A stretch of DNA of 64,000 nucleotides, from the NCBI GenBank assembly GCA_963804995.1, contig CAWDSK010000001.1, positions 352,001 to 416,000 on the forward strand, written 5' to 3'. Position numbers and translations under genes: made by a program. The DNA comes from an uncultured Acidobacteriota bacterium (GTDB taxonomy: Bacteria; Acidobacteriota; Terriglobia; UBA7540). The notes beneath the pieces were generated by a model. The model saw nothing but the letters and a program-made list of their open reading frames with translations, did not search any database and was not told the origin of the DNA. Of this stretch, positions 1 to 64,000 are shown one piece after another; position 1 is the stretch's first letter, and every line of letters starts with the position of its first letter.

Positions 1-1
1 C

Positions 2-934
2 TGCCTCGACCGCTGGTGCACTTACGATCCTTCGACCTCCGAACCCTCGCGCGAAACAGGCATTCCACGCCTCGGCGTGGTAGAAACCCAAGTCACGCCC
101 GGGGGGGGTGGCACTGTGGCGAATAACCTTGCAGCGCTCGGGACGGGGCGGGTAGCCGTACTGGGGGTGCGCGGAGACGACGGGTTCGGCTTTGAGCTTG
201 AACGCGCGCTCGCGAAACGTGGCATCACGGCGGATTTGATGGTCAAGGTGCGCGACTGGCACACCTTCACTTACACCAAGTTGCTGAATTGCCAAAGCGG
301 AGTAGAAGACCAGCCGCGCCTGGATTTCATTTCCATCCGCCCCGTGCCTGTTGAAGCCGAGAGACAAATCATCGCAAACCTGCGCTCCGCTATTTCTGGC
401 TTCGACGTGATCCTCGTGGCCGACCAGGCTGAGACCGCTTCCGGCGGAGTGGTGACACCGGCCGTGCGTGCCTGCCTCATGGAGGTTGCAGCCCAGTATC
501 CTGAGAAGGTCTTTCTTGTTGATTCGCGCAAGCGCGTCGACCTGTTCCGAAACGTGATGGTCAAGCCCAATCGCCAGGAGGCCGTCGAGGCGTGCACCAA
601 GCTCTTCGGGACAGTTGACTACGCACGCCTGCGGCAGCACCTCGCGGCTAAAGTCATCATGGTCACGCACGGACCGCGGGGTGCACTGGTGGTCGAGGAG
701 GGCAAGCAAACGTGGGCCAAGGCTTGGCCGGTCGCGAACCCCGTCGACATTTGCGGCGCGGGCGACAGCTTCGCAGCCGGAACGGCGTTGTCGCTGGCGG
801 TTACGTGCGATCCCGTCCTGTCCGCGGGAATCGGCAGCCTGGTGGCATCCATCACGGTCATGAAAAAAGGAACAGGAACGGCATCGCCCCAGGAAGTGTT
901 GGCCGCAGAAGGCAGGCCACCTGGTCGGAATTAG
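2..934 (+). CDS. PfkB-family carbohydrate kinase (HldE/RfaE-kinase-like), 5'-partial
   Basis: Frame is open from position 2 (CLDRWCTYDP...). PfkB motifs GGGGTVANNLAALG, GVRGDDGFG, KPNRQE and DICGAGDSF. Confidence 0.88.
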   Translation, partial: CLDRWCTYDPSTSEPSRETGIPRLGVVETQVTPGGGGTVANNLAALGTGRVAVLGVRGDDGFGFELERALAKRGITADLMVKVRDWHTFTYTKLLNCQSGVEDQPRLDFISIRPVPVEAERQIIANLRSAISGFDVILVADQAETASGGVVTPAVRACLMEVAAQYPEKVFLVDSRKRVDLFRNVMVKPNRQEAVEACTKLFGTVDYARLRQHLAAKVIMVTHGPRGALVVEEGKQTWAKAWPVANPVDICGAGDSFAAGTALSLAVTCDPVLSAGIGSLVASITVMKKGTGTASPQEVLAAEGRPPGRN

Positions 935-1004
935 AACCCGTCGGTCAGGAGTGCAAGCGCGCCGGCATGGCTCCCGCTCCCTTCCATCCTCAGGAGGTTT
1001 CGCC

Positions 1005-2009
1005 GTGGGCAACTACTCCGTTACCCAAAAAACCGTCGAAGGGCACCTGACGTATCACCTGATTGACCGCAAGCGCCGTATGGACTTCGGACTCGTCCCG
1101 GACATCGGCAATTTCGGTTACGAATTCAAGGTCAACGGCAAGGACGTTCTTTTCTTCGCGGATTCCTTTCGCGACTACCTCCAGAAGCGCTCGCTCGGTG
1201 GCGGCATTCCATTGCTTGCGCCTTTCGCAAATCGCATTGACGGCGACCAGTACTATTTCCAGGGCAAGAAATATCTCTTGAATGATTCCCTGGGCAACAT
1301 CATCCGGGCGCGTGGAAGCAACCTGCCTATTCACGGACTGCTGGTCCGCGACCCGCGCTGGAAGGTCACGAAATCCGGAGCGTTCAGCCTGGACGGCGCT
1401 TTCATCGTTTCGCGGCTGGAGTTCTACCGGTACCCCGAACTGATGGCCCAATTTCCTTTCGCGCATGTATGGGAAACTACCTATCGTCTGAAAGATGGGA
1501 AGCTGGAGTGTCGAACCAAAGTCAAGAATGTGGGCGGTTCACAAATGCCGGTGCATTTCGGATACCACCCCTACTTTCGTCCGGACGGCCCACGCGAGGA
1601 CTGGACTCTGCATCTCGGAGCAAAGAAGCACTGGAGGGTCTCCGACACGCTCATCCCCACCGGAGAACTCGAGCCGACAGAAACATTCCTTCCGGGAGCG
1701 ACTGAGGTACTGAGCCTGCACAAGTCGTATGTCGACGGGGCCTTCGCAGAACTGGAGCGCGATGGGAAGGGCCTGGCGCACTTCTGGGTGGCCGGGAAGA
1801 CGCAGAAAGTTGAGCTGGTGTTTGACCCGGGCTACGAAGTGGCAATTGCCTATGCGCCGCTGGACCCGGAGATGATTTGCCTTGAGCCGCAGACCGGTCC
1901 TACCAACGCCTTCAATTTGCACCACGAAGGAAAGTTCCAGAACCTGATTATCCTCGATCCAGGCCGGACTTATCAGGCTCGATTCTGGATTGTTCCCACC
2001 GGCTTTTGA
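1005..2009 (+). CDS. Aldose 1-epimerase family protein
   Basis: PFANRI, IHGL, FGYHPYF and CLEPQT motifs. GTG at 1005 follows AGGAGG. Confidence 0.85.
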   Translation: MGNYSVTQKTVEGHLTYHLIDRKRRMDFGLVPDIGNFGYEFKVNGKDVLFFADSFRDYLQKRSLGGGIPLLAPFANRIDGDQYYFQGKKYLLNDSLGNIIRARGSNLPIHGLLVRDPRWKVTKSGAFSLDGAFIVSRLEFYRYPELMAQFPFAHVWETTYRLKDGKLECRTKVKNVGGSQMPVHFGYHPYFRPDGPREDWTLHLGAKKHWRVSDTLIPTGELEPTETFLPGATEVLSLHKSYVDGAFAELERDGKGLAHFWVAGKTQKVELVFDPGYEVAIAYAPLDPEMICLEPQTGPTNAFNLHHEGKFQNLIILDPGRTYQARFWIVPTGF

Positions 2010-2010
2010 C

Positions 2011-2214
2011 CAAGTGCACACTCCTTCCTGCTATGCGGCCCAATGCCCTGCCGTTTTACTGGTGGTCTTCTGAGCGTGAGGCGGGCCATCCCGACTATGA
2101 GAGCACAGACCGTGTGGTCGCCAAACGTGTGGCTCATCACGTCACCATGAAGGGGCATTCACTAGCTTGGAACACGGTGCGCAAGCCTGGGCCTGAAATC
2201 AGAAGGAGACCTTG
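2011..2214 (+). ncRNA. Candidate structured non-coding RNA (long rod-like hairpin, 6S-like size)
   Basis: Nested complementary blocks found by eye across ~200 nt, with G-U pairs only on the + strand (see findings). Confidence 0.35.
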
Positions 2215-2267
2215 CCCCTCGCCTTGCTCCGCTGAAATTTCCCTGCTGCCCATTGTCAAGTAACCTT

Positions 2268-2276
2268 TGGTATAAT
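2268..2276 (+). promoter_or_regulatory. Extended -10 promoter element (TGGTATAAT) upstream of comM-like gene
   Basis: Perfect TGnTATAAT ~95 bp before the ATG at 2371. Confidence 0.45.
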
Positions 2277-2370
2277 GGCGTTCCTCGCAGCACCCGCCTG
2301 CCAAGGGTGCTTACGGGACTAGCGCCCAGGCCTTGATCCCTCGCGCCGCCTCCCGCAGAAAGTTGCACCG

Positions 2371-3903
2371 ATGCTCTTCAAAGCTCTAAGCGCCGCTGTC
2401 TTCGGTATTGATGCCTATCTTGTTGAGGTAGAAGTCGACATCACCGCGGGCAATGGCCTCTTTATCACCGTCGGTTTGCCCGACGCAGCAGTGCGTGAAA
2501 GTCGCGAGCGCATCAAAGCCGCTATAAAGAACTGTGGCCTGGCCTATCCCTTTCAGGACATCACCGTGAACCTGGCCCCCGCTGACGTGAAGAAAGAGGG
2601 TTCGGGATTCGATCTTCCCATCGCGCTCGGCATTCTGGGCACGACGGGCGCTCTACTGAAAAACGAATTGAAAAACACTCTGTTCCTCGGCGAACTCTCC
2701 CTCAACGGCGGTCTGCGTCCGATCAAAGGCGCCCTATCGATCGCCAGCATGGCGCGGCAGAAGGGCCTGCACAAATTGGTGGTACCGGTCGAAAATGCCA
2801 GCGAGGCAGCAGTGGTTCGAGAGGTGCAGGTCTACGGACTGCGCTCGCTGCCGGAAGTGCTGGACCTGATCAATGAGACACGCGAGTTCAAGCCCGTGCA
2901 CGTGAATGTGGCTCAGATGCTCGCGCAGGCCAGCCAGTACTCTGTGGATTTCCACGACGTCAAAGGGCAACTTCACGCCAAGCGCGCCATCGAGGTCGCG
3001 ACTGCGGGCGGGCACAACATCCTGATGATCGGCCCGCCGGGCGCTGGGAAGACGATGGTCGCCAAGCGAATTCCCACCATTCTGCCGCCGCTCACATTTG
3101 ACGAAGCAATCCAAACTACAAAGATTCACAGTGTGGCGGGTGTGCTGGAGGCGGGCGCGGGGTTGGTGGCCACGCGGCCCTATCGCTCGCCGCATCACAC
3201 CATCTCCGACGCCGGATTGATTGGGGGCGGAGCGCTTCCGCGCCCCGGCGAAGTCAGTCTGGCGCACAACGGCGTGCTGTTTCTCGATGAGCTGCCGGAA
3301 TTCCAGCGCAACGTGTTAGAAGTGCTCCGGCAGCCTTTGGAAGACGGAAACGTAACGATTGCGCGCGCCTCCATGACCCTCACCTTTCCCGCGCGCTTCA
3401 TGCTGGCCGCCGCCATGAATCCCTGCCCGTGCGGGTTTTTCAACGACCCCTCGCGGGATTGCACTTGCACGCCGCCCATCATTCAGCGCTATGTTTCGAA
3501 GATTTCCGGGCCACTGCTCGACCGCATTGACATTCACATTGATATGCCTGCTGTGCGTTTCCAGGAACTACGCCAGGAGGCAGGCGGTGAGGCTTCCGAC
3601 GCCATTCGCGCCCGCGTGATCAAGACTCGCGAGCGCCAACTGGAACGCTTCCAGGGCGAAAAGATTTACTGCAACGCGCAGATGAGCTCGCGGCAGATTC
3701 GTAAGTACTGCGACATTGCTCCTGACAGCGAGCGCCTGCTGGAAAGCGCCATGTCACGCCTGGGCCTTTCCGCGCGCGCCCACGACCGCATCTTGAAAGT
3801 TTCCCGTACCATCGCTGACCTGGAGGGCGCGGAAGACATCGGCAGCGTGCATCTCTCCGAAGCCATCCAATACCGCTCCCTCGACCGCAGCTACTGGACG
3901 TAA
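2371..3903 (+). CDS. comM: YifB/ComM-family Mg-chelatase-like AAA+ ATPase
   Basis: [34 protein letters not shown], Walker [43 protein letters not shown]. Confidence 0.93.
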
Positions 3904-4126
3904 TGCGGATCCCCAACGCGCGCCGATAATTCTGGCAATGGAAGCGTGGCGCCAACATCGATTGATTCAAAGTGGACCAGGTCTTTGATAACCACACCAT
4001 AACCGCTATCGGGCGGATTATTTGGCCCGGTGCGTTCCAAAGTGATCCCATATTTGGAGATTATGGGATTGACTACGCCTGTCCGCGGGGACTACGATTC
4101 TGCGTTTTCAAACTAGCGGGGGGACG

Positions 4127-6007
4127 ATGATGAAAACCAGTCGGAGAAAAGTGTTAGGTGACGCGCTGAAGATCGTGGGAGCCGGTGTTTCCGTTTTATC
4201 TCTTCCCGCACCTGGGAAAGGCAAAGCACTGAGGAGTCTGGAGGCGATAGCGGAAAGCGCATCCCCTCGTGCCGAGGGCGGTGTAGAAGTAGTAGCCCGC
4301 GGAGTTGAAGAAGGCGCCTGGCCCAAACTGGTTGCGCGTTGGAAACTGGATGGGGATTGCCGCGACTCCGTCGGGGCGCACCATAGCGAGGGGCATGGCA
4401 TCAAGTTTGTCGAGGGGAGGGATGGGCGGCCTGGGGGTGCGGCGCAATTCAACGGCGTAGACGCCTTCGCGGAAGTCGCCCACGATGAGGACCTTCCCTT
4501 TGGGACGCGCGAGTTCTCCCTGGCATTTTGGGTGAAGCTCCCGGAAACCCTCAACACCGTGCTGGGCGACGTGATGAGTAAGTTCGATCTTCCTCGCCGA
4601 AGGGGCTTCAATCTCAGCCTGGGAGGAAGTTCACCGAGTTACAACTCCATTTGTGATATGAGGAATCTCTATTTCGGAATTGATAACGGTATTAACGGTT
4701 CTTGGATCGACTGCGGCAGGCCCTGGAAGAGCAATCCGCTGATCAGCACGCTGAGTGTCTACAAGGGTCAGCTCTACACCGGCATCGCCGATGCCTCCAA
4801 ACCGGAGGACGCCTGTCACGTCTTTCGTTACGCCGGCGGTGCGGGATGGGAGGACTGCGGCCGCTTGGGGAGCGATCTTCGTACCTTGTCGGTCTATTCC
4901 ATGACCGTCTACAAGGGCCATCTCTATGCAGGAACGGGCGAGTGGGATTGGGAAAAAGCCTGGGCCGGGATGGGTGGCCCCAACCACGTCTACCGTTACG
5001 AAGGTGGCAGCGAGTGGCGGGACTGCGGCCAGCTTGGCAACGGGTACCGCACGATGTCATTGGCGCCTTTCAAGGGTGACCTGTACGCAAGTGACGATAC
5101 GGGAAAGTGCTATCGCTTTGATGGCGACCGAACTTGGGCCTTCGTCGGTCAATTGGGCAACGAGAATCGCTTTAATACCATGATGCCGTACAGGGGACAC
5201 CTCTACGGCGCTTCTCACACTGCCATCTATCGATATGATGGCGGCACCACGTGGACGAGCATTGGCAGGGATATCCCCGGCGTTACGCAGATTCACAAGC
5301 TGCAGGTCTACGATGGGCATCTCTATGCCGGCACCTGGCCTTTCGGCAAAGTGCTGAGGTACGAAGGGGAGAATCACTGGTCGGAATGCGGGCAACTGGG
5401 CATCGCCACCGACAAGGTGCAGATTAACGAGGTAAACGACCTTACCGCTTATAACGGCAAACTGTATGCCGGCGTGCTGCCTAAAGCCGAGGTCTACCGC
5501 TACGAAGGCGGTGCGGATTGGACGATGCTCAGAAGAATGGTCGGCAGCCCGTACTGGTCGGCAGGCTGCCGGAGTTGCGGAGATTCACCTACCAGCGATT
5601 GCACCTGGGCCCGCGTCCCCTGCTTGACGGTATTCCAGGGCCAGTTGTTTATGGGCACCTCGACCTGTCAAGGCCGGCACGATCCCAACGCTCCTCCGGA
5701 AGTCGGGCGTGTCTACGCCATGGAGGCGGGGAAGAACGTGTCGTTGGACGACGATCTGGGGGCCGGATGGAAGTTCATAGTCGCCACCCGGGAACGCGGG
5801 CATCTTAGACTTTACGTCAATGGCGAACTGCGAGCCACTTCCTCAGCTTTTGACGATTCCGACTACGACGTCTCAAACCGGTCCTCTCTACTGATTGGTC
5901 TTGGCGCGCAAAACTATCTTTCCGGTGTTCTTGATGACGTCCGCATTTACCAAAGAGCGCTCAACTCCGATCAGGCGGCGGCTCTGTACCGTGGCACTCA
6001 TGAATGA
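4127..6007 (+). CDS. Exported LamG-like jelly-roll protein with inserted beta-propeller repeats
   Basis: Tat-like SRRKVL leader. LamG halves (LVARWKLDG...FSLAFWVK; LRLYVNG...GVLDDVRIYQRAL) flank repeats of type yryeGg..W.dcGqlG. Confidence 0.75.
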   Translation: MMKTSRRKVLGDALKIVGAGVSVLSLPAPGKGKALRSLEAIAESASPRAEGGVEVVARGVEEGAWPKLVARWKLDGDCRDSVGAHHSEGHGIKFVEGRDGRPGGAAQFNGVDAFAEVAHDEDLPFGTREFSLAFWVKLPETLNTVLGDVMSKFDLPRRRGFNLSLGGSSPSYNSICDMRNLYFGIDNGINGSWIDCGRPWKSNPLISTLSVYKGQLYTGIADASKPEDACHVFRYAGGAGWEDCGRLGSDLRTLSVYSMTVYKGHLYAGTGEWDWEKAWAGMGGPNHVYRYEGGSEWRDCGQLGNGYRTMSLAPFKGDLYASDDTGKCYRFDGDRTWAFVGQLGNENRFNTMMPYRGHLYGASHTAIYRYDGGTTWTSIGRDIPGVTQIHKLQVYDGHLYAGTWPFGKVLRYEGENHWSECGQLGIATDKVQINEVNDLTAYNGKLYAGVLPKAEVYRYEGGADWTMLRRMVGSPYWSAGCRSCGDSPTSDCTWARVPCLTVFQGQLFMGTSTCQGRHDPNAPPEVGRVYAMEAGKNVSLDDDLGAGWKFIVATRERGHLRLYVNGELRATSSAFDDSDYDVSNRSSLLIGLGAQNYLSGVLDDVRIYQRALNSDQAAALYRGTHE

Positions 6008-6145
6008 CTGCGCCATGACGCTGAGAATGAAAAAGGGCAAGGAAATTTCTGGCCGGAGCGGTTCCGTTTACTGCCGCGCCCGCCCACTCACTCTGGCAGC
6101 ATCCAAATTCGAGACCCAAAACATAGGGGAGAACCGAGGGGCATC

Positions 6146-8092
6146 ATGTGTTCCAGGCACGTGACACTCTGGCTTCGGCTTGGCATCGTAGCGGCACTGG
6201 CCGCCTTACTGATCACGCAAGCCCTTGTTATCCACGCACAGGATCTGGAGCAACGGCAAGCCGCAGCGCTTGCCTACGTCCGGGATCACGCCGACCGCGA
6301 AAACGACGTGATGATGCCGATGCGCGACGGCGTCCGCCTCTCCGCCGACATCCTGTTCCCGAAAGGCCAACCGCGCAAGAATCTACCCACCGTGCTCATA
6401 CGCAAGCCGTATTTGACCGACGCCATGATCAGTTGGCCGGAACATACACAGTATCTGGCGAGTTTCCTTGCCAACGGATATGCCGTCGTATTCCAGAGCG
6501 AGCGGGGGCGTTACTTTTCTGAAGGCACCTACACTGTCCTGGTCGGCTCAGGAAACGACGGCTACGACACTGTCGAATGGTTGGCCAAGCAACCCTGGTC
6601 TAACGGGAAGGTGGGGACCTTCGGCTGCTCATCGAGTGCCGAAGAGCAGTGGAAGCTCGTGGGCACACATCCCCCTGGACTTGCCGCTGCTGTCCCCAGG
6701 AGCTCAGGGTGCGGCATCGGGAAGGTCGGGCCCTATAACGAGATGGGCAACTTCTATCGCGGCGGCGCCGTGCAGATGTGGTGGTTCGATTGGTTCTACT
6801 ACTATGCGTTCACGTACCGCCCTCTCTTTCCGCCCAATCTATCCCGCCAGCAGATGGTGCGCCTATTGCCCTTCTGGGATCTCCAGCCGGAGCATTTTCC
6901 CCCTGCAGACTTCGAGAAGGCCATCTGGACACTGCCCATCAACAAGCTCATGGACAAGATCGGCGCCGCTCCGAGCGACATGGATGATTGGGTCAATCGC
7001 TTGCCGAATGACCCGCGGTGGAAGGATTTCGAAGTTGGGAACGAAGGCGACCGGTTGAGTGTGCCGGTTCTGATGATCAACTCCTGGTACGACCTCTCGA
7101 TTGGGCCCAATGTTGCCATGTACAAGTACCAGTCGAAGAACGCGGCCAATGAGACGGCCCGCAACAACATGTTCATGATTATCGCCCCCACCACACATTG
7201 CAACCAGGGTCAGATGGAGACCGAACACACGATCGTCGGTGAACGGGACATGGGCGATGCCCGGCTTGACTACGTCGGGATAATCCAGAAATGGTTCGAC
7301 CATTTCCTGAAGGGCGTCGATAATGACATTACGAGCCAGCCCAAAGTGCGTGCCTACATGATGGGCGCCAATGAGTGGCATACCTATGACACTTGGCCGC
7401 CCAAAGAGGTCCGGGACGTTTCCTACTACCTTGATAGCGCAGGGAGAGCGAACACGGCGTACGGCGACGGTAGTCTTGCAACCAAAGAACCGGATAGAGC
7501 GGGCTCGGATACCTTCACCTATGACCCTCTGCGCCCCGTTCCCTCCGTGGGAGGGGGCATCTGTTGTTTCCCCCTCATCCATGGCGGGCCGTTCGACCAA
7601 TCGGCAACGGAGATGCGCAGCGACGTGCTGGTCTACTCGACTCCGCCACTCACCGACACCGTTGGGGTGGCAGGGCCGGTGAAAGTTTCCCTATATCTTT
7701 CGTCGGATCGAAAGGACACCGACCTTACAGTCAAGCTATTGGACGTTTACCCGGACGGCAAAGCCTACAATTTGGATGAGAGCATCCAGCGGGTGCGCTG
7801 GCGCGAGGGGTGGGACAAGCCGGCGTTCATGGAACCCGACCACGTTTACAAGGTGGAGGTGGGGCCCTTGGTGACCAGCAACGCCTTCCTGCCGGGACAC
7901 CGCATACGGATCGAGGTCTCAAGCAGCAACTTCCCGCGCTTCGAGCGCAATCTGAATACGGGCGGCAACAATTTCGACGAGAAGGACGGCCTCATCGCCC
8001 ACAACGTCATTCATCACGGTCCGGCTCACCAGTCGGTCATTGTGCTGCCCATTGTGAACGTCCGAGGCGCGCCGAGCCCGAATGGCAATTGA
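6146..8092 (+). CDS. CocE/NonD family hydrolase (peptidase S15-like), exported
   Basis: Signal peptide, MPMRDGVRLSAD, ERGRYFSEG, WSNGKVGTFGCSS, C-terminal RIRIEVSSSNFPRFERN. Confidence 0.9.
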   Translation: MCSRHVTLWLRLGIVAALAALLITQALVIHAQDLEQRQAAALAYVRDHADRENDVMMPMRDGVRLSADILFPKGQPRKNLPTVLIRKPYLTDAMISWPEHTQYLASFLANGYAVVFQSERGRYFSEGTYTVLVGSGNDGYDTVEWLAKQPWSNGKVGTFGCSSSAEEQWKLVGTHPPGLAAAVPRSSGCGIGKVGPYNEMGNFYRGGAVQMWWFDWFYYYAFTYRPLFPPNLSRQQMVRLLPFWDLQPEHFPPADFEKAIWTLPINKLMDKIGAAPSDMDDWVNRLPNDPRWKDFEVGNEGDRLSVPVLMINSWYDLSIGPNVAMYKYQSKNAANETARNNMFMIIAPTTHCNQGQMETEHTIVGERDMGDARLDYVGIIQKWFDHFLKGVDNDITSQPKVRAYMMGANEWHTYDTWPPKEVRDVSYYLDSAGRANTAYGDGSLATKEPDRAGSDTFTYDPLRPVPSVGGGICCFPLIHGGPFDQSATEMRSDVLVYSTPPLTDTVGVAGPVKVSLYLSSDRKDTDLTVKLLDVYPDGKAYNLDESIQRVRWREGWDKPAFMEPDHVYKVEVGPLVTSNAFLPGHRIRIEVSSSNFPRFERNLNTGGNNFDEKDGLIAHNVIHHGPAHQSVIVLPIVNVRGAPSPNGN

Positions 8093-8135
8093 TCGCGAGC
8101 CTCCGAACGTGTGAAAAAACCGGGAGAACGTCCTC

Positions 8136-8207
8136 ACCGCAGAGACGCTGAGGCGCAGAGAAAAGGACCTTTATTTTCATTTCTCTGCGCCTCAGCGTCT
8201 CTGCGGT
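8136..8207. repeat. Perfect 28-bp inverted repeat (REP-like; possible bidirectional terminator between convergent genes)
   Basis: ACCGCAGAGACGCTGAGGCGCAGAGAAA at 8136-8163 and its exact reverse complement at 8180-8207. Confidence 0.85.
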
Positions 8208-8263
8208 AAGAATGCTATTTCTTCACAGCTTCTCCCGGCTGTGATCCCATTGGCCCATCGCCC

Positions 8264-9247
8264 TCATAAGGGCAGCACGGTTCCGAGATTCTGCGCCAAG
8301 GCGCGTTGGTAAATCACGAGAGCAGTGGCCATGTCTTCGAGCGCGATACCCAAGTTGACAACCAGATAGCGATCGCTTGGCGCGCGGCGCTCGTGCCCTG
8401 TAGAAACCAGCGCAGCGAGCTCCTGGTATTTCGTAGGCATGCCCGCGAAATGCCCATGCCGGCGGTAGTATTCGAACTGGTCCCCATCGTCAACCCACAT
8501 TCCGTCTACGGCATGCCCCACAGCAGCCATGACGGTCGCGTCAAAATCCAGCGACGCAACCACACTGCCCGGTTTCAGCCACTCCGGAGGGATGACGGGC
8601 TGGGGATCCTTCACAATCGGGGCGCAGGTCACTACGATATCGGCTTCGGCCACCGCCGCGTTTGGGGTCGGCGCTTGTTCCACGCGCAGGCCCCAAGCGG
8701 AAACTTCGCGCTCGAAGATGGCGCGGGCCTCATCAGACGGATCAAACGCTGCAACTTCCCGGATGCCGGGGCAGACCCTGCGCAGCGCATCGGTGTTGGC
8801 CCGTCCCTGGACACCCGCGCCGATTATCGCCAGGCGCCGCGCGTCCTCGGAGGCCAATCGCTTGACAGCCACCGCCGTGGCGGCCGCAGTCCGTTTCTCG
8901 GTGATCCAGGTGCAGTCCATCACCGCCAATGGCACACCGGTTTCGGGGCAGTTCAAGATGAGCAGGCCGGTGATGTAAGGAAGTCCATAATGCCGGTTGC
9001 CGGGATAGCCGCTCACCCACTTGATGCCCGCGACGCTCATTCCCTGAAGATGCGCCGGCATGGCGTGGATAAAGGCGTCGGGAGCAGTGTGGATGCCGGG
9101 CTTGGGAGGCATTTCGACCTGCCCTGCCGCCTTCTCGCGAAAAGCTGCCTCCACGGCTTCCCTCACCTCATCGACGGAAACTGCGAGGGCTTCAATCTCC
9201 ACACGGGAGAGATAGAGCAATTGACGACCGCGTTCAAGCTTTAGCAT
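8264..9247 (-). CDS. Ornithine cyclodeaminase / mu-crystallin family protein
   Basis: MPPKPG, HAMPA, GIKWVSGYPGN, ITEKRTAA, Rossmann IIGAGVQG, GIALEDMA. Confidence 0.9.
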   Translation of the reverse strand: MLKLERGRQLLYLSRVEIEALAVSVDEVREAVEAAFREKAAGQVEMPPKPGIHTAPDAFIHAMPAHLQGMSVAGIKWVSGYPGNRHYGLPYITGLLILNCPETGVPLAVMDCTWITEKRTAAATAVAVKRLASEDARRLAIIGAGVQGRANTDALRRVCPGIREVAAFDPSDEARAIFEREVSAWGLRVEQAPTPNAAVAEADIVVTCAPIVKDPQPVIPPEWLKPGSVVASLDFDATVMAAVGHAVDGMWVDDGDQFEYYRRHGHFAGMPTKYQELAALVSTGHERRAPSDRYLVVNLGIALEDMATALVIYQRALAQNLGTVLPL

Positions 9248-9489
9248 GGGTCTCCTTTTGTCGCACGCTTCTGTGCGGATTCCACTTGGCGGGCAGCACC
9301 GCGAGCGGCTTCATCAGGATCATTTCCTGATCGGACGTTCTCAAGGGGTCGTGAAGCGTCGCGACAGTTGGTCATTTGCACGCTTGGGGCCTGGGGAGAA
9401 TCTGCAAGGAAAGAATTCAAGGGGCCTTACCCCCGCCCTTACCGATCCGTGGTGAGAAGTCCAGGGTCACCCGTTCGAGCCGGCAAATC

Positions 9490-10767
9490 CTACCATGCAA
9501 CCATGGCCTCTTCAAAGAGCATAGCCAACTCTTCCGGGCCAGCCGGTCGTGGTGAGAGTTTGGTGACGCGGTGCTGCGGCAGCGTGCCCTCCACAAGTTT
9601 CGGGATGTCAGCGGTAGAGTAGCCAAGCGCCCGCAGCCCATTGGGGATATCGAGATCGCGCATGAGCTGAATAATCCGGTCAGCAAGAATCTTGCCTGCG
9701 TCTTCGAGGTGCGCCCCCTTGACCTTGGCCCCCAGGATTTCAGCCGCCCGCAAGTGGCGTTCGGGGCAGGCCTGCGACGCGAATCGGTAGACCGCCGGCG
9801 CGTTCAAAATTACGGAGACACCGTGGGGGACGAGAGGATGGTCGACCGCATAGCCCGGCGCGCGGTATCCTCGCACCAGGCCGGAGACGGGATAAGACAT
9901 GCCATGCGGCAAATGCACGCCCGCGTTCCCGAACCCGATCCCCGCGTAGGCCGCCGCCAGCATCATGGAACCGCGTGCCTCGTCGTCTGAAGGGTCCCGG
10001 ACGGCGCGCTCAAGGTAGAGCGATAACAGCCGTAGCGATTCAAGGCTCCAAACATCACTGATGGGATTCGACCCCTGATAGGCGGGCCGCAGGAGGGGCC
10101 GCTCAGGTCGCGGGCGCTGGTGGAAGGGCAGTGCGGTGTAAGATTCGATGGCGTGGCTTAGCACATCCAGACCCGATGAGGCCGCTACCGCCGCTGGCTG
10201 TGTCCGCGTATTCTCCGGATCGATCAGGCCCAGCGTGGGCTTCAGACGGCGGTGGGCGATGCCGGTCTTGGCGTGCAGCTTGACGTAGTCAAAGATCGCA
10301 ACCCCGGTGGTTTCACTGCCCGTGCCGGCGGTGGTCGGAATCGCAATCAAGGGCTTCAGTGGACCCGGGACCGGCAAACCCTTCCCCACGGGAGGATTGA
10401 CGTAGTCAAGCAGATCGGCTGGGTAGCAACTGTAGAGGTTCGCGGCCTTCGCGGTGTCCATCGTTGACCCGCCACCCACGGCGACGAAGGCATCGAAATC
10501 CTCGGATTGCGCGGCAGCGGTCGCATCAAGCAGAGATTCGTCGGTGGGCTCAATGTGTACGCTGTCGAAGACCGAAAACCGGATTTCATTTGCAGTGAGC
10601 GACTCCTGAACCGTTGCGAGGGGTGGTAAGTTTCGCAGGTTGGGGTCCGCAAACACCAGGACGTGACTCTTCTTAAGGTCGGCCAGTTCTGCGCCCACCT
10701 CACGCGTGACCCCGAAACCAAACCGGATGGCCGCGGGTGCAATCTCGAATGCATACTCGAGTGGCAT
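9490..10767 (-). CDS. Hydroxyacid-oxoacid transhydrogenase (Fe-containing ADH family)
   Basis: VGGGSTMDTAKAANL, PTTAGTGSETTG, YQGSNPISD, GNAGVHLPHGMSYPVSG, VPHG. Confidence 0.9.
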   Translation of the reverse strand: MPLEYAFEIAPAAIRFGFGVTREVGAELADLKKSHVLVFADPNLRNLPPLATVQESLTANEIRFSVFDSVHIEPTDESLLDATAAAQSEDFDAFVAVGGGSTMDTAKAANLYSCYPADLLDYVNPPVGKGLPVPGPLKPLIAIPTTAGTGSETTGVAIFDYVKLHAKTGIAHRRLKPTLGLIDPENTRTQPAAVAASSGLDVLSHAIESYTALPFHQRPRPERPLLRPAYQGSNPISDVWSLESLRLLSLYLERAVRDPSDDEARGSMMLAAAYAGIGFGNAGVHLPHGMSYPVSGLVRGYRAPGYAVDHPLVPHGVSVILNAPAVYRFASQACPERHLRAAEILGAKVKGAHLEDAGKILADRIIQLMRDLDIPNGLRALGYSTADIPKLVEGTLPQHRVTKLSPRPAGPEELAMLFEEAMVAW

Positions 10768-11235
10768 GGTGCCCCTTCGCTTGGTTCGGCCTTCCTCATT
10801 CAGCCCCCCAAGCCGGAAATTTGAATATGATGCCTACTTACAAGTAACGGACATACCCAATCGACTGACACGGAGTCCTGCGGTTATGTGTACCGAGCAA
10901 CATCCCCCTTGAGTGGCGCTTCGATCCCAAGGTTCGGAGTGACTTGCAAGTGAATCCGCCCTCGCCGGCGCTGCTGGCGCATCCCGCGGAGCAACCCCAA
11001 GTATGTCACCCACTCCTGCCAGTCGTTTGTCCCTTATACTGCGATACTAAATCATCGGAGCCGCTTCCGCAATGGAGAGCCGACTGCGGGGAGTTGCATG
11101 GGGAGATGGGCACCGCTTGGTGAGGTGCCCTGGGCAGGGCAAGCCCAGCCCCCACAAGGAGCGTTCGGTTGCGCCCGCGCCGCGTGGCGCTTTGTCCCTG
11201 CCGATTTTTCAGACAATTTGCTGCGCGCATTGCAT

Positions 11236-11304
11236 TTTTGGGCTACCGGTAGCCCAAAAGCGTACATTGCCTATTGACATAGGCCAGTGGTTTACGAGCA
11301 TAAT
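11236..11304 (+). promoter_or_regulatory. 24-bp perfect palindrome followed by TTGACA (putative operator-promoter, copy A)
   Basis: TTTTGGGCTACCGGTAGCCCAAAA at 11236-11259, TTGACA at 11274, CATAAT at 11299 (19-bp spacer). Same arrangement recurs near 20340 on the minus strand. Confidence 0.55.
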
Positions 11305-11717
11305 AGAAGTAGGGAAGCGCAGCGCCCGGATGCGTCGCGGCGGCATTTCCTACCGAAGAACCGCGGACCCCAGAAGCGGGGTGTCCACGCAACACGGTCT
11401 CGGGAGCTTTCCATGACCTCCATCCTGCCGCGCACATCAAGTCTGGCCAAAATAGCCGCAAATCGGGCCCAGGGTCGGCAGTCAGAGGGCGCGATGACGC
11501 CGGCGGGCAAGGCCCCCATGACCAATTCGGAAATTACGGGCTATCGAGGCAAGCCGCGAGCGGCGGAGGGTGATCGGGCAGTGTGGAATTCCATTGACTA
11601 TCTGGGCCCCGAATCCCGGTTTTGTTTCACTGGATTTTCATGCCTCATGCCCTGGGACAGGCTGTCAATTTGTCGAGTGGAATTAGGTGGGGAGCACGTC
11701 CCTACAAAAAATATCAA

Positions 11718-11980
11718 AATGAAGAGTGCTCCCAATAACATAATGAAAACAAAGGTCGAAAAACGACACAATTTGGCATGGCCAATGACTATATGAAAAC
11801 AAACGGCTTATCGTATATGCCAATAACTTACTGAAAATGCACGAGATAGCATCACTTAAGGGCAGCGGAATCAAAGAAGAACACCTCAAACCCACCCTAG
11901 GCCAATAACTTAAAGAAAATAAACAAGTTATACGCTTATGTTCAAGGCAATGCCAATAAGTTTATGAAAAGATTGGAGAT
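11718..11980 (+). repeat. Array of ~5 degenerate AT-rich motifs (SCCAATRAC..ATGAAAAYAAA....TTA)
   Basis: Motif starts near 11731, 11781, 11819, 11901 and 11952. Confidence 0.7.
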
Positions 11981-12174
11981 GATGAGCAGGGACAAACCAT
12001 CCCCTTGTGGACCCGTGAGTCTTGAGCCGCTGAAGCGTATTGGAACCCGAGGAGAGCCCCAAATAATCGACCCTAATTACCTCCGAGCCACAAAACTTCA
12101 GGCCACTATCAATTCACCCCAATTGGAGTAGAATCCAGTTCCTTCTTGATCCCCAGCAGCCCCAGGAGGCCGTA

Positions 12175-13946
12175 ATGATAATCCGGAAGACGCTAACGTA
12201 CCTTATGTTGGGAATGGGACTGTTTGTTGCCCTACCTGCCTGGGCGCAACAGAAGCCATTGACCCAGGATCAAGTAAGAGGTTTGGTACGCAACCAGCTT
12301 GGCGACGAGACGGGTGCGCGCGCCATTCGCGAACGCGGCATCGACTTCGTGCCCAGCGACGATTTCCTGGAAGCCCTCAAAAACGCCGGGGCCACAGAAC
12401 CTTTTATCCAAGCCTTGAAAAAGGTGAAGCAGCCCGGCACCGCTTCCGCACCCGCAGCCCCCCGGGTGCCCTCCCCACCCGCAGCGCCTGCGGTTTCCGC
12501 CAACGCGCCACTCGATATGTTCCAGGTCCTCGATCTTCTAATCAGTGTGGTGCCGACGACTCGTATCGCCTCGCTCATCGGACAGCGCGGAATTGCGTTC
12601 TCGGCGCAGGGCGAAGTTTTGAAAGATTTTCAAATGTTGGGGGCTCAAAAAGGGATCCTTCGTGCCCTGCGCGAGGCGAAGGCATACCCCGCCGATCCGG
12701 ACGCCCTGAAAAAGCATGCTCAGCTTGTGGAGAACGACTACGCCGCCCGGCTGCAAAAAGATCCTAACAATCACGTGGTGCGCTTCGCCTTGGCGGAAGC
12801 GCTCGACACCCAAGGAAAGGACGATGAGGTCGTCGACCTGTTCCGAGCTGCTGTGAGGCTGAAGCCTGACGATCCGTGGGCGCATTACTGGCTTTCAATC
12901 GCGCTGGGGAGAAGGAGGGATTTGGAGGGAGCCCTCGCGGAGCTGCGCGAAGTCATCCGCCTGGACCCCAAGGACCCCCTCCCCCATCGGGACCTGGCAA
13001 GCGGGCTCAAGGAAAAGGGTGATGTGGACGGAGCGATCGCAGAGTATCGCGAGGCCCTGCGCTTGAACCCCAATGATGACATGGCGCACTTCGACATCGG
13101 GAACGCGCTCAGCAAGAAGGGAGACCTGGAGGGTGCAATCCCGGAATACCGGGAGGGCCTACGCCTGAACCCGACTCTTGTAGCAGCCCGCCTCGGCATG
13201 GGCAACGCACTCGAACAAAAGGGCGACCAGGATGGCGCCATCGCGGAATACCGCGAGGCCCTGCGCTTGAACCCAAAGCTCGCTGATGCGCAGGTCAGCC
13301 TTGGCCGTGCGCTCTTTATGAAGGAAGACTGGGATGGGGCAATCCGGGAAGAACGCGCAGGGTTGCTCCTAAATCCCCATAGTGACGTTGCGCATTCCAT
13401 TCTCGGTGCTGCACTCGAAAAGAAGAAGGACCGGGATGGCGCAATTGCGGAGTTTCGGGAGGCGCTACGCCTAAACCCCAATAGTGACTATGCCCACGGT
13501 AGTCTAGGCGACGCACTTGGAGAAAAGGGCGACCTGGGGATGGCGCGATCGTGGAGTTTCGCGAACTGGTGCGTTTGAGGCCCCATGACGCCCAAGCGCA
13601 TGGCAGCCTCGGCGTCGCGCTCATACAAAAGGCCAATTGGGATGGTGCAATCGCGGAGTTTCGCGAAGTGGTGCGCTTGACGCCCAATGATGCTCAAGCG
13701 CATTGCGTCCTCGGTATCTCGCTCGGGCAGAAGGGCGAAGTGAATGGCGCGGTCGCGGAGTATCGGGAGGCGCTGCGTCTGGACCCTAACCTCCCGGAAG
13801 CACACTACAACCTTGGCGTCGCGCTGGAGAGGAAGGGCGACCGGCAGGGAGCACTTGAGGAGTACAGCGTGGCATGCAAGCTTGACCCCCAGGAAGCGAA
13901 CTATCAGCAGAATTACCAGCGGCTGTCGAAACAGCTGAATAAATGA
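12175..13946 (+). pseudogene. Exported multi-TPR protein, frameshifted near 13536-13539 (may be a sequencing error)
   Basis: 34-aa TPR repeats (GAIAEYREALRLNP) continue from ORF 12175..13578 into ORF 13551..13946. The break is at GACCTGGGGATGGC, where D-L-D-G-A-I is expected. Confidence 0.8.
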
Positions 13947-14261
13947 TGAGCATGAACCACGGGCAGGATCGTTGGAGCGGCGGCTTTTCATAGCAAGCAT
14001 AGAACGGACCTGTTCTTCAAGGTCCGCGACTCTTCGCATCCTAATGCCCGCTACTGCGGGTTAACGATTGACAGCTTGCCTTTGGATTCGAGAGCACGAA
14101 TTTTCAGAAGAACCCTTAAGGAAGGGGTTAGCACGTGGAACCTGAAATTCCCTATTCCCGAAGCGACCTGAACGGCGGGGCGTGGGCTGAGGTTACGCTT
14201 AGCGACAGGTACTCACTCCACTCCAAGCGAATGGCACTAGGCAGAAGGCGAGGAGGCATCG

Positions 14262-15476
14262 ATGGACAGTGGCAGAGGCGGATCCAAACATATTGAGTTC
14301 TGGAAAGTCGCGATTCCAATCCTGTTGGTTTTGTGTTTCGGGGTAACCGCATCGCGCGCCAGCGACACCGATGACCTCGAAGTCGTCGTGGGAAATACCG
14401 TCGAGATCACCGGTTCGCGACGTTACTGCTGGTTCCCCACCGTTCATCAATTCTCAACTGGCGAAATCATGGCCACCATGCGGATGAGTCCGGACGAAAC
14501 GAATCCGGAAGGAGACTTCTCCGCCTACTGCATTTCGAAGGATAAGGGGCTGACCTGGAGCCAAAGGTACACCATGGGGGCGGGGGCTAATGTGGATGGG
14601 GCATACAGCGAGTCACCGCGCCCGGATGGAAGTATTTGGCAACTCTATGGTTGGGTGAGTTCTCTGTTTGCGGAGCCCTCTGAACAATTCCATATGACCT
14701 TAACCAAGTTTTCGCAGGGGGGAATGCAGTTCACCCAGTGGCGCGACGTTCCCTTGCGGACCTCGCAACCTATCCAACTTTCGCACACTGACACGTTTGA
14801 CCGGAAAGTTCAGGATGGGCACCTCGCCGCGCAGCCGGGACTGGTTCCCTGGGGAGCTATGCTCGATGGGCTGAACGGGGATCTGATGACTACGGCCTAT
14901 TACACTGCCGACCGGGATCCGCATTACTACCGGCTGGCCTTAATCCGATCGAGTGATGGTGGCAAGTCCTGGAGTGAATACTCAACCCTTGCCGCAGTGA
15001 ATCCGGGGGAGCAGCCTTGGCCGGGGATGGGCAATGAGGGGCCGTGTGAGGCGGGCATGGTGCGTCTGGCTGATCAGCGGCTATACGCCATGTTCCGTAC
15101 CGGGGGAGACGGCTTCATTGGGAACGTGTGGTCGAAGGATGATGGGAGAACCTGGACGAAGCCAGTCTCTACACCCTACAAGGGAGTTGCTCTGCGAGTG
15201 CGCCGGCTGAGCAACGGGGTCCTGGCATGCACGACGGGGCGGCCAGGTCCGGTGGTCGTGATGTTCAGCTTGGACGGGACTGGCGAAAAGTGGTCGCACG
15301 TCACTCCAATCTTCGATGGGAAGAGCACACACTACACGGATTTCATTGAGGTGGAGCCTGGGAAGTTGCTGGTGGTGTATGACCACACGCCGTACGGCTG
15401 GAATGCGATTCCTCCTGCTGATCCCGACTCGAGGAACGTCATCTACGGGACATTCGTTTCCATTCGGAGGAAATAG
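14262..15476 (+). CDS. Exported sialidase-family (BNR/Asp-box) protein
   Basis: Signal peptide and Asp-boxes SKDKGLTW, SSDGGKSW, SKDDGRTW. Confidence 0.8.
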   Translation: MDSGRGGSKHIEFWKVAIPILLVLCFGVTASRASDTDDLEVVVGNTVEITGSRRYCWFPTVHQFSTGEIMATMRMSPDETNPEGDFSAYCISKDKGLTWSQRYTMGAGANVDGAYSESPRPDGSIWQLYGWVSSLFAEPSEQFHMTLTKFSQGGMQFTQWRDVPLRTSQPIQLSHTDTFDRKVQDGHLAAQPGLVPWGAMLDGLNGDLMTTAYYTADRDPHYYRLALIRSSDGGKSWSEYSTLAAVNPGEQPWPGMGNEGPCEAGMVRLADQRLYAMFRTGGDGFIGNVWSKDDGRTWTKPVSTPYKGVALRVRRLSNGVLACTTGRPGPVVVMFSLDGTGEKWSHVTPIFDGKSTHYTDFIEVEPGKLLVVYDHTPYGWNAIPPADPDSRNVIYGTFVSIRRK

Positions 15477-15604
15477 CACCGGGTACACCCGCAACAAAGA
15501 TCGGCGAACTTTCAGCCTCAGCGATCAGTTCGGACCGTGAGCGCTTAAGCTAAAATGATAAGGCCTGGGTGGAGCAAGGTGATCAGGGAAGGAGACGGCA
15601 AGCA

Positions 15605-16471
15605 ATGTCGGGTGCGGAAGGGAAAAGGAGATTTGCCCCGGGGCCAATGCCGAAAGGCCACCCGCTGGGGCGCAGAGAATTCCTGACTTCCAGTCTCGCC
15701 GGTCTCCTTGCTGCGGGTCTATGGCCTGGCGGACTGGAAGCGCAAGACTCGGGTGAAAATTTTCAGTTCGTAGCAATGAATGACACGCATTTCCGCGACG
15801 ATCAAGATCTTCAATTCTTCGAGCAACTGGCCGCAAGAATTAGGGGCACCGAGGGCGCTGCCGAATTCATTCTCCACGCCGGCGACGTTGTGGATGGCGG
15901 TCTTCCAAAACAACTGGGTCCTATGAAGTCTTTCTTTGACAGCCTCGACAGGCCTTGCCACCTGGTGCCCGGCAACCACGATGTGGACGTGGACGATGGG
16001 TCGCTCCGAAGTTATCGAGCGGTGTTCGGAGAACACGCGGCCAACGCGTGGTTCAAGCACAAGGGCTGGCAGTTCGTGGGGCTGGACAGCACCGAAGGGA
16101 CTAAATGGAAGGACGTGCAAGTTCAAGCTGCCAACCTCGCATGGCTACATGAAACGGTGGCGGAACTCGACCACCAGAAGCCTGTCGTCTTGTATACGCA
16201 CATGCCTTTGGGAAGCGAGGTGCCGTACCAAGCCGCTAATGCTGATGCGGTGCTGTCAATGTTCGTTGAGCACAATCTAAAAGCCGTCTTCAACGCCCAT
16301 TTCCATGGGTACACGCTGCGCGACTATCGCGGGGCAGGAGTCACCACGGACCGCTGCCTCTCGCGATGGAGAGCTAACATGGACGGCTCAGTTGATAAGG
16401 GCTACTTCAGGTGCAAAGTGGAGGCAGGGCACATCACTCGTGAATTCGTTCGCTTCAACTTTAAGGCGTAA
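15605..16471 (+). CDS. Tat-exported calcineurin-like metallophosphoesterase
   Basis: RREFL Tat motif; DTH, GDVVD, GNHD, HMP and AHFH motifs. Confidence 0.85.
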   Translation: MSGAEGKRRFAPGPMPKGHPLGRREFLTSSLAGLLAAGLWPGGLEAQDSGENFQFVAMNDTHFRDDQDLQFFEQLAARIRGTEGAAEFILHAGDVVDGGLPKQLGPMKSFFDSLDRPCHLVPGNHDVDVDDGSLRSYRAVFGEHAANAWFKHKGWQFVGLDSTEGTKWKDVQVQAANLAWLHETVAELDHQKPVVLYTHMPLGSEVPYQAANADAVLSMFVEHNLKAVFNAHFHGYTLRDYRGAGVTTDRCLSRWRANMDGSVDKGYFRCKVEAGHITREFVRFNFKA

Positions 16472-16540
16472 GACGAGCGGCCGCCGGATAACTTTGCTGG
16501 AGACCTGGGCCATCGCGGTGGAGCCTCGCGGGCTTAAGTG

Positions 16541-16610
16541 ACCCCTCACCCGTCCCGCTCCGGCTGATGAAAACGCCGGCAGCGGTCCACCCTCTCCCCT
16601 CGGAGAGGGC
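16541..16610. repeat. REP-like palindromic element, CCCCTCACCC...CCCTCTCCC family
   Basis: Reverse complement of sequence inside the 46041-46187 and 53480-53646 copies. Confidence 0.8.
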
Positions 16611-16672
16611 TGGTAGTTCGTGCGGTGTCAAATCTGCGGAAATGTGGCTGGCTTAAGTGAACCGTCTAGGCC

Positions 16673-18091
16673 TTACGGCGCCATCTTCATTTCCAACTTG
16701 AACGGCGCCAGTTCCTGCTTGATAACTTTATCAACGCCGACCGCGACGATGGCTTGACGCGCCGCTGGGAAGTATTTGGCGCTTGCCGCGTCCACGTTTT
16801 TAATCGTCACCTTACCGATTCGCTCACTCTGCAAGCCCAACTCTTCCGGCGGCAGGCCGAGAATCCACAGGCGTGCAAGCGACCGCGCCACGGAATCCTG
16901 TGCCTGGAGGTCGATAGCCTGATTGCCGACCAGGTATCTCTGGGCGTGCAGCACGTCGTCCTGAGAGGGGCTGGTGGTGGCCATGCGGTTCAGCTCATAC
17001 AGGATTTCGTTGAGCGCTGCGCCCGTGACGGCATTCTGCACGGGCGCCCAGGTCTGGAAAACCGCGGCCGTGCGTCGTGATGCCAGGTAGGAGCCCGGCG
17101 AATACGTGTAGCCCTTGTCTTCGCGGATGTTCAGGATCAAGCGGGAGCCGAACATTCCCCCGTAGATGGCGTTGGCCACCTGGGTGGCGGCGAAATCCGG
17201 ACTGCTCTCCGTGGGGCCGATTGAGCCGAGCGCCAGGGTGGTCTGGACGGAGTCCGGGCGATCCACAACCATGATGGCGTGTTCGACCGGGTGTGAGGGC
17301 TTTCCCAAGGCCGGAACCGGCGGTGTCGAAGGCGCGGTCCACTTGCCCAGCAGCGATTCGACGGTCGCCATCATCTTCCCCGTTTCGAAATCACCCACCA
17401 CCACCAGAATCGCCTGGTCGGGCCGAAAGCGGCGTGCGTACTCACTCTTCAAATCCTGTGGAGTGGTTTTGGCGATGGTCGCCTGGGTCAAGGAGGTCAC
17501 TGCGTAAGGGTGCTGGCCGAAAAGGGCACTTGCCAGCGCGCGGCTGGCCAGAAAGAACGGGTCGGCTTCCTGTTCGCGCAGATGGTCAGCAGCGTTACGC
17601 TTGGCGAGTGCAACTTCGCTGTCAGGGAAGATGGCGTTTTGGATGACGTCCGCGAAAACCGCGAGGCCCGCTTCGGTTTTGGACGAGAGAACGCTCGTCC
17701 CGACCACGATTGACTCGCTCCCTGCGTCGCCGCTCAGGTCCCCGCCCGCCGCTTGCACCTCTTCGGCAATCTGCCTGGCCGTTCGCGTCTTCGTCCCTTG
17801 ATCGATGGTGGCCGTCAGCAGGTCCGAGAGCCCTGGCCGGTCCCTGGGATCAGCCGACATCCCACCGCGTACGGCGAGCTCAAAGGTGACCTCTGGATAC
17901 CCCGGGCGCGGCACCAGCCACAGCGTGAGCCCATTCGCGAGCTTCCTTGCGGTGACTTGCGGGGCGTGGAAAGGTTTCAACTCACCGTAGGGCGGCAACT
18001 CCGCCGGCAGAGGCTTTTCCTTCTCCGCTTTCACGGTACCAGGGGCAACGAGAAGAACCAGAAAGAAAATTGACAGGATTCGACGGGCCAT
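16673..18091 (-). CDS. M16 (pitrilysin) family peptidase, non-catalytic subunit
   Basis: KLANGLTL, GTKTRTA, YGGMFGSRLILNIREDKGYTY; no HXXEH motif. Confidence 0.88.
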   Translation of the reverse strand: MARRILSIFFLVLLVAPGTVKAEKEKPLPAELPPYGELKPFHAPQVTARKLANGLTLWLVPRPGYPEVTFELAVRGGMSADPRDRPGLSDLLTATIDQGTKTRTARQIAEEVQAAGGDLSGDAGSESIVVGTSVLSSKTEAGLAVFADVIQNAIFPDSEVALAKRNAADHLREQEADPFFLASRALASALFGQHPYAVTSLTQATIAKTTPQDLKSEYARRFRPDQAILVVVGDFETGKMMATVESLLGKWTAPSTPPVPALGKPSHPVEHAIMVVDRPDSVQTTLALGSIGPTESSPDFAATQVANAIYGGMFGSRLILNIREDKGYTYSPGSYLASRRTAAVFQTWAPVQNAVTGAALNEILYELNRMATTSPSQDDVLHAQRYLVGNQAIDLQAQDSVARSLARLWILGLPPEELGLQSERIGKVTIKNVDAASAKYFPAARQAIVAVGVDKVIKQELAPFKLEMKMAP

Positions 18092-19480
18092 TAGAGGGCT
18101 CCTTTCTCGCCGCCTTCGTTCTTACCGCTGGAGGCGGGGGCGGGGACTCGGTCGATGATGGTGCGATTCGTCTTGACCAGATATTTTCCGGCGAAGGCAC
18201 GGACATCTTCAGGAGTCACGTGCTCCAGCTCATCCGGGACTTCATTCACCCGATCCGGTTTGCCATCGAGCAGAGTGGCGTGCGACAGGATGGAAGCGCG
18301 GCTCATCGGGACCTCCAGGTTCGAGTACCAATCGGACCGCATCTTGGTGCTGATGCGCGCCAGCGCCTCTGGGCTCGGCCCTTTCGCAGCCAGGTCGCCG
18401 ATGACCTCATCGTACGCGGCCAGAACGTCGTCCGGCTTAAGCTTGGGCGGATATTTGATGAAGGAGGTCAGCAGGGTCGGGCCGGCATACTCGAAGGGCG
18501 TTCCGAACACGAAGTTGACCCCGCCGCTGACTTCGAGTGCGACCTTCTTTTCTTTCACCAACGCCTGATAGAGCACCGACGCCTGCCCGTTATGCAGCAG
18601 CTCGCCCACCACGGCTCCCACCACCGCGTCGGAAGCAGTGCGGGGCGGCATGCGATAGCCGATGGCGAGCGCCGGAACGCGCGCCAGCTTGTCCTGCTCC
18701 GTGGAGCGCCGCTCCCTGGTCTGCGGCGCCTCCGTGAAATCGGGCTTAGGCGGCACCTCGCGCGGCGGAATCGCGCCAAAATACTTTTCGACTTTCTCGA
18801 AGACTTCCGGTGCATTCACGTCGCCCACGATGGCCAGCACGGCATTATTGGGAGCGTAGTAGTGCTCAAAAAAGGCCTGGACGTTCCTGAATCTTGGCTG
18901 CGTCCAGGTCTTTAAAGTCGCCGTAGAAATTGTGAGAGTTGGGGAATTTATCAAACGCCTTGCCCGCCAAATCAATGACGAAGAAAAACCCATAAGGTTG
19001 GTTGAGCACGTTGACCCGGACTTCTTCCTCCACCACCTTGCGCTGATTCTCAAGATTGGCAGGGGAGAAATCGAGCGTCTTCAGGCGGTCCGCCTCGAGC
19101 CACAGCACCGGGTCGAGCGCCGAAACCGGGGCCGCTTCGATGTATTCCGTGAAATCATACCGCGTGTCGCCATTGTTCGAGCCCCCTCCCCCTTCTATCA
19201 CCCGGTCAAAGGTTCCCTTGGGAGCGATCGGCGTGCCTTCGAACATCATGTGCTCGAAGAGATGCGCAAACCCCGTGCGCCCCTCGGGCTCTAACCTGAA
19301 CCCGATGCCGTAGGAGATGCAGAGCCCGAAAGTCGGCGCGGAATGGTCTTCTGAAACCACCACGACCAACCCGTTCGGGAGCTTCTTGGTCACGGCAGGA
19401 ACCTTCCAGCCTTCCGCGGGGAAGGCGTTCGATGCGACGATCAAGAAAACCAGAAGTGTCCAAACGCGTGCAAGTCTCAT
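18091..19480 (-). pseudogene. M16 peptidase catalytic subunit, +1 frameshift near 18884 (may be a sequencing error)
   Basis: GFAHLFEHMMF (HXXEH). Removing one A from ATTCAGGAACGTCCAG joins the two ORFs as DAAKIQDVQAFFEHYYAPNNAVL. ATG at 19480 follows AGGAG. Confidence 0.82.
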
Positions 19481-19554
19481 TGTTTCTCCTTGGCCTGACT
19501 TCGGCACCTTGGCCCACTTCACCACCCAGCGTCATACTTTTCCTGAAGGCTAAG

Positions 19555-19820
19555 CATTATAACTCCATTTCTTTTCATAAACATCGCGAGATAGCGTTTT
19601 TAACTTATGTGTTTTCATCAACATGGCGAGAAGGCGGAAAACTGACATTTTGCCACCATTTGTTTTCAATAACATCGCCAGGCTATCCTTCATTATTTCC
19701 CCCGCGTTTTTTCGCAACCCCGGCATCAGAATGAGCTGACTATCTTTGTTTCAGCGATATAGACTTTTGCAGGATTCTTGCTATTCACAGCTAACCCATT
19801 TTGTTTGCTACACATAATGG
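19555..19820 (-). repeat. Array of degenerate AT-rich motifs (ATGTTNWTGAAAACAMA...GTTA), same family as 11718-11980
   Basis: Minus-strand units GGCGATGTTATTGAAAACAAATGG, CGCCATGTTGATGAAAACACATAAGTTA, CGCGATGTTTATGAAAAGAAATGGAGTTA. Confidence 0.7.
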
Positions 19821-19837
19821 AAAGCCGCGGGCAATTT

Positions 19838-19966
19838 TGTAGCGCTGAACTTTAGTTCAGCATGTGCCGACCTCCCGACCAAGTCGGGACAGGTTCCGGT
19901 CGGCGCTACATCGGCTTGTGCCGACCGTTCGCGGTGCTCAGGTCGGGCTCCGAAGGTCGGCACCAC
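19838..19966. repeat. GTAG-type REP/REPIN cluster (GTAGCGCCGACC family)
   Basis: 19864-19909 is the near-exact reverse complement of 42634-42680. Confidence 0.8.
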
Positions 19967-20296
19967 TTCGCGCAGATTTATGGCGTAATTCGTGTTTTTC
20001 AGCCCACAATCCTGATCGATTGTCGTCAATTCTAGCAAAATTCCGGAATTTTCTGCAAAAAGGCTCGAATAATAGCCTGACATATTGTCACTTCTCTTGT
20101 GTTTTCATACACATCCCCGGAGGTTCCTTCATTTTTAACATCTCTACGGGTCAGCGCCCCGTTTCGGGTTCTGATCAGCGTGCCGGTGAGCCGCCACAAT
20201 TGGCGCAAGCTGGAATCCTCCCTCTTCTGCATGAGCGGCGCGTTGCGGGTGCTCCTAGTGTGCTCGACTTCACCACGACACAATTCTCCATTAAAT

Positions 20297-20360
20297 AGCC
20301 TAGCAGGGACGCGGCCATTGTCAAGAAAGATATATGTGAATGGGCTACCGGTAGCCCAAA
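20297..20360 (-). promoter_or_regulatory. Palindrome GGGCTACCGGTAGCCC followed by TTGACA (putative operator-promoter, copy B)
   Basis: Core at 20342-20357; TTGACA on the minus strand at 20324-20319, 17 bp from the core. Confidence 0.55.
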
Positions 20361-20470
20361 TCGTAAAGGAGGGGTGTCCAATTGTCCGAAATCGCGGGTG
20401 GCGCATACGTGCCGCATTTTGGCAGGTATGCGGTCACAACCTTAGGTCCATATGCATCGGCTGCGAAGAG

Positions 20471-20610
20471 ACCCCTCACCCGCCTGCGGGCCGGAGCCGA
20501 TGTCATTTACGGTTCCCAGGTGCCCCTTCGGTGGGCGTAGGCCCGTCGTGCTTCCCGATGAAGTGCATCGGGACAGTGCGCCACCCTCTGTCGCCGCGGC
20601 GACAGAGGGC
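20471..20610. repeat. REP-like element (CCCCTCACCC family) with internal hairpins
   Basis: ACCCCTCACCCG start; CCCTCTGTCGCCGCGGCGACAGAGGG palindrome at the end, similar to 53480-53525. Confidence 0.65.
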
Positions 20611-20665
20611 TATGGATTCCACGCGACCCGATTTTCGAATTTCGAGTTTCGATTTTCGTCTTTTG

Positions 20666-21745
20666 TCAGTTCTCGGCTGACGGGACGGGAACCTCATCGC
20701 CGAGGGCGGCATCGCCGGACGGGGCCTTGCCCACCACAATTTGCCAGACCAGGAATTCCAGCAGAATTTTGGAATTCTTCCACGACAACTTGATTCCCAA
20801 ATCGGCGCGGCGCACGGCGCGCATGGCCTGCAACAATTCTTCGCGGGGATAATTCTTCTGCGTCAGGGGAGCAATCTCCGCCGTCGAGTAAGGGTTCGAG
20901 CCGCGCGACCAGCGATTGCCGTAGCTCGCCACTCCACGCAACGTCTGGCGAAATAAATCGCCAATGCACCAGAGGATGAGGGTTTCCGCCACTTTGCTGG
21001 CCAGAAGCTCGCGCAAGGTTTCAAGCGCCAGCCCGCACTTGCGCTCGCCGATGGCGCGTAAGAGCTTGCCGATTTCGTGCTCCTCGCGGAAGGCGACGAT
21101 AACCTCAAGATCCGCGGGCTCCAGGCGCTTGAGGCCAGGCCGCGCGGTCATAAGCTTTTCGAGCTCGGTGCGCATCCAAAGCAGATTGACGGCGGAGGGG
21201 CCGGCAGCCGAACGCGAATCCTGGCTGATTTCGAACTTCGCAGCAATATCTTCCGCCAGATCATCCGCGAGCTCCACTCCTGCCTGCTCAAGAAAGCGCT
21301 GCGCCCAACCCGCGGCTTCCTGGCGGTCGGGGGAACGCAACTCGACAAGCTGCGCCTTCTTTTCGAGCAACTGGGTGAAGCGGCGGCGGCGGTCGGGCTC
21401 CGCGGCCATGAACACTACGGTTGAAAAGGGCGAGGGACGCTCCAGATAAGCCCGCAACGCTTCCACATCCTCATCGCCCGCGCCCTTGAAGTCTTCTGAA
21501 TCCGACAGCAGCAGGAAATTGTGGCCGCCCAGCATGGGCATCTGTTCCGCCCCTTCGAGGGCGTGCTGGAGCTGCCCCGCTTCAAAATCAATTTCCGCCA
21601 GGCACCACTGGCGCGCGTCCGCGGGGATGGAGTTCAATACGGCCTTGCGACACTCCTCCTGAAGGAAGCGGTCAGGGCCGCGCAGAAAGTACGCGGTACC
21701 GGGTTGACCCTTGCGCAACGCTGCAATGAATTCGGTGGGGCGCAT
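20666..21745 (-). CDS. holA: DNA polymerase III subunit delta
   Basis: YFLRGPDRFL, PMLGG, LRAYLERPSPFSTVVF, ELEKL, ADLGIKLS...LLEFLV. Confidence 0.8.
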   Translation of the reverse strand: MRPTEFIAALRKGQPGTAYFLRGPDRFLQEECRKAVLNSIPADARQWCLAEIDFEAGQLQHALEGAEQMPMLGGHNFLLLSDSEDFKGAGDEDVEALRAYLERPSPFSTVVFMAAEPDRRRRFTQLLEKKAQLVELRSPDRQEAAGWAQRFLEQAGVELADDLAEDIAAKFEISQDSRSAAGPSAVNLLWMRTELEKLMTARPGLKRLEPADLEVIVAFREEHEIGKLLRAIGERKCGLALETLRELLASKVAETLILWCIGDLFRQTLRGVASYGNRWSRGSNPYSTAEIAPLTQKNYPREELLQAMRAVRRADLGIKLSWKNSKILLEFLVWQIVVGKAPSGDAALGDEVPVPSAEN

Positions 21746-21983
21746 CGAGAAGAGTGTAGCGGCAAGCGGGGGGAATTCGATAGCGAAAACGGAGCGAAAG
21801 TTTCGGCAGATCGGGAGATCGGGTGATCCGGTGATCGAAGCGGAGAGGGCTCGCTTTGGTGCCCTAATCAAAAGAGGTCTTCCCGACTCTGTCGGGGCCC
21901 GCTAAAGGCTCGCTGCCTACTGCTTACTGCCTTCCGCTTTCCGCCTTCCACCTATTCACCCCCATGGTGGGGGCGCGCCCTCA

Positions 21984-23105
21984 TTATTCCAATCGAATTA
22001 TCACGATTTCGGGATGGTTGCCGGTGCGCATGGGGGGACCCCAGGTGCCGGCGCCACTCGTAGCGTACGAGGCGTAATCACCTTCGACATGCAACCCGTA
22101 GTAATACCTTCCATAGATTAACCGCGTGATGAACTGGAGAGGGAAAATCTGGCCGCGATGGACGTGCCCGGAGAGCTGCAGGTTGATCCCCGCCGCCTTC
22201 GCTTCGGCGATGTGGGTGGGGCTATGGTAGAGCAGAATCGACGGCAGAGTGGGGTCAAAGCCGGAGAGGCTCGCAAGCTTGCCGGTAAAATCCAACGCGT
22301 GGCCGCGCTCCGGGTAGCTGAGCCCGATCACCTGCAGGCCATCGATCACCGCCATCTCGTCGGCGAGGATCCTGACCGGAGTCGTGCGGAGCGCCGCGGT
22401 CGCACGCTCCACGCCCAGATAGGTTTCGTGGTTTCCAGTCACAAAGTAGATCCCCAGCGGGGCGCGGAGGTCGTTCAGCGGGGCGACCAATTGCTCGAGA
22501 TTGCCGTCGACACCGTCAAAAAGGTCCCCGGTAATGAAGACCGCCGCGGGATTTTCAGCGTTAACTTTGTCCAAGATGTTCGCCAGGAAGCGGGAACGCG
22601 CGGCTTGTCCCAGGTGAATATCGGAAATTTGGATAACTTTTCGACCTCGCCAGGCCGGCGGCAAATTTTTGATGCGGACGGTGAGATTTTTAACCCGGGG
22701 GTGATAGGCGTTCCAAACACCGTAGGCGGAGTACAGGCACGCCACTCCAACCGCTGCGAGCCCAAACCAGAAGGGACGCGGAGTGTGGGTAAAAATCCGG
22801 GTCACTCCCCAGGCGATCCAGGCAAACGCCAAGGCGGTAATCAGCGTCAGTCCCACTCCCAGCCAGAGCGCGGTGCAGAAATAGAACACGCGGGAAAGAA
22901 TGTTGTCAGTCCAATGCGAAAGAATGGACAACGCAATGAAGCTGAGCGGGAGGAAATAAAGCAACGCGGCCAGCACAAGCCTGCGCTCCGGCTGAGCGAC
23001 ATCGAAAAAATACACGACCGAAAAGTAGAAGAAGTCATGGCCTAAAAACAGGATGGAGAAGACAATGAGAATGAAGAGCGGAACGACGATCAGGCTTCGC
23101 GCCAT
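21984..23105 (-). CDS. Membrane-anchored metallophosphoesterase (YkuE-like)
   Basis: N-terminal TM helices; SDIHLG, TGDLFD, TGNHE, SGHVHRGQ, GTWGPPMR. Confidence 0.9.
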   Translation of the reverse strand: MARSLIVVPLFILIVFSILFLGHDFFYFSVVYFFDVAQPERRLVLAALLYFLPLSFIALSILSHWTDNILSRVFYFCTALWLGVGLTLITALAFAWIAWGVTRIFTHTPRPFWFGLAAVGVACLYSAYGVWNAYHPRVKNLTVRIKNLPPAWRGRKVIQISDIHLGQAARSRFLANILDKVNAENPAAVFITGDLFDGVDGNLEQLVAPLNDLRAPLGIYFVTGNHETYLGVERATAALRTTPVRILADEMAVIDGLQVIGLSYPERGHALDFTGKLASLSGFDPTLPSILLYHSPTHIAEAKAAGINLQLSGHVHRGQIFPLQFITRLIYGRYYYGLHVEGDYASYATSGAGTWGPPMRTGNHPEIVIIRLE

Positions 23106-23321
23106 AGGGTGTCACTGCCGAGCGGCACAGTCAGCCATTTTACACGGAGGTGTTGGGATTGGAAAGAATCCGATAATCGGGTGATCGTATGGCGGAACAT
23201 GACCCCCATTGGAACTCAGGAGAATTGGCAATCACCCTATCGCCAAGTCACTCAATCAATGACCCGATGGCCCGATGGCTCGATGGCTCGATGCCGCCGT
23301 CTCCCCAACCCCGGGTTGCAG

Positions 23322-24353
23322 CTACTGCTGGTCGGCGCTCACCACTCGATAGGCTTTATCGATGTTCGCGGGTAGGTCTTTCGCCAGCATGCCGGGCGGG
23401 AAGCGGTCCGCGTACTTCGGCAGCAGCTTTGCGGCGACCTGGTTACGAGCCTCGAGGCGCGTGGCGCCCCCGGCGTAGGCTTCGGCGGCTGCATCCATCA
23501 GGTCGCGTAAGTAGGCCCTCCACAAATCGAAGGTACCCTTGCCGTGCATCAAATCACCGTGGCCGCCCAAGGCCCACTCAAAGTCGAGCTTCTCAACGTT
23601 GGCAAGGGTCTGGATCCAATCATAGGGATAGCCGTCTCCCATGTAGGGCACCCAGCCTTGCAGCATGTCGCCGGTGGCGATGAATTTCTCCTTGGGCAGA
23701 TACACCACCACGTCGCCTTCGGTGTGCGCCCGGCCGAGGAAGAGGATTTCCACGGTGCGGGTCTTCTGGTGCAGGATAAGGCTGCGATCGAAGGTCAGCG
23801 TGGGCAGCGTCACCTGCATGTTCTGAAGTTCCCCCAGGTAGGCCTGATCCTGGCGAAGGTTTTCCTGGATTTTCGCCTTCTCGGCGGGATCGGTCGCGGC
23901 GGCGAGATCCGCTTGGAGTTTGGCGATTTCTTGGGGAGTGTCGAGTAGCGCGCGCTTGACCCGGGGGACGCCGCGATCCTGCATATTCTCGCGCGCGGAT
24001 TCCGACGAAATGATTTCAATGCCGGCAGGCCACGCGCCTATGTAAGCCTGATTGCCCTGGTAATGATCCCAGTGGAAGTGCGTATTAACGACGTAGCGCA
24101 CCGGCTTGTCAGTAATCGTCTTGATCTGCGCAATCAGGGCGCGCGCCGCGGAGGGTTTGGAGTGCGTGTCCACCACCAGCACACTCTCATCCAACAGAAT
24201 CACCGCGGCGTTGCAATTCACCTTGAATTGCTCTTTGGACACTGCCGCGTATACCCCCGGCACAACTTGCTTCAGCGTGAAGAGGTCTTCGGCGCACGCG
24301 AAGCCCGGTGCAAGCATAAGAACAACCATCGCCAACCACCGCAGATGCTTCAT
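23322..24353 (-). CDS. Exported MBL-fold metallo-hydrolase
   Basis: Signal peptide; NTHFHWDH, AHTEGD, TGD, GHG. Confidence 0.88.
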   Translation of the reverse strand: MKHLRWLAMVVLMLAPGFACAEDLFTLKQVVPGVYAAVSKEQFKVNCNAAVILLDESVLVVDTHSKPSAARALIAQIKTITDKPVRYVVNTHFHWDHYQGNQAYIGAWPAGIEIISSESARENMQDRGVPRVKRALLDTPQEIAKLQADLAAATDPAEKAKIQENLRQDQAYLGELQNMQVTLPTLTFDRSLILHQKTRTVEILFLGRAHTEGDVVVYLPKEKFIATGDMLQGWVPYMGDGYPYDWIQTLANVEKLDFEWALGGHGDLMHGKGTFDLWRAYLRDLMDAAAEAYAGGATRLEARNQVAAKLLPKYADRFPPGMLAKDLPANIDKAYRVVSADQQ

Positions 24354-24443
24354 TGCCCGTCTCCTGTTACGTGGATCCTTCACTTAGAAGTGGTGGGATT
24401 GTACCAGAACCCTTCGAGTGATGGAACGGCCTGTCACGGTGAG

Positions 24444-24639
24444 TGGCGGTTCAATTTGACGCGGCGGAATTTATCCCGAGGTTATCGGGACGCGGCCCTT
24501 TGGCGAGGTTATCTCGCCCGATGCGCCGCCCCCGCCGACTGGTCGTAGCGGCGAGTTTATCTCGCCATGTGGCGGCGCTATGCCGCCACGAAAATGGCGA
24601 GGTAAACTCGCCGCTACGGCAAAAGATTGGCACCACTAC
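24444..24639. repeat. REPIN-like inverted pair (GTAGCGGCGAGTTTA family) within MITE-like ends
   Basis: Arms at 24544-24568 and 24594-24618; flanks TGGCGGTTCAATTTGA and GATTGGCACCACTA. Confidence 0.75.
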
Positions 24640-24665
24640 TCCGCGGTGAGGTTCGCGGCGCGACA

Positions 24666-25199
24666 TCATTTTGGTGGAGTGACAGGGGCCGGAGGAGCCG
24701 TGAGCGCCTCATGCACAGAGGCCGGAAGCTTATCGGCGTTGGCGAGCAGAAGGCTGACCTGCCATAGTTGCTGTTCGGATAGGGAACGTGCGAAGCCCGG
24801 CATGCCCGTCAGGCGGATGCCATTCTTGGCTTTCCAGTAGGTCTCACCCGGCGGATCGTCGTCGACCATGTGGTGCGGCTGGAATAGTTGGGGAGCTTTG
24901 GGGAACATGCCACCCGCCACAACCGGCGCCGGCTGATCGGGGAGGCCATGGCACATCGCGCAATTATCCCGATAGACGCGCGCACCCGCGAGGTATGCCG
25001 CCTCATCCGCCGCTAGAGGGACAACGGTAGGCATTTCCTTGCTGATTCTGGCGCGCAATGCGGAGCTCGCAATTTTCCTTTCGAAAGGCATGGGCGGGTC
25101 GGAAGCCGCCGCTGGCGCCCTCCCGGACATCAAATAGAAGTATGCCAATCCAGGAATCAGCGCCATTCCCAAGATCAATCCCAGAATGAACTTCTTCAC
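24666..25199 (-). CDS. Membrane-anchored class I cytochrome c
   Basis: CAMCH heme-binding motif; GIRLTGMPGF. Confidence 0.9.
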   Translation of the reverse strand: MKKFILGLILGMALIPGLAYFYLMSGRAPAAASDPPMPFERKIASSALRARISKEMPTVVPLAADEAAYLAGARVYRDNCAMCHGLPDQPAPVVAGGMFPKAPQLFQPHHMVDDDPPGETYWKAKNGIRLTGMPGFARSLSEQQLWQVSLLLANADKLPASVHEALTAPPAPVTPPK

Positions 25200-25368
25200 G
25201 AGTGAATGTCCCCCCTTGAAAGATGAACCGCAGGCACGCTCTCTATCGCTACCAGATCAGTTGTGCCCAGGAAACAGAACTTCGCCCCACCACTGACTCC
25301 TCGTGATTATATCCTCTTTTTGTTCGCGCAAGTTGCATTGAGACGAGTCAAAAAACTCTCGGCTCTTA

Positions 25369-27495
25369 TCAGGAGCCTTGCCATCGCGGCCAGGCAAGCA
25401 CGGCGCGGTAGTTCGATTCGTTGTAGAGCGGGTTGCGTAAGGGTGCGTAGATGCGCTCACCTTTAAACGGGCGGTCCTGGGTATAGATCCACACCCTCTC
25501 CTGGTCCCACAGGATCACTTCATCCCTTGCATCCCCCGTTACATCCGCCACGGCGCAGCACAGGTCCGGATGTCCGTCATCAGGAAAAGTCACGACCCGT
25601 CTCAGTTGTCCATCCAGCATCCCCCCCTCCCGGACGTTCCCCGAGAGCAGCGCAAAGACCTGCCCGTCTCCGCGCCAGTTCACCGGCAACAAAGGACTGC
25701 CGGCATGTGCGGGCTCTTCCTGCGCCAGAATATTGCCGTCCGCATCGAACAGCGTGATGATACCGGGGTTGTACCAGAAATTGACGGTCATGCATTGCAG
25801 GCCGGGGAGGGCTGGCCGGTACTTCCCCACACTGAGGTTCTGCGCGTGGCCGATTCTCACATGTTTCTGAATCTCACCACGGTCGTCGAACACGATAAAC
25901 CCTTCGTCGCTCCCGCAGGCATAAACGCGGGGGCGAGCCGCCGGGTCACCGCTGAAATTCCCCATAATGACGGCGTCGGCATGGTCACGTAACGCGCGGT
26001 CCTGGCTCCAGAGTTGATGCCCGGAGGAATCCCACACCGAGTAGCCAATCACCACCTTATCCAGGCCCCCGGGCTCCGAGGCGTAAGCATAGGGGAAGTG
26101 GCCCGTCTGGCCCTGGCCCTGCCACAGAATCTCAAGCCGGTTGTTCAAAATCCAAAAGTTGGAGTAACGGTCTTTAATCAGGAGTTCATGGCGCCCAGGT
26201 TCGCCGGACAGGTTGAAAAACGCAATGCAGTCACCGTTGACGAGTTCATAGGGGCGCGCGGCGGCAGGAGGAGCTGAAGGCATCCACACCCAACGCCGCA
26301 CCTTTCCCGTAGCACCGTCCAGAATCTGAAGTTTGAAATCACGCACCAGCACAACTTCCGCGCGCCCATCCCCGTCGATGTCGTGGATCTGAAACGGCGT
26401 ATCATTGGTGAGCAAGCCATTGCGAGGGTCAGGCCTGCCTGATTGCCAAAGGATCCTTCCGTCCAGCTTGACCGCCGTGAGGCAACTGATTTGGTCAAAG
26501 TCATCCGCGTGAACCCGGGGAATGTTCTGGCAGATCAGCATCTCGAGTTGACTGTCGCCATCCAGGTCTCCAAACCGCACGTTGCGGCCCGCCCCGAAAC
26601 GCGGCGTGGCAAACTTCTTCCAAAGTTTGGGCTGCGGATTTTCTGATCGCAGGCTGCCGAGTTCGCGTTCGCGGCGTTCCACGCGGTCGTCAATCTGCTG
26701 CTTCACCTCCGCCGGACAGGTGACGGCGAAATCCTGAAACCTGGCCGGGATATTGGCTGAAACACCCACTTTCCCCGCGGTTAGTTCAGTGTCACTCGTC
26801 TCCAGCAACTTCCTTCCGTCCACCCAGGCACGGATCAGCGGCCCCTCGTTTTCCACCCGCAGGGTGTAATAACGCTGGGTGTCATAAGCGAACTCACAGG
26901 CTGCAAGCTCGCGCCAATCCGCGATCCGGAAAGCGGTTTCTATCGGCCGGCGCACCGCCAAACGGGCCGTGTGCCCTCCCGTCAGCGCGAACAAGTAATA
27001 ATGACGATTGGTATGGTAGCGGAAGACCACGCCCGCCAGATCGGCCAGGGATAACGGGCGCACCCGCACTTCGACGGTGTAGTCGCTCCACGCTGAGTCC
27101 CCGGTAAGGAAAATCGGGCTCATGAGCTTGGGGCGGGTATTGACCGGGTGCTGTTCCAGATAAGGCCGGCCGTCTTCGTCACTCACCACCCAGGCATCCA
27201 AATGCGTAATGGGATTTGCCCAAGGCTCCAACGGAACCCCGCGATGGCTGAGGTAGTGAACTTCTTGGATGGAGGGGTCGAGCTGACGGACAGGTGAAGA
27301 AAGCCAGCCGGCAGGGAATTTGGAGAAATCATCGCGCAGGAGGATGGAACTTCCTGTCGGGCTGGAAGCCTGAAAACCCGAACTCAGGGGGGCCGCCCTT
27401 TTTTTCGCGGCCGGCGCGGGTGGCTGCAAGAGGACCTTCGAGGCACCGAGACCGGCGACCATGGTTCCCTTACGAAGAAAATTGCGTCGATCCAT
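25369..27495 (-). CDS. Tat-exported protein: jelly-roll domain plus PL11 rhamnogalacturonan-lyase-like/FG-GAP propeller
   Basis: RRNFL; Ca-binding DxDGDG motifs GDLDGDSQLE, DIDGDGRAEVV, DVTGDARDEV. Confidence 0.7.
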   Translation of the reverse strand: MDRRNFLRKGTMVAGLGASKVLLQPPAPAAKKRAAPLSSGFQASSPTGSSILLRDDFSKFPAGWLSSPVRQLDPSIQEVHYLSHRGVPLEPWANPITHLDAWVVSDEDGRPYLEQHPVNTRPKLMSPIFLTGDSAWSDYTVEVRVRPLSLADLAGVVFRYHTNRHYYLFALTGGHTARLAVRRPIETAFRIADWRELAACEFAYDTQRYYTLRVENEGPLIRAWVDGRKLLETSDTELTAGKVGVSANIPARFQDFAVTCPAEVKQQIDDRVERRERELGSLRSENPQPKLWKKFATPRFGAGRNVRFGDLDGDSQLEMLICQNIPRVHADDFDQISCLTAVKLDGRILWQSGRPDPRNGLLTNDTPFQIHDIDGDGRAEVVLVRDFKLQILDGATGKVRRWVWMPSAPPAAARPYELVNGDCIAFFNLSGEPGRHELLIKDRYSNFWILNNRLEILWQGQGQTGHFPYAYASEPGGLDKVVIGYSVWDSSGHQLWSQDRALRDHADAVIMGNFSGDPAARPRVYACGSDEGFIVFDDRGEIQKHVRIGHAQNLSVGKYRPALPGLQCMTVNFWYNPGIITLFDADGNILAQEEPAHAGSPLLPVNWRGDGQVFALLSGNVREGGMLDGQLRRVVTFPDDGHPDLCCAVADVTGDARDEVILWDQERVWIYTQDRPFKGERIYAPLRNPLYNESNYRAVLAWPRWQGS

Positions 27496-27598
27496 ACTCG
27501 TCAGCCCCCTCTTAGATAACTGGAGGTCACCGATTCCGATATGGGTTCTTGTGCTACAATCTGCCAGCCTCGGGAAATTACATCAAACCAGAGATCTT

Positions 27599-28651
27599 AT
27601 GCAAACCCATTACCGCATGACGAATCCGGCCTGGACTTTGGCCTACTCGTTGCTTGTCGCCTGCTCTATCGCCTCCGCTAGAACTTACGAGGTTCAGCCG
27701 GAAGGCTATTCTGACACGTTCTCCGCCGACAAAAAGCCAATCCTTGAGATTCATTCCGGTGATACCGTCCAAACCAGCACTTGGGATGCCCTGGGGCAGG
27801 ACAAGCGTGGTGTGGCTCACGTTCCCAACCCTTTCGGTTTTCCGGAGCTCAGCAATCCACTGTTGGGGCCTTTCTACATTCAGGATTCCGACTACGGCGA
27901 TGTCCTGGAAGTGCACCTGGATAAAGTAAGGCTGAATCGGAACTGGGGGTATTCGAACTACCGCCTGCTAACCACCATCATAATCCCAGGCACGATTGAG
28001 GGCCTTTATAAGAACTACTACAAGCCGGACGCCGTGTGGCCCGGAAAGGCGAACCTGATCCCCTGGGACCTTGACCTCGAGCGCGGAGTCGCCACGCCAC
28101 GGCTGCTCCAAGGTTCGGGGATGAAGCTTGATCTCCCCACCAAGCCGATGCTGGGCTGCATTGGAGTGGCGGCCCCCGGTGAGGACGTTGGCACCGCCGA
28201 TATCTCAGGTCCCTGGGGCGGCAACATGGATTACAACGATGTGGTGGAAGGCGCGACACTCTACTTCCCCGTGTATCATAAAGGCGCGTATTTCTACATT
28301 GGTGACGGGCACGCCCTGCAAGGCGATGGGGAAGGCCTGGGCATGGGCATTGAGACCTCCATGGACGTTCAGTTCAGCGTCAGAGTCCTCAAAGGCAGGC
28401 GAATCGCCATGCCTCGATTGGTGAATGACGACTACATCATCACCATCGCCAGCCAGCCGGAGTATCGCAGTAACCTCGATCTCGGCCTCCAAGCAGCAAA
28501 CTCTGAAATGATTGCCTGGCTGACCAGCGAGTACAAGCTCACGCCGCCGGAAGCACATCTCTTAATGGGAATGGAAGTCCGCCACAAAATTGTGACGTAC
28601 TTTGGTAGCGTCACGGCCATGATCCCGAGAAGCTGCCTCCCGCGCCGTTGA
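27599..28651 (+). CDS. Acetamidase/formamidase family protein (exported)
   Basis: PMLGCIGVA, GGNMD, GDGHALQGDGE, IET. Start position uncertain. Confidence 0.85.
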   Translation: MQTHYRMTNPAWTLAYSLLVACSIASARTYEVQPEGYSDTFSADKKPILEIHSGDTVQTSTWDALGQDKRGVAHVPNPFGFPELSNPLLGPFYIQDSDYGDVLEVHLDKVRLNRNWGYSNYRLLTTIIIPGTIEGLYKNYYKPDAVWPGKANLIPWDLDLERGVATPRLLQGSGMKLDLPTKPMLGCIGVAAPGEDVGTADISGPWGGNMDYNDVVEGATLYFPVYHKGAYFYIGDGHALQGDGEGLGMGIETSMDVQFSVRVLKGRRIAMPRLVNDDYIITIASQPEYRSNLDLGLQAANSEMIAWLTSEYKLTPPEAHLLMGMEVRHKIVTYFGSVTAMIPRSCLPRR

Positions 28652-31388
28652 ATCTGGCATTGCAAACATTGGCCTTCCTATGGTGCCGGGGTTGTCCCCT
28701 GCCTGTCACAATTGCCGCAGGCCCCCGCCCACAGCTTCCTGCATCTTTGTGTTCGAGCTTCTCGCCTCGATGCCTGAGGTAGAACACGTCAATAGCGCGT
28801 TGTCCTTCCGTATCAATCAGGGCGATTGAAATATCGCATCCCAGGCGAGCCAGCGTTGAGCTGACGTCGAAGAGCAGGCCGGGACGGTCCTGGGCGACGA
28901 ATTCCAGAAGCGTGCTATGCGACGAGGTTTGACTATCAAATCGTACTTGCGTGGCCACGTGGAGCTTGGGTCGTGCTGCCGCGCCTCGGGGGCCTCGGGC
29001 GTTCAAGAGCTTTTCAAGTTCCACCTTACCCTTGAGAACATCGACCAGGCTTTGCCGGAACCGATCTCTTTCGGAGGGGTTCAGCTCCAACGTGCGGTGG
29101 AGATCCACGAATTTAAACGTGTCAAGAACCTGACCCAGGGCGTTCGAGAACGCGTCGGCCTTGATGATACTCATCCCCCAGGCCGCGAGAGTGCCCGTGA
29201 TGGAAGCAAACAGAAACGGCCGATCCCCGGTCACAACGGTCAACTCGAAGTGATGGTTGCGCGGGTGGAGTTCTACGGCGATTCCTTCGGTCTCGAGACG
29301 CCGGACGAGCTCAAAATGCCGGGCGACTTCCTCCGGGGTGTGAGTCGAGAGGTAGCGTTGGGGAAAGCCGTCCAGAAAGGAGCGCAACTCACCAGCGCTC
29401 GCGGGACTTCCCAGTGCGGCCAGAATCCTCTCCATTTCTTCAGACGATGATCCGGTGATGCGCAACCGTTCGTCATCTACGCTGCGCGTGAGGTGGTTGG
29501 CGGTCGCGACATAGAGCTGCCACAAGAGTTCAGCCTTCCATGGCGTAAGGGCTTCGGGGTTGACGGCGCGGATGTCCGCAAAGGTCAGCAGGCAGAGCAT
29601 CTTCAGGCGCTCCACGGAGCCCACCAATTTCGCAAAGTCCCGCACGGTCTCAGGATCAAATACATCCCGGCGCTGGCAGGTTGAGGACATGTCCAGGTGA
29701 TGGGCGATCAGGAACCGAACAGTTTGGCAGTCTTCTTCCGGAAGCTCCAAGCGCGCTGCGATTCCTTCCATGGCCCGCAGGCTGCCGCGCACATGATCCT
29801 GCCCGGGAAGCCCCTTGCCGACGTCGTGAAAAAGCAAGGTCAAATAGAGAACCTCCGGTTGTTCGACTTCCGAAAGTATCTCCTCGAATTTCTGCTCCCA
29901 CCCCGGCCCGGGCCCCGCGGCATCTTTACGCGACGGCCCTGGTTTTCCCGTGGGGAGACCGTGCAAGGTTTCGATGGTCAGGAAGGAGTGCTCATCGACC
30001 GTGTAGCGGTGGTAGAAGTCCCGGATGACCAGCGAGTCGATGGCCTGAAATTCTGGAAACAGTGTGGCAATCAAACCCAGGTGATGCATGCTGCGCAAGG
30101 CGTCGGCAGCGTAGGGTTGGACCAGGACACGCCGGAAATGCCGCCAGAAATGCGGCAGACGATGCCCCTCGCCCGCCAGGCGCGGGGATTCAGCCTCCAC
30201 GAATCTTTCAGCCTCACGGCTCAAGGGGAGTCCATGCCGCGCCACCATTTCAAATAGTCGTAAGAGCAAGCTGGGGTCGGTTTCGAAAGCCGCCGGCTGG
30301 CGGAGAAAGATACAGCCCCGGACCACGGAGAAATCTGCATTCGACAACCGCGAGCGCCAATCCCGATACAGCGCGTACAGGGCCGAGCGCGCCGGAGCGG
30401 TGGCGTCGATCCGCTGCGCCACCAACCGATCCACGACTCGGGCCTGCCGGAAGTAGTTGCGCATCCAATCCGCCGGCGCCAGTCCCTCCGGTGGCCGCAT
30501 GCCCACGTCGTGCGCAGCGGCATGGGCCTGCGCATCATAACTTAACTGGTTGTCATCCCGCGCTTGCAGATAATGAAGGAAGCAACGAGCGTCAGCGAGG
30601 AATCCAAACGCACGTTGGGTCAAGGGATATTCGCGAGCCGGCCACAACTCCCCGGGCAGCATCCAGCGCCCCTTTTTCCCCAGCGCTTCGATTTGGGTCA
30701 GCCAGCGGCAAACGTGAAAATCACGAAGTCCCCCCGGCGCCTCCTTGAGGTTGGGCTCGAGATGAAAGATGGTGTTGCCATACTTGGCATGCCGCTGGCG
30801 AGTCAGCTCAGCCAGATTTCGTACCAATTCTTCGGCGTCCCGTGCCACGAGGTGCGGAACGACATCCTCGTGGAGGCGTACAAAAAGGGTCAGGTCGCCG
30901 GCCAAATACCTCTGGTCAAGCAAGGCAACGTCGAATTCCAAATTGTCACGGTGGAGCCGGCCACACTCCGCCAGGGTGCGCGTGCTATGGCCGACGCGCA
31001 GTCGCAGGTCCCAAAGCGTGCGGAGAACAGTGGCGATGGAGTCACGGTGTGGGGATTGCGCGCTGTCATCCTCGGTCAGAAATAGCAAGTCGATGTCAGA
31101 GTACGGAAACAGCTCATGCCTGCCGTAACCGCCCAAAGCCAATACGCAAAGGCCTCGGGGCCCCTCGACCGCGGGGGAGAGAAATTCCCGATAGAGCGCA
31201 ACCACGATGGCGTCCACAAGGTCTGACCGATCTCGCAAAACCCGCTCGCCGCCTCCGTCCCTGTCGAAGTTCTGCTGGATTCTGCCGGATTCCCGAGTGT
31301 AGTAATCTGCCAGAGACGAAAGGGACACGGTGGAAGGGATCGGCGGTGCGGTTTGAGGTGGTGGGTCAACCGGCATGGATTCCAGCAC
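28611..31388 (-). CDS. glnD: [Protein-PII] uridylyltransferase
   Basis: GGYGR...SDIDL, EPNLKEAPGGLRD, YTVDEH, HDVGKG and two ACT domains. The true stop is probably at 28706-28708 if one extra A near 28747 is removed. Confidence 0.92.
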   Translation of the reverse strand: MLESMPVDPPPQTAPPIPSTVSLSSLADYYTRESGRIQQNFDRDGGGERVLRDRSDLVDAIVVALYREFLSPAVEGPRGLCVLALGGYGRHELFPYSDIDLLFLTEDDSAQSPHRDSIATVLRTLWDLRLRVGHSTRTLAECGRLHRDNLEFDVALLDQRYLAGDLTLFVRLHEDVVPHLVARDAEELVRNLAELTRQRHAKYGNTIFHLEPNLKEAPGGLRDFHVCRWLTQIEALGKKGRWMLPGELWPAREYPLTQRAFGFLADARCFLHYLQARDDNQLSYDAQAHAAAHDVGMRPPEGLAPADWMRNYFRQARVVDRLVAQRIDATAPARSALYALYRDWRSRLSNADFSVVRGCIFLRQPAAFETDPSLLLRLFEMVARHGLPLSREAERFVEAESPRLAGEGHRLPHFWRHFRRVLVQPYAADALRSMHHLGLIATLFPEFQAIDSLVIRDFYHRYTVDEHSFLTIETLHGLPTGKPGPSRKDAAGPGPGWEQKFEEILSEVEQPEVLYLTLLFHDVGKGLPGQDHVRGSLRAMEGIAARLELPEEDCQTVRFLIAHHLDMSSTCQRRDVFDPETVRDFAKLVGSVERLKMLCLLTFADIRAVNPEALTPWKAELLWQLYVATANHLTRSVDDERLRITGSSSEEMERILAALGSPASAGELRSFLDGFPQRYLSTHTPEEVARHFELVRRLETEGIAVELHPRNHHFELTVVTGDRPFLFASITGTLAAWGMSIIKADAFSNALGQVLDTFKFVDLHRTLELNPSERDRFRQSLVDVLKGKVELEKLLNARGPRGAAARPKLHVATQVRFDSQTSSHSTLLEFVAQDRPGLLFDVSSTLARLGCDISIALIDTEGQRAIDVFYLRHRGEKLEHKDAGSCGRGPAAIVTGRGQPRHHRKANVCNARFNGAGGSFSGSWP

Positions 31389-31510
31389 TCAGCTCTCACA
31401 TCCTCCAGCCGCCCCGGAAGGTGGCTTCGCCGGCGTATGCCGACCCTACAAGCTGACCGCTGCTAGCTGAGGCTGAGAGCTTAACGCTTTCCCGGGGGCG
31501 CAAACCTGGG

Positions 31511-31849
31511 CTACAAGGCGGCCTCACCGCGCTCCTCGTTGCGGATGCGGATGGCCTCCTCCACGCTGGTCACGAAGATCTTGCCGTCACCGATCTTGCC
31601 GGTTTTGGCGGCGCTCAGGATGGCTTGAATGGCCGCCGTGACCATGCCGTCGGTCACCACCATTTCGATTTTGACCTTGGGAAGAAGGTCCACGGTGTAC
31701 TCGTTGCCACGGTAAACCTCGGTGTGGCCTTTTTGCCGGCCGTGGCCGCGCACTTCGGAAATCGTCATACCCTCCACGCCCACTTCTTGCAGCGCACTTT
31801 TCACCGCCTCGAATCGCGAGGGCTGAACGATAGCTTCGATTTTTTTCAT
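31511..31849 (-). CDS. glnK: Nitrogen regulatory protein P-II
   Basis: 112 aa; GHGRQKG, T-loop YRGNEY, TGKIGDGKIF. Adjacent to amtB, hence glnK rather than glnB. Confidence 0.93.
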   Translation of the reverse strand: MKKIEAIVQPSRFEAVKSALQEVGVEGMTISEVRGHGRQKGHTEVYRGNEYTVDLLPKVKIEMVVTDGMVTAAIQAILSAAKTGKIGDGKIFVTSVEEAIRIRNEERGEAAL

Positions 31850-31939
31850 GGCAAAGTTTCCTTTGGAAAGTAGCTCACACCCGACAGCTTACCGCCCACA
31901 GTTACTGTATGCTGTCGGTTGTGAGCTGTATCCTGCCCT

Positions 31940-33367
31940 TTATGTTTCCAGATTGTAGCCTTCTTCCCCGTGCTGGGACAAATCCAACCCCTGCACTTCG
32001 TGCTCTTCCGAAACCCGCAAGCCGACCACCAGGTCGACAACTTTGAGGATCACGAGAGTACCTACAATGGCCAATACCCAGGCGATGATGATTCCCACAA
32101 TCTGATTAAGCAGTTGTCCGGGGTTCCCATCGATCAGACCCACCAACGTCGCGACCCCTTGTGCGTCTTTGAAAACGGGATTGACCGCCTTCGCCGCAAA
32201 GATGCCGGTCAGGAGCGCCCCCAGGGTGCCACCGGCGCCGTGCACCCCAAAGGCGTCGAGCGAATCGTCATAACCAAACTTGCTTTTCACTTTTGTAACC
32301 ATCAAAAAGCAGCCCACACCCGCGATGGCGCCGATCGCAAGGGCGGACATCGGTCCCACAAAACCCGCCGCCGGCGTGATGGCTACAAGCCCTGCAACCG
32401 CCCCGGAGATACCTCCCAAAACGCTGGCCTTGCCGTTGCGATACCACTCCGCTGCCGCCCAACTGAGCGCGGCTGCGGCCGCTCCGAAGTGGGTGGCCAC
32501 GAAAGCGCTCGTAGCAAGGCTGCCGGCTGCCAGGGCGCTTCCGGCGTTAAAGCCGAACCACCCCACCCAAAGCAAGCAGGCTCCAATGAAACTTAATACC
32601 ACGCTGTGCGGTGGCATCGGTTGCTTGGGGAAACCCACTCGTTTCCCCAGATAAAGCGCGCACACCAAGGCAGATACTCCGGAAGTGACGTGTACGACCG
32701 TGCCTCCGGCAAAATCCAAAGTCGGGAACTTACCACCCAGGGAGGCATTCAGCAGGCCGCCTTTGCCCCACACCATGTGGGCCATGGGGTCGTAGACGAT
32801 GACGGACCACAGGATCATGAAGAGCAACATGGCGCTGAACTTCATGCGTTCCGCAAAGGCTCCGGTAATCAACGCCGGAGTGATGATGGCAAACATAAGC
32901 TGATACACCATGAAAGTCTGCTGGGGAATGGTGGCAGCGTATGCCGCATCGGGAGCCCCGCCCACGCCATGTAAGAACAGGTATCCAAAATTCCCAATGA
33001 TCCAATTGCCGTCATGAAAAGCCAGGCTATACCCAAACAACGCCCACAGGACGGTAATCAGCGCCATGAGAATGAAGCTCTGCATCATCGTGCCCAACAC
33101 GTTTTTCTTCCTCACCAGTCCGCCATAGAAAAGCGCCAACCCGGGGCCCGTCATCATCAGAACCAGCGCTGCGCAGACCAACATCCAGGCGTTATCGCCG
33201 GCACTCTGTGCGTCCGCTACCTGTCGCTCGAGTTTTGCCAAGCGGTCTTGGACTTGGGGTGAGGCAACTGTGGTGGTATTCGCAGGCGCCTGGGGAAAGG
33301 CGGCAGGGGCCATCACGCCCAAAAATACCACGATGCCCAGGACCAGCCTTAAGAGTCTCCGTCGCAT
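31940..33367 (-). CDS. amtB: Ammonium transporter
   Basis: PGLALFYGGLVRKKN, DFAGGTVVH, WVGWFGFNAGS, DDSLDAFGVHG. Confidence 0.96.
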   Translation of the reverse strand: MRRRLLRLVLGIVVFLGVMAPAAFPQAPANTTTVASPQVQDRLAKLERQVADAQSAGDNAWMLVCAALVLMMTGPGLALFYGGLVRKKNVLGTMMQSFILMALITVLWALFGYSLAFHDGNWIIGNFGYLFLHGVGGAPDAAYAATIPQQTFMVYQLMFAIITPALITGAFAERMKFSAMLLFMILWSVIVYDPMAHMVWGKGGLLNASLGGKFPTLDFAGGTVVHVTSGVSALVCALYLGKRVGFPKQPMPPHSVVLSFIGACLLWVGWFGFNAGSALAAGSLATSAFVATHFGAAAAALSWAAAEWYRNGKASVLGGISGAVAGLVAITPAAGFVGPMSALAIGAIAGVGCFLMVTKVKSKFGYDDSLDAFGVHGAGGTLGALLTGIFAAKAVNPVFKDAQGVATLVGLIDGNPGQLLNQIVGIIIAWVLAIVGTLVILKVVDLVVGLRVSEEHEVQGLDLSQHGEEGYNLET

Positions 33368-33422
33368 AGGTCTCGTCTCCACGGTAAGGGGGTTGCAAGT
33401 ATTCTGTGGGAATCAGAAACTC

Positions 33423-33451
33423 ATTATAAGGAGACAACTCGGGTGGGCCAA
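33423..33451 (-). promoter_or_regulatory. Sigma70-type promoter of amtB-glnK-glnD
   Basis: Minus strand TTGGCC-N17-TATAAT. Confidence 0.5.
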
Positions 33452-33545
33452 ATCAAATCATTTTATAATCCGGATAACGGTTCACCGGGATGCCCGGCAT
33501 TTGAATGGAGGCAAGGTCAATTAACAGGTCGCCGCGAGGAACCCT

Positions 33546-34556
33546 TCAAATAGGCGGATGGGAGCATTGCAGATCGGGGAATGAATCTTCAGAGTCATAA
33601 TTATCACTCTCCGGGAGGTGCTTGGAGGCCTCACGCTTGATCTCCTCAGAAGTTGCCAGCTCTACCCGGTTCCGCCCCCCCTGCTTGGCGCGATAAAGGG
33701 CCGCGTCTGCGACCCGGACCAGGGCTTCCGCACTTACGTCCTGGAGATTCCCCACCGCTGCCACACCCAGGCTGATGGTGATAGGAATCAGACCATCAGG
33801 GGTCTCCACCGCTTTGCGGTCGATGCGAACCCGGAAGCTTTCCGCGAACCGCGCCGCCCCTGCCGCGTCGCAGGCCGGAACCACTGCCATGAACTCATCC
33901 CCTCCGTAACGTCCCAGAGCGTCGTAAGTTCTCATGGCGCCGCGCATCTGGCGGGCCGCTTCCCGCAGGACGGCATCGCCCGCCGCGTGGCCATAAGTGT
34001 CATTGATGGCTTTGAATCGATCCACATCCACCATGGCAACGGCAAACGGGCTTTCGGTGCGTGAAGACCGCGCCACTTCCTTCCGCAAAATCCCTAGAAT
34101 GGTGCCGTGATTCCAAAGGTCGGTCAGCGGGTCTCGCCAAGCCTGGTCGCGCAACGCCTCCCGCGCCATGAGGAGCTGTTCCTGCAACTCCACGATGCGC
34201 CGGCCGGCTCGCAAGCGGGCTCGCAACTCAAACGGGTCGAAAGGCTTGGTGACATAATCATCGGCGCCTGCTTCCAGGCCCTGCACGATATCCGTCTTCT
34301 GGCCCCGAGCCGTTAGCAACAGGATGTAAATATACGGCCGACCCTTTCGTTGCCGCACACTTCGACAAAGCTCGATGCCATCCTTACCCGGCATCATCCA
34401 ATCCAAGATAGCCAGTCTGGGCGTGTCATTCCCTTGCAGAATCGCCCACGCTTCCTCCCCCTGGGTAGCTACGACAACCTCGAAGCCCCATTTCACGAGA
34501 AAAGCCTCTAACATGCGGCGTGATATGGAGTCATCCTCTGCGATGAGAACCTTCAT
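33546..34556 (-). CDS. Response regulator - diguanylate cyclase (REC-GGDEF)
   Basis: REC domain (LDWMMP), intact GGDEF motif, I-site RTYD. Confidence 0.92.
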   Translation of the reverse strand: MKVLIAEDDSISRRMLEAFLVKWGFEVVVATQGEEAWAILQGNDTPRLAILDWMMPGKDGIELCRSVRQRKGRPYIYILLLTARGQKTDIVQGLEAGADDYVTKPFDPFELRARLRAGRRIVELQEQLLMAREALRDQAWRDPLTDLWNHGTILGILRKEVARSSRTESPFAVAMVDVDRFKAINDTYGHAAGDAVLREAARQMRGAMRTYDALGRYGGDEFMAVVPACDAAGAARFAESFRVRIDRKAVETPDGLIPITISLGVAAVGNLQDVSAEALVRVADAALYRAKQGGRNRVELATSEEIKREASKHLPESDNYDSEDSFPDLQCSHPPI

Positions 34557-37500
34557 GATGCGACCTCTTTGCCGAGATTGGATAGCGCCGGTTGCAGGCG
34601 CTCCAGTTCCTCTTCCAGCCGTGCCAGGGCCTCACCCGTGTGCTCGAGTCCCTGGGTGCGGCCCACCACTTCCGCTGTCTGTGCAGCCTCGAAGGCCGCC
34701 CCAGCCGAGAGGAGGGCTAGATTGTTCTTCAATACCTGAGCGGCGAGTTCAAAAGCCACAGTGTCCTGGCGCACTGCGGCCTCTTCAAGCCGCTGCTACC
34801 AACTTGGGGTAGTCGTTGAGGAAAACACTGATCAAACTCCCAAGTAACTGTTTATCCCCTTCGAATCGTGCCAGCGCTTGCTGGCGGTCAAGCACGTTGT
34901 CTGGGGTTGTGCTGGGGGGGTCACCCGCGACAGTTCCGGAAGGAATTTGCAAGAGATCTTCGATAGTTTTAAAAAGGTCTTGTGCCCGGATCGGCTTGGA
35001 AAGGTAGCCATCCATTCCAAGCGCCAGGAACCGCTCGCGATCGCCCACCATGGCGTGGGCGGTTAAGGCCACAATCGGAATTCGGGAGCCGCTCCCATCC
35101 TCCTTTGCCCGAATGCGGGTGACGCACTCCGCCCCATCCATCTCCGGCATCTGTACGTCCATCAGGATCAGGTCAAAACGAGCGACGCTCGATCTCTCCA
35201 GGGCCTTGAGCGCCTGCTTCCCGTTGGCCACCACCTCCACGCTGTGTCCACGTTTTTCCAGGAGGCGCATCACCAGCGCTTGGTTGACGGGATTGTCTTC
35301 CGCCAGCAAAATGTGCAGCCTGCGCCGCGCTTCCCGAACAGAGTGCCGCGTAACGAGGGGTTGAGGTGAGGCTCCCGACGGTGTCCCGATGGCCAGCAGA
35401 ATCGCGTCCAATAGTTCGGATTGCTTTACGGGCTTCAGCAGGTACGCGGCGATCCCCATCTGGCGGCAGCGGGCTGCGTCGCCGGGCCGCCCTCCCGAAG
35501 TCAGCATCAGGATCACAGTCCCGGCAAGGTCCGGGTCGCGCTTGATATGGTCAGCCACGGCGAAACCGTCCAGATCTTGCATCTGTGAATCGAGCAGGAT
35601 CAACGCGAACGGGTGCGCGACTTTCTTACTCTGCTGCAGAAGGGATAGAGCGCGCTCGCCACAGTCCGCCTCCGTGGGAAGCATTTTCCAGCGTTTGAGC
35701 ACTTCCACCAGAATGTGGCGGTTGGTCTGGTTGTCATCGACAACCAAGGCCGAAAGGTTCCTGAGGCAGGCGAATTCCGCCAGTTGCGCAGCCCCTCCGC
35801 TTTGTCCCAACCCGAATCGCGCTGTGAAATAGAAGGCGCTGCCTTGGCCGGGAACACTCTCAACCCAAATTCTTCCTCCCATCAGGCCCACGAATTCTGC
35901 GGTAATGGTCAAGCCCAGCCCCGTGCCGCCATACCGGCGAGTCGTGGAAGCGTCTGCCTGCTGGAAGGCTTCGAAAATCATCTCTTGTTTCTCGGGAGGA
36001 ATTCCGATTCCGGTGTCGCGCACGCTGAATCGCAGCACGGCTTGCTCATGGCTCAGGGACTCGACGTTAACCCGGACGACTATCTCGCCAATTTCCGTAA
36101 ACTTGATAGCGTTTCCCACCAGATTGAGAATGATCTGGCGCAGCCGGCCGGGATCTCCAATTAAGTATTCAGGCACCTCAGGCGCCAAACGGCAAGCAAG
36201 CTCCACCCTCTTCTGATTGGCCCGCACGGCGAGCGATTTCAACGTATCCCCCAGGGCTTCGGGCAGCTTGAATTCGATTGCGTCCAGAGCGATCTTCCTG
36301 GCCTCGACCTTCGAGAAATCCAGGATGTCGTTGACCAGGACAAGCAACGAGTCCGTGGAGGATTTCAGCATCGTTCCGTATTCCGACTGCTCCGCGGAAA
36401 GGGGCGTGTCGAGCAGTAACTCCGTCATACCCAGAATGCCGTTCAGGGGGGTTCGGATTTCGTGGCTCATGTTGGCCAGAAATTCACTCTTGGCCTGGTT
36501 CGCGACCTCAGCGGCTTCCTTGGCCTTCCGAAGTTCTGCTTCTACCCGCTTGCGGTCAGAGATGTCACGGACGAGGCCGATGACACCAATGATGTGATTG
36601 TCATGACTATAGTGCGGACTGTAAATCGCAGATGTCCACCCGGACTTGCCCGTCTGCTCCACATAGTAGTACACGTCGGGAGTCTGGACCGTTTCACCGG
36701 CTAGCGCCCGTTCCAGGAGGACGTCCACCTTTTGCTTGCGCAAATGCGGGAAGATCTCCAAGCCGTTTTTGCCCAGGACCTGAGGAGCCAGCAAGCCTGT
36801 CAAATCCTCCATAAAGGGGTTCCACACCTGGTAGCAGAAATTCCGGTCATAAACGATGACACCCTCGCGAGCGCCGGCAATGACCTCCCGGTTGAACTGC
36901 TCGCTCTGGCGCACGGCCTCCTCCGCCCGTTTGCGCTCAGTGACGTTGTCGAAGATCGCGACGACGTTGCCCGAGGGCAGTTTAAAGACGTAATTCTCAA
37001 CCCAAATGGTTACGCGCTCATCCTGGTACAGGCTGGTGGGATGACGTTCAGGCGCTCCCGTCTGCCAAACCCGGTGAAAAACCTCCAGAAGGCCTAGCCG
37101 TGCGATGTCCGGAAAGACAACCGAAACTCAACGGCCCAGGGCTTCGGCCCGCGCCAACTTGGTGGCCCGTTCTGCCGCCGGATTGAACTCTTTGATAACA
37201 AAATCCGAGCCCGCGTCCACCGCTTCGTAAATCGCCACGCCGCTACTCATATTGCTGAACATCTGGCGGAACCGCTCTTCACTGGCTTGCAGTGCCTTCT
37301 CGCCTTGCTTCTTATCCGTGATGTCCTCAATCGCCACCACAGCGTGTTTGCGTCCATGGAGAAGGACCGGCTCAGCGCTCACTTGCAGCCAGCGTCGTTC
37401 CTCCCGCCCGCCGATTAACAGGGTCGGGTGAACTTCTACACCCTGTACCCGAGCGCCCAAAGACAGGACTTGGGTGATGCTCTGGCGCAGCGGGCACGAC

Positions 37501-39389
37501 GGGCAGGCTTGGGTGTAACCGCACCCATTGGGGTGTTCGTGGCTGTGAATGCAGCCCAACCCGGCGCCGGCCCTCTGGTGGATTATTTCCGCAGGGTTGC
37601 GCCTAACCATCTGCGCGGCGACGGAGTTTGCCTCCACAATCACCGTCTCCTCATCAATAAGCAGCATCCCGACTGGCGCGGAGGCGAATACTGCCGTGAG
37701 ATTATCCCTTTCGGTTTGCAGTACCGCTTCGGCCCGCTTGCGTTCGGTGATGTCGTTGATCACGGCAAAGTGGGCAATGACCTCACCCTGGGCGTCGAAG
37801 GCCGGAGCCACGGAAAGCTGAATGTCAATCCAGGAACCATCTTGCCGCTGGCGGCGCGATTCCACATTCGTGACGGGCTCGCCCCGGCTGGCTCGCGCTA
37901 CAATGGATTTTAGATTTTCCCTTTCCTCCGGCGGGACAAAGGGAAGCGGCCCGCCCAGGACTTCCTCCGCGGTCCAGCCGAACAATCTTTCTGCGGCAGG
38001 ATTCCACATGCGCACCAGGCCGGCATCATCCAGTGAAATGATGGCCGCTGGGGAAGCCTCAACCACGGCCTTGACCGCCTCATTAGCCTTGCGCAGGGTC
38101 TCATCGGCCTGCCGGCGGAGTAGCGAGGCGCCGAGCGTCTTCGCCGCCGCGCGCAACGCCTCGGTTTCCGCCACTGACCACGCCCGTGCACTCTGGCAAT
38201 CGTCGAAACCGATGAAGCCCCACCACGACTTACCCACAAAAATGGGCACTACGATGAGGGATTGAATGCCCTCCCTCGCCAGAAGGCGGCGGGCCGCTTC
38301 CGGAAGATCTTTGATCCCTCCTTGACTAACCTTCCCTTGTCGGATCTCCTCGCACCAAGTCTCTGCCTGGCTCCCTTTCCAGGAGAAATTCTGTAGTTCT
38401 GGATTGTGGGCATGTGGGGTGATGCCAGGCGCTGCCCATTCGCAACGCTGGCTACTCAGCAGACCCCCATCCGGGCCGAGGTGGTTCTCAAGGATATAGG
38501 CCCGGCTCACTTTCAGGGTTTTTCCCAAGCGCTCCAAGACGACTTGGAGGCTTTCTTCCCAGCCATCCCCCGAGAGGAGTTTTTCGGCAGCAAAGCTGAC
38601 TGCTTCCAGAATGGCGTCCCTGCGGCGGAGGGCTTCGGCAGCCTCCACCTGTTCCGTGACATCGCGATGGAGACTTAGAATCGCAGCTTCCCCCGCATAC
38701 TCGATGACCGAAGCGCTAATCAAAAGCGAGATGGGGCGACCGTCCTTTCGGTAATGGACCGTGGCGAAATTCGTGCAGGTCCCGTTCTCTAAAACCTTAT
38801 GGATCTCCTCTTCCCCGCGCGGAACATCCTTCGTGAAACTCTTCTGGCTGGCGCCCACCAGCTCGTAGTAGTCCCGTCCGTAGAGCTCGCACGCCTTGCG
38901 GTTGGCATCCAGGACGATTTCACTCTCCGGCTCAAAGATCAGAATGGCGTCATTTACACCTTCGAAGAGCTCCCGATACTGCTTGGCGAGAGACGCCTCG
39001 CGATGGGGCCACTGGCGTATGATGCTGGTCTGCGGTTCTGCCACCCTTCGTTGCCAGACCACCCCCACCAGCAGGGCAAACAATCCCAAACCTAAAGCTG
39101 GTAGGAGTAGCAGGGCAGGTGCGCGGGAAAAGTAATTGGGGGCCACCCCCTGAGGCTGTAGGGCTGCCGCGGCGACCGTCCCGGCTGATTCGCCCGTCCC
39201 AGGGGCCAGGGCAGCCTTCCCCCTTTCGGGAGAGCAGGTCAAAGCGTGCGGGGTTTCAGGTTCCCAGGAGGACGGTAAATTTCGAGCCGTACAGACGCCG
39301 AGCCGCCCCGCGAGGAGCAGGAGCATGAGGCCGGAATGAAGGGGTAGACCCCATCGCACCAAGGCATGTGCTGGTTGAGGTGTTTTCAC
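34553..39389 (-). pseudogene. Multi-PAS/GAF hybrid histidine kinase (HisKA-HATPase-REC-REC-Hpt), interrupted
   Basis: In-frame TGA at 37128-37130, followed by PAS-like sequence in the same frame into ORF 34785..36914 (SHEIRTP, GGTGLGL). Frameshift near 34788 inside the Hpt domain. GTG start overlaps the upstream TGA. Confidence 0.8.
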
Positions 39390-40012
39390 GGCGTCTTCCC
39401 GGTATTGACTTGCAACCGATCGAGTTCCGGTTGGACATAGCGGACGTAGCACTCCGGGCAAATCCCGTGACTGAACTGCGCCCCCGAATGCTCGCTGATG
39501 TACCCTTCCACCTGCTGCCAGTAATTCCGATCATTACGGATTTTCTTGCAGTAGGAACAAATCGGCAGCAACCCTTGCAGTTGTTGGACGCGCGAGAGGG
39601 CTTCTTCCAATTCCCGGACACGCTGAGCAAGGGCCCCTTGCAATTCCAGGACGCGCAAGCCCACCTGGACGCGCGCGCGCAATTCCTCGCGATCAAACGG
39701 TTTGGTAATGTAATCATCCGCCCCGGACTGCAAGCCATGGATCTTGTCCTCCAGGCCGCTCCGTGCCGTCAGCAGGATGACGTAAATGGGGCGTGTCCCG
39801 GGACCTTTGCGGATCTGGCGGCAGATCTCAATCCCATCCATGCCCGGCATGAGCCAATCCAGAATCGCCACTTGCGGCGCCTCTTCACCCTGTAGGACCT
39901 CCCAGGCGCGCGTGCCGTCTTCGACCGCGATAACCTCATACCCCCACCGGCGCAGGCTGACCTCAAGGATGTGCCGGGAAACCATTTCGTCTTCTGCGAC
40001 CAAAATCCTCAT
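39386..40012 (-). CDS. Response regulator with C-terminal CxxC...SHGICPEC domain
   Basis: REC domain (LDWLMP); LLPICSYCKKIR...FSHGICPEC. Confidence 0.9.
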   Translation of the reverse strand: MRILVAEDEMVSRHILEVSLRRWGYEVIAVEDGTRAWEVLQGEEAPQVAILDWLMPGMDGIEICRQIRKGPGTRPIYVILLTARSGLEDKIHGLQSGADDYITKPFDREELRARVQVGLRVLELQGALAQRVRELEEALSRVQQLQGLLPICSYCKKIRNDRNYWQQVEGYISEHSGAQFSHGICPECYVRYVQPELDRLQVNTGKTP

Positions 40013-40081
40013 AGAGGAAATCCTTCGTTACGATTCCGGCCCGAGCGCCAAGTTCGGTTAACGGCGCTTGAGAGGGCCCGT

Positions 40082-42244
40082 TTACTTGGCATCCGATCGA
40101 CCCGAAACAACCTTTCGCAGCATCACGGAAAGCCCCTCCAGCGTGTAAGGCTTCCCCAGGAAATCGGCTTCCTGCGCGTCCTGGGCATCGCGGAGAATTT
40201 CGCCGGTGCTGTAGCCAGAGGCGAAAATGACCTGTACCTGGGGATTGATCTTCCGCATACGACGGAATGTTTCCAGGCCGCCTATTTCCGGCATGATGAG
40301 GTCCAACAGAACACAGTCGATTTCCCGGCTATGCCCCGCGTAGATCTCCAGTGCCTGGTGCCCGCTTTCCGCCACCCAGACCTTGTAGCCCAACCCTTTC
40401 AATCCCGCTTCGGCAAAGGCGCGCACCAAGGGTTCGTCATCCACCACCAGCACGGTTCCTGTCCCCAATTGGATCCTTCCCGAGCCTCCTGCGTCCATGC
40501 GGAGCGCCGGGGCGGCAATCAACGGAAGGTAAAGGGTGAAACGCGCCCCCTGACCCACTGCACTCTCAACCCGCACGAACCCCTCGTGGTTTTTGACGAA
40601 TCCGTAAACCATGGCGAGCCCCAGGCCCGTGCCCTGGCCGGGCGCTTTGGTGGAGAAAAACGGATCAAAAATCCTCGGCAGGGCTTCGGGCGTGATTCCC
40701 ACCCCAGTGTCCTGGACGGCAATACTGGCGTACCGCCCGGGAGCGCCATGCGCCGGCAACTCCGGCCGCCCGGCATCGAGGTCAAGGGCAGTGGCCTGTA
40801 ACGTCAGCGCGCCTCCCTGCGGCATGGCATCGCGCGCATTGATGCACAGATTGAGTAGAGCCTGCTCAAGATAGCTGGGCTCCGCATTGACCCAGAGAGG
40901 GTCACCCTCAGCGAGAACTGACACATTAATGCTGCGATCGAACGTCCGGGCTACCATACGGCGCACGCGGTCCAGCACTTCCCCGACGCACACGGCTTTC
41001 ACCTGTTGCCGCTCGGGGCGGGCAAATCCCAGGAGTTGGCGCGTAAGGTCGGCGGCGCGCTGGGCGGATTGCTCAATCATCCGCATGGATTCTTGCAAGG
41101 GGTCGTCCGCGCCCAGTCTTTGGCGGGCCAAAGAGGCGAAGCCCAGCATGACACTCAGCAGGTTGTTGAAGTCATGGGCAATGCCGCCCGCCAGCGTCCC
41201 CAAGGCTTCCATTTTTTGGGCCTGGAAAAGCTGCTGCTGCAGGCGCTCTCTCTCTTCTTCCGCTTTCTTCCGCTCGCCCACGTCCTGGATCATCCCCAGG
41301 AAAGACGCTGGCCGGCCCGCCGAGTCTTGCACCAGGGAAACGGTCAGGGAACACCAGACGGCTTCGCCAGACTTCCGTAAGTAACGTTTTTCCAGCGTGG
41401 GTTGCGAGGCTTGACCCTCCAAGACCCTCTGCACGTAATCCCGGCTCGCGGCCGTATCCTGCGGATGAGTAATCTCCTCGAAATGTTTTCCCTGGAGTTC
41501 CCCGCGCGTGTAGCCGAGTAAAGAAGCGAACGCGGGGTTCACCGTGAGAAACCGCCCGTCCAGCCCCGCGAGCGCCACCCCGAAACGTCCCTGTTCGAAG
41601 ATGGACCGGAAACGCTCTTCCGAAATCTGAATCTGTCGATAGAGCTCGCTTCGCTCCAGGGCGATGGCGGCCTGGGTGGCGACCTGTTCGATCAGCTTGC
41701 GGGTTACGGCTCGGATGCCGTCCGGTTGTTGGCCGGCAATGTCCAGAACGCCCAGGAGGCTGGACCTGGTCTGCAAAGGAACGGCATACTCACACCGGAC
41801 CTCGGAGATGAAATCCCGGCAACGAGGGTCCTTTTCGACCTGCGGGACGTAGACAGCTTCTTTCTGCTTTATAGCCCACGAGACCAGGGCCCGTTCCTTG
41901 AGGGAAATGACTTGCTGGGTTAACTCCCGCTTCCCACCGCATGCCACGCATTGCAGTTCCCCTGCCGCCGGCTCCAGCCGATAAATCCGCGCGTAGCTGA
42001 GCCGCTCCCTCTCGACCAAGCGCGTGAGGATCGGCCCCAGAACCGACTCGGCATCCAGCGTGCCCGCCAGCGCCGAGTTGATCTCCACCAACAAAGAAAG
42101 CTGATGGGTTCGGGCCTCGGCCCCATCCAGGGGGCCGTGCACATCCAGCGTGGGCGCGAATACACCTTCGCTCACCCCCAGGGGTGGCACGTGTTCATGA
42201 GGAGATCGAACCAACGGACTATCGCGGGGGGTAGTTATACCCAT
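40082..42244 (-). CDS. GAF-PAS hybrid sensor histidine kinase with REC domain
   Basis: [25 protein letters not shown]-terminal REC. Start position uncertain. Confidence 0.9.
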
Positions 42245-42632
42245 CCTTTTCCTTGCGAGCTTGGCGCTTCTGCCGTAGCCTTAGCCGGGAATCTCTTGCC
42301 CGGCGACGCGTTTGTCTTCGCATGAACAAAAGGCCCGCGCCATGCCTTCCCTGGCCTTCATCTCAGTATTGAGAAACCCGGGTGGTCCCCATTCCTGCGC
42401 ATGCCTTTTTCCTCCATTCGAGTTCGTGCACGCTCAAACAGGACGGTTCAAACGGCCTGCCTGCCAATGACAACTCGACCCACCCGTGCACACAGATACC
42501 CTCCACTTATTCTTCGGCAGGAACTAGTTAGGACTTGAATGAGTTATGTAGGTTAGGGAATCCTTAGATTCAAACGCCCCATCAGTAAATGAATCAATTG
42601 TCCGAGTATTTGATGGCTGGATTGCGGGTACT

Positions 42633-42736
42633 CGTAGCGCCGACCGGAACCTGTCCCGATCTGCTCGGGAGGTAGGCATGTGCTTGTGGCGCCGACCTTG
42701 AGGTCGGCATGTGTCCCGACAGGTCGGGACGCTACA
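42633..42736. repeat. GTAG-type REP/REPIN cluster
   Basis: GTAGCGCCGACC...GGTCGGGACGCTAC; matches 19838-19966. Confidence 0.8.
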
Positions 42737-43089
42737 AAAGCGACCCTGACAATCATACGCAGCGCGATTTGAGACGCACTGCACTGCCAGGATTTAAGCA
42801 ACTACGTCGTAAGATTTTCAGATTCGATCTTGTACTGACCCCACGCGCCTTCGCCCCTCCGCACCTGCGGCAACCTCAAATCGAATCTGCTTGGTGAAGA
42901 ATCTCTGCGGGACTTTGATTCCACCCGCCACAATATCAATACTAAGAAGTCAAAGGGCCGGGCTACTGAATATCCAGGAGGTCATACCTGCCCTTCTGAG
43001 GAGATCCTTCCTGCGGAAACACCGGCCTTCCCCCTGTGCTTGACTCAACACGGATGCCACTCGAAACCGTGAGCGGGGTTGCTGCCTCC

Positions 43090-43533
43090 TTACGCTGCCT
43101 GGAGCTGCGCCGTGCAGTGGGGACAGCGGGTGGCTTGAAGCGCGATCCCGCCCGACACGCAATAAGGACATTCCTTGGTGGGCGGCGCGGCGGGAGCCGG
43201 CTGCGGCTGCATCATCCGGTTCACCTGCTTTACCAGCAGGAAGACCACGAAGGCCACAATCACAAAATCGATGATCGTGTTGAGGAAGGCGCCGTAACCG
43301 ATCACGGCTGCTCCCGCCTTTTTGGCATCTGCCAGCGAGTCGTAGTGCGTTCCCGACAGGTTAATGAAGAGGTTCGAGAAATCCACGTGCCCCAGGACCA
43401 GCCCGATGGGCGGCATGATGATGTCATTCACCACGGAGCTGACGATCCTCCCGAAGGAGGCCCCGATGATGATGCCGACCGCCATATCGATCACGTTGCC
43501 GCGCATCGCGAACTCTTTGAATTCCTTCAGCAT
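43090..43533 (-). CDS. mscL: Large-conductance mechanosensitive channel with C-terminal CPYC/CPHC motif
   Basis: [40 protein letters not shown]. Confidence 0.95.
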
Positions 43534-43596
43534 GTTCTCCTCCTTGTGGTTATGGCTAAGATTGGTTCGATCGCCCTGGCCGGTATTCCCCTGGCC

Positions 43597-43765
43597 TCAT
43601 TTCGCGGCGTTACCGAAAGTCAGCCGCAGGCCCGTGGAGAGCAACAGGTCATTCGTCTTCTTCCCCGGCGGCGGGTCGCTGAGGTAATAATCGTTGAAAG
43701 AGGTCTGCCAACTCAATACCTTCGTGAGCCTGGTAACCAGGCCCGGGCTGAAAGTGACCCCTTCC
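43597..43765 (-). pseudogene. 3' remnant of an outer-membrane beta-barrel gene (DUF481-like)
   Basis: GLVTRLTKVLSWQTSFNDYYLSDPPPGKKTNDLLLSTGLRLTFG looks like the final beta-strands of a barrel; no N-terminal part is present. Confidence 0.55.
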
Positions 43766-43981
43766 GGTTGCGCTAGGCACGCGACCGATTTACCTGGGAA
43801 ACACCTTAGACCTTGACGCTCCAAGGATCCCGGCTACGGGAGTTTGTTGAGGGGCCGCTTCATGGCGAGGCACAGTCCGCCCATGCTGGCACACGGGTAG
43901 CGGCGCACCGAGCATAGGAAGCACCTCGACGAGAGGTTCTCACCGGGGCCGCTTGCGCAGCCCCGGCGATGCAGGTGCAGG

Positions 43982-45775
43982 TTACTTCTTGGTCGCCGCT
44001 TTCTTGGTGGGTGCTGGCTTGGGTGCCGGCTTCTCCATGGGCTGTTTAGCGGCGGGTTTCTGTTGTCCCATCAGCACGCTCAGGTCATCCGCGTTATACG
44101 GGTAGTAGCGGAGCGACGTTTGACCCGTGGTGCTGAGCTTAACGTCCACGCGACGGTTGTTGGCCATGCGGAATTCGTAGAGATTGCGTTCCACACGCTT
44201 CTTATCTTCGGAGCTGATATTGGGGTTCTGTTCGGTCAGGTCGCGAACCTCTTTATCGGTGAGGTTCTGTTCTTTCCCGAAAGCCTGCGTCTCGATGCTG
44301 GCAGCAGGAACCCCGTGGTCAACCAGATAGCTCTTCACACGGTCGGCGCGGCGTTGTGACAAGGCTTGGTTGAACTCTACGGAGCCGCGATGGTCGCAAT
44401 GCGCTCCCAAAATCAAGTGTGCCTCAGGCCGGAGCTGGAGATACTGCTTGAAATTGGAAACCATATCCTCCAGGCGCTTTTCCTGGCTGGACACAAGGCC
44501 GCCCTCGGGAGCGATCACAGTGGGCAAATTCCACGGAAAGTAAACGCTGTTGAAGGCGAGCCTGGTCTCAAGCGTAGCTTCGCTTACGGCTGACTCCGCC
44601 TCAATCGAGCCCATGATATGCAAGGTCGCGGTCTTCGTCTCTGACCCCCCGCAAGCATTGCTGGCATGCAGAGTGTAAGTGACGGTCTCATCGATCGTTC
44701 CAGGGGAGGTCTTGGTGGGTTTGATTGGAATCGAGCGATCGCCACTGGCTCCCACTGTGCCCAGGGGATCAACCGAGACACTGGTCGCGTTCCCGGCAGA
44801 CCAACTCACCGTGGCGTTGCCCACCTGGTCAACTTTCGAGCCGACCTGATGGTAACGAACCTCTCCCGGCGACACATTCAAGGAAGCCTGGATGGCCGTG
44901 TTGACGGTGACGTTGCCGTCCGAAGTGTAGATCCCACCCGGCCCGGCAGCGGTGAACTTATAATCGGTGGTTTGGTTCGGTTGCACCGTCTGGTCGCCGG
45001 AAGCCCCGACCGCGCCAACCCCGCTGATCTCGTACTTGACGGCGCCATCGGAGGACCAGGTTAAGCGAGCGGAATCCCCGCAATTGATCTGGCCAGGAGT
45101 GGCGGAGAACTGGCCGGAAACCTTCTGGACGGCCACTTCCGCACTGGCGATGCCGAATTTGAAGCGCGGCAGCTCTTTCAACTGCTCGCCGCGCGACCAG
45201 GGCACGGTCTTGCGCACGCCCTTGCCATTATCCACCACTACGCGCTGGTTCACGGGCACATCAACCGTGGTCGTCCAGGCCCCGGCGGGGAGATTGCCAT
45301 GGTTCAGCACGGTCAATTGATACTTCCCGGCGGGAACAACCAATTCCTGCTTCCAAACCCATTCGTTGTCTTCTTCGTCGCCATGTCCAACAAAGAAGGC
45401 AGGGTCCGTGCCATTCAAAAGGACGGCATCACGGTCCGCCCCTTCCAGCGTGATGCACCCCCAGGGACCGGTGACCGTACTGGTGATGGCTTGCATCGTC
45501 ACTTCGATCACGAGTGTCTTATGGCCCGTGATTGTGACCGTGCGGGATTCGGGTTTGTATCCGTAGTTGTACATATCAATCTTGTGTTCTCCGGCATCCA
45601 AGATAGCGTAGTGGCCCCGCGCGTCGACAACGGGCTTGCCGTCGGCAAAAATGTACGCTGTCGCCGGGGACACACGGACGATTAGATGGCCTAGCTCTGC
45701 CTTGGCAGGCCGCGCGCTAATCAACAGCACAGCAGCTATGGCCGTGAAAAGATAGCTGAGATTACGGACACGCAT
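43982..45775 (-). CDS. Exported OmpA-domain protein with PEGA/Ig-like domains
   Basis: AGGAGG RBS and signal peptide; HCDHRGSVEFNQALSQRRA, NRRVD. Confidence 0.85.
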   Translation of the reverse strand: MRVRNLSYLFTAIAAVLLISARPAKAELGHLIVRVSPATAYIFADGKPVVDARGHYAILDAGEHKIDMYNYGYKPESRTVTITGHKTLVIEVTMQAITSTVTGPWGCITLEGADRDAVLLNGTDPAFFVGHGDEEDNEWVWKQELVVPAGKYQLTVLNHGNLPAGAWTTTVDVPVNQRVVVDNGKGVRKTVPWSRGEQLKELPRFKFGIASAEVAVQKVSGQFSATPGQINCGDSARLTWSSDGAVKYEISGVGAVGASGDQTVQPNQTTDYKFTAAGPGGIYTSDGNVTVNTAIQASLNVSPGEVRYHQVGSKVDQVGNATVSWSAGNATSVSVDPLGTVGASGDRSIPIKPTKTSPGTIDETVTYTLHASNACGGSETKTATLHIMGSIEAESAVSEATLETRLAFNSVYFPWNLPTVIAPEGGLVSSQEKRLEDMVSNFKQYLQLRPEAHLILGAHCDHRGSVEFNQALSQRRADRVKSYLVDHGVPAASIETQAFGKEQNLTDKEVRDLTEQNPNISSEDKKRVERNLYEFRMANNRRVDVKLSTTGQTSLRYYPYNADDLSVLMGQQKPAAKQPMEKPAPKPAPTKKAATKK

Positions 45776-46040
45776 GAGAGTCGCCTCCTTTACAGTTAAC
45801 TGCTCCTTCATTGATTCCAAAGCTCATTCAGGATAGGGCGGATTATACCATAGAATCTAGCATTTTCAAGTACACGCAAACGATTGGAGCATTCTCGGCG
45901 GCGGCGTGTCTGTTCAAAACAGCTCAGTTTGGCGGTAAATCAGTTCGGAACCCCAATCTGCCCCTCATGCAGCAGACACCTCAGACACCGCCCTCTCTTG
46001 CCCCAATACTGTTCACTTAGAGTTGCGAGATTGCTATTCG

Positions 46041-46187
46041 ACCCCCTCACCCCCTGACCCCTCTCCCCCAAAGGGGCGAGGGGAGAGTTGGTTTGAGGGG
46101 TTTGGATCTTCAACCCTCGCCCCCTTGGGGGAGAGGGTGGCCCGTAACCGGCGCTTTCATCAGCCGGGGCGGGACGGGTGAGGGGGT
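46041..46187. repeat. REPIN-like element (CCCCTCACCC family)
   Basis: Two inverted CCCTCTCCCCC/GGGGCGAGGG hairpin units; shares sequence with the 16541 and 53480 copies. Confidence 0.8.
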
Positions 46188-46421
46188 TCAAGCCTCAGAT
46201 CGCCTAAATGAACAGTATTGTCTCTAGCCCGCCTTTCTGACCGATTTGTTTGCCACCCAAAGCTTGGGCTACCCCGCCAGTGCCGCGATCCGCATTTTAT
46301 CGCGATTATTTCCAAATGTATAATAGCGCCGGCGGTCCTTTTTGACTTCGTCTGTGACCCCCGGAGCCGGGCAAATCCTGGCATGAAAAGTGGCGGTCGC
46401 ACCTGAACCAAGGCCGCTCCA

Positions 46422-49211
46422 TCACCATTCGAACTCAACGCGAGTCCTCCGGACGGAAAACTCCCCGTAAGGCGCAACCCGCAGAGTGCGCAGGTGGCGG
46501 GGTTGGTCCGTGTAGGGCAGGACAAAGGAGAGAAGGTTCTTCGTCCCGGCCGGAGAGAGATAGGAGTCGGGAAGATAGAACTCCTTCTGGGGGCCGACGG
46601 TAACAAAGCGCCCCACGAATTTTCCGTTCAAATAAATCAGCGCGTCGCAGTCAGCGTCAAAGACCACCTTCCAAGGCACTATCCAGCCCTCCGCCAATGC
46701 GGGGAGCTCGAATTCCGCCCGGCCCCACGTAAAGGACGGAACCGCCCCCGGGTTTGTCCCTGCGCCCAGGAACGATGCTGGGGTCCAGGCCCCGAAGGCC
46801 GGGTCAAGCTCACGCCCTCGCATCGGCGCGGCGAATCGCTGAACCTGCCAACTCGTGAGATCTTTGGCGGAGGGAAGGCCGGCCCCCACGCCTACCGATC
46901 GGAGTCCTTTCAACTCGCCCAGGTTCTCCCCACCGTTGGGAGCGCCGAAAAGTTCGTAGGAGATTTCCAGAAGGTTGTTCCCCGGCTGGGCGTAATTGGC
47001 AATGGCAAAATCGACTTCCTTTTCCGTGTTTGAGGCTTCAGCCACAAATCTGCCGTTGATGAAGACTTTCTTTGCGTCGTTGGCCAGGGCCGAGATGAAC
47101 ATCCTGGACTCTGCGCTGGAACTGAACTGGGCCCGGTACTTAACGTAACCATAAGGCACTGGACCCAGATCCTCCAGAGCATGCAAGGGTCCGGTCAGCC
47201 AGGCGCCCGCGCTGGGATCAAACTTCTCAACCCAGGCGCTTCCCTCATTCAAATTGATGGGCGCGTAAGGCAAATGGGGTGTCGAGACATGGAGGTGCGC
47301 GGTGTGCCAGGGTCGATCGTATCCGAAATCCGTGAGGACGTTGTCGATACGGCATTTCGAAGGACGCGGGGGAAGCATTATTTCGATATCGTGTTCCCCG
47401 GGAAGAAAGTCCAAATCCATCCAGGCTCGCGACTTGAAAGTGCCCGACCCCGCCAGCGCGTAAGCGTCGCTCATGACGGGCGCGGCCACGGTTTTGGTTT
47501 CCTCTGAGCCGGGAATGATCTTAGGAGGAAACTCCCAGATGAACGTGTGCAGAGCTTTCTCCCGCGGCAGAACGATAAGCTGCAGTTGGTCGAAGTACAT
47601 GAGCATCTTCGGTTTCGGTCCGACCTGCACGCCGAAAACCGAGGATTCGTACTCCTCATCCCAATACTGATAGACCGTCTCACCTTCCAGCCGGGGTTCC
47701 TTCTCCGTGCCGAGACTGATTTCCGCGACACGTCCGGGTGTGTCATAAAGGATCAGGAAGTCGCGGTCGAGGTTGACGCCGTGGGCTAACACTTCCGCCG
47801 TGGAGTAGCACAGCCTTGCCCCGCTGACCGGGATCTGCACGGGCAGCATCTTCATCTCGCGTGCGCCCAGCTCCAATTGGCCCTCGCGTGGCGCCACAAT
47901 CTTGCGCTGGCTGGGGCTATGCGGGTCAGTAAAGGTCATCTTAAATTGCTGCAGCGCGTTCGAGTTCTCGCGCACGAAGACTACACCGGCTGCCCCGTTG
48001 GCGCGTTCGCTTACACTGACGTTCGAATTCGTCGATTGCGATCCCTCTAGCTGCTGAGCGCGGGTCAACACGTTACCGAACACCCGCAGGGATTGGCAGA
48101 TGGCACGGGCTGCGTAGAACTTTTCCCACAGCCCGCCCGGTTCACGGATGGGCGCGGCATAGTCATAAGTCGTGGTAAGGGTCTTCGCGGCCCAGTCGAA
48201 ATTTGTGCCGCCGAAGCCCATGTAGTAGCTGAAGGAGGTGACGCCCAGCTCTAGCGCAGTCTTGGTGACCATATTGATCTGCGCGCCGTCGACACCCTCT
48301 TGATCCACGGAAAGCTTGTCGCCGAACTGGCTGAACCACCCGCCCTGGAGTTCGCTGATCGCCACAGGTGAGGAGGGTTCCTCCCGGCGCAACTTCTGCA
48401 GCGCCGGCGTGAGTTCATCCACAATCTTCCAGCGCGGATAAAAATTGCACGTGTCCATGATCCGCGCCATGTCGGGGTCAGTGTTCTCGCGCGCCTGCTT
48501 CGTCCAGCAGGTGATCACCGGTACATCGATGCCGGCGTTCCACACCATCTGGGCGAGGGCGCGAATGTACTCGCGCTTCTCGGCGTCAGGAATCGGCTCA
48601 GAGAAGTCATACTCATTCTCAACCTGCACCATGATGATCGGACCGCCCATCGTAACCTGGTGCTTCTGGATGATGGGAAGGACCGCGTCATACCAATGCT
48701 GGGAGGTCCGCAGGCTCGCCGGGTGCGGGGTGCGCAGCGGGAACCGTTGGGCAGCCACCCAGGAAGGGAATCCGCCGCGCTCCCATTCCGCGCAGATGTA
48801 AGGGCCGGGGCGCGCGATCAGAAAAAATCCCATCTCGTGAACCAGTTTGATGAAATCTTCAAATTCCGTCAGGTTCACCTTGCCTTCCTGCGGCTCGTGA
48901 TAGTTCCAGAACACGTAGGTTTCAATCGTATTGAATCCCGCCAGCTTGAATTTCTGCAAGCGGTCGCGCCACAGGGGTTTGGGGCAACGGGGATAATGAA
49001 ACGCGCCGCTCACCACAAACGTATCGCGGTCGTTGATGGTGAAACAATTTGCGTCGTAGCGGATGATATGCGGATTTTGAAACTGCATTTGACCGGCGGC
49101 GGGCAGCCTGGCCGCATAGGTTTGAAGGCCGCCACGGCCCCATCCGTCCAGGCTTGCGGCCAGCGGGACTGTAACCGCGCTGCGAAGGAAATTCCGGCGG
49201 GATGATTTCAT
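46422..49211 (-). CDS. Tat-exported GH35 beta-galactosidase
   Basis: SRRNFL; ETYVFWNYHEP, RPGPYICAEWERGGFP, QVENEY, SELQGGWF, GGTNF, YDYAAPI. Confidence 0.92.
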   Translation of the reverse strand: MKSSRRNFLRSAVTVPLAASLDGWGRGGLQTYAARLPAAGQMQFQNPHIIRYDANCFTINDRDTFVVSGAFHYPRCPKPLWRDRLQKFKLAGFNTIETYVFWNYHEPQEGKVNLTEFEDFIKLVHEMGFFLIARPGPYICAEWERGGFPSWVAAQRFPLRTPHPASLRTSQHWYDAVLPIIQKHQVTMGGPIIMVQVENEYDFSEPIPDAEKREYIRALAQMVWNAGIDVPVITCWTKQARENTDPDMARIMDTCNFYPRWKIVDELTPALQKLRREEPSSPVAISELQGGWFSQFGDKLSVDQEGVDGAQINMVTKTALELGVTSFSYYMGFGGTNFDWAAKTLTTTYDYAAPIREPGGLWEKFYAARAICQSLRVFGNVLTRAQQLEGSQSTNSNVSVSERANGAAGVVFVRENSNALQQFKMTFTDPHSPSQRKIVAPREGQLELGAREMKMLPVQIPVSGARLCYSTAEVLAHGVNLDRDFLILYDTPGRVAEISLGTEKEPRLEGETVYQYWDEEYESSVFGVQVGPKPKMLMYFDQLQLIVLPREKALHTFIWEFPPKIIPGSEETKTVAAPVMSDAYALAGSGTFKSRAWMDLDFLPGEHDIEIMLPPRPSKCRIDNVLTDFGYDRPWHTAHLHVSTPHLPYAPINLNEGSAWVEKFDPSAGAWLTGPLHALEDLGPVPYGYVKYRAQFSSSAESRMFISALANDAKKVFINGRFVAEASNTEKEVDFAIANYAQPGNNLLEISYELFGAPNGGENLGELKGLRSVGVGAGLPSAKDLTSWQVQRFAAPMRGRELDPAFGAWTPASFLGAGTNPGAVPSFTWGRAEFELPALAEGWIVPWKVVFDADCDALIYLNGKFVGRFVTVGPQKEFYLPDSYLSPAGTKNLLSFVLPYTDQPRHLRTLRVAPYGEFSVRRTRVEFEW

Positions 49212-49468
49212 GCGAGTGACTCCCTTACTTCCAGGTTCGAAGAACGCGTCGCACAAGTTCTGCCACCGGTGCGTGCGACGCGAAACCACCTGAAGAGTTG
49301 GAAGTATAGAAGTGTGCGGGCGCGTCTGCAACCGGTCAGAAACTGAAGCGGGGAAAAGGAAGAGCGGCGCTAAACAGGCTGCGGAAAAACGCAAAGGATA
49401 ACCACCCCGTCGCTCAGCGCGCCACGGAAATCAGGAGGGGAGCTTTTACAGAACTCCCCTCCTCAGAT

Positions 49469-49567
49469 GAGGCTGTCTCAAAACTGGCAAATTCACGGTT
49501 TTTACGACGAATAATCAATAACTTACGCTGTGCAAAAGTCAGAAATACCTAGTTTTGAGACAGCCTC
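49469..49567. mobile_element. 99-bp MITE with 17-bp perfect TIRs and AGAT target duplication, inserted in a REP loop
   Basis: TIRs GAGGCTGTCTCAAAACT / AGTTTTGAGACAGCCTC; AGAT at 49465-49468 and 49568-49571. The empty site is at ~54594-54646. Confidence 0.85.
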
Positions 49568-49758
49568 AGATGAGGAGGGGTGGCGCGCCGAGCGACGGGG
49601 TGGTGCTGACTCCGGGGTGGTGATGAGCAAGGAATAAAGGGGTGGTTATAGCTTCCCCTTAAGCCCCGGGGTGGTTATCCTGGGCGTCTTTCCACAAGCT
49701 CTAAAGCCACGCCCTTCCGAGGGCCATGAATAATGTCGCCTATTAATGCAGCTAAGCA

Positions 49759-50283
49759 TTAGAAGCGCTTTGCCCGCTTTTGCAGGATCAGGTCGCAGTA
49801 TGACAAGGGGACAATGTGGGCTGAAGAGATGGCGAACAGCGTCTGAAATTTCCTGGCCTGGGCGCGCACCTTCCGGAGATCGCCCGACTTGGTGATAGCT
49901 TCCACTTCCATAAACTTCCCCAGGCCGCGTACCCGGTCGAGATGAATCTTGACGTTGCCGACGAAATAAATCTCGCGGCGCTTGTCGACCACCGCCAATA
50001 TTCCCAGCGCCTGCGCAAGAATCGTCCGCACGGAGTTCCGGCGCGGCAACAGCATCATGTCGATCGTGGAGCGCCGGGCGCGTCGAGTGTTAGTCCGTTT
50101 GTAGAAGATCAGGGCGTTTTCGATCCGTCCTTGTCGCAGCTTCAACCGTCCGGTCGCGACCTGGAAGTAGGTGTCAATCTGATGATCCGTCCCCAGGAAC
50201 CGCGCGCGCAGGCGCTTGAGCGTGGAGCGGACGTGGGATTCGTTGTAGAGATAAGCCTTGAATTCGAAGTTGAGGCGTTTCAT
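49759..50283 (-). CDS. CYTH-domain protein (class IV adenylate cyclase family)
   Basis: EFKA, QIDTYF, RLKLR, VVDKRREIY, HLDRVRGLGKFMEVE. Confidence 0.88.
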   Translation of the reverse strand: MKRLNFEFKAYLYNESHVRSTLKRLRARFLGTDHQIDTYFQVATGRLKLRQGRIENALIFYKRTNTRRARRSTIDMMLLPRRNSVRTILAQALGILAVVDKRREIYFVGNVKIHLDRVRGLGKFMEVEAITKSGDLRKVRAQARKFQTLFAISSAHIVPLSYCDLILQKRAKRF

Positions 50284-50429
50284 GGGTTCGAATCCTTCAA
50301 CGGTTCGGAGCGCTGCCAATCTTCCGCTTGCCATGCCCTGATGTCAAGCGCGCCTCCTGGCAGCAGGTTTTCCGATTCGAGGGTGGGCAAGCCGGGCGAA
50401 TGGCGTTATTCTCTCACCACCGCGCCGCG

Positions 50430-51143
50430 ATGAAAACGAAATTGCGAACCCGCTGGAACCTCACGCCGCGGGAGGCCATGCGTCTCCAGGAGAAACTGCG
50501 CGAGTGTGTCGAAAGGGACAACCGCTTCCAAACCATCCGTTATGTCGCCGGAGCGGACCTGGCCTTTGACCCGCAAACCAATTTTGCCTTTGCCGGAGTG
50601 ATCGTGTATCAGTTTCCCCAACTCCAGGAGGTGGAGCGGCGTATGGCTCGGCGCAAGCTGCGGTTTCCTTACGTGCCGGGGTTGCTTTCTTTCCGCGAAA
50701 GCCCCGTGCTCCTGGCTGCCTTCGAACGGGTGCGGACCGAAGTAGACCTGATTCTGATCGACGGCCACGGCATCGCACATCCACGCCGCTTCGGGATTGC
50801 CTGCCACCTTGGCCTGCTCTTGGACAAGCCCACCATCGGGTGCGCGAAATCGATCCTGGTGGGCGAGGCAGCGGATTTGCCCGCGCCGGCCGGTTCCACA
50901 ACTCCGCTTGTCGACAAAGGTGAGACGGTCGGGATGGTGCTCCGCACGCGCGACAACGTGCAGCCGATCTACGTCACCACGGGGCACTGCGTGTCACTTG
51001 AGTCCGCCGTGTCTATCGTGCGCCAGTGCCTGGATGGATTCCGCATCCCGAAACCGACTCGCGAGGCTGATCACTTCGTGCGCGACCTGCGCCGGGCTTA
51101 CCAGCAAAGCCGCTCGCCGAAGCCGTTCGGAACCGCCGGGTGA
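50430..51143 (+). CDS. nfi: Endonuclease V (deoxyinosine 3' endonuclease)
   Basis: AGAD, FPYVPGLLSFRE, DGHGIAHPRRFGIACH, GCAKS, PKPTREAD. Confidence 0.94.
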   Translation: MKTKLRTRWNLTPREAMRLQEKLRECVERDNRFQTIRYVAGADLAFDPQTNFAFAGVIVYQFPQLQEVERRMARRKLRFPYVPGLLSFRESPVLLAAFERVRTEVDLILIDGHGIAHPRRFGIACHLGLLLDKPTIGCAKSILVGEAADLPAPAGSTTPLVDKGETVGMVLRTRDNVQPIYVTTGHCVSLESAVSIVRQCLDGFRIPKPTREADHFVRDLRRAYQQSRSPKPFGTAG

Positions 51144-51232
51144 GCCGGGCAGGCTCAATGCTATAATCCGCCGCAGGGGCGCGTAATGAGCAAAACTATC
51201 GTGGCCATCGCTGTGCCCCAGATTTCATCGCC

Positions 51233-51436
51233 ATGTCGGCATTGTCAAAAGAAATTGATCGCGTCGGGCTGTGCGCCACCTGCAAGCAGGCGCGACAAGT
51301 GCGTACCGACCGGGGTTCCGTCTTTTATCAATGTCAGCGTTCGGCCGTAGACCCGCGCTATCCCAAATACCCCGGCTTGCCGGTTCTCCATTGCCCAGGC
51401 CATGAGTTGAAGGCGAAAGACGAGCAGAAGAACTGA
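51233..51436 (+). CDS. Small Cys-rich hypothetical protein
   Basis: GLCATC...FYQC...YPKYPGLPVLHCPG; fits operon-like spacing after nfi. Confidence 0.6.
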   Translation: MSALSKEIDRVGLCATCKQARQVRTDRGSVFYQCQRSAVDPRYPKYPGLPVLHCPGHELKAKDEQKN

Positions 51437-51563
51437 GAAGGCAGAGGGTCGAGCGCCTACCCCTTGGCGGGTTCGACGATTCACCCGCGGACCGTGTAGA
51501 ATGGAGGCAGTGGGGTGAACGCGCGGCTGGTCTTAACTTGCTCAAGCTCTGCGGAGGGAAGGA

Positions 51564-51806
51564 ATGAAATTTCCGGTTGAACCTGAAGATGTCAAAGTCT
51601 TCCATGGACGCAGTACGGGGCTCCAGGTGATGTGCACGTGTGGTTGCATCAACTTTAATTACCTCGATCCCCAGGACACTCTTTGGAGATGCCGGAACTG
51701 CGGACGGGTTTTGACCAATGACTTCCCTCGTCTGCTGGAGCGGGCCGTGGCCCTTCAGAAACAGGTAACCGCTGATGCTGCGGCGGCTGCGCCTATTCAA
51801 AGTTAG
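51564..51806 (+). CDS. Small zinc-ribbon hypothetical protein
   Basis: GGAGG RBS; CTCGC...CRNCG. Confidence 0.6.
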   Translation: MKFPVEPEDVKVFHGRSTGLQVMCTCGCINFNYLDPQDTLWRCRNCGRVLTNDFPRLLERAVALQKQVTADAAAAAPIQS

Positions 51807-51819
51807 GAGGAAGCAACCC

Positions 51820-52299
51820 CTACTTGATGTGGCAACTAGCCAGGCCGCGCTTTTCGAGATACTGCTGGTGATAATCCTCCGCCCGCCAGAACTCCGCAGC
51901 CGGAGTAATCTCCGTCACAATTTTCCGTTTGAAAGTCCCTGACTTATCGAGATTCTCTTTTGACGCTCGGGCCGCCGCTTCCTGCTCCGGGGTATGGAAG
52001 AATATCGCGGTGCGATATTGTGTGCCGTAGTCGGGGCCCTGCCGGTTGAATTGCGTAGGGTCGTGGGACGCCCAGAAGACCTTCAGGAGATCGGCGTAGG
52101 AAACCTTGGAGGGGTCGAAGGTGACTTCCACCACTTCCGCATGACCGGTTTGGTCGGTGCAAACGTCGCGATAGGTGGGGTTTTTGAGTTGACCGCCCAT
52201 GTAACCCACGGCGGTCGAAACCACCCCGGGAACCTGGCGGAAGGCCGCCTCCACTCCCCAGAAACATCCGGCTCCGAACGTGGATTTTTCCGTAGCCAT
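51820..52299 (-). CDS. msrA: Peptide-methionine (S)-S-oxide reductase
   Basis: [26 protein letters not shown]. Confidence 0.96.
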
Positions 52300-52330
52300 G
52301 TTTCCCCCCCTCGATAGGCTTCCTTGGACC

Positions 52331-52458
52331 TAACCGGCTGTTGAAGAACCCATACGGTGCGACGTAGCGGCGGGTTTACCCCGCCATATGGCGGCGCGAG
52401 GCCACCGCGAAAATGGCGGGGTAAACCCGCCGCTACGTCGTTTTACATCAGCCTGCTA
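52331..52458. mobile_element. MITE-like element enclosing a perfect 28-bp REPIN pair
   Basis: Imperfect ends TAACCGGCTGTTGAAGAAC / GTTTTACATCAGCCTGCTA; perfect arms at 52360-52387 and 52413-52440. Confidence 0.65.
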
Positions 52459-52592
52459 AGTCTGCGATAGCAAAGTTGTAAACGAGCTCAAGCCCCGTGT
52501 ATTTCCTCCGCGGCGTCTGCTCGGCAACCTACGGAGAATCCCCTTCAGTATACCACTCTGTCATACGCATAAAGAGATTCGCGAACTGGGGA

Positions 52593-52679
52593 TAGTGGCT
52601 CATTTTGATGTTGTAGCGGCGAGTTTACCTCGCCATATGGCGGCGTTAAGCCGCCTCTACCTCAAATTGCACTACTACC
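52593..52679. repeat. GTAG-REP unit within TAGTGG..CAWTTTGA inverted ends
   Basis: Same REP family and similar flanks as 24444-24639. Confidence 0.65.
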
Positions 52680-52739
52680 AACCGGGGCGGACTTACATTA
52701 GAATGGCGGGCGGCTACTGCTCCCCCAGGAGGTTCTACG

Positions 52740-53429
52740 ATGGAAGCTTTGCCTGCTCCCGTGCTTGATCGGCTCCGCGAAATCACCAGCCCCACGGTTG
52801 CCAATGCCATCGAGGTTTTCAATGTGCGACCGCGCAGCCAGGGATTCATGCGTCCGGAAATCCACTGCATTTTCCCCAACCTGGGCGTCATGGTGGGCTA
52901 CGCGGTGACCGTCAAGATCCGCGCCGCCTCACCCGGCGCCGCAGGGGCCACCGTTCACCCCAGCGTGCATTGGCAGAAGATTCAGCAGGTGCCCGCCCCG
53001 CGCGTGGTGGTGGTGGAAGACCTGGACGATCCGCCTGGCCTCGGTTCCTTCTGGGGAGAGGTGAACGGCAACCTGCATCGCGCCCTGGGGTGCGTCGGCG
53101 TCGTTACTAATGGCGGGGTTCGCGACCTGGAAGAAGTTCAGGCGCTACGCTTCCATTTTTTCGCGCAGCACATTTCCGTCTCTCACGCCTACGTCCACAT
53201 TGTGGAGGCGGGAACTCCGGTGCGCGTTGGCGGCCTGACCGTGCGCCCGGGGGATTTGCTGCACGGGGACCGGCACGGGGTGACCACCATCCCGCTGGAT
53301 TTGGCCACCAAGATTCCGGAAGGCGTAGAAACCGTGGCCCGCATGGAACGCGAGCTCATTGCCTATGCGCAATCCCCCGGTTTCACAGTCGAGGGGTTGA
53401 TAGCCCTTTGGCGCCGCTTGCGGGGCTGA
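52740..53429 (+). CDS. RraA / HMG-aldolase family protein
   Basis: VGYAVT, WGEVN, TNGGVRD, VRPGDLLHGDRHGV. Confidence 0.88.
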   Translation: MEALPAPVLDRLREITSPTVANAIEVFNVRPRSQGFMRPEIHCIFPNLGVMVGYAVTVKIRAASPGAAGATVHPSVHWQKIQQVPAPRVVVVEDLDDPPGLGSFWGEVNGNLHRALGCVGVVTNGGVRDLEEVQALRFHFFAQHISVSHAYVHIVEAGTPVRVGGLTVRPGDLLHGDRHGVTTIPLDLATKIPEGVETVARMERELIAYAQSPGFTVEGLIALWRRLRG

Positions 53430-53479
53430 AGGCGGCAGAGCCGCTGGCCAATTGTCGGAAGCTCGTTGATGATTCGAGA

Positions 53480-53646
53480 ACCCCCTCACGCCTTGCCCCT
53501 CTGTCGCCGCGGTGACCGAGGGGGGAGTTCATTTGGATCTACTCGGATGGGAGGGTCGATTGGGATTCGTAGCCCTCGCCCCTTTGGGGGAGAGGGTGGA
53601 CCGCAACCGGCGTTTTCATCAGCCGGGGCGGGACGGGTGAGGGGGT
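53480..53646. repeat. REPIN-like element (CCCCTCACCC family)
   Basis: 3' part is nearly identical to the 3' part of the 46041-46187 copy. Confidence 0.8.
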
Positions 53647-53735
53647 CGCCCTGAAACAAATTGAAGGTGAGACTTTGTTCGCGAACTTCTGACTCAGGAC
53701 ATTAGCCAATTCTTCCGCTGAGAGGAGTATTCATT

Positions 53736-54539
53736 ATGCGAAAGTCACTGATAATCTTGACGGGCTGCCTGATGGTAGCGGCGCTTGGGGCGATGCTCGC
53801 CACCACCCCGATACCCGCAGTTCCCCAGAAGGCAGACCAAGATTGGGAGATTCACGACCGCAATCGCCCCCAGCCACCCGTTGTCACTTCGGGAACGGCC
53901 AGCACACAGGACAAACCGGGCCTTCCCCCCTCCGACGCCGTCGTTCTGTTTAACGGGAAGGACCTCTCCAACTGGGAGAGTATCAAGGGGGGGCCGGCGT
54001 TGTGGAATGTTGGCAACGGCTATTTTGAAACCGCTGCCAAGACCGGAGATATCCAGACCAAGCAGGCGTTCGGCGATTGTCAATTGCACGTGGAATGGGC
54101 CACTCCCAACCCGCCGCACGGCGAAGATCAGGACCGCGGCAACAGTGGTGTTTTCCTGCAAGGGCTTTACGAGATCCAGGTGCTCGATTCATATCACAGT
54201 GTGACCTATGCCGATGGACAGGCCGCCGCCGTTTATGGTCAATATCCCCCCTTGGTGAATGCCTCGCGCCCGCCCGGCCAATGGCAAACCTACGACATCA
54301 TTTTTCATGGGCCGCGCTTTGACCAGGCCGGGAAAGTATTGCGGCCGGCAACCGTCACCGTAATTCACAACGGCGTGCTGGTTCAGGATCACACCGTGAT
54401 CATGGGACCGACCATGCACAAGCAGCGGCCGCCTTATCGCGCCACGCCGGAAAAATTGCCCCTCCGGTTACAGGACCACAACCATCCGGTGCGTTATCGC
54501 AACCTTTGGATCAGGGAGATTCCTGAGGAGAGGCAGTAA
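53736..54539 (+). CDS. Exported DUF1080 (3-keto-disaccharide hydrolase-like) protein
   Basis: LFNGKDLS, LHVEW, GNSGVF, YEIQVLDS, LQDH, YRNLWIRE. Confidence 0.9.
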   Translation: MRKSLIILTGCLMVAALGAMLATTPIPAVPQKADQDWEIHDRNRPQPPVVTSGTASTQDKPGLPPSDAVVLFNGKDLSNWESIKGGPALWNVGNGYFETAAKTGDIQTKQAFGDCQLHVEWATPNPPHGEDQDRGNSGVFLQGLYEIQVLDSYHSVTYADGQAAAVYGQYPPLVNASRPPGQWQTYDIIFHGPRFDQAGKVLRPATVTVIHNGVLVQDHTVIMGPTMHKQRPPYRATPEKLPLRLQDHNHPVRYRNLWIREIPEERQ

Positions 54540-54593
54540 CTCAAAGCTGTCCAAATTAGCGAGTCCCGCGAGTGGTCAACACGGCGAAAACAC

Positions 54594-54646
54594 TCCCCTC
54601 CTCAGATGAGGAGGGGTGGCGCGCCGAGCGCCGGGGTGGTGCTGAC
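54594..54646. repeat. REP element CTCCCCTCCTCAGATGAGGAGGGGTGGCG... (empty site of the 49469 MITE)
   Basis: Matches 49454-49610 once the 99-bp insert and one AGAT are removed. Confidence 0.8.
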
Positions 54647-54696
54647 ATACTGCACAGCCATGGCGTGCCCTCGCTTCTTGGAACCGAGGCACGTCA

Positions 54697-55221
54697 ATGC
54701 TCGAAGACAAACTCGGCAAGAGATATTCCCTGTGGCTAATGCCGAGGGGCGACGTCCACGAACAACTGGCGCGAGTACTTCACGGCTTGGCTGCCCAGTG
54801 CGGGGCGCCGGAATTTCCACCGCACGTCACGCTTCTGGGCAGTATCGTGGGAGAGCGCCGCGAGGTTGTCCGCAAATCCGCGGAACTCGCCACCCTCCTT
54901 CATCCCTTCACGATTCGTCTGGGAAAGATCGATTATCTCGACGCATACTTTCGCTGCCTTTTCGTTCGCGCGGCGGCTACCGCACCGCTTCGGGAGGCTC
55001 ACCGCAGCGCGCGGACCCTGTTGGAGCGTCCCCGTGAGCCTGCTTTCATGCCTCACCTGAGTCTCTTGTACGGAAATTTCACCCCAAGTTTTAAGGAAGG
55101 CCTGATTGCCAAACTAGGCCCGCGGATGGACCTGGAATTCAAGGTGCGGAGCCTCGGCCTTTATTCGACCGACGGTGAGCCGCGCCGGTGGCGCCAGGTG
55201 GCAACGTTCGGGTTGAAGTGA
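54697..55221 (+). CDS. 2H phosphoesterase (cyclic phosphodiesterase / 2'-5' RNA ligase family)
   Basis: Two HxT/S motifs: PHVTL and PHLSL. Confidence 0.88.
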   Translation: MLEDKLGKRYSLWLMPRGDVHEQLARVLHGLAAQCGAPEFPPHVTLLGSIVGERREVVRKSAELATLLHPFTIRLGKIDYLDAYFRCLFVRAAATAPLREAHRSARTLLERPREPAFMPHLSLLYGNFTPSFKEGLIAKLGPRMDLEFKVRSLGLYSTDGEPRRWRQVATFGLK

Positions 55222-55340
55222 GGGTAGCGCAGTGCCGCAGGACAGCAAGCAAAACGAAACTCTCTGTGTCCTCTGTGCCTCCCAAGCTTTAACACAGACT
55301 ACACAGAGCAGCTCAGTGACCTCTGTGTGAAAAGCTCTTC

Positions 55341-55486
55341 GGAAACGGTGTCAGCTACCCTTTTCTTTTCAATTACCGAAGCAGGCGGTTCGGTTCGGAG
55401 CCCTGGGTGTCGAAGGCGGTGGCGCAGTTTGGATTGGAAAATCACAACCCCTGGCGCCCCAAAAAGGGTACCTGACACCGTTCTCC
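55341..55486 (+). mobile_element. Array repeat copy 1: inverted-repeat-bounded unit carrying a RAYT-like transposase 3' end
   Basis: GGAAACGGTGTCAGCTACCCTTTT...AAAAGGGTACCTGACACCGTTCTCC; direct repeat of the 56133 and 58199 copies. Confidence 0.8.
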
Positions 55487-55489
55487 TCC

Positions 55490-55816
55490 TCACTCAAGAA
55501 TTGTCCCCACCTTTGCCAGAACCTCGTCCATGATCGCAGCGGGCACGTTTTCCAACTTTCTGCCGTGGCGCGCGCCGAGATCGAGCGCACGCGGCTGGTC
55601 GCAGCGGATAACGCCGGTGGTTTTCGTGCCTGCGCCGGAGAGAGATACCGCAAATCCAGCCGTCCGCGCGAAATTGCCGCCGCTGGTGATGGGGAGGACC
55701 ACAGGCACCTTGGTGACTTGGTTAAAGGCATCGGGCGAGATGATCAGGACAGGGCGCCGGCCCTTTTGCTCGTGTCCTTCCGCGGGATCAAGCCCCCAGA
55801 TTTCTCCCCTTCTCAT
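55490..55816 (-). CDS. pemK: PemK/Kid (MazF-family) endoribonuclease toxin
   Basis: GHEQ.G.RPVL, PITSGGNFARTAGFAVSL, RCDQPR, as in R1/R100 Kid/PemK. Confidence 0.92.
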   Translation of the reverse strand: MRRGEIWGLDPAEGHEQKGRRPVLIISPDAFNQVTKVPVVLPITSGGNFARTAGFAVSLSGAGTKTTGVIRCDQPRALDLGARHGRKLENVPAAIMDEVLAKVGTILE

Positions 55817-56073
55817 CAGATCATCTCCCGGCCTACAGGCTTGTTATCGAGCCATTCCCGATCCTCTTTCGTGCGGCGAGCCTTGGAGTCGCACTGGGCG
55901 AGCAGTTCGTCCAGGGTGTAGCGGGGCCGTTTGGGCGGCTCCACCACCAACCGGCCGCGTTCGATTGCCATGCCGACCTTGGTCCCCGACCGCAAGCCCA
56001 GGATGTCGAGCACGGCGCGCGGGACGGCCAGCATGACCGAGCCCCCGACCTTGCGCAGATGGGTTGTGTGCAT
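55816..56073 (-). CDS. pemI: PemI/Kis (AbrB/MazE-fold) antitoxin
   Basis: MHTTHLRKVGGSVML, RPRYTLDELLAQCD, REWLD; TGA/ATG coupling to the toxin gene. Confidence 0.92.
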   Translation of the reverse strand: MHTTHLRKVGGSVMLAVPRAVLDILGLRSGTKVGMAIERGRLVVEPPKRPRYTLDELLAQCDSKARRTKEDREWLDNKPVGREMI

Positions 56074-56087
56074 AGCCACTCCTTTCG

Positions 56088-56109
56088 ATTATATTTCAAT
56101 ATAACATCC
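56088..56109 (-). promoter_or_regulatory. pemIK/parD-type palindromic operator
   Basis: Minus strand GGATGTTATATTGAAATATAAT just upstream of the RBS; resembles the R1 parD operator as recalled, not checked. Confidence 0.65.
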
Positions 56110-56132
56110 TTTGTGAGGATTCTCAACACGGG

Positions 56133-56283
56133 GGAAACGGGGCCAGGTACCCTTTTCTTTTCAATAAGCGAAGCAGGCCGTACGGTTCGGAGCCCTCGGG
56201 GTCGAAGGCGGTGGCGCAGTTTGGATTGGAAAATACCATCCGCAACCCCTGCGCCCCTAAAAGGGTACCTGACACCGTTCTCC
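56133..56283 (+). mobile_element. Array repeat copy 2
   Basis: Same ends and same internal sequence as copy 1. Confidence 0.8.
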
Positions 56284-56363
56284 CCTGCGTGTGTTTTCTG
56301 TGATCGCTTCAAACTTTTCGAGGTTTTCTAAAGCTAGGTTGGCAGCCCCTAGTTTATCCATGC

Positions 56364-56771
56364 TCATATAGCCACGGCCCCTCCAAGCTCAAAAATCTCC
56401 AGACGTTTCTTAGCAATCTCAACGTCTAGGTCGGCTAGCTCGCGGTTACACTCCATCATGCTCAGGGTGAAGACCGACTCGTCCGTCAGTGCCAGGTCGA
56501 GTTCCATACAGTGGTTGTGTTGCCATACTTTGGACTCACTATCCGTTACGAGCGCGGCCTTTCGCGTTTTTAGAATCTCCAGTTCGAGTTCCGCCCGTTG
56601 AGTATTTGGCATGGTCTGCATCTCCTTTGTGATCACGAGACGGTTAGGTGGCAAAGCCTCGACAAGGACCCTATCGCCTTCAAAAATCTGTACTTCCGAA
56701 AGAATTATCTGGGGAATTGAAATCACCATTGAACCAGCGACTTTTCGCAGCTTCACAATGTCCCGTGCCAT
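56364..56771 (-). CDS. AbrB/MazE-like DNA-binding domain fused to a helical C-terminal domain
   Basis: [15 protein letters not shown]...GDRVLV swapped-hairpin pattern. Confidence 0.65.
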
Positions 56772-56982
56772 GCACATACATTAACATATATATGGCTCGA
56801 CATCAAGCACTTTGTAATCAGGGGAAAAACCACCCACGCCGGGGATCCTCTAGCACGGTTTTCGGGCACTCCTCCGCGTCAGCCCCACCACCCCTTCCCC
56901 CATGGTGACCCTACTACTAAATATATATAATCCTACACTCCTGTCGCACAGCCCCCAGGCCGGGCGACTCCAAAATGCCCCG

Positions 56983-57996
56983 ATGCCCCTCAGCCGGACC
57001 GAAAGGATCGCGCTTGGAAAACAAAGGGTGAAAAACATCCTACAAAAGCACCTTGTCGCCACAATGCGGACCTTAGAGCAGAAGATCTCCGACGCAGGGC
57101 CATCAAACCAACGCATCAATCCTCACCTGCTCACCAGGGCGCTCCAAGAGCTCGAACAGGAAAAAAAGTTAGTCCGTCTTCAACGCGCTGGTGTCCCATG
57201 GTTCCACTTAGCTCAAACGAACCCGCAAGACGTAGACAGGCGGCTCCAAGTCCTAGAGCCTATTCACGCGGCTACCGTCAACGGGGAGTTCGTAAAGCGC
57301 TTGGGGCAATCACTTGAGATCGCTGTCTTTAAGGCACTCCGCGCCCAGACATCGCTCACTTTCTTTGGTGGGTTCCGAGACCTAGAGGAACACGACGACG
57401 ACTCGTTATACTCGCACGATGAACCCCCTAAAACCGTAAGCGGTCACACGATGCCTGGGAAACTAGACTTCATGGTTCTGGAAGGAGGGGCAATTGGAGC
57501 AATCGAAATAAAAAATACGCGACCTTGGATTTATCCTGACACCAGCGATGACGTACTTGAGCTTCTGCGCAAGTGTTGCGCTACTGACCTCGTTCCGGTG
57601 CTGATCGCTCGTAGGATTCACTACTCGACATTTTCCGTTCTCAGCCACTGCGGGGTTATTCTCCACCAGACCTATAACCAATTGTATCCACGATCAGACG
57701 CAGCCCTGGCTATGCAAGCGCGAGACAAGAACCTCCTTGGGTACCACGACATTCGCCTTGGGAACGAACCGGACGCCCGCCTAATTAAATTCATTCAGAC
57801 TAACCTACCTGCCCTGCTTCAGAGCTTCCGCGAACGGTTTGAACGCTTCAAGGACTTGCTGTGCGCGTACGCTCAGGGCGAGATGCGATACAAAGAATTC
57901 GCTGGCCGATCGAAGCGTAGACTTCGAGGCGAACCCGAGGACCTGCCTGAGTTCGAACCTCCAGACGAGTGGGAGATTCCAGACGATTACATGTAG
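56983..57996 (+). CDS. Hypothetical protein; putative wHTH plus PD-(D/E)XK restriction-endonuclease-like domain
   Basis: GQSLE...LDF...IEIKN pattern. Start position uncertain (ORF opens at 56902). Confidence 0.6.
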   Translation: MPLSRTERIALGKQRVKNILQKHLVATMRTLEQKISDAGPSNQRINPHLLTRALQELEQEKKLVRLQRAGVPWFHLAQTNPQDVDRRLQVLEPIHAATVNGEFVKRLGQSLEIAVFKALRAQTSLTFFGGFRDLEEHDDDSLYSHDEPPKTVSGHTMPGKLDFMVLEGGAIGAIEIKNTRPWIYPDTSDDVLELLRKCCATDLVPVLIARRIHYSTFSVLSHCGVILHQTYNQLYPRSDAALAMQARDKNLLGYHDIRLGNEPDARLIKFIQTNLPALLQSFRERFERFKDLLCAYAQGEMRYKEFAGRSKRRLRGEPEDLPEFEPPDEWEIPDDYM

Positions 57997-58088
57997 AGCA
58001 AACCTCTGGCGGCGCTCCGCTGATAGGGCCGGCTGCATAAAATTCAAAGGTGGTCTAGGTCTTGCGAGAGCCCACTTCCATACCCCCG

Positions 58089-58198
58089 AACGGCAGGCCC
58101 GGACCCGAACCGATGCCATCACGGCAGCAGATCGACCACGCCCGGAAGCTGATCGAGGACGGCCAGCGCCGCGAGGAGGTGGCCGCACTCCTGGAGCA
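58089..58198 (+). pseudogene. Fragment of a serine resolvase/invertase C-terminal HTH
   Basis: GRP...RQQIDHARKLIEDGQRREEVAALL, cut off at repeat copy 3. Confidence 0.6.
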
Positions 58199-58344
58199 GA
58201 AACGGTGTCAGACCCTTTTCTTTTCAATAAGCGAAGCAGGCCGTACGGTTCGGAGCCCTGGGTGTCGAAGGCGGTGGCGCAGTTTGGATTGAAAAATAAG
58301 ATCCGCAACCCCTGCCCCGAAAAGTGTTCCTGACACCGTTCTCC
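58199..58344 (+). mobile_element. Array repeat copy 3
   Basis: Same ends; the interior reads RSRPYGSEPWVSKAVAQFGLKNKIRNP. Confidence 0.8.
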
Positions 58345-58419
58345 CGAGGCGAGGACGCTTGCGAACGTGTATCGAAGATTCGTAGCAAAGACCGACCGTA
58401 GGCCTGGAAAGGAGCGTGG

Positions 58420-59553
58420 ATGATGTCAAACGACTTGTTCGTGCGCCTGTCAAAATATGCTCCCAGGGCGGGGAAAAGCGCCATTGAAAATTTCTTTACG
58501 GAACTGGTAGGCCATCTCCTAGCTCAGGAGGACGCGGCTCGCCAGGAGTTCCTCTGGTTCCTCCCGAGCAATCTAGCCGATAGTCTCCGCGATGCACAGG
58601 TCACAACGCAATATTCAACGGAGAGCAGGAACATTGACCTCGCCCACTTGCGCCCCGACCTAGTGCTGCGCTCGGGCGGATTAGAATTGATTGTTGAGAA
58701 TAAGGTGGATGACAAATTGGAGGAAAAGCAACTTCGCCAGTATCTTGACTATGCCCAGGAGCGACGCCATGCATATGTAGTGGTGGCCTCTAGAGCCCAC
58801 AACCCAACCGTCGAGAAATTCCAACACAACCCTCAGTTCCCTCGGTTTGAGGGTGAGATCCTTTGGTGGCAGGTTGCCGACCGATGGAGCAAAAGAAGAA
58901 CAGACTTCTCAGATAAGTATCTTATTGAGGGTGTACTCGAATTCATGGAGGAGAATCAGATGGGAGCATTTGAACCTTTCCAACAAAAAGAAATCTCTGC
59001 GCCGAATCTGTGGCGCGCCTTCGTCAAGAAAAGAGACCAGTTACTGTCCCGTCTTAGCATGAAAATCGGACAGGCCACGTTGCTTGAGGCTTGCGGATTG
59101 CGGTCGCGGGGGGTGTACCCAGATGGCGAAACCGCAGGGGCATTGAGCCGAAAAGGGTTGGTCTGGTTCAGTCCTAGAGACGGGAATGCCGGCAAAGCTG
59201 ACTTCTGGTATTCGCTCGGCTTCATATATGGTCGAGAGAAGTGGTTGCTCCCGCCTCTCGAAGAGGGCCAACCCGAGTGTATTGCTTTTGTAGGTGCTTG
59301 GCAGCCTGACAGGGTGAGGGACTTGATGGTTGAGGAGGCCAAGCGACTAAGCGCCGGCCTGAGCGCCCCGGTCTTTGAGGTCAGAGGCTCTGACGATCAG
59401 GGCGCCGTTTTCCTATTTCGCCGAAGGCACCTAAAGGATTTCTTAGATGAGACCGACCAGCCCGCAGCCATTCTCAATTTCCTTGAGGAGTCCCACAAGA
59501 AGCTTGAGGCTGTGGTGCCCAAGATTCACGAACACTACCGCCAGGGAACGTGA
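58420..59553 (+). CDS. PD-(D/E)XK nuclease superfamily protein (PDDEXK_4-like)
   Basis: ENFFTE...RPDL...IVENKV...QLRQY. Confidence 0.75.
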   Translation: MMSNDLFVRLSKYAPRAGKSAIENFFTELVGHLLAQEDAARQEFLWFLPSNLADSLRDAQVTTQYSTESRNIDLAHLRPDLVLRSGGLELIVENKVDDKLEEKQLRQYLDYAQERRHAYVVVASRAHNPTVEKFQHNPQFPRFEGEILWWQVADRWSKRRTDFSDKYLIEGVLEFMEENQMGAFEPFQQKEISAPNLWRAFVKKRDQLLSRLSMKIGQATLLEACGLRSRGVYPDGETAGALSRKGLVWFSPRDGNAGKADFWYSLGFIYGREKWLLPPLEEGQPECIAFVGAWQPDRVRDLMVEEAKRLSAGLSAPVFEVRGSDDQGAVFLFRRRHLKDFLDETDQPAAILNFLEESHKKLEAVVPKIHEHYRQGT

Positions 59554-59601
59554 CCCGGCGTGAGCTGCGAACCACACTGTCGGCATACTGACCGGGGGGG
59601 G

Positions 59602-59665
59602 TAACGGTGTCAGGGGGGGACCGAAAAGGGTACATAGCACCGTTCTCCCCTGACACCGTTCTCCC
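59602..59665 (+). repeat. Degenerate array repeat copy 4 (ends only, right end duplicated)
   Basis: AACGGTGTCAGG...CCGAAAAGGGTACATAGCACCGTTCTCCCCTGACACCGTTCTCCC. Confidence 0.7.
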
Positions 59666-59692
59666 AAGTCTTTGTGATACACTTTTGCCGCA

Positions 59693-60568
59693 ATGAGCAA
59701 TCTTTCGGAAACGGTCGCCAGACTAAGGCGCGACTTGGAGACGTTGCGAAGGGGAATAAGCGATCTTCGAGATGCAATACAGGAACACGCCCGCACCATA
59801 CATGACAAGGGTGAATATGAGAACCAAAAGACCCCAGTCTCGCCACCAGCAGTTGTCAAAATAGCGTTCGATGAAGATACGGTAGCTGACTCGAAAAGAG
59901 AGAACGAACGCCAACACCGCACTCAAAAGCAAATAAGGAACGCAACGCGAGCCGCAGTAATCGCAGCCGCCATCTATGCCCTCATATCGCTGGCCATATG
60001 GTTTCAAATGATAAAGCAGAACAAGATTTCAAGTGCTGAGCTTCGCCAGAGCACCGAATCGTTTCGCGTCGATGAGAGAGCTTGGATAGAAATTCAGCCG
60101 ATTAGGCCGATTCCCAGGACTCCGGCTTCGAGTGGTTTTGGGGCAATGTTTACCTATGACATTTTCCCGAAAAACGTCGGTAAGACTCCGGCCTACGACA
60201 TTGCCGTTAAGGCTGTACGCGGAGCGCCGATGTCCGGTCTTTCTTTGGGAGACAACGCCGATGAAATTATGTCTTACCAGAGAATGCTGCTGAAAAATAC
60301 ATTCGGAATGCCAGACGTTCTCATATCTAGAAGGGTCCCTAAAACGCTCGGTCCCGGTGAGGTTTCGAACGCCCCCTTTGATGTATATGGGCAGGAGCCG
60401 CAGAAGGGGCTCTACCAATTCCTGATCGGGCGCGTGGACTACACCGACGCGTTCCGAGTCCAACACTGGATGACATTCTGTCTGTTCATAGCCGATGGCA
60501 AGGGGGACCTTCAGTACTGTCAACAGGGTAACGACGAAGACCGAAATCCAGAGCTTCCGCCAAATTAG
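59693..60568 (+). CDS. Hypothetical single-pass membrane protein
   Basis: 291-aa ORF with an N-terminal coiled coil and one TM segment (AAVIAAAIYALISLAIWF). Confidence 0.65.
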   Translation: MSNLSETVARLRRDLETLRRGISDLRDAIQEHARTIHDKGEYENQKTPVSPPAVVKIAFDEDTVADSKRENERQHRTQKQIRNATRAAVIAAAIYALISLAIWFQMIKQNKISSAELRQSTESFRVDERAWIEIQPIRPIPRTPASSGFGAMFTYDIFPKNVGKTPAYDIAVKAVRGAPMSGLSLGDNADEIMSYQRMLLKNTFGMPDVLISRRVPKTLGPGEVSNAPFDVYGQEPQKGLYQFLIGRVDYTDAFRVQHWMTFCLFIADGKGDLQYCQQGNDEDRNPELPPN

Positions 60569-60623
60569 GGCACTAACTTACTTGACTCATCCACCTCTCT
60601 GGTTACCGATCCTCTCTTGAAAA

Positions 60624-60742
60624 CTGTCATCCTGAGCCCGTCTTTTGGGCGAAGGACCTCGGCATTTCGCCGGAGTGGGGGAGCGGAGCGAACTACCGAG
60701 GTCCTTCACCCCGATAAAGGGCGTCGGGGTTCAGGATGACAG
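60624..60742. repeat. REPIN-like element (GTCATCCTGAG...TCAGGATGAC family)
   Basis: Outer arms CTGTCATCCTGA/TCAGGATGACAG; inner arms GAAGGACCTCGG/CCGAGGTCCTTC. Confidence 0.8.
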
Positions 60743-61016
60743 GTTTGGAAAATGTTGCCCAACCCTTTTTTATCCGCGGTCCCTCTGCGGGATGAGTCAA
60801 GTAAGTTAGTGCCCAAATTAGGACACTACCCGGTATTGCATTACCGAGGCATCCCCCAGCCCAAGGGCGCCCGAAATCCCCCACCCTCACGGAGTAGTTG
60901 ACTTGCCAGGGGAATAAGCTTTCAATTGAGGCCAGCCGGCCGCCGTATGCGCCGCGGATCCTCCAACTTCCGGTGTTCATCGTGCGCAGAACGCCCTCCT
61001 CGCGAAAGGACAATCC

Positions 61017-63170
61017 GTGAACCCCCTGGACCCTATCCTCAAGCCCAAATCCATTGCGGTCGTCGGGACCTCCCGGAAAGAGAGATCGATTGGCCGCGAG
61101 ATCTTGCATCAGCTCATCGAGTTTGACTTTCAAGGCAAGCTCTTCCCGGTTAATCCCCACGCCGAGTCTATTCATTCCATCAAAGCCTTCCCCCGGGTGT
61201 CGTCGATTCCTGACCAGGTGGATTTGGCCATCATCGTGGTGCCGCGTGCTGAGGTCATGACCGTCATCGACAACTGTGGGACGAAAGGAGTGAAAGGGCT
61301 GGTGGTCATCACCGCGGGTTTCTCCGAGACCGGCGAGGAAGGGAAGCGCTTCGAAATCGAGCTGGGTGAACGGGTGCGGCGCTACGGCATGCGGATGATC
61401 GGGCCCAACTGCATGGGGATCATCAACACCGATCCCGCCGTCCGCATGGACGCGACTTTTGCCCCCACCCTCCCCCTGACCGGGCGAATCGCTTTCATGT
61501 CGCAGAGCGGCGCGCTGGGGGTGGCCATTCTCAATATTGCGCGCCAAATGGATATCGCCTTTTCCTACTTCGTGGGGCTGGGAAACTCAACTGATGTCTC
61601 CGGCATCGACATGCTGCTGTATTGGGAGGATGATCCCCAGACGGACTTGATCCTGATGTATCTCGAGTCGTTTGGAGACGCCAAGCGCTTCATACAGAAT
61701 TGCCGGCGCGTCTCGAAGCGCAAGCCGTTGCTGGTGGTTAAGTCGGGCCGGACGGAAGCCGGCGCGCGCGCCGCCACCTCCCACACCGGGGCGCTGGCCG
61801 CGCGCCAGGGGCTGGACATCGCCACGGACGCCCTCCTTGAGCAATGCGGCGTCCTGCGTGTGAATACGGTCGAGGAATTATTCGATCTCGCGCTCACCTT
61901 CTCGAAGAATCCCCTGCCGCGCGGAAACCGGTTGGGGATTCTCACCAATGCCGGCGGCCCCGCCATCATGGCTACGGACGCCGCCATCGCCAACGGGCTC
62001 GCCATGGCAAACTTTTCTGAGCGGACGTGCCAGGAGCTGCGGCGATTGCTTCCTCCCGAGGCGAGCATCCAGAACCCCGTGGACATGACTCCGCAATCAG
62101 ACCGCCGCAAGTATGACGCCTGCGCGCGCATTCTGCTGGAAGACGATGGCATTGACATGCTGCTGGTTGTCTTCGTTCCTCCCATGATGATCAGCGCCAT
62201 GGACATCATCCTGGGCCTGGAGGAGGTGCGTCATAAGTATCTGAAGCCTGTGGTCTCGGTCATGATGGCTCCGGAAGAATTCTTCACGGAGTTGAACCTG
62301 GACCATCCCAACCATCTGGCGCTTTACCTTTTCCCGGAGTCGGCGGTGAATGCACTGGCGGCGCTCAACCGCTATCGCTTGTGGCGCGAACGGCCGGTGG
62401 GAGAAGTGAAGCATTTCGAGGTTCGCCGCGGGGCGGCAGAGGAACTCCTTCACGAAGCGAGCAGCCAGGGTCGAGCCCAATTGGCCGCGGAGGAGAGCCT
62501 GCGCCTGATTGGGCATTACGGAATTCCCGTGCCGGAATCCACCACGGTCGCGAACCTGGAAGAGCTTAAACGCGTCTCCCGCGGCCTTCACTACCCGGTC
62601 GTCCTCAAAGCGGTTCTGCCGGAGCTTGTCCACAAGATGGAAGCAGGAGGCGTGGTTACGGATCTGCGTGGTCCGGAGGAACTCGTGGCGGCGGCGGAAA
62701 AAATGGCGGAGTCCGTCGCTCGCTATCAAGGGAGCACTGAGGCCGGAGAGAGGCGCCTCGGATTCCTGATTCAAGAATACGTGCGGGGCGGGCGCGAGGT
62801 CATTGTGGGCATGACGCTCGACCCGAAGTACGGGCCGCTGGTGATGTTCGGGCTGGGAGGCATTTACGTCGAAACCGTCAAAGACGTGGTCTTCCGCGTC
62901 CCGCCCCTCACCGACCTCGAGGCTAAGGATATGATCCGGCAAATTCGCGGCTATCGCTTGCTGGAGGGCGTGCGCGGCGAGGCCCCTGTGAATCTGGACG
63001 CGCTGGCGGAAATTCTGCAACGGTTCTCGCAACTCGTGGAGGAATTGCCGGAACTTGCCGAAATTGAAATCAACCCCCTGCTGGTTTTCCCGGAAGCCAA
63101 AGAGTTCCGCGCCGTCGACTCGCGGGTGCGTTTGTCGCAAACGCAGGAAATGCTGACTCGGTTTAGCTAG
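61017..63170 (+). CDS. Acetate/acyl-CoA ligase (ADP-forming) family, fused alpha-beta
   Basis: GPNCMG, SQSGALG, YLESF, SHTGAL, TNAGGP, ATP-grasp EIEINPL. Confidence 0.92.
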   Translation: MNPLDPILKPKSIAVVGTSRKERSIGREILHQLIEFDFQGKLFPVNPHAESIHSIKAFPRVSSIPDQVDLAIIVVPRAEVMTVIDNCGTKGVKGLVVITAGFSETGEEGKRFEIELGERVRRYGMRMIGPNCMGIINTDPAVRMDATFAPTLPLTGRIAFMSQSGALGVAILNIARQMDIAFSYFVGLGNSTDVSGIDMLLYWEDDPQTDLILMYLESFGDAKRFIQNCRRVSKRKPLLVVKSGRTEAGARAATSHTGALAARQGLDIATDALLEQCGVLRVNTVEELFDLALTFSKNPLPRGNRLGILTNAGGPAIMATDAAIANGLAMANFSERTCQELRRLLPPEASIQNPVDMTPQSDRRKYDACARILLEDDGIDMLLVVFVPPMMISAMDIILGLEEVRHKYLKPVVSVMMAPEEFFTELNLDHPNHLALYLFPESAVNALAALNRYRLWRERPVGEVKHFEVRRGAAEELLHEASSQGRAQLAAEESLRLIGHYGIPVPESTTVANLEELKRVSRGLHYPVVLKAVLPELVHKMEAGGVVTDLRGPEELVAAAEKMAESVARYQGSTEAGERRLGFLIQEYVRGGREVIVGMTLDPKYGPLVMFGLGGIYVETVKDVVFRVPPLTDLEAKDMIRQIRGYRLLEGVRGEAPVNLDALAEILQRFSQLVEELPELAEIEINPLLVFPEAKEFRAVDSRVRLSQTQEMLTRFS

Positions 63171-63362
63171 CGCTTAACCACCGGGCGAGGGGCTAAAAGG
63201 TCGGGCTCAGCTTGGCCTGTTAGTGCACTTTACTCTTGCAGGTTCGCGACTTTTTGTCATTGGTGGGACATGTCCCACTTGTTGCTCTCCGCGCGGCATA
63301 GCGCGCGAGGTCCCACTTACTTTCCCGCCTGCACGCGTTTTTTTCCTATGACTTTTGATGAG

Positions 63363-64000
63363 TCATTCATACCGCAGTGCCTCGACGGGATTGAGATGAG
63401 AAGCGCGCAGGGCGGGCACAAGTCCACTGATGACGCCTACCACGATGAGGATCAGGGTCGAGGCCACGACGGTCGTCAATGAAATGTTAAGGTGGATGTC
63501 CCCCTTGCCAGACGTGTCCTCAAAAATGGGGCCATAGAAAGGCATCGTGCCGATGGCGGCGGAAAGACCGTAGGCCAGCAGAATGCCAAACACGCCACCC
63601 AGTAGCGCCAGCACCATCGCCTCCGCCATGAACTGAGCCTGAATGTGGCGGCGCCGCGCACCCAGCGCGCGTCGCAGGCCGATCTCGCGGATGCGCTCAT
63701 CTACCGCCACCAGCATGATGTTCATCAGGCCCACGCCGCCGATGCCCAGCGTCAGCGCGCCCACAAAGGTGAAGAGCGCCTGAAAGCCGATGGTGATGCC
63801 ATCGATGATGGGCCGGAACTGCTCGCGGCCGAACATCATGATGGCGCGCTCGTCGGTGGGTGAAAAGCGCTGGCGTTTGGCGATGGCGGCGCGCACCTGC
63901 TGCATGGATGCCTTTTCGAAGCGTGGAGCTTTGGGTTCGAAGACCAGAACGGAAGCGTAGCGGGTATTCCAGATGTCGCCGGCAGTGGAGTAAGGAATCC
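63363..64000 (-). CDS. MacB/FtsX-like ABC transporter permease, 5'-partial
   Basis: GGVGLMNIMLV.V.ERIREIGLRRALGA, PALRASHLNPVEALRYE; begins beyond the window edge. Confidence 0.9.
   Translation of the reverse strand, partial: IPYSTAGDIWNTRYASVLVFEPKAPRFEKASMQQVRAAIAKRQRFSPTDERAIMMFGREQFRPIIDGITIGFQALFTFVGALTLGIGGVGLMNIMLVAVDERIREIGLRRALGARRRHIQAQFMAEAMVLALLGGVFGILLAYGLSAAIGTMPFYGPIFEDTSGKGDIHLNISLTTVVASTLILIVVGVISGLVPALRASHLNPVEALRYE

Follow-up and report, generated by a model that had tools for sequence, protein, structure and literature searches.

The 64,000-nucleotide stretch of acidobacterial DNA that we analyzed (the window) contains, at positions 55341–60568, an island of small accessory genes separated by four copies of a repeat, all on the + strand. 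Three are full units (unit 1, 55341–55486; unit 2, 56133–56283; unit 3, 58199–58344), direct repeats with a mean column identity of 87% in their alignment; unit 4 (59602–59665) has no interior, that is, it is an empty end pair (a left end and a damaged right end) with one extra tandem right end. The initial annotation had described three direct repeats of ~146–151 bp with inverted ends of ~24 bp and a degenerate fourth copy; the alignment bears this out, and the inverted ends are present in all three full units. Each of the three has a damaged left end (one substitution in unit 1, two in unit 2, a 2-bp deletion in unit 3), and the right end of unit 3 has two substitutions. A 19-nt pattern describing the end has six exact matches in the host genome versus none for its reversed control, which also has none in all 29 genomes of the genus.

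The first interval is filled by a pemIK module on the − strand. The pemK/mazF-type toxin gene (55490–55816; Pfam PF02452, E = 8e−26; NF007320) has its stop codon 3 bp beyond the right end of unit 1; the pemI/mazE-type antitoxin gene (55816–56079; MazE-like by profile matches) has a promoter-like TTGAGA-17-TATATT (56126–56098) that ends 6 bp from unit 2. The second interval holds module 2 (56285–58193; 1909 bp), with an AbrB/MazE-like ORF of 137 aa (56364–56777, −), an ORF of 364 aa (56902–57996, +) whose start is probably later, and a resolvase HTH scrap (58062–58193, +; the homologous scrap is HTH_7) that the left end of unit 3 truncates, leaving it about 13 codons short of its stop. In the third, the tail of a WYL-domain gene (~24 codons; 58346–58420, +), identical at 16 of 24 residues to the C-terminal end of the L255 WYL protein, precedes a PD-(D/E)XK nuclease-family gene (58420–59553, +; PDDEXK_4, PF14281, E = 8e−6; weak PADLOC match to PDC-S26, E = 2e−4), an order of genes that also occurs in another genome. 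A 291-aa ORF (59693–60568, +) of an unnamed family starts 27 bp after unit 4. Pfam matches agree with the pemIK and PD-(D/E)XK genes named in the initial annotation, and its AbrB-like gene has a weak match (PF04014, E = 0.011, below the cut-off; TIGR02609 also weak). Its "nuclease-like" gene, the 364-aa ORF, matches no Pfam, NCBIfam or PADLOC family; the first matches in the Atlas are unnamed and Mrr/NERD clusters appear only at 0.82–0.84, so a nuclease is a lead. Its membrane protein is the 291-aa ORF, which belongs to no known family and has one hydrophobic stretch in its sequence. Its modules are self-contained except in intervals 2 and 3, each of which ends in a cut gene, and the DNA after pemIK is, as it had said, more A+T-rich (GC 0.50–0.58 at 56250–60750 versus 0.55–0.64 in the flanks).

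The interior of each full unit does translate into a peptide with its TGA inside the right inverted repeat, and the resemblance to the C-terminus of Y1/HUH transposases that the initial annotation suggested is an identity of 79–82% to residues ~190–224 of an intact Y1 transposase. Each unit comprises a left end, the 3′ ~35 codons of the transposase gene and a right end and is non-autonomous, as had been supposed; each ~150-bp unit is an internal-deletion derivative (a TIRtron-derived MITE) of an element that encodes a 224-aa HUH/Y1 transposase, of the TIRYT (TIR-associated HUH/Y1 transposase)/TIRtron kind. The MITE copies in the window are 92–93% alike and 94–95% identical to L143, and their deletion joint recurs identically in about 11 other loci; that is, they are short, non-autonomous internal deletions that retain both ends and have spread as a unit. 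Insertion into a contiguous target, with an empty site and a target duplication, was not what we found for them: the flanks of units 1–3 have different parents.

The parent element occurs in 20 of 133 genomes of the family, in 32 distinct full-length copies (23 distinct left ends, 29 distinct right ends). An intact gene with the same inverted ends, the counterpart that the initial annotation envisaged, exists in relatives (e.g., L015) and was not found in the host genome. The encoded protein has a Y1_Tnp domain (PF01797, E = 8e−14), an HUH motif and catalytic tyrosine (H60, H62, Y122) that are invariant in 48 sequences, a fold nearest to that of TnpA-REP (4er8; Foldseek E = 1e−8), a conserved three-helix tail at residues 169–207, and at least 7580 relatives. 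The dyad positions of the ends pair in 54 of 89 ends (mean 25 and maximum 40 in shuffles), and the candidate substrate is a 21-nt dyad plus the C/T tail. In the host genome (92% complete), the search for an intact transposase of this subfamily yielded only a remnant (residues 172–216) and a scrap; the 14 other Y1 genes fall into different subfamilies. None of those PF01797 genes, and none of the 11 PF00589 genes, is on the window contig, in accord with the earlier statement that the window has neither an integrase nor an intact transposase gene. Carriage on plasmids was rejected (no match at E = 1e−20 across 72,556 plasmids).

TIRtrons and TIRYTs (Di Nocera et al., 2013; PMC3733652) have been equated with TnpA-Y1 subclass 2.1 (Quentin et al., 2018; PMC6006769) and RAYT group 1 (Bertels et al., 2017; PMC5581495). 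According to the accessible sections of these papers, subclass 2.1 ranks second in size among the groups of prokaryotic Y1 HUH enzymes (14.9% of strains), with a C-terminal extension that is conserved in 2.1.1 and HTH-like in 2.1.2 (PMC6006769), and the TIRtron repeat consensus is GGGGWSAS (PMC3733652). The element described here likewise has a Y1 gene enclosed by terminal inverted repeats, with an overlap at the 3′ end of the gene; its end core, GGTGTCAG in most copies (GGGGTCAG in L269 and L121), is one mismatch from that consensus, and, as in those sections, ends occur solo, paired and grouped, with Acidobacteria among the hosts. It differs in that the proline of the class-2 signature Y-x-x-x-N-P is an invariant alanine (Y122-V-E-R-N-A127) and in that no HTH Pfam domain is detected. 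The same sections do not mention MITEs that keep coding sequence, co-oriented passenger arrays, joints to foreign DNA or activity; no activity is reported in the accessible literature that uses the term TIRYT, and our literature search found no functional test of subclass 2.1. The element is, then, a little-studied bacterial transposon. With REPtrons it shares the HUH fold, a small dyad substrate, C|T or C|A joints and tandem amplification, as far as the available text of PMC8266576 goes, in which TnpA-REP cuts at C|T and one member also at C|A. A canonical REPtron (RAYT groups 2/3) was rejected: the ends have no GTAG tag and are inverted about the gene, several near-identical whole elements occur per genome, the ends number tens and not hundreds, and the NF047646 score is 64 bits versus a cut-off of 80. 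For REP-BIME units, a 2012 paper foresees the sequestering of flanking genes or fragments (PMC3333891).

The sequences that flank a unit to its left and right have different parents. Module 2 is a piece cut from a longer donor: metagenome contig X1 record 1 carries the interval at 96% identity (83 differences, 3 gaps), has no repeats and includes the resolvase end that is missing from the window; relative to it, the edges of module 2 lie no more than 1 and 5 bp from the units, and X3 records 14 and 17 have the same two edges. The continuations of the donor are absent from the host genome. At each of its two edges module 2 abuts an end tail, with junctions of C|T on the + strand and C|A on the − strand. 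Unit 3 links the cut resolvase to the WYL-gene tail of another context, the left edge of unit 1 halves an unrelated repeat of the CACAGAG type, and in X5 record 21, from another sample, an identical joint between the pemI promoter and the MITE leads into DNA unlike module 2. In relatives the whole 646-bp pemIK module is found at 73–93% identity, and the ends are absent from all 26 other copies.

From 185 flanks tested we obtained 30 matches, of which 5 self-matches were dropped to leave 25 resolved joints. The joints lie a few bases outside the end core (≤9 nt in 20 of 25), usually at a shared C (15 of 25), and the elements in arrays are co-oriented; seven joints use DNA of the same locus, and some fall within the transposase gene. 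In the window, two of the five joints with a comparable homolog, on the pemI and WYL sides, are neither C|T nor C|A, the homologs being only 93% and 72% identical. Because the tail is C-rich, a shared C is partly expected, and microhomology joining by the host could also give it. A reading in which replication slippage or microhomology joining at this hairpin-prone, C-rich sequence makes the joints and tandem ends while the transposase only spreads the element could draw on these shared C runs and on restarts that could be CC microhomology; we consider it very improbable, since end duplications are found on the outer side of 131 of 339 ends versus the inner side of 53, the two sharp restart points ((C)CTGAC in 58 and C|ACC in 35 of 133 duplications) fit enzyme cuts, and slippage leaves joining to distant DNA unexplained.

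We favor, with a probability of about 0.6, the reading that the ends of a TIRYT element were the points at which the island was put together as a patchwork, stacked as in IS26 arrays, by an enzyme step that we infer. A TIRYT acting in trans, since lost from the host genome or unassembled, would bind the small dyad of each end on single-stranded DNA, nick the C/T-rich outer tail and join the end, by strand transfer, to a C of other DNA. With the end itself as partner, tandem end copies would result; nearby DNA would give a duplication or deletion, and incoming DNA would add a passenger. Direct repeats with one passenger between them would be built by repeated rounds or by [element + passenger] circles that integrate next to a resident copy, and selection would retain the pieces that bring an addictive module or a complete gene that can be expressed. 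The process would be comparable to IS26 arrays or one-ended HUH capture and unlike attC recombination. The translocatable units and pseudo-compound arrays of IS26 (PMC7986276) also consist of direct-repeat elements with passengers between them that are cut at arbitrary places, and their inner joints also have no target duplication; the IS26 enzyme is, however, of the DDE type, and targeted insertion beside a resident copy has been shown for IS26 whereas here we infer it (PMC7986276). A trans-acting HUH transposase that captures and stacks genes had already been proposed: the joining of modules at ends agrees with that proposal, and the fact that no intact transposase of the subfamily was found in the genome weighs against it.

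Insertion with adjacent deletion yields the same joints, which counts against capture. MITEs and elements might simply insert in variable, dispensable DNA that is later reshaped by deletions and by host recombination between direct repeats, with no capture by an enzyme; we judge this unlikely. Toxin-antitoxin genes are present at 8 of 8 other end-bearing host loci, on both the inner and outer sides (8 of 10 when the weak matches L314 and L315, whose 5 scanned ORFs contain no toxin-antitoxin family, are counted), as such a hotspot would predict, and pemIK moves without these ends, often near other REP-type repeats; the local DNA at seven joints, the many single copies in relatives and the position of the island at a synteny break point the same way. 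The 2H-phosphoesterase gene that flanks the island is found in 27 of 28 other genomes of the genus, and the acyl-CoA ligase gene is downstream of it in 0 of 20 loci; in the 12 loci listed the next conserved genes map to host contig C9, and in 14 of 19 acyl-CoA ligase loci the upstream genes map 150 kb away. We found no empty site, and with the flanking core genes apart in relatives the orthologous sites offer no comparison. Against passive insertion, contiguous flanks are found for none of the three full units, module 2, with both edges at ends, would require two insertions and two outward deletions, and the co-orientation of elements is not predicted unless there is a strand bias. Cargo that occurs elsewhere without the repeats, which the initial annotation had held to count against its proposal, is found for pemIK and module 2, yet the donors continue into sequence absent here, so independent insertion of MITEs into a single pre-existing island also fails to fit. 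No circle, and no form that skips a whole module, was seen among metagenome contigs from other strains, none of which spans the island; the four metagenome runs compared gave almost no coverage of modules 3 and 4.

The units had also been likened to attC sites, and this comparison fails. The core sites of attC have the form RYYYAAC...GTTRRRY. No such core was seen by eye in the repeats of the window, and IntI is absent from the genome (92% complete), where the best of 12 weak TIGR02249 matches scores 77.9 bits versus a cut-off of 265 and none is on the window contig. Nor is the cargo made of cassettes, that is, whole genes with their own site: pemIK and the module 2 donor are without ends elsewhere, the resolvase and WYL genes are cut, and local DNA takes part in joints. 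Like integrons and CALINs, the island is a gene-sized accessory array rich in toxin-antitoxin and unknown genes, and a true integron analogue, in which the ends would serve as dedicated sites where gene-sized cassettes are captured reversibly and in order, a system domesticated for defense or competition genes, would account for single co-oriented ORFs tightly bounded by ends (L149, L276, L259, L103, L116 and L089), for the 10-kb G420 array, which holds 4 intact elements and, between small genes, several empty pairs, for Rhs fragments that start 1–2 bp past an end, and for the fit of pemIK to its interval from promoter to stop. We regard it as decidedly improbable: besides the siteless cargo, an ORF reaches an edge in 12 of 32 intervals, joints also fall within the transposase gene, the cargo of the window lies on both strands, and each step duplicates the whole element and not just a site. 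Segments shared between loci have 178 ends, of which 12 are at an element end and only 1 is so in both loci; this rules against a cassette that travels with its ends and also counts against the favored reading. A Phd/YoeB piece, 98.8% identical between the host genome and G310, is beside an end in both, at 130 bp in G310. The evidence suggests cut-and-join, and not the integron mechanism, as the way in which this transposon family assembles small collections of genes.

That TIRYTs in general are gene-capture engines, joining an end to incoming single-stranded DNA and stacking toxin-antitoxin, nuclease and Rhs toxin/immunity arrays beside a resident copy, is possible though on balance doubtful. 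If so, they would provide integron-like acquisition with neither a tyrosine recombinase nor a site on the cargo, would explain how arrays of defense and competition genes come together in soil Acidobacteria by a route other than integrons, and would supply an enzyme able to attach a short tag to arbitrary DNA. Otherwise, the repeats would still be a useful marker of variable islands. With a concrete substrate, predicted cut sites and natural products of known donor, a direct in vitro test is possible. In relatives the copies do cluster among toxin-antitoxin, nuclease and Rhs genes, as had been anticipated; neighboring elements often flank one gene (18 of 32 intervals have one ORF), with Rhs/immunity or toxin-antitoxin arrays as the result, and adjacent pairs are co-oriented in 18 of 18 cases in 14 loci, counts that are not independent because the loci are related. 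A replication-strand bias behind the co-orientation was not seen with GC skew, a weak strand proxy that is only 71% accurate (159 of 225): element orientation has no link to local skew (14 versus 16).

The three direct repeats described in the initial annotation (units 1–3, at 55341-55486, 56133-56283, and 58199-58344) align with 87% identity; its degenerate fourth copy is an empty pair of ends (unit 4, 59602-59665). The exact 21-nt end is common to four named records, all Acidobacteriota/Terriglobia. At L015, one of the loci compared, the same pair of inverted ends encloses a 224-aa gene whose last codons form the unit interior; the encoded protein is a Y1 HUH transposase (PF01797), and its structure model (pLDDT 79) is closest to TnpA-REP (4er8). 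The unit is thus an internal-deletion derivative made up of the left end, last ~35 codons, and right end of a transposase element. About 11 further loci share the deletion joint. The window copies resemble one another at 92-93% and a copy at another locus (L143) at 94-95%; the unit is a MITE that was disseminated whole and decayed afterwards. A search of 133 family genomes with the L015 transposase (E ≤ 1e-25) gave matches in 20 and none in the window's genome (7.55 Mb, 92% complete), which retains one remnant and one scrap. The window's contig carries no recombinase or Y1 gene, as had been noted.

Each end is a small dyad centred on GTCAG. Across 89 ends, the variable positions of the two arms pair in 54 (shuffle mean, 25), a count that leaves out the metagenome loci because the search pattern had fixed those bases, that comes from related sequences, and that a dyad protein site would also produce by covariation. 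As described in PMC3733652 and PMC6006769, TIRtrons (TIRYT; Y1 transposase elements with terminal inverted repeats) fit this element, and the matching RAYT group 1 is described in PMC5581495 as the most IS-like true RAYT group; the element is an already known kind whose activity is only predicted. In the intact copies (e.g., L256, L260, and L265), a −10-like hexamer is conserved so close to the transposase start (~7 nt upstream) that a ribosome-binding site would not fit between them, and the mRNA is probably leaderless. At L287 (6741-7712), a single ORF runs in frame from the 5′ portion of a pseudopilin-like gene, through the left end, into the transposase gene.

The cargo genes and A+T-rich composition are as initially described. 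New at this locus is a nearly identical donor, which places both joints of module 2 (56285-58193; an AbrB-like ORF, a 364-aa ORF, and a cut resolvase). A 6860-bp contig of metagenome run X1 covers the module with 83 differences and continues on both sides into other sequence without an end repeat, on the right completing the resolvase gene; contigs from a separate study (X3) lose the match at the same two positions, so the homology starts 1 bp after unit 2 and ends 5 bp before unit 3. The donor continuations are absent from the window's genome (only chance-level matches at 3 mismatches). Unit 3 is followed on its right by the 24 C-terminal codons of a WYL gene that lies ahead of the same nuclease gene in a relative (G410), and unit 1 is preceded on its left by another repeat of which the second half is missing. 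Of 26 further pemIK occurrences, 24 are near full length, and the homology stops within about 25 bp of the window joints; no copy of the end core lies within 70 nt of any of the 26, a degenerate look-alike of the end accompanies one, and several are accompanied by other REP-type repeats. By these comparisons, no full unit is flanked by contiguous DNA and none of the passengers carries a site of its own. On a contig of run X5, 54 extra letters separate the pemI promoter (102 nt, identical) from the MITE, after which come 126 letters not matched to module 2; this is probably the same joint with a different neighbor.

Several further features of the cargo were observed. Across the family, the unit in which the pemIK operon moves is ~640 bp long and reaches from promoter to stop (window 55487-56132; C2:584991-585626 in the host genome; L208-L234). 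Different GTAG/CTAC-type REP repeats often border it, a hint that cargo joining extends to other RAYT families. The Y1 transposase genes of the host genome number 14 and span several subfamilies, each having flanking repeats of its own; in the window, repeats D3, D5, and D9 are members of such other families or resemble them. The 3′-terminal 160 bp of the PD-(D/E)XK gene (59407-59567) are 86-94% identical in three other islands (L236, L237, and L255), far above the remainder of the gene; in those islands the stretch runs on into shared sequence absent from the window. Just past the island, at the synteny break, a 33-bp inverted repeat surrounds another REP-like hairpin (60560-60822).

Among 185 outermost flanks, 30 matched DNA without an end; removal of five self-matches left 25 resolved joints, 20 within 9 nt of the core, 15 opened by a shared C, and seven using same-locus DNA, some from inside the transposase gene. 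A partial end repeat lies outside 131 of 339 ends and inside 53; among 133 end duplications, the restart point is (C)CTGAC in 58 and C|ACC in 35. Three window joints are C|T, C|T, and C|A, and two others do not fit. According to PMC8266576, TnpA-REP enzymes transfer strands and cleave at C|T, in one case at C|A as well, to either side of the hairpin; given the C-rich tail, the resemblance is no more than suggestive.

We favor, with a probability of roughly 0.6, the reading that TIRYT joins its own end to other DNA and stacks the products in direct repeat; we infer every enzymatic step. Joining would occur at a C and would yield end duplications, local rearrangements, and foreign passengers, with stacking in the fashion of IS26 units (PMC7986276); capture of flanking genes was foreseen in PMC3333891. 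Similar joints would also arise if the element inserted into variable DNA and neighboring DNA was then deleted, a possible but unlikely course; slippage by the host fits less well and is very improbable. Separately, in the host genome an IS1182-type element (DUF772 + DDE_Tnp_1_6) occurs in four near-identical copies inside the TIRYT end core (e.g., C5:1152180-1155980, C6:1675070-1676830, and C1:247940-249710; L307, L313, and L306), with an apparent 3-bp CAG duplication that is clear at three (the C1 copy is in a degenerate end); this insertion produces hybrid ends at about 10 places.

Also new is the count of co-oriented single-gene arrays; literature searches (listings and abstract openings) returned no HUH-built cassette arrays. 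The name TIRYT has this meaning in two of the papers searched. Adjacent pairs 0.25-10 kb apart are co-oriented in 18/18 cases from 14 loci, and the nearest ORF runs with the element in 68/94; orientation shows no link to local GC skew (14 vs 16, using a proxy that is 71% accurate). By our own gene calls, the 32 intervals between outward-facing ends hold one ORF (18), two to four (11), or none (3), and in 12 an ORF reaches an edge. One relative (G420) has four intact copies and several empty pairs in 10 kb with single small genes between, and three others (G429, G416, and G362) have copies or end pairs amid Rhs fragments and small genes, with RHS_repeat and Ntox44 domains among the array genes; many copies in relatives are single.

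A dedicated, reversible cassette system fits less well: the host genome has no IntI, the window repeats show no attC consensus by eye, the cuts fall inside genes, cargo orientation is mixed in the window, and only 1/178 shared-segment ends lies at an end in both loci. We consider it improbable, and the integron analogy is not supported. No empty site was found in the relatives compared, because the island sits at a synteny break, and no circular forms were seen among the metagenome contigs, none of which spans the island.

A toxin-antitoxin family occurs within 3 kb of 8/8 other end-bearing loci in the host genome (8/10 with two weak end matches; 2/10 for a control repeat), in a survey of loci chosen after viewing and of 105 proteins chosen from 127 called plus 2 added. 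One of the eight has only AF2212-like, which we take to be a putative antitoxin. These genes occur on both sides of ends, so their proximity marks variable islands and is not proof of capture.

The best natural candidate for studying the mechanism is L286 (G420:C12:5000-14900), with four intact TIRYT elements, empty end pairs, and six small co-oriented genes between them, five without a Pfam family. At L244, L288, L290, and L143, Rhs fragments and the small genes that follow start at or sit between TIRYT ends, and one of these sets contains an Ntox44 domain.
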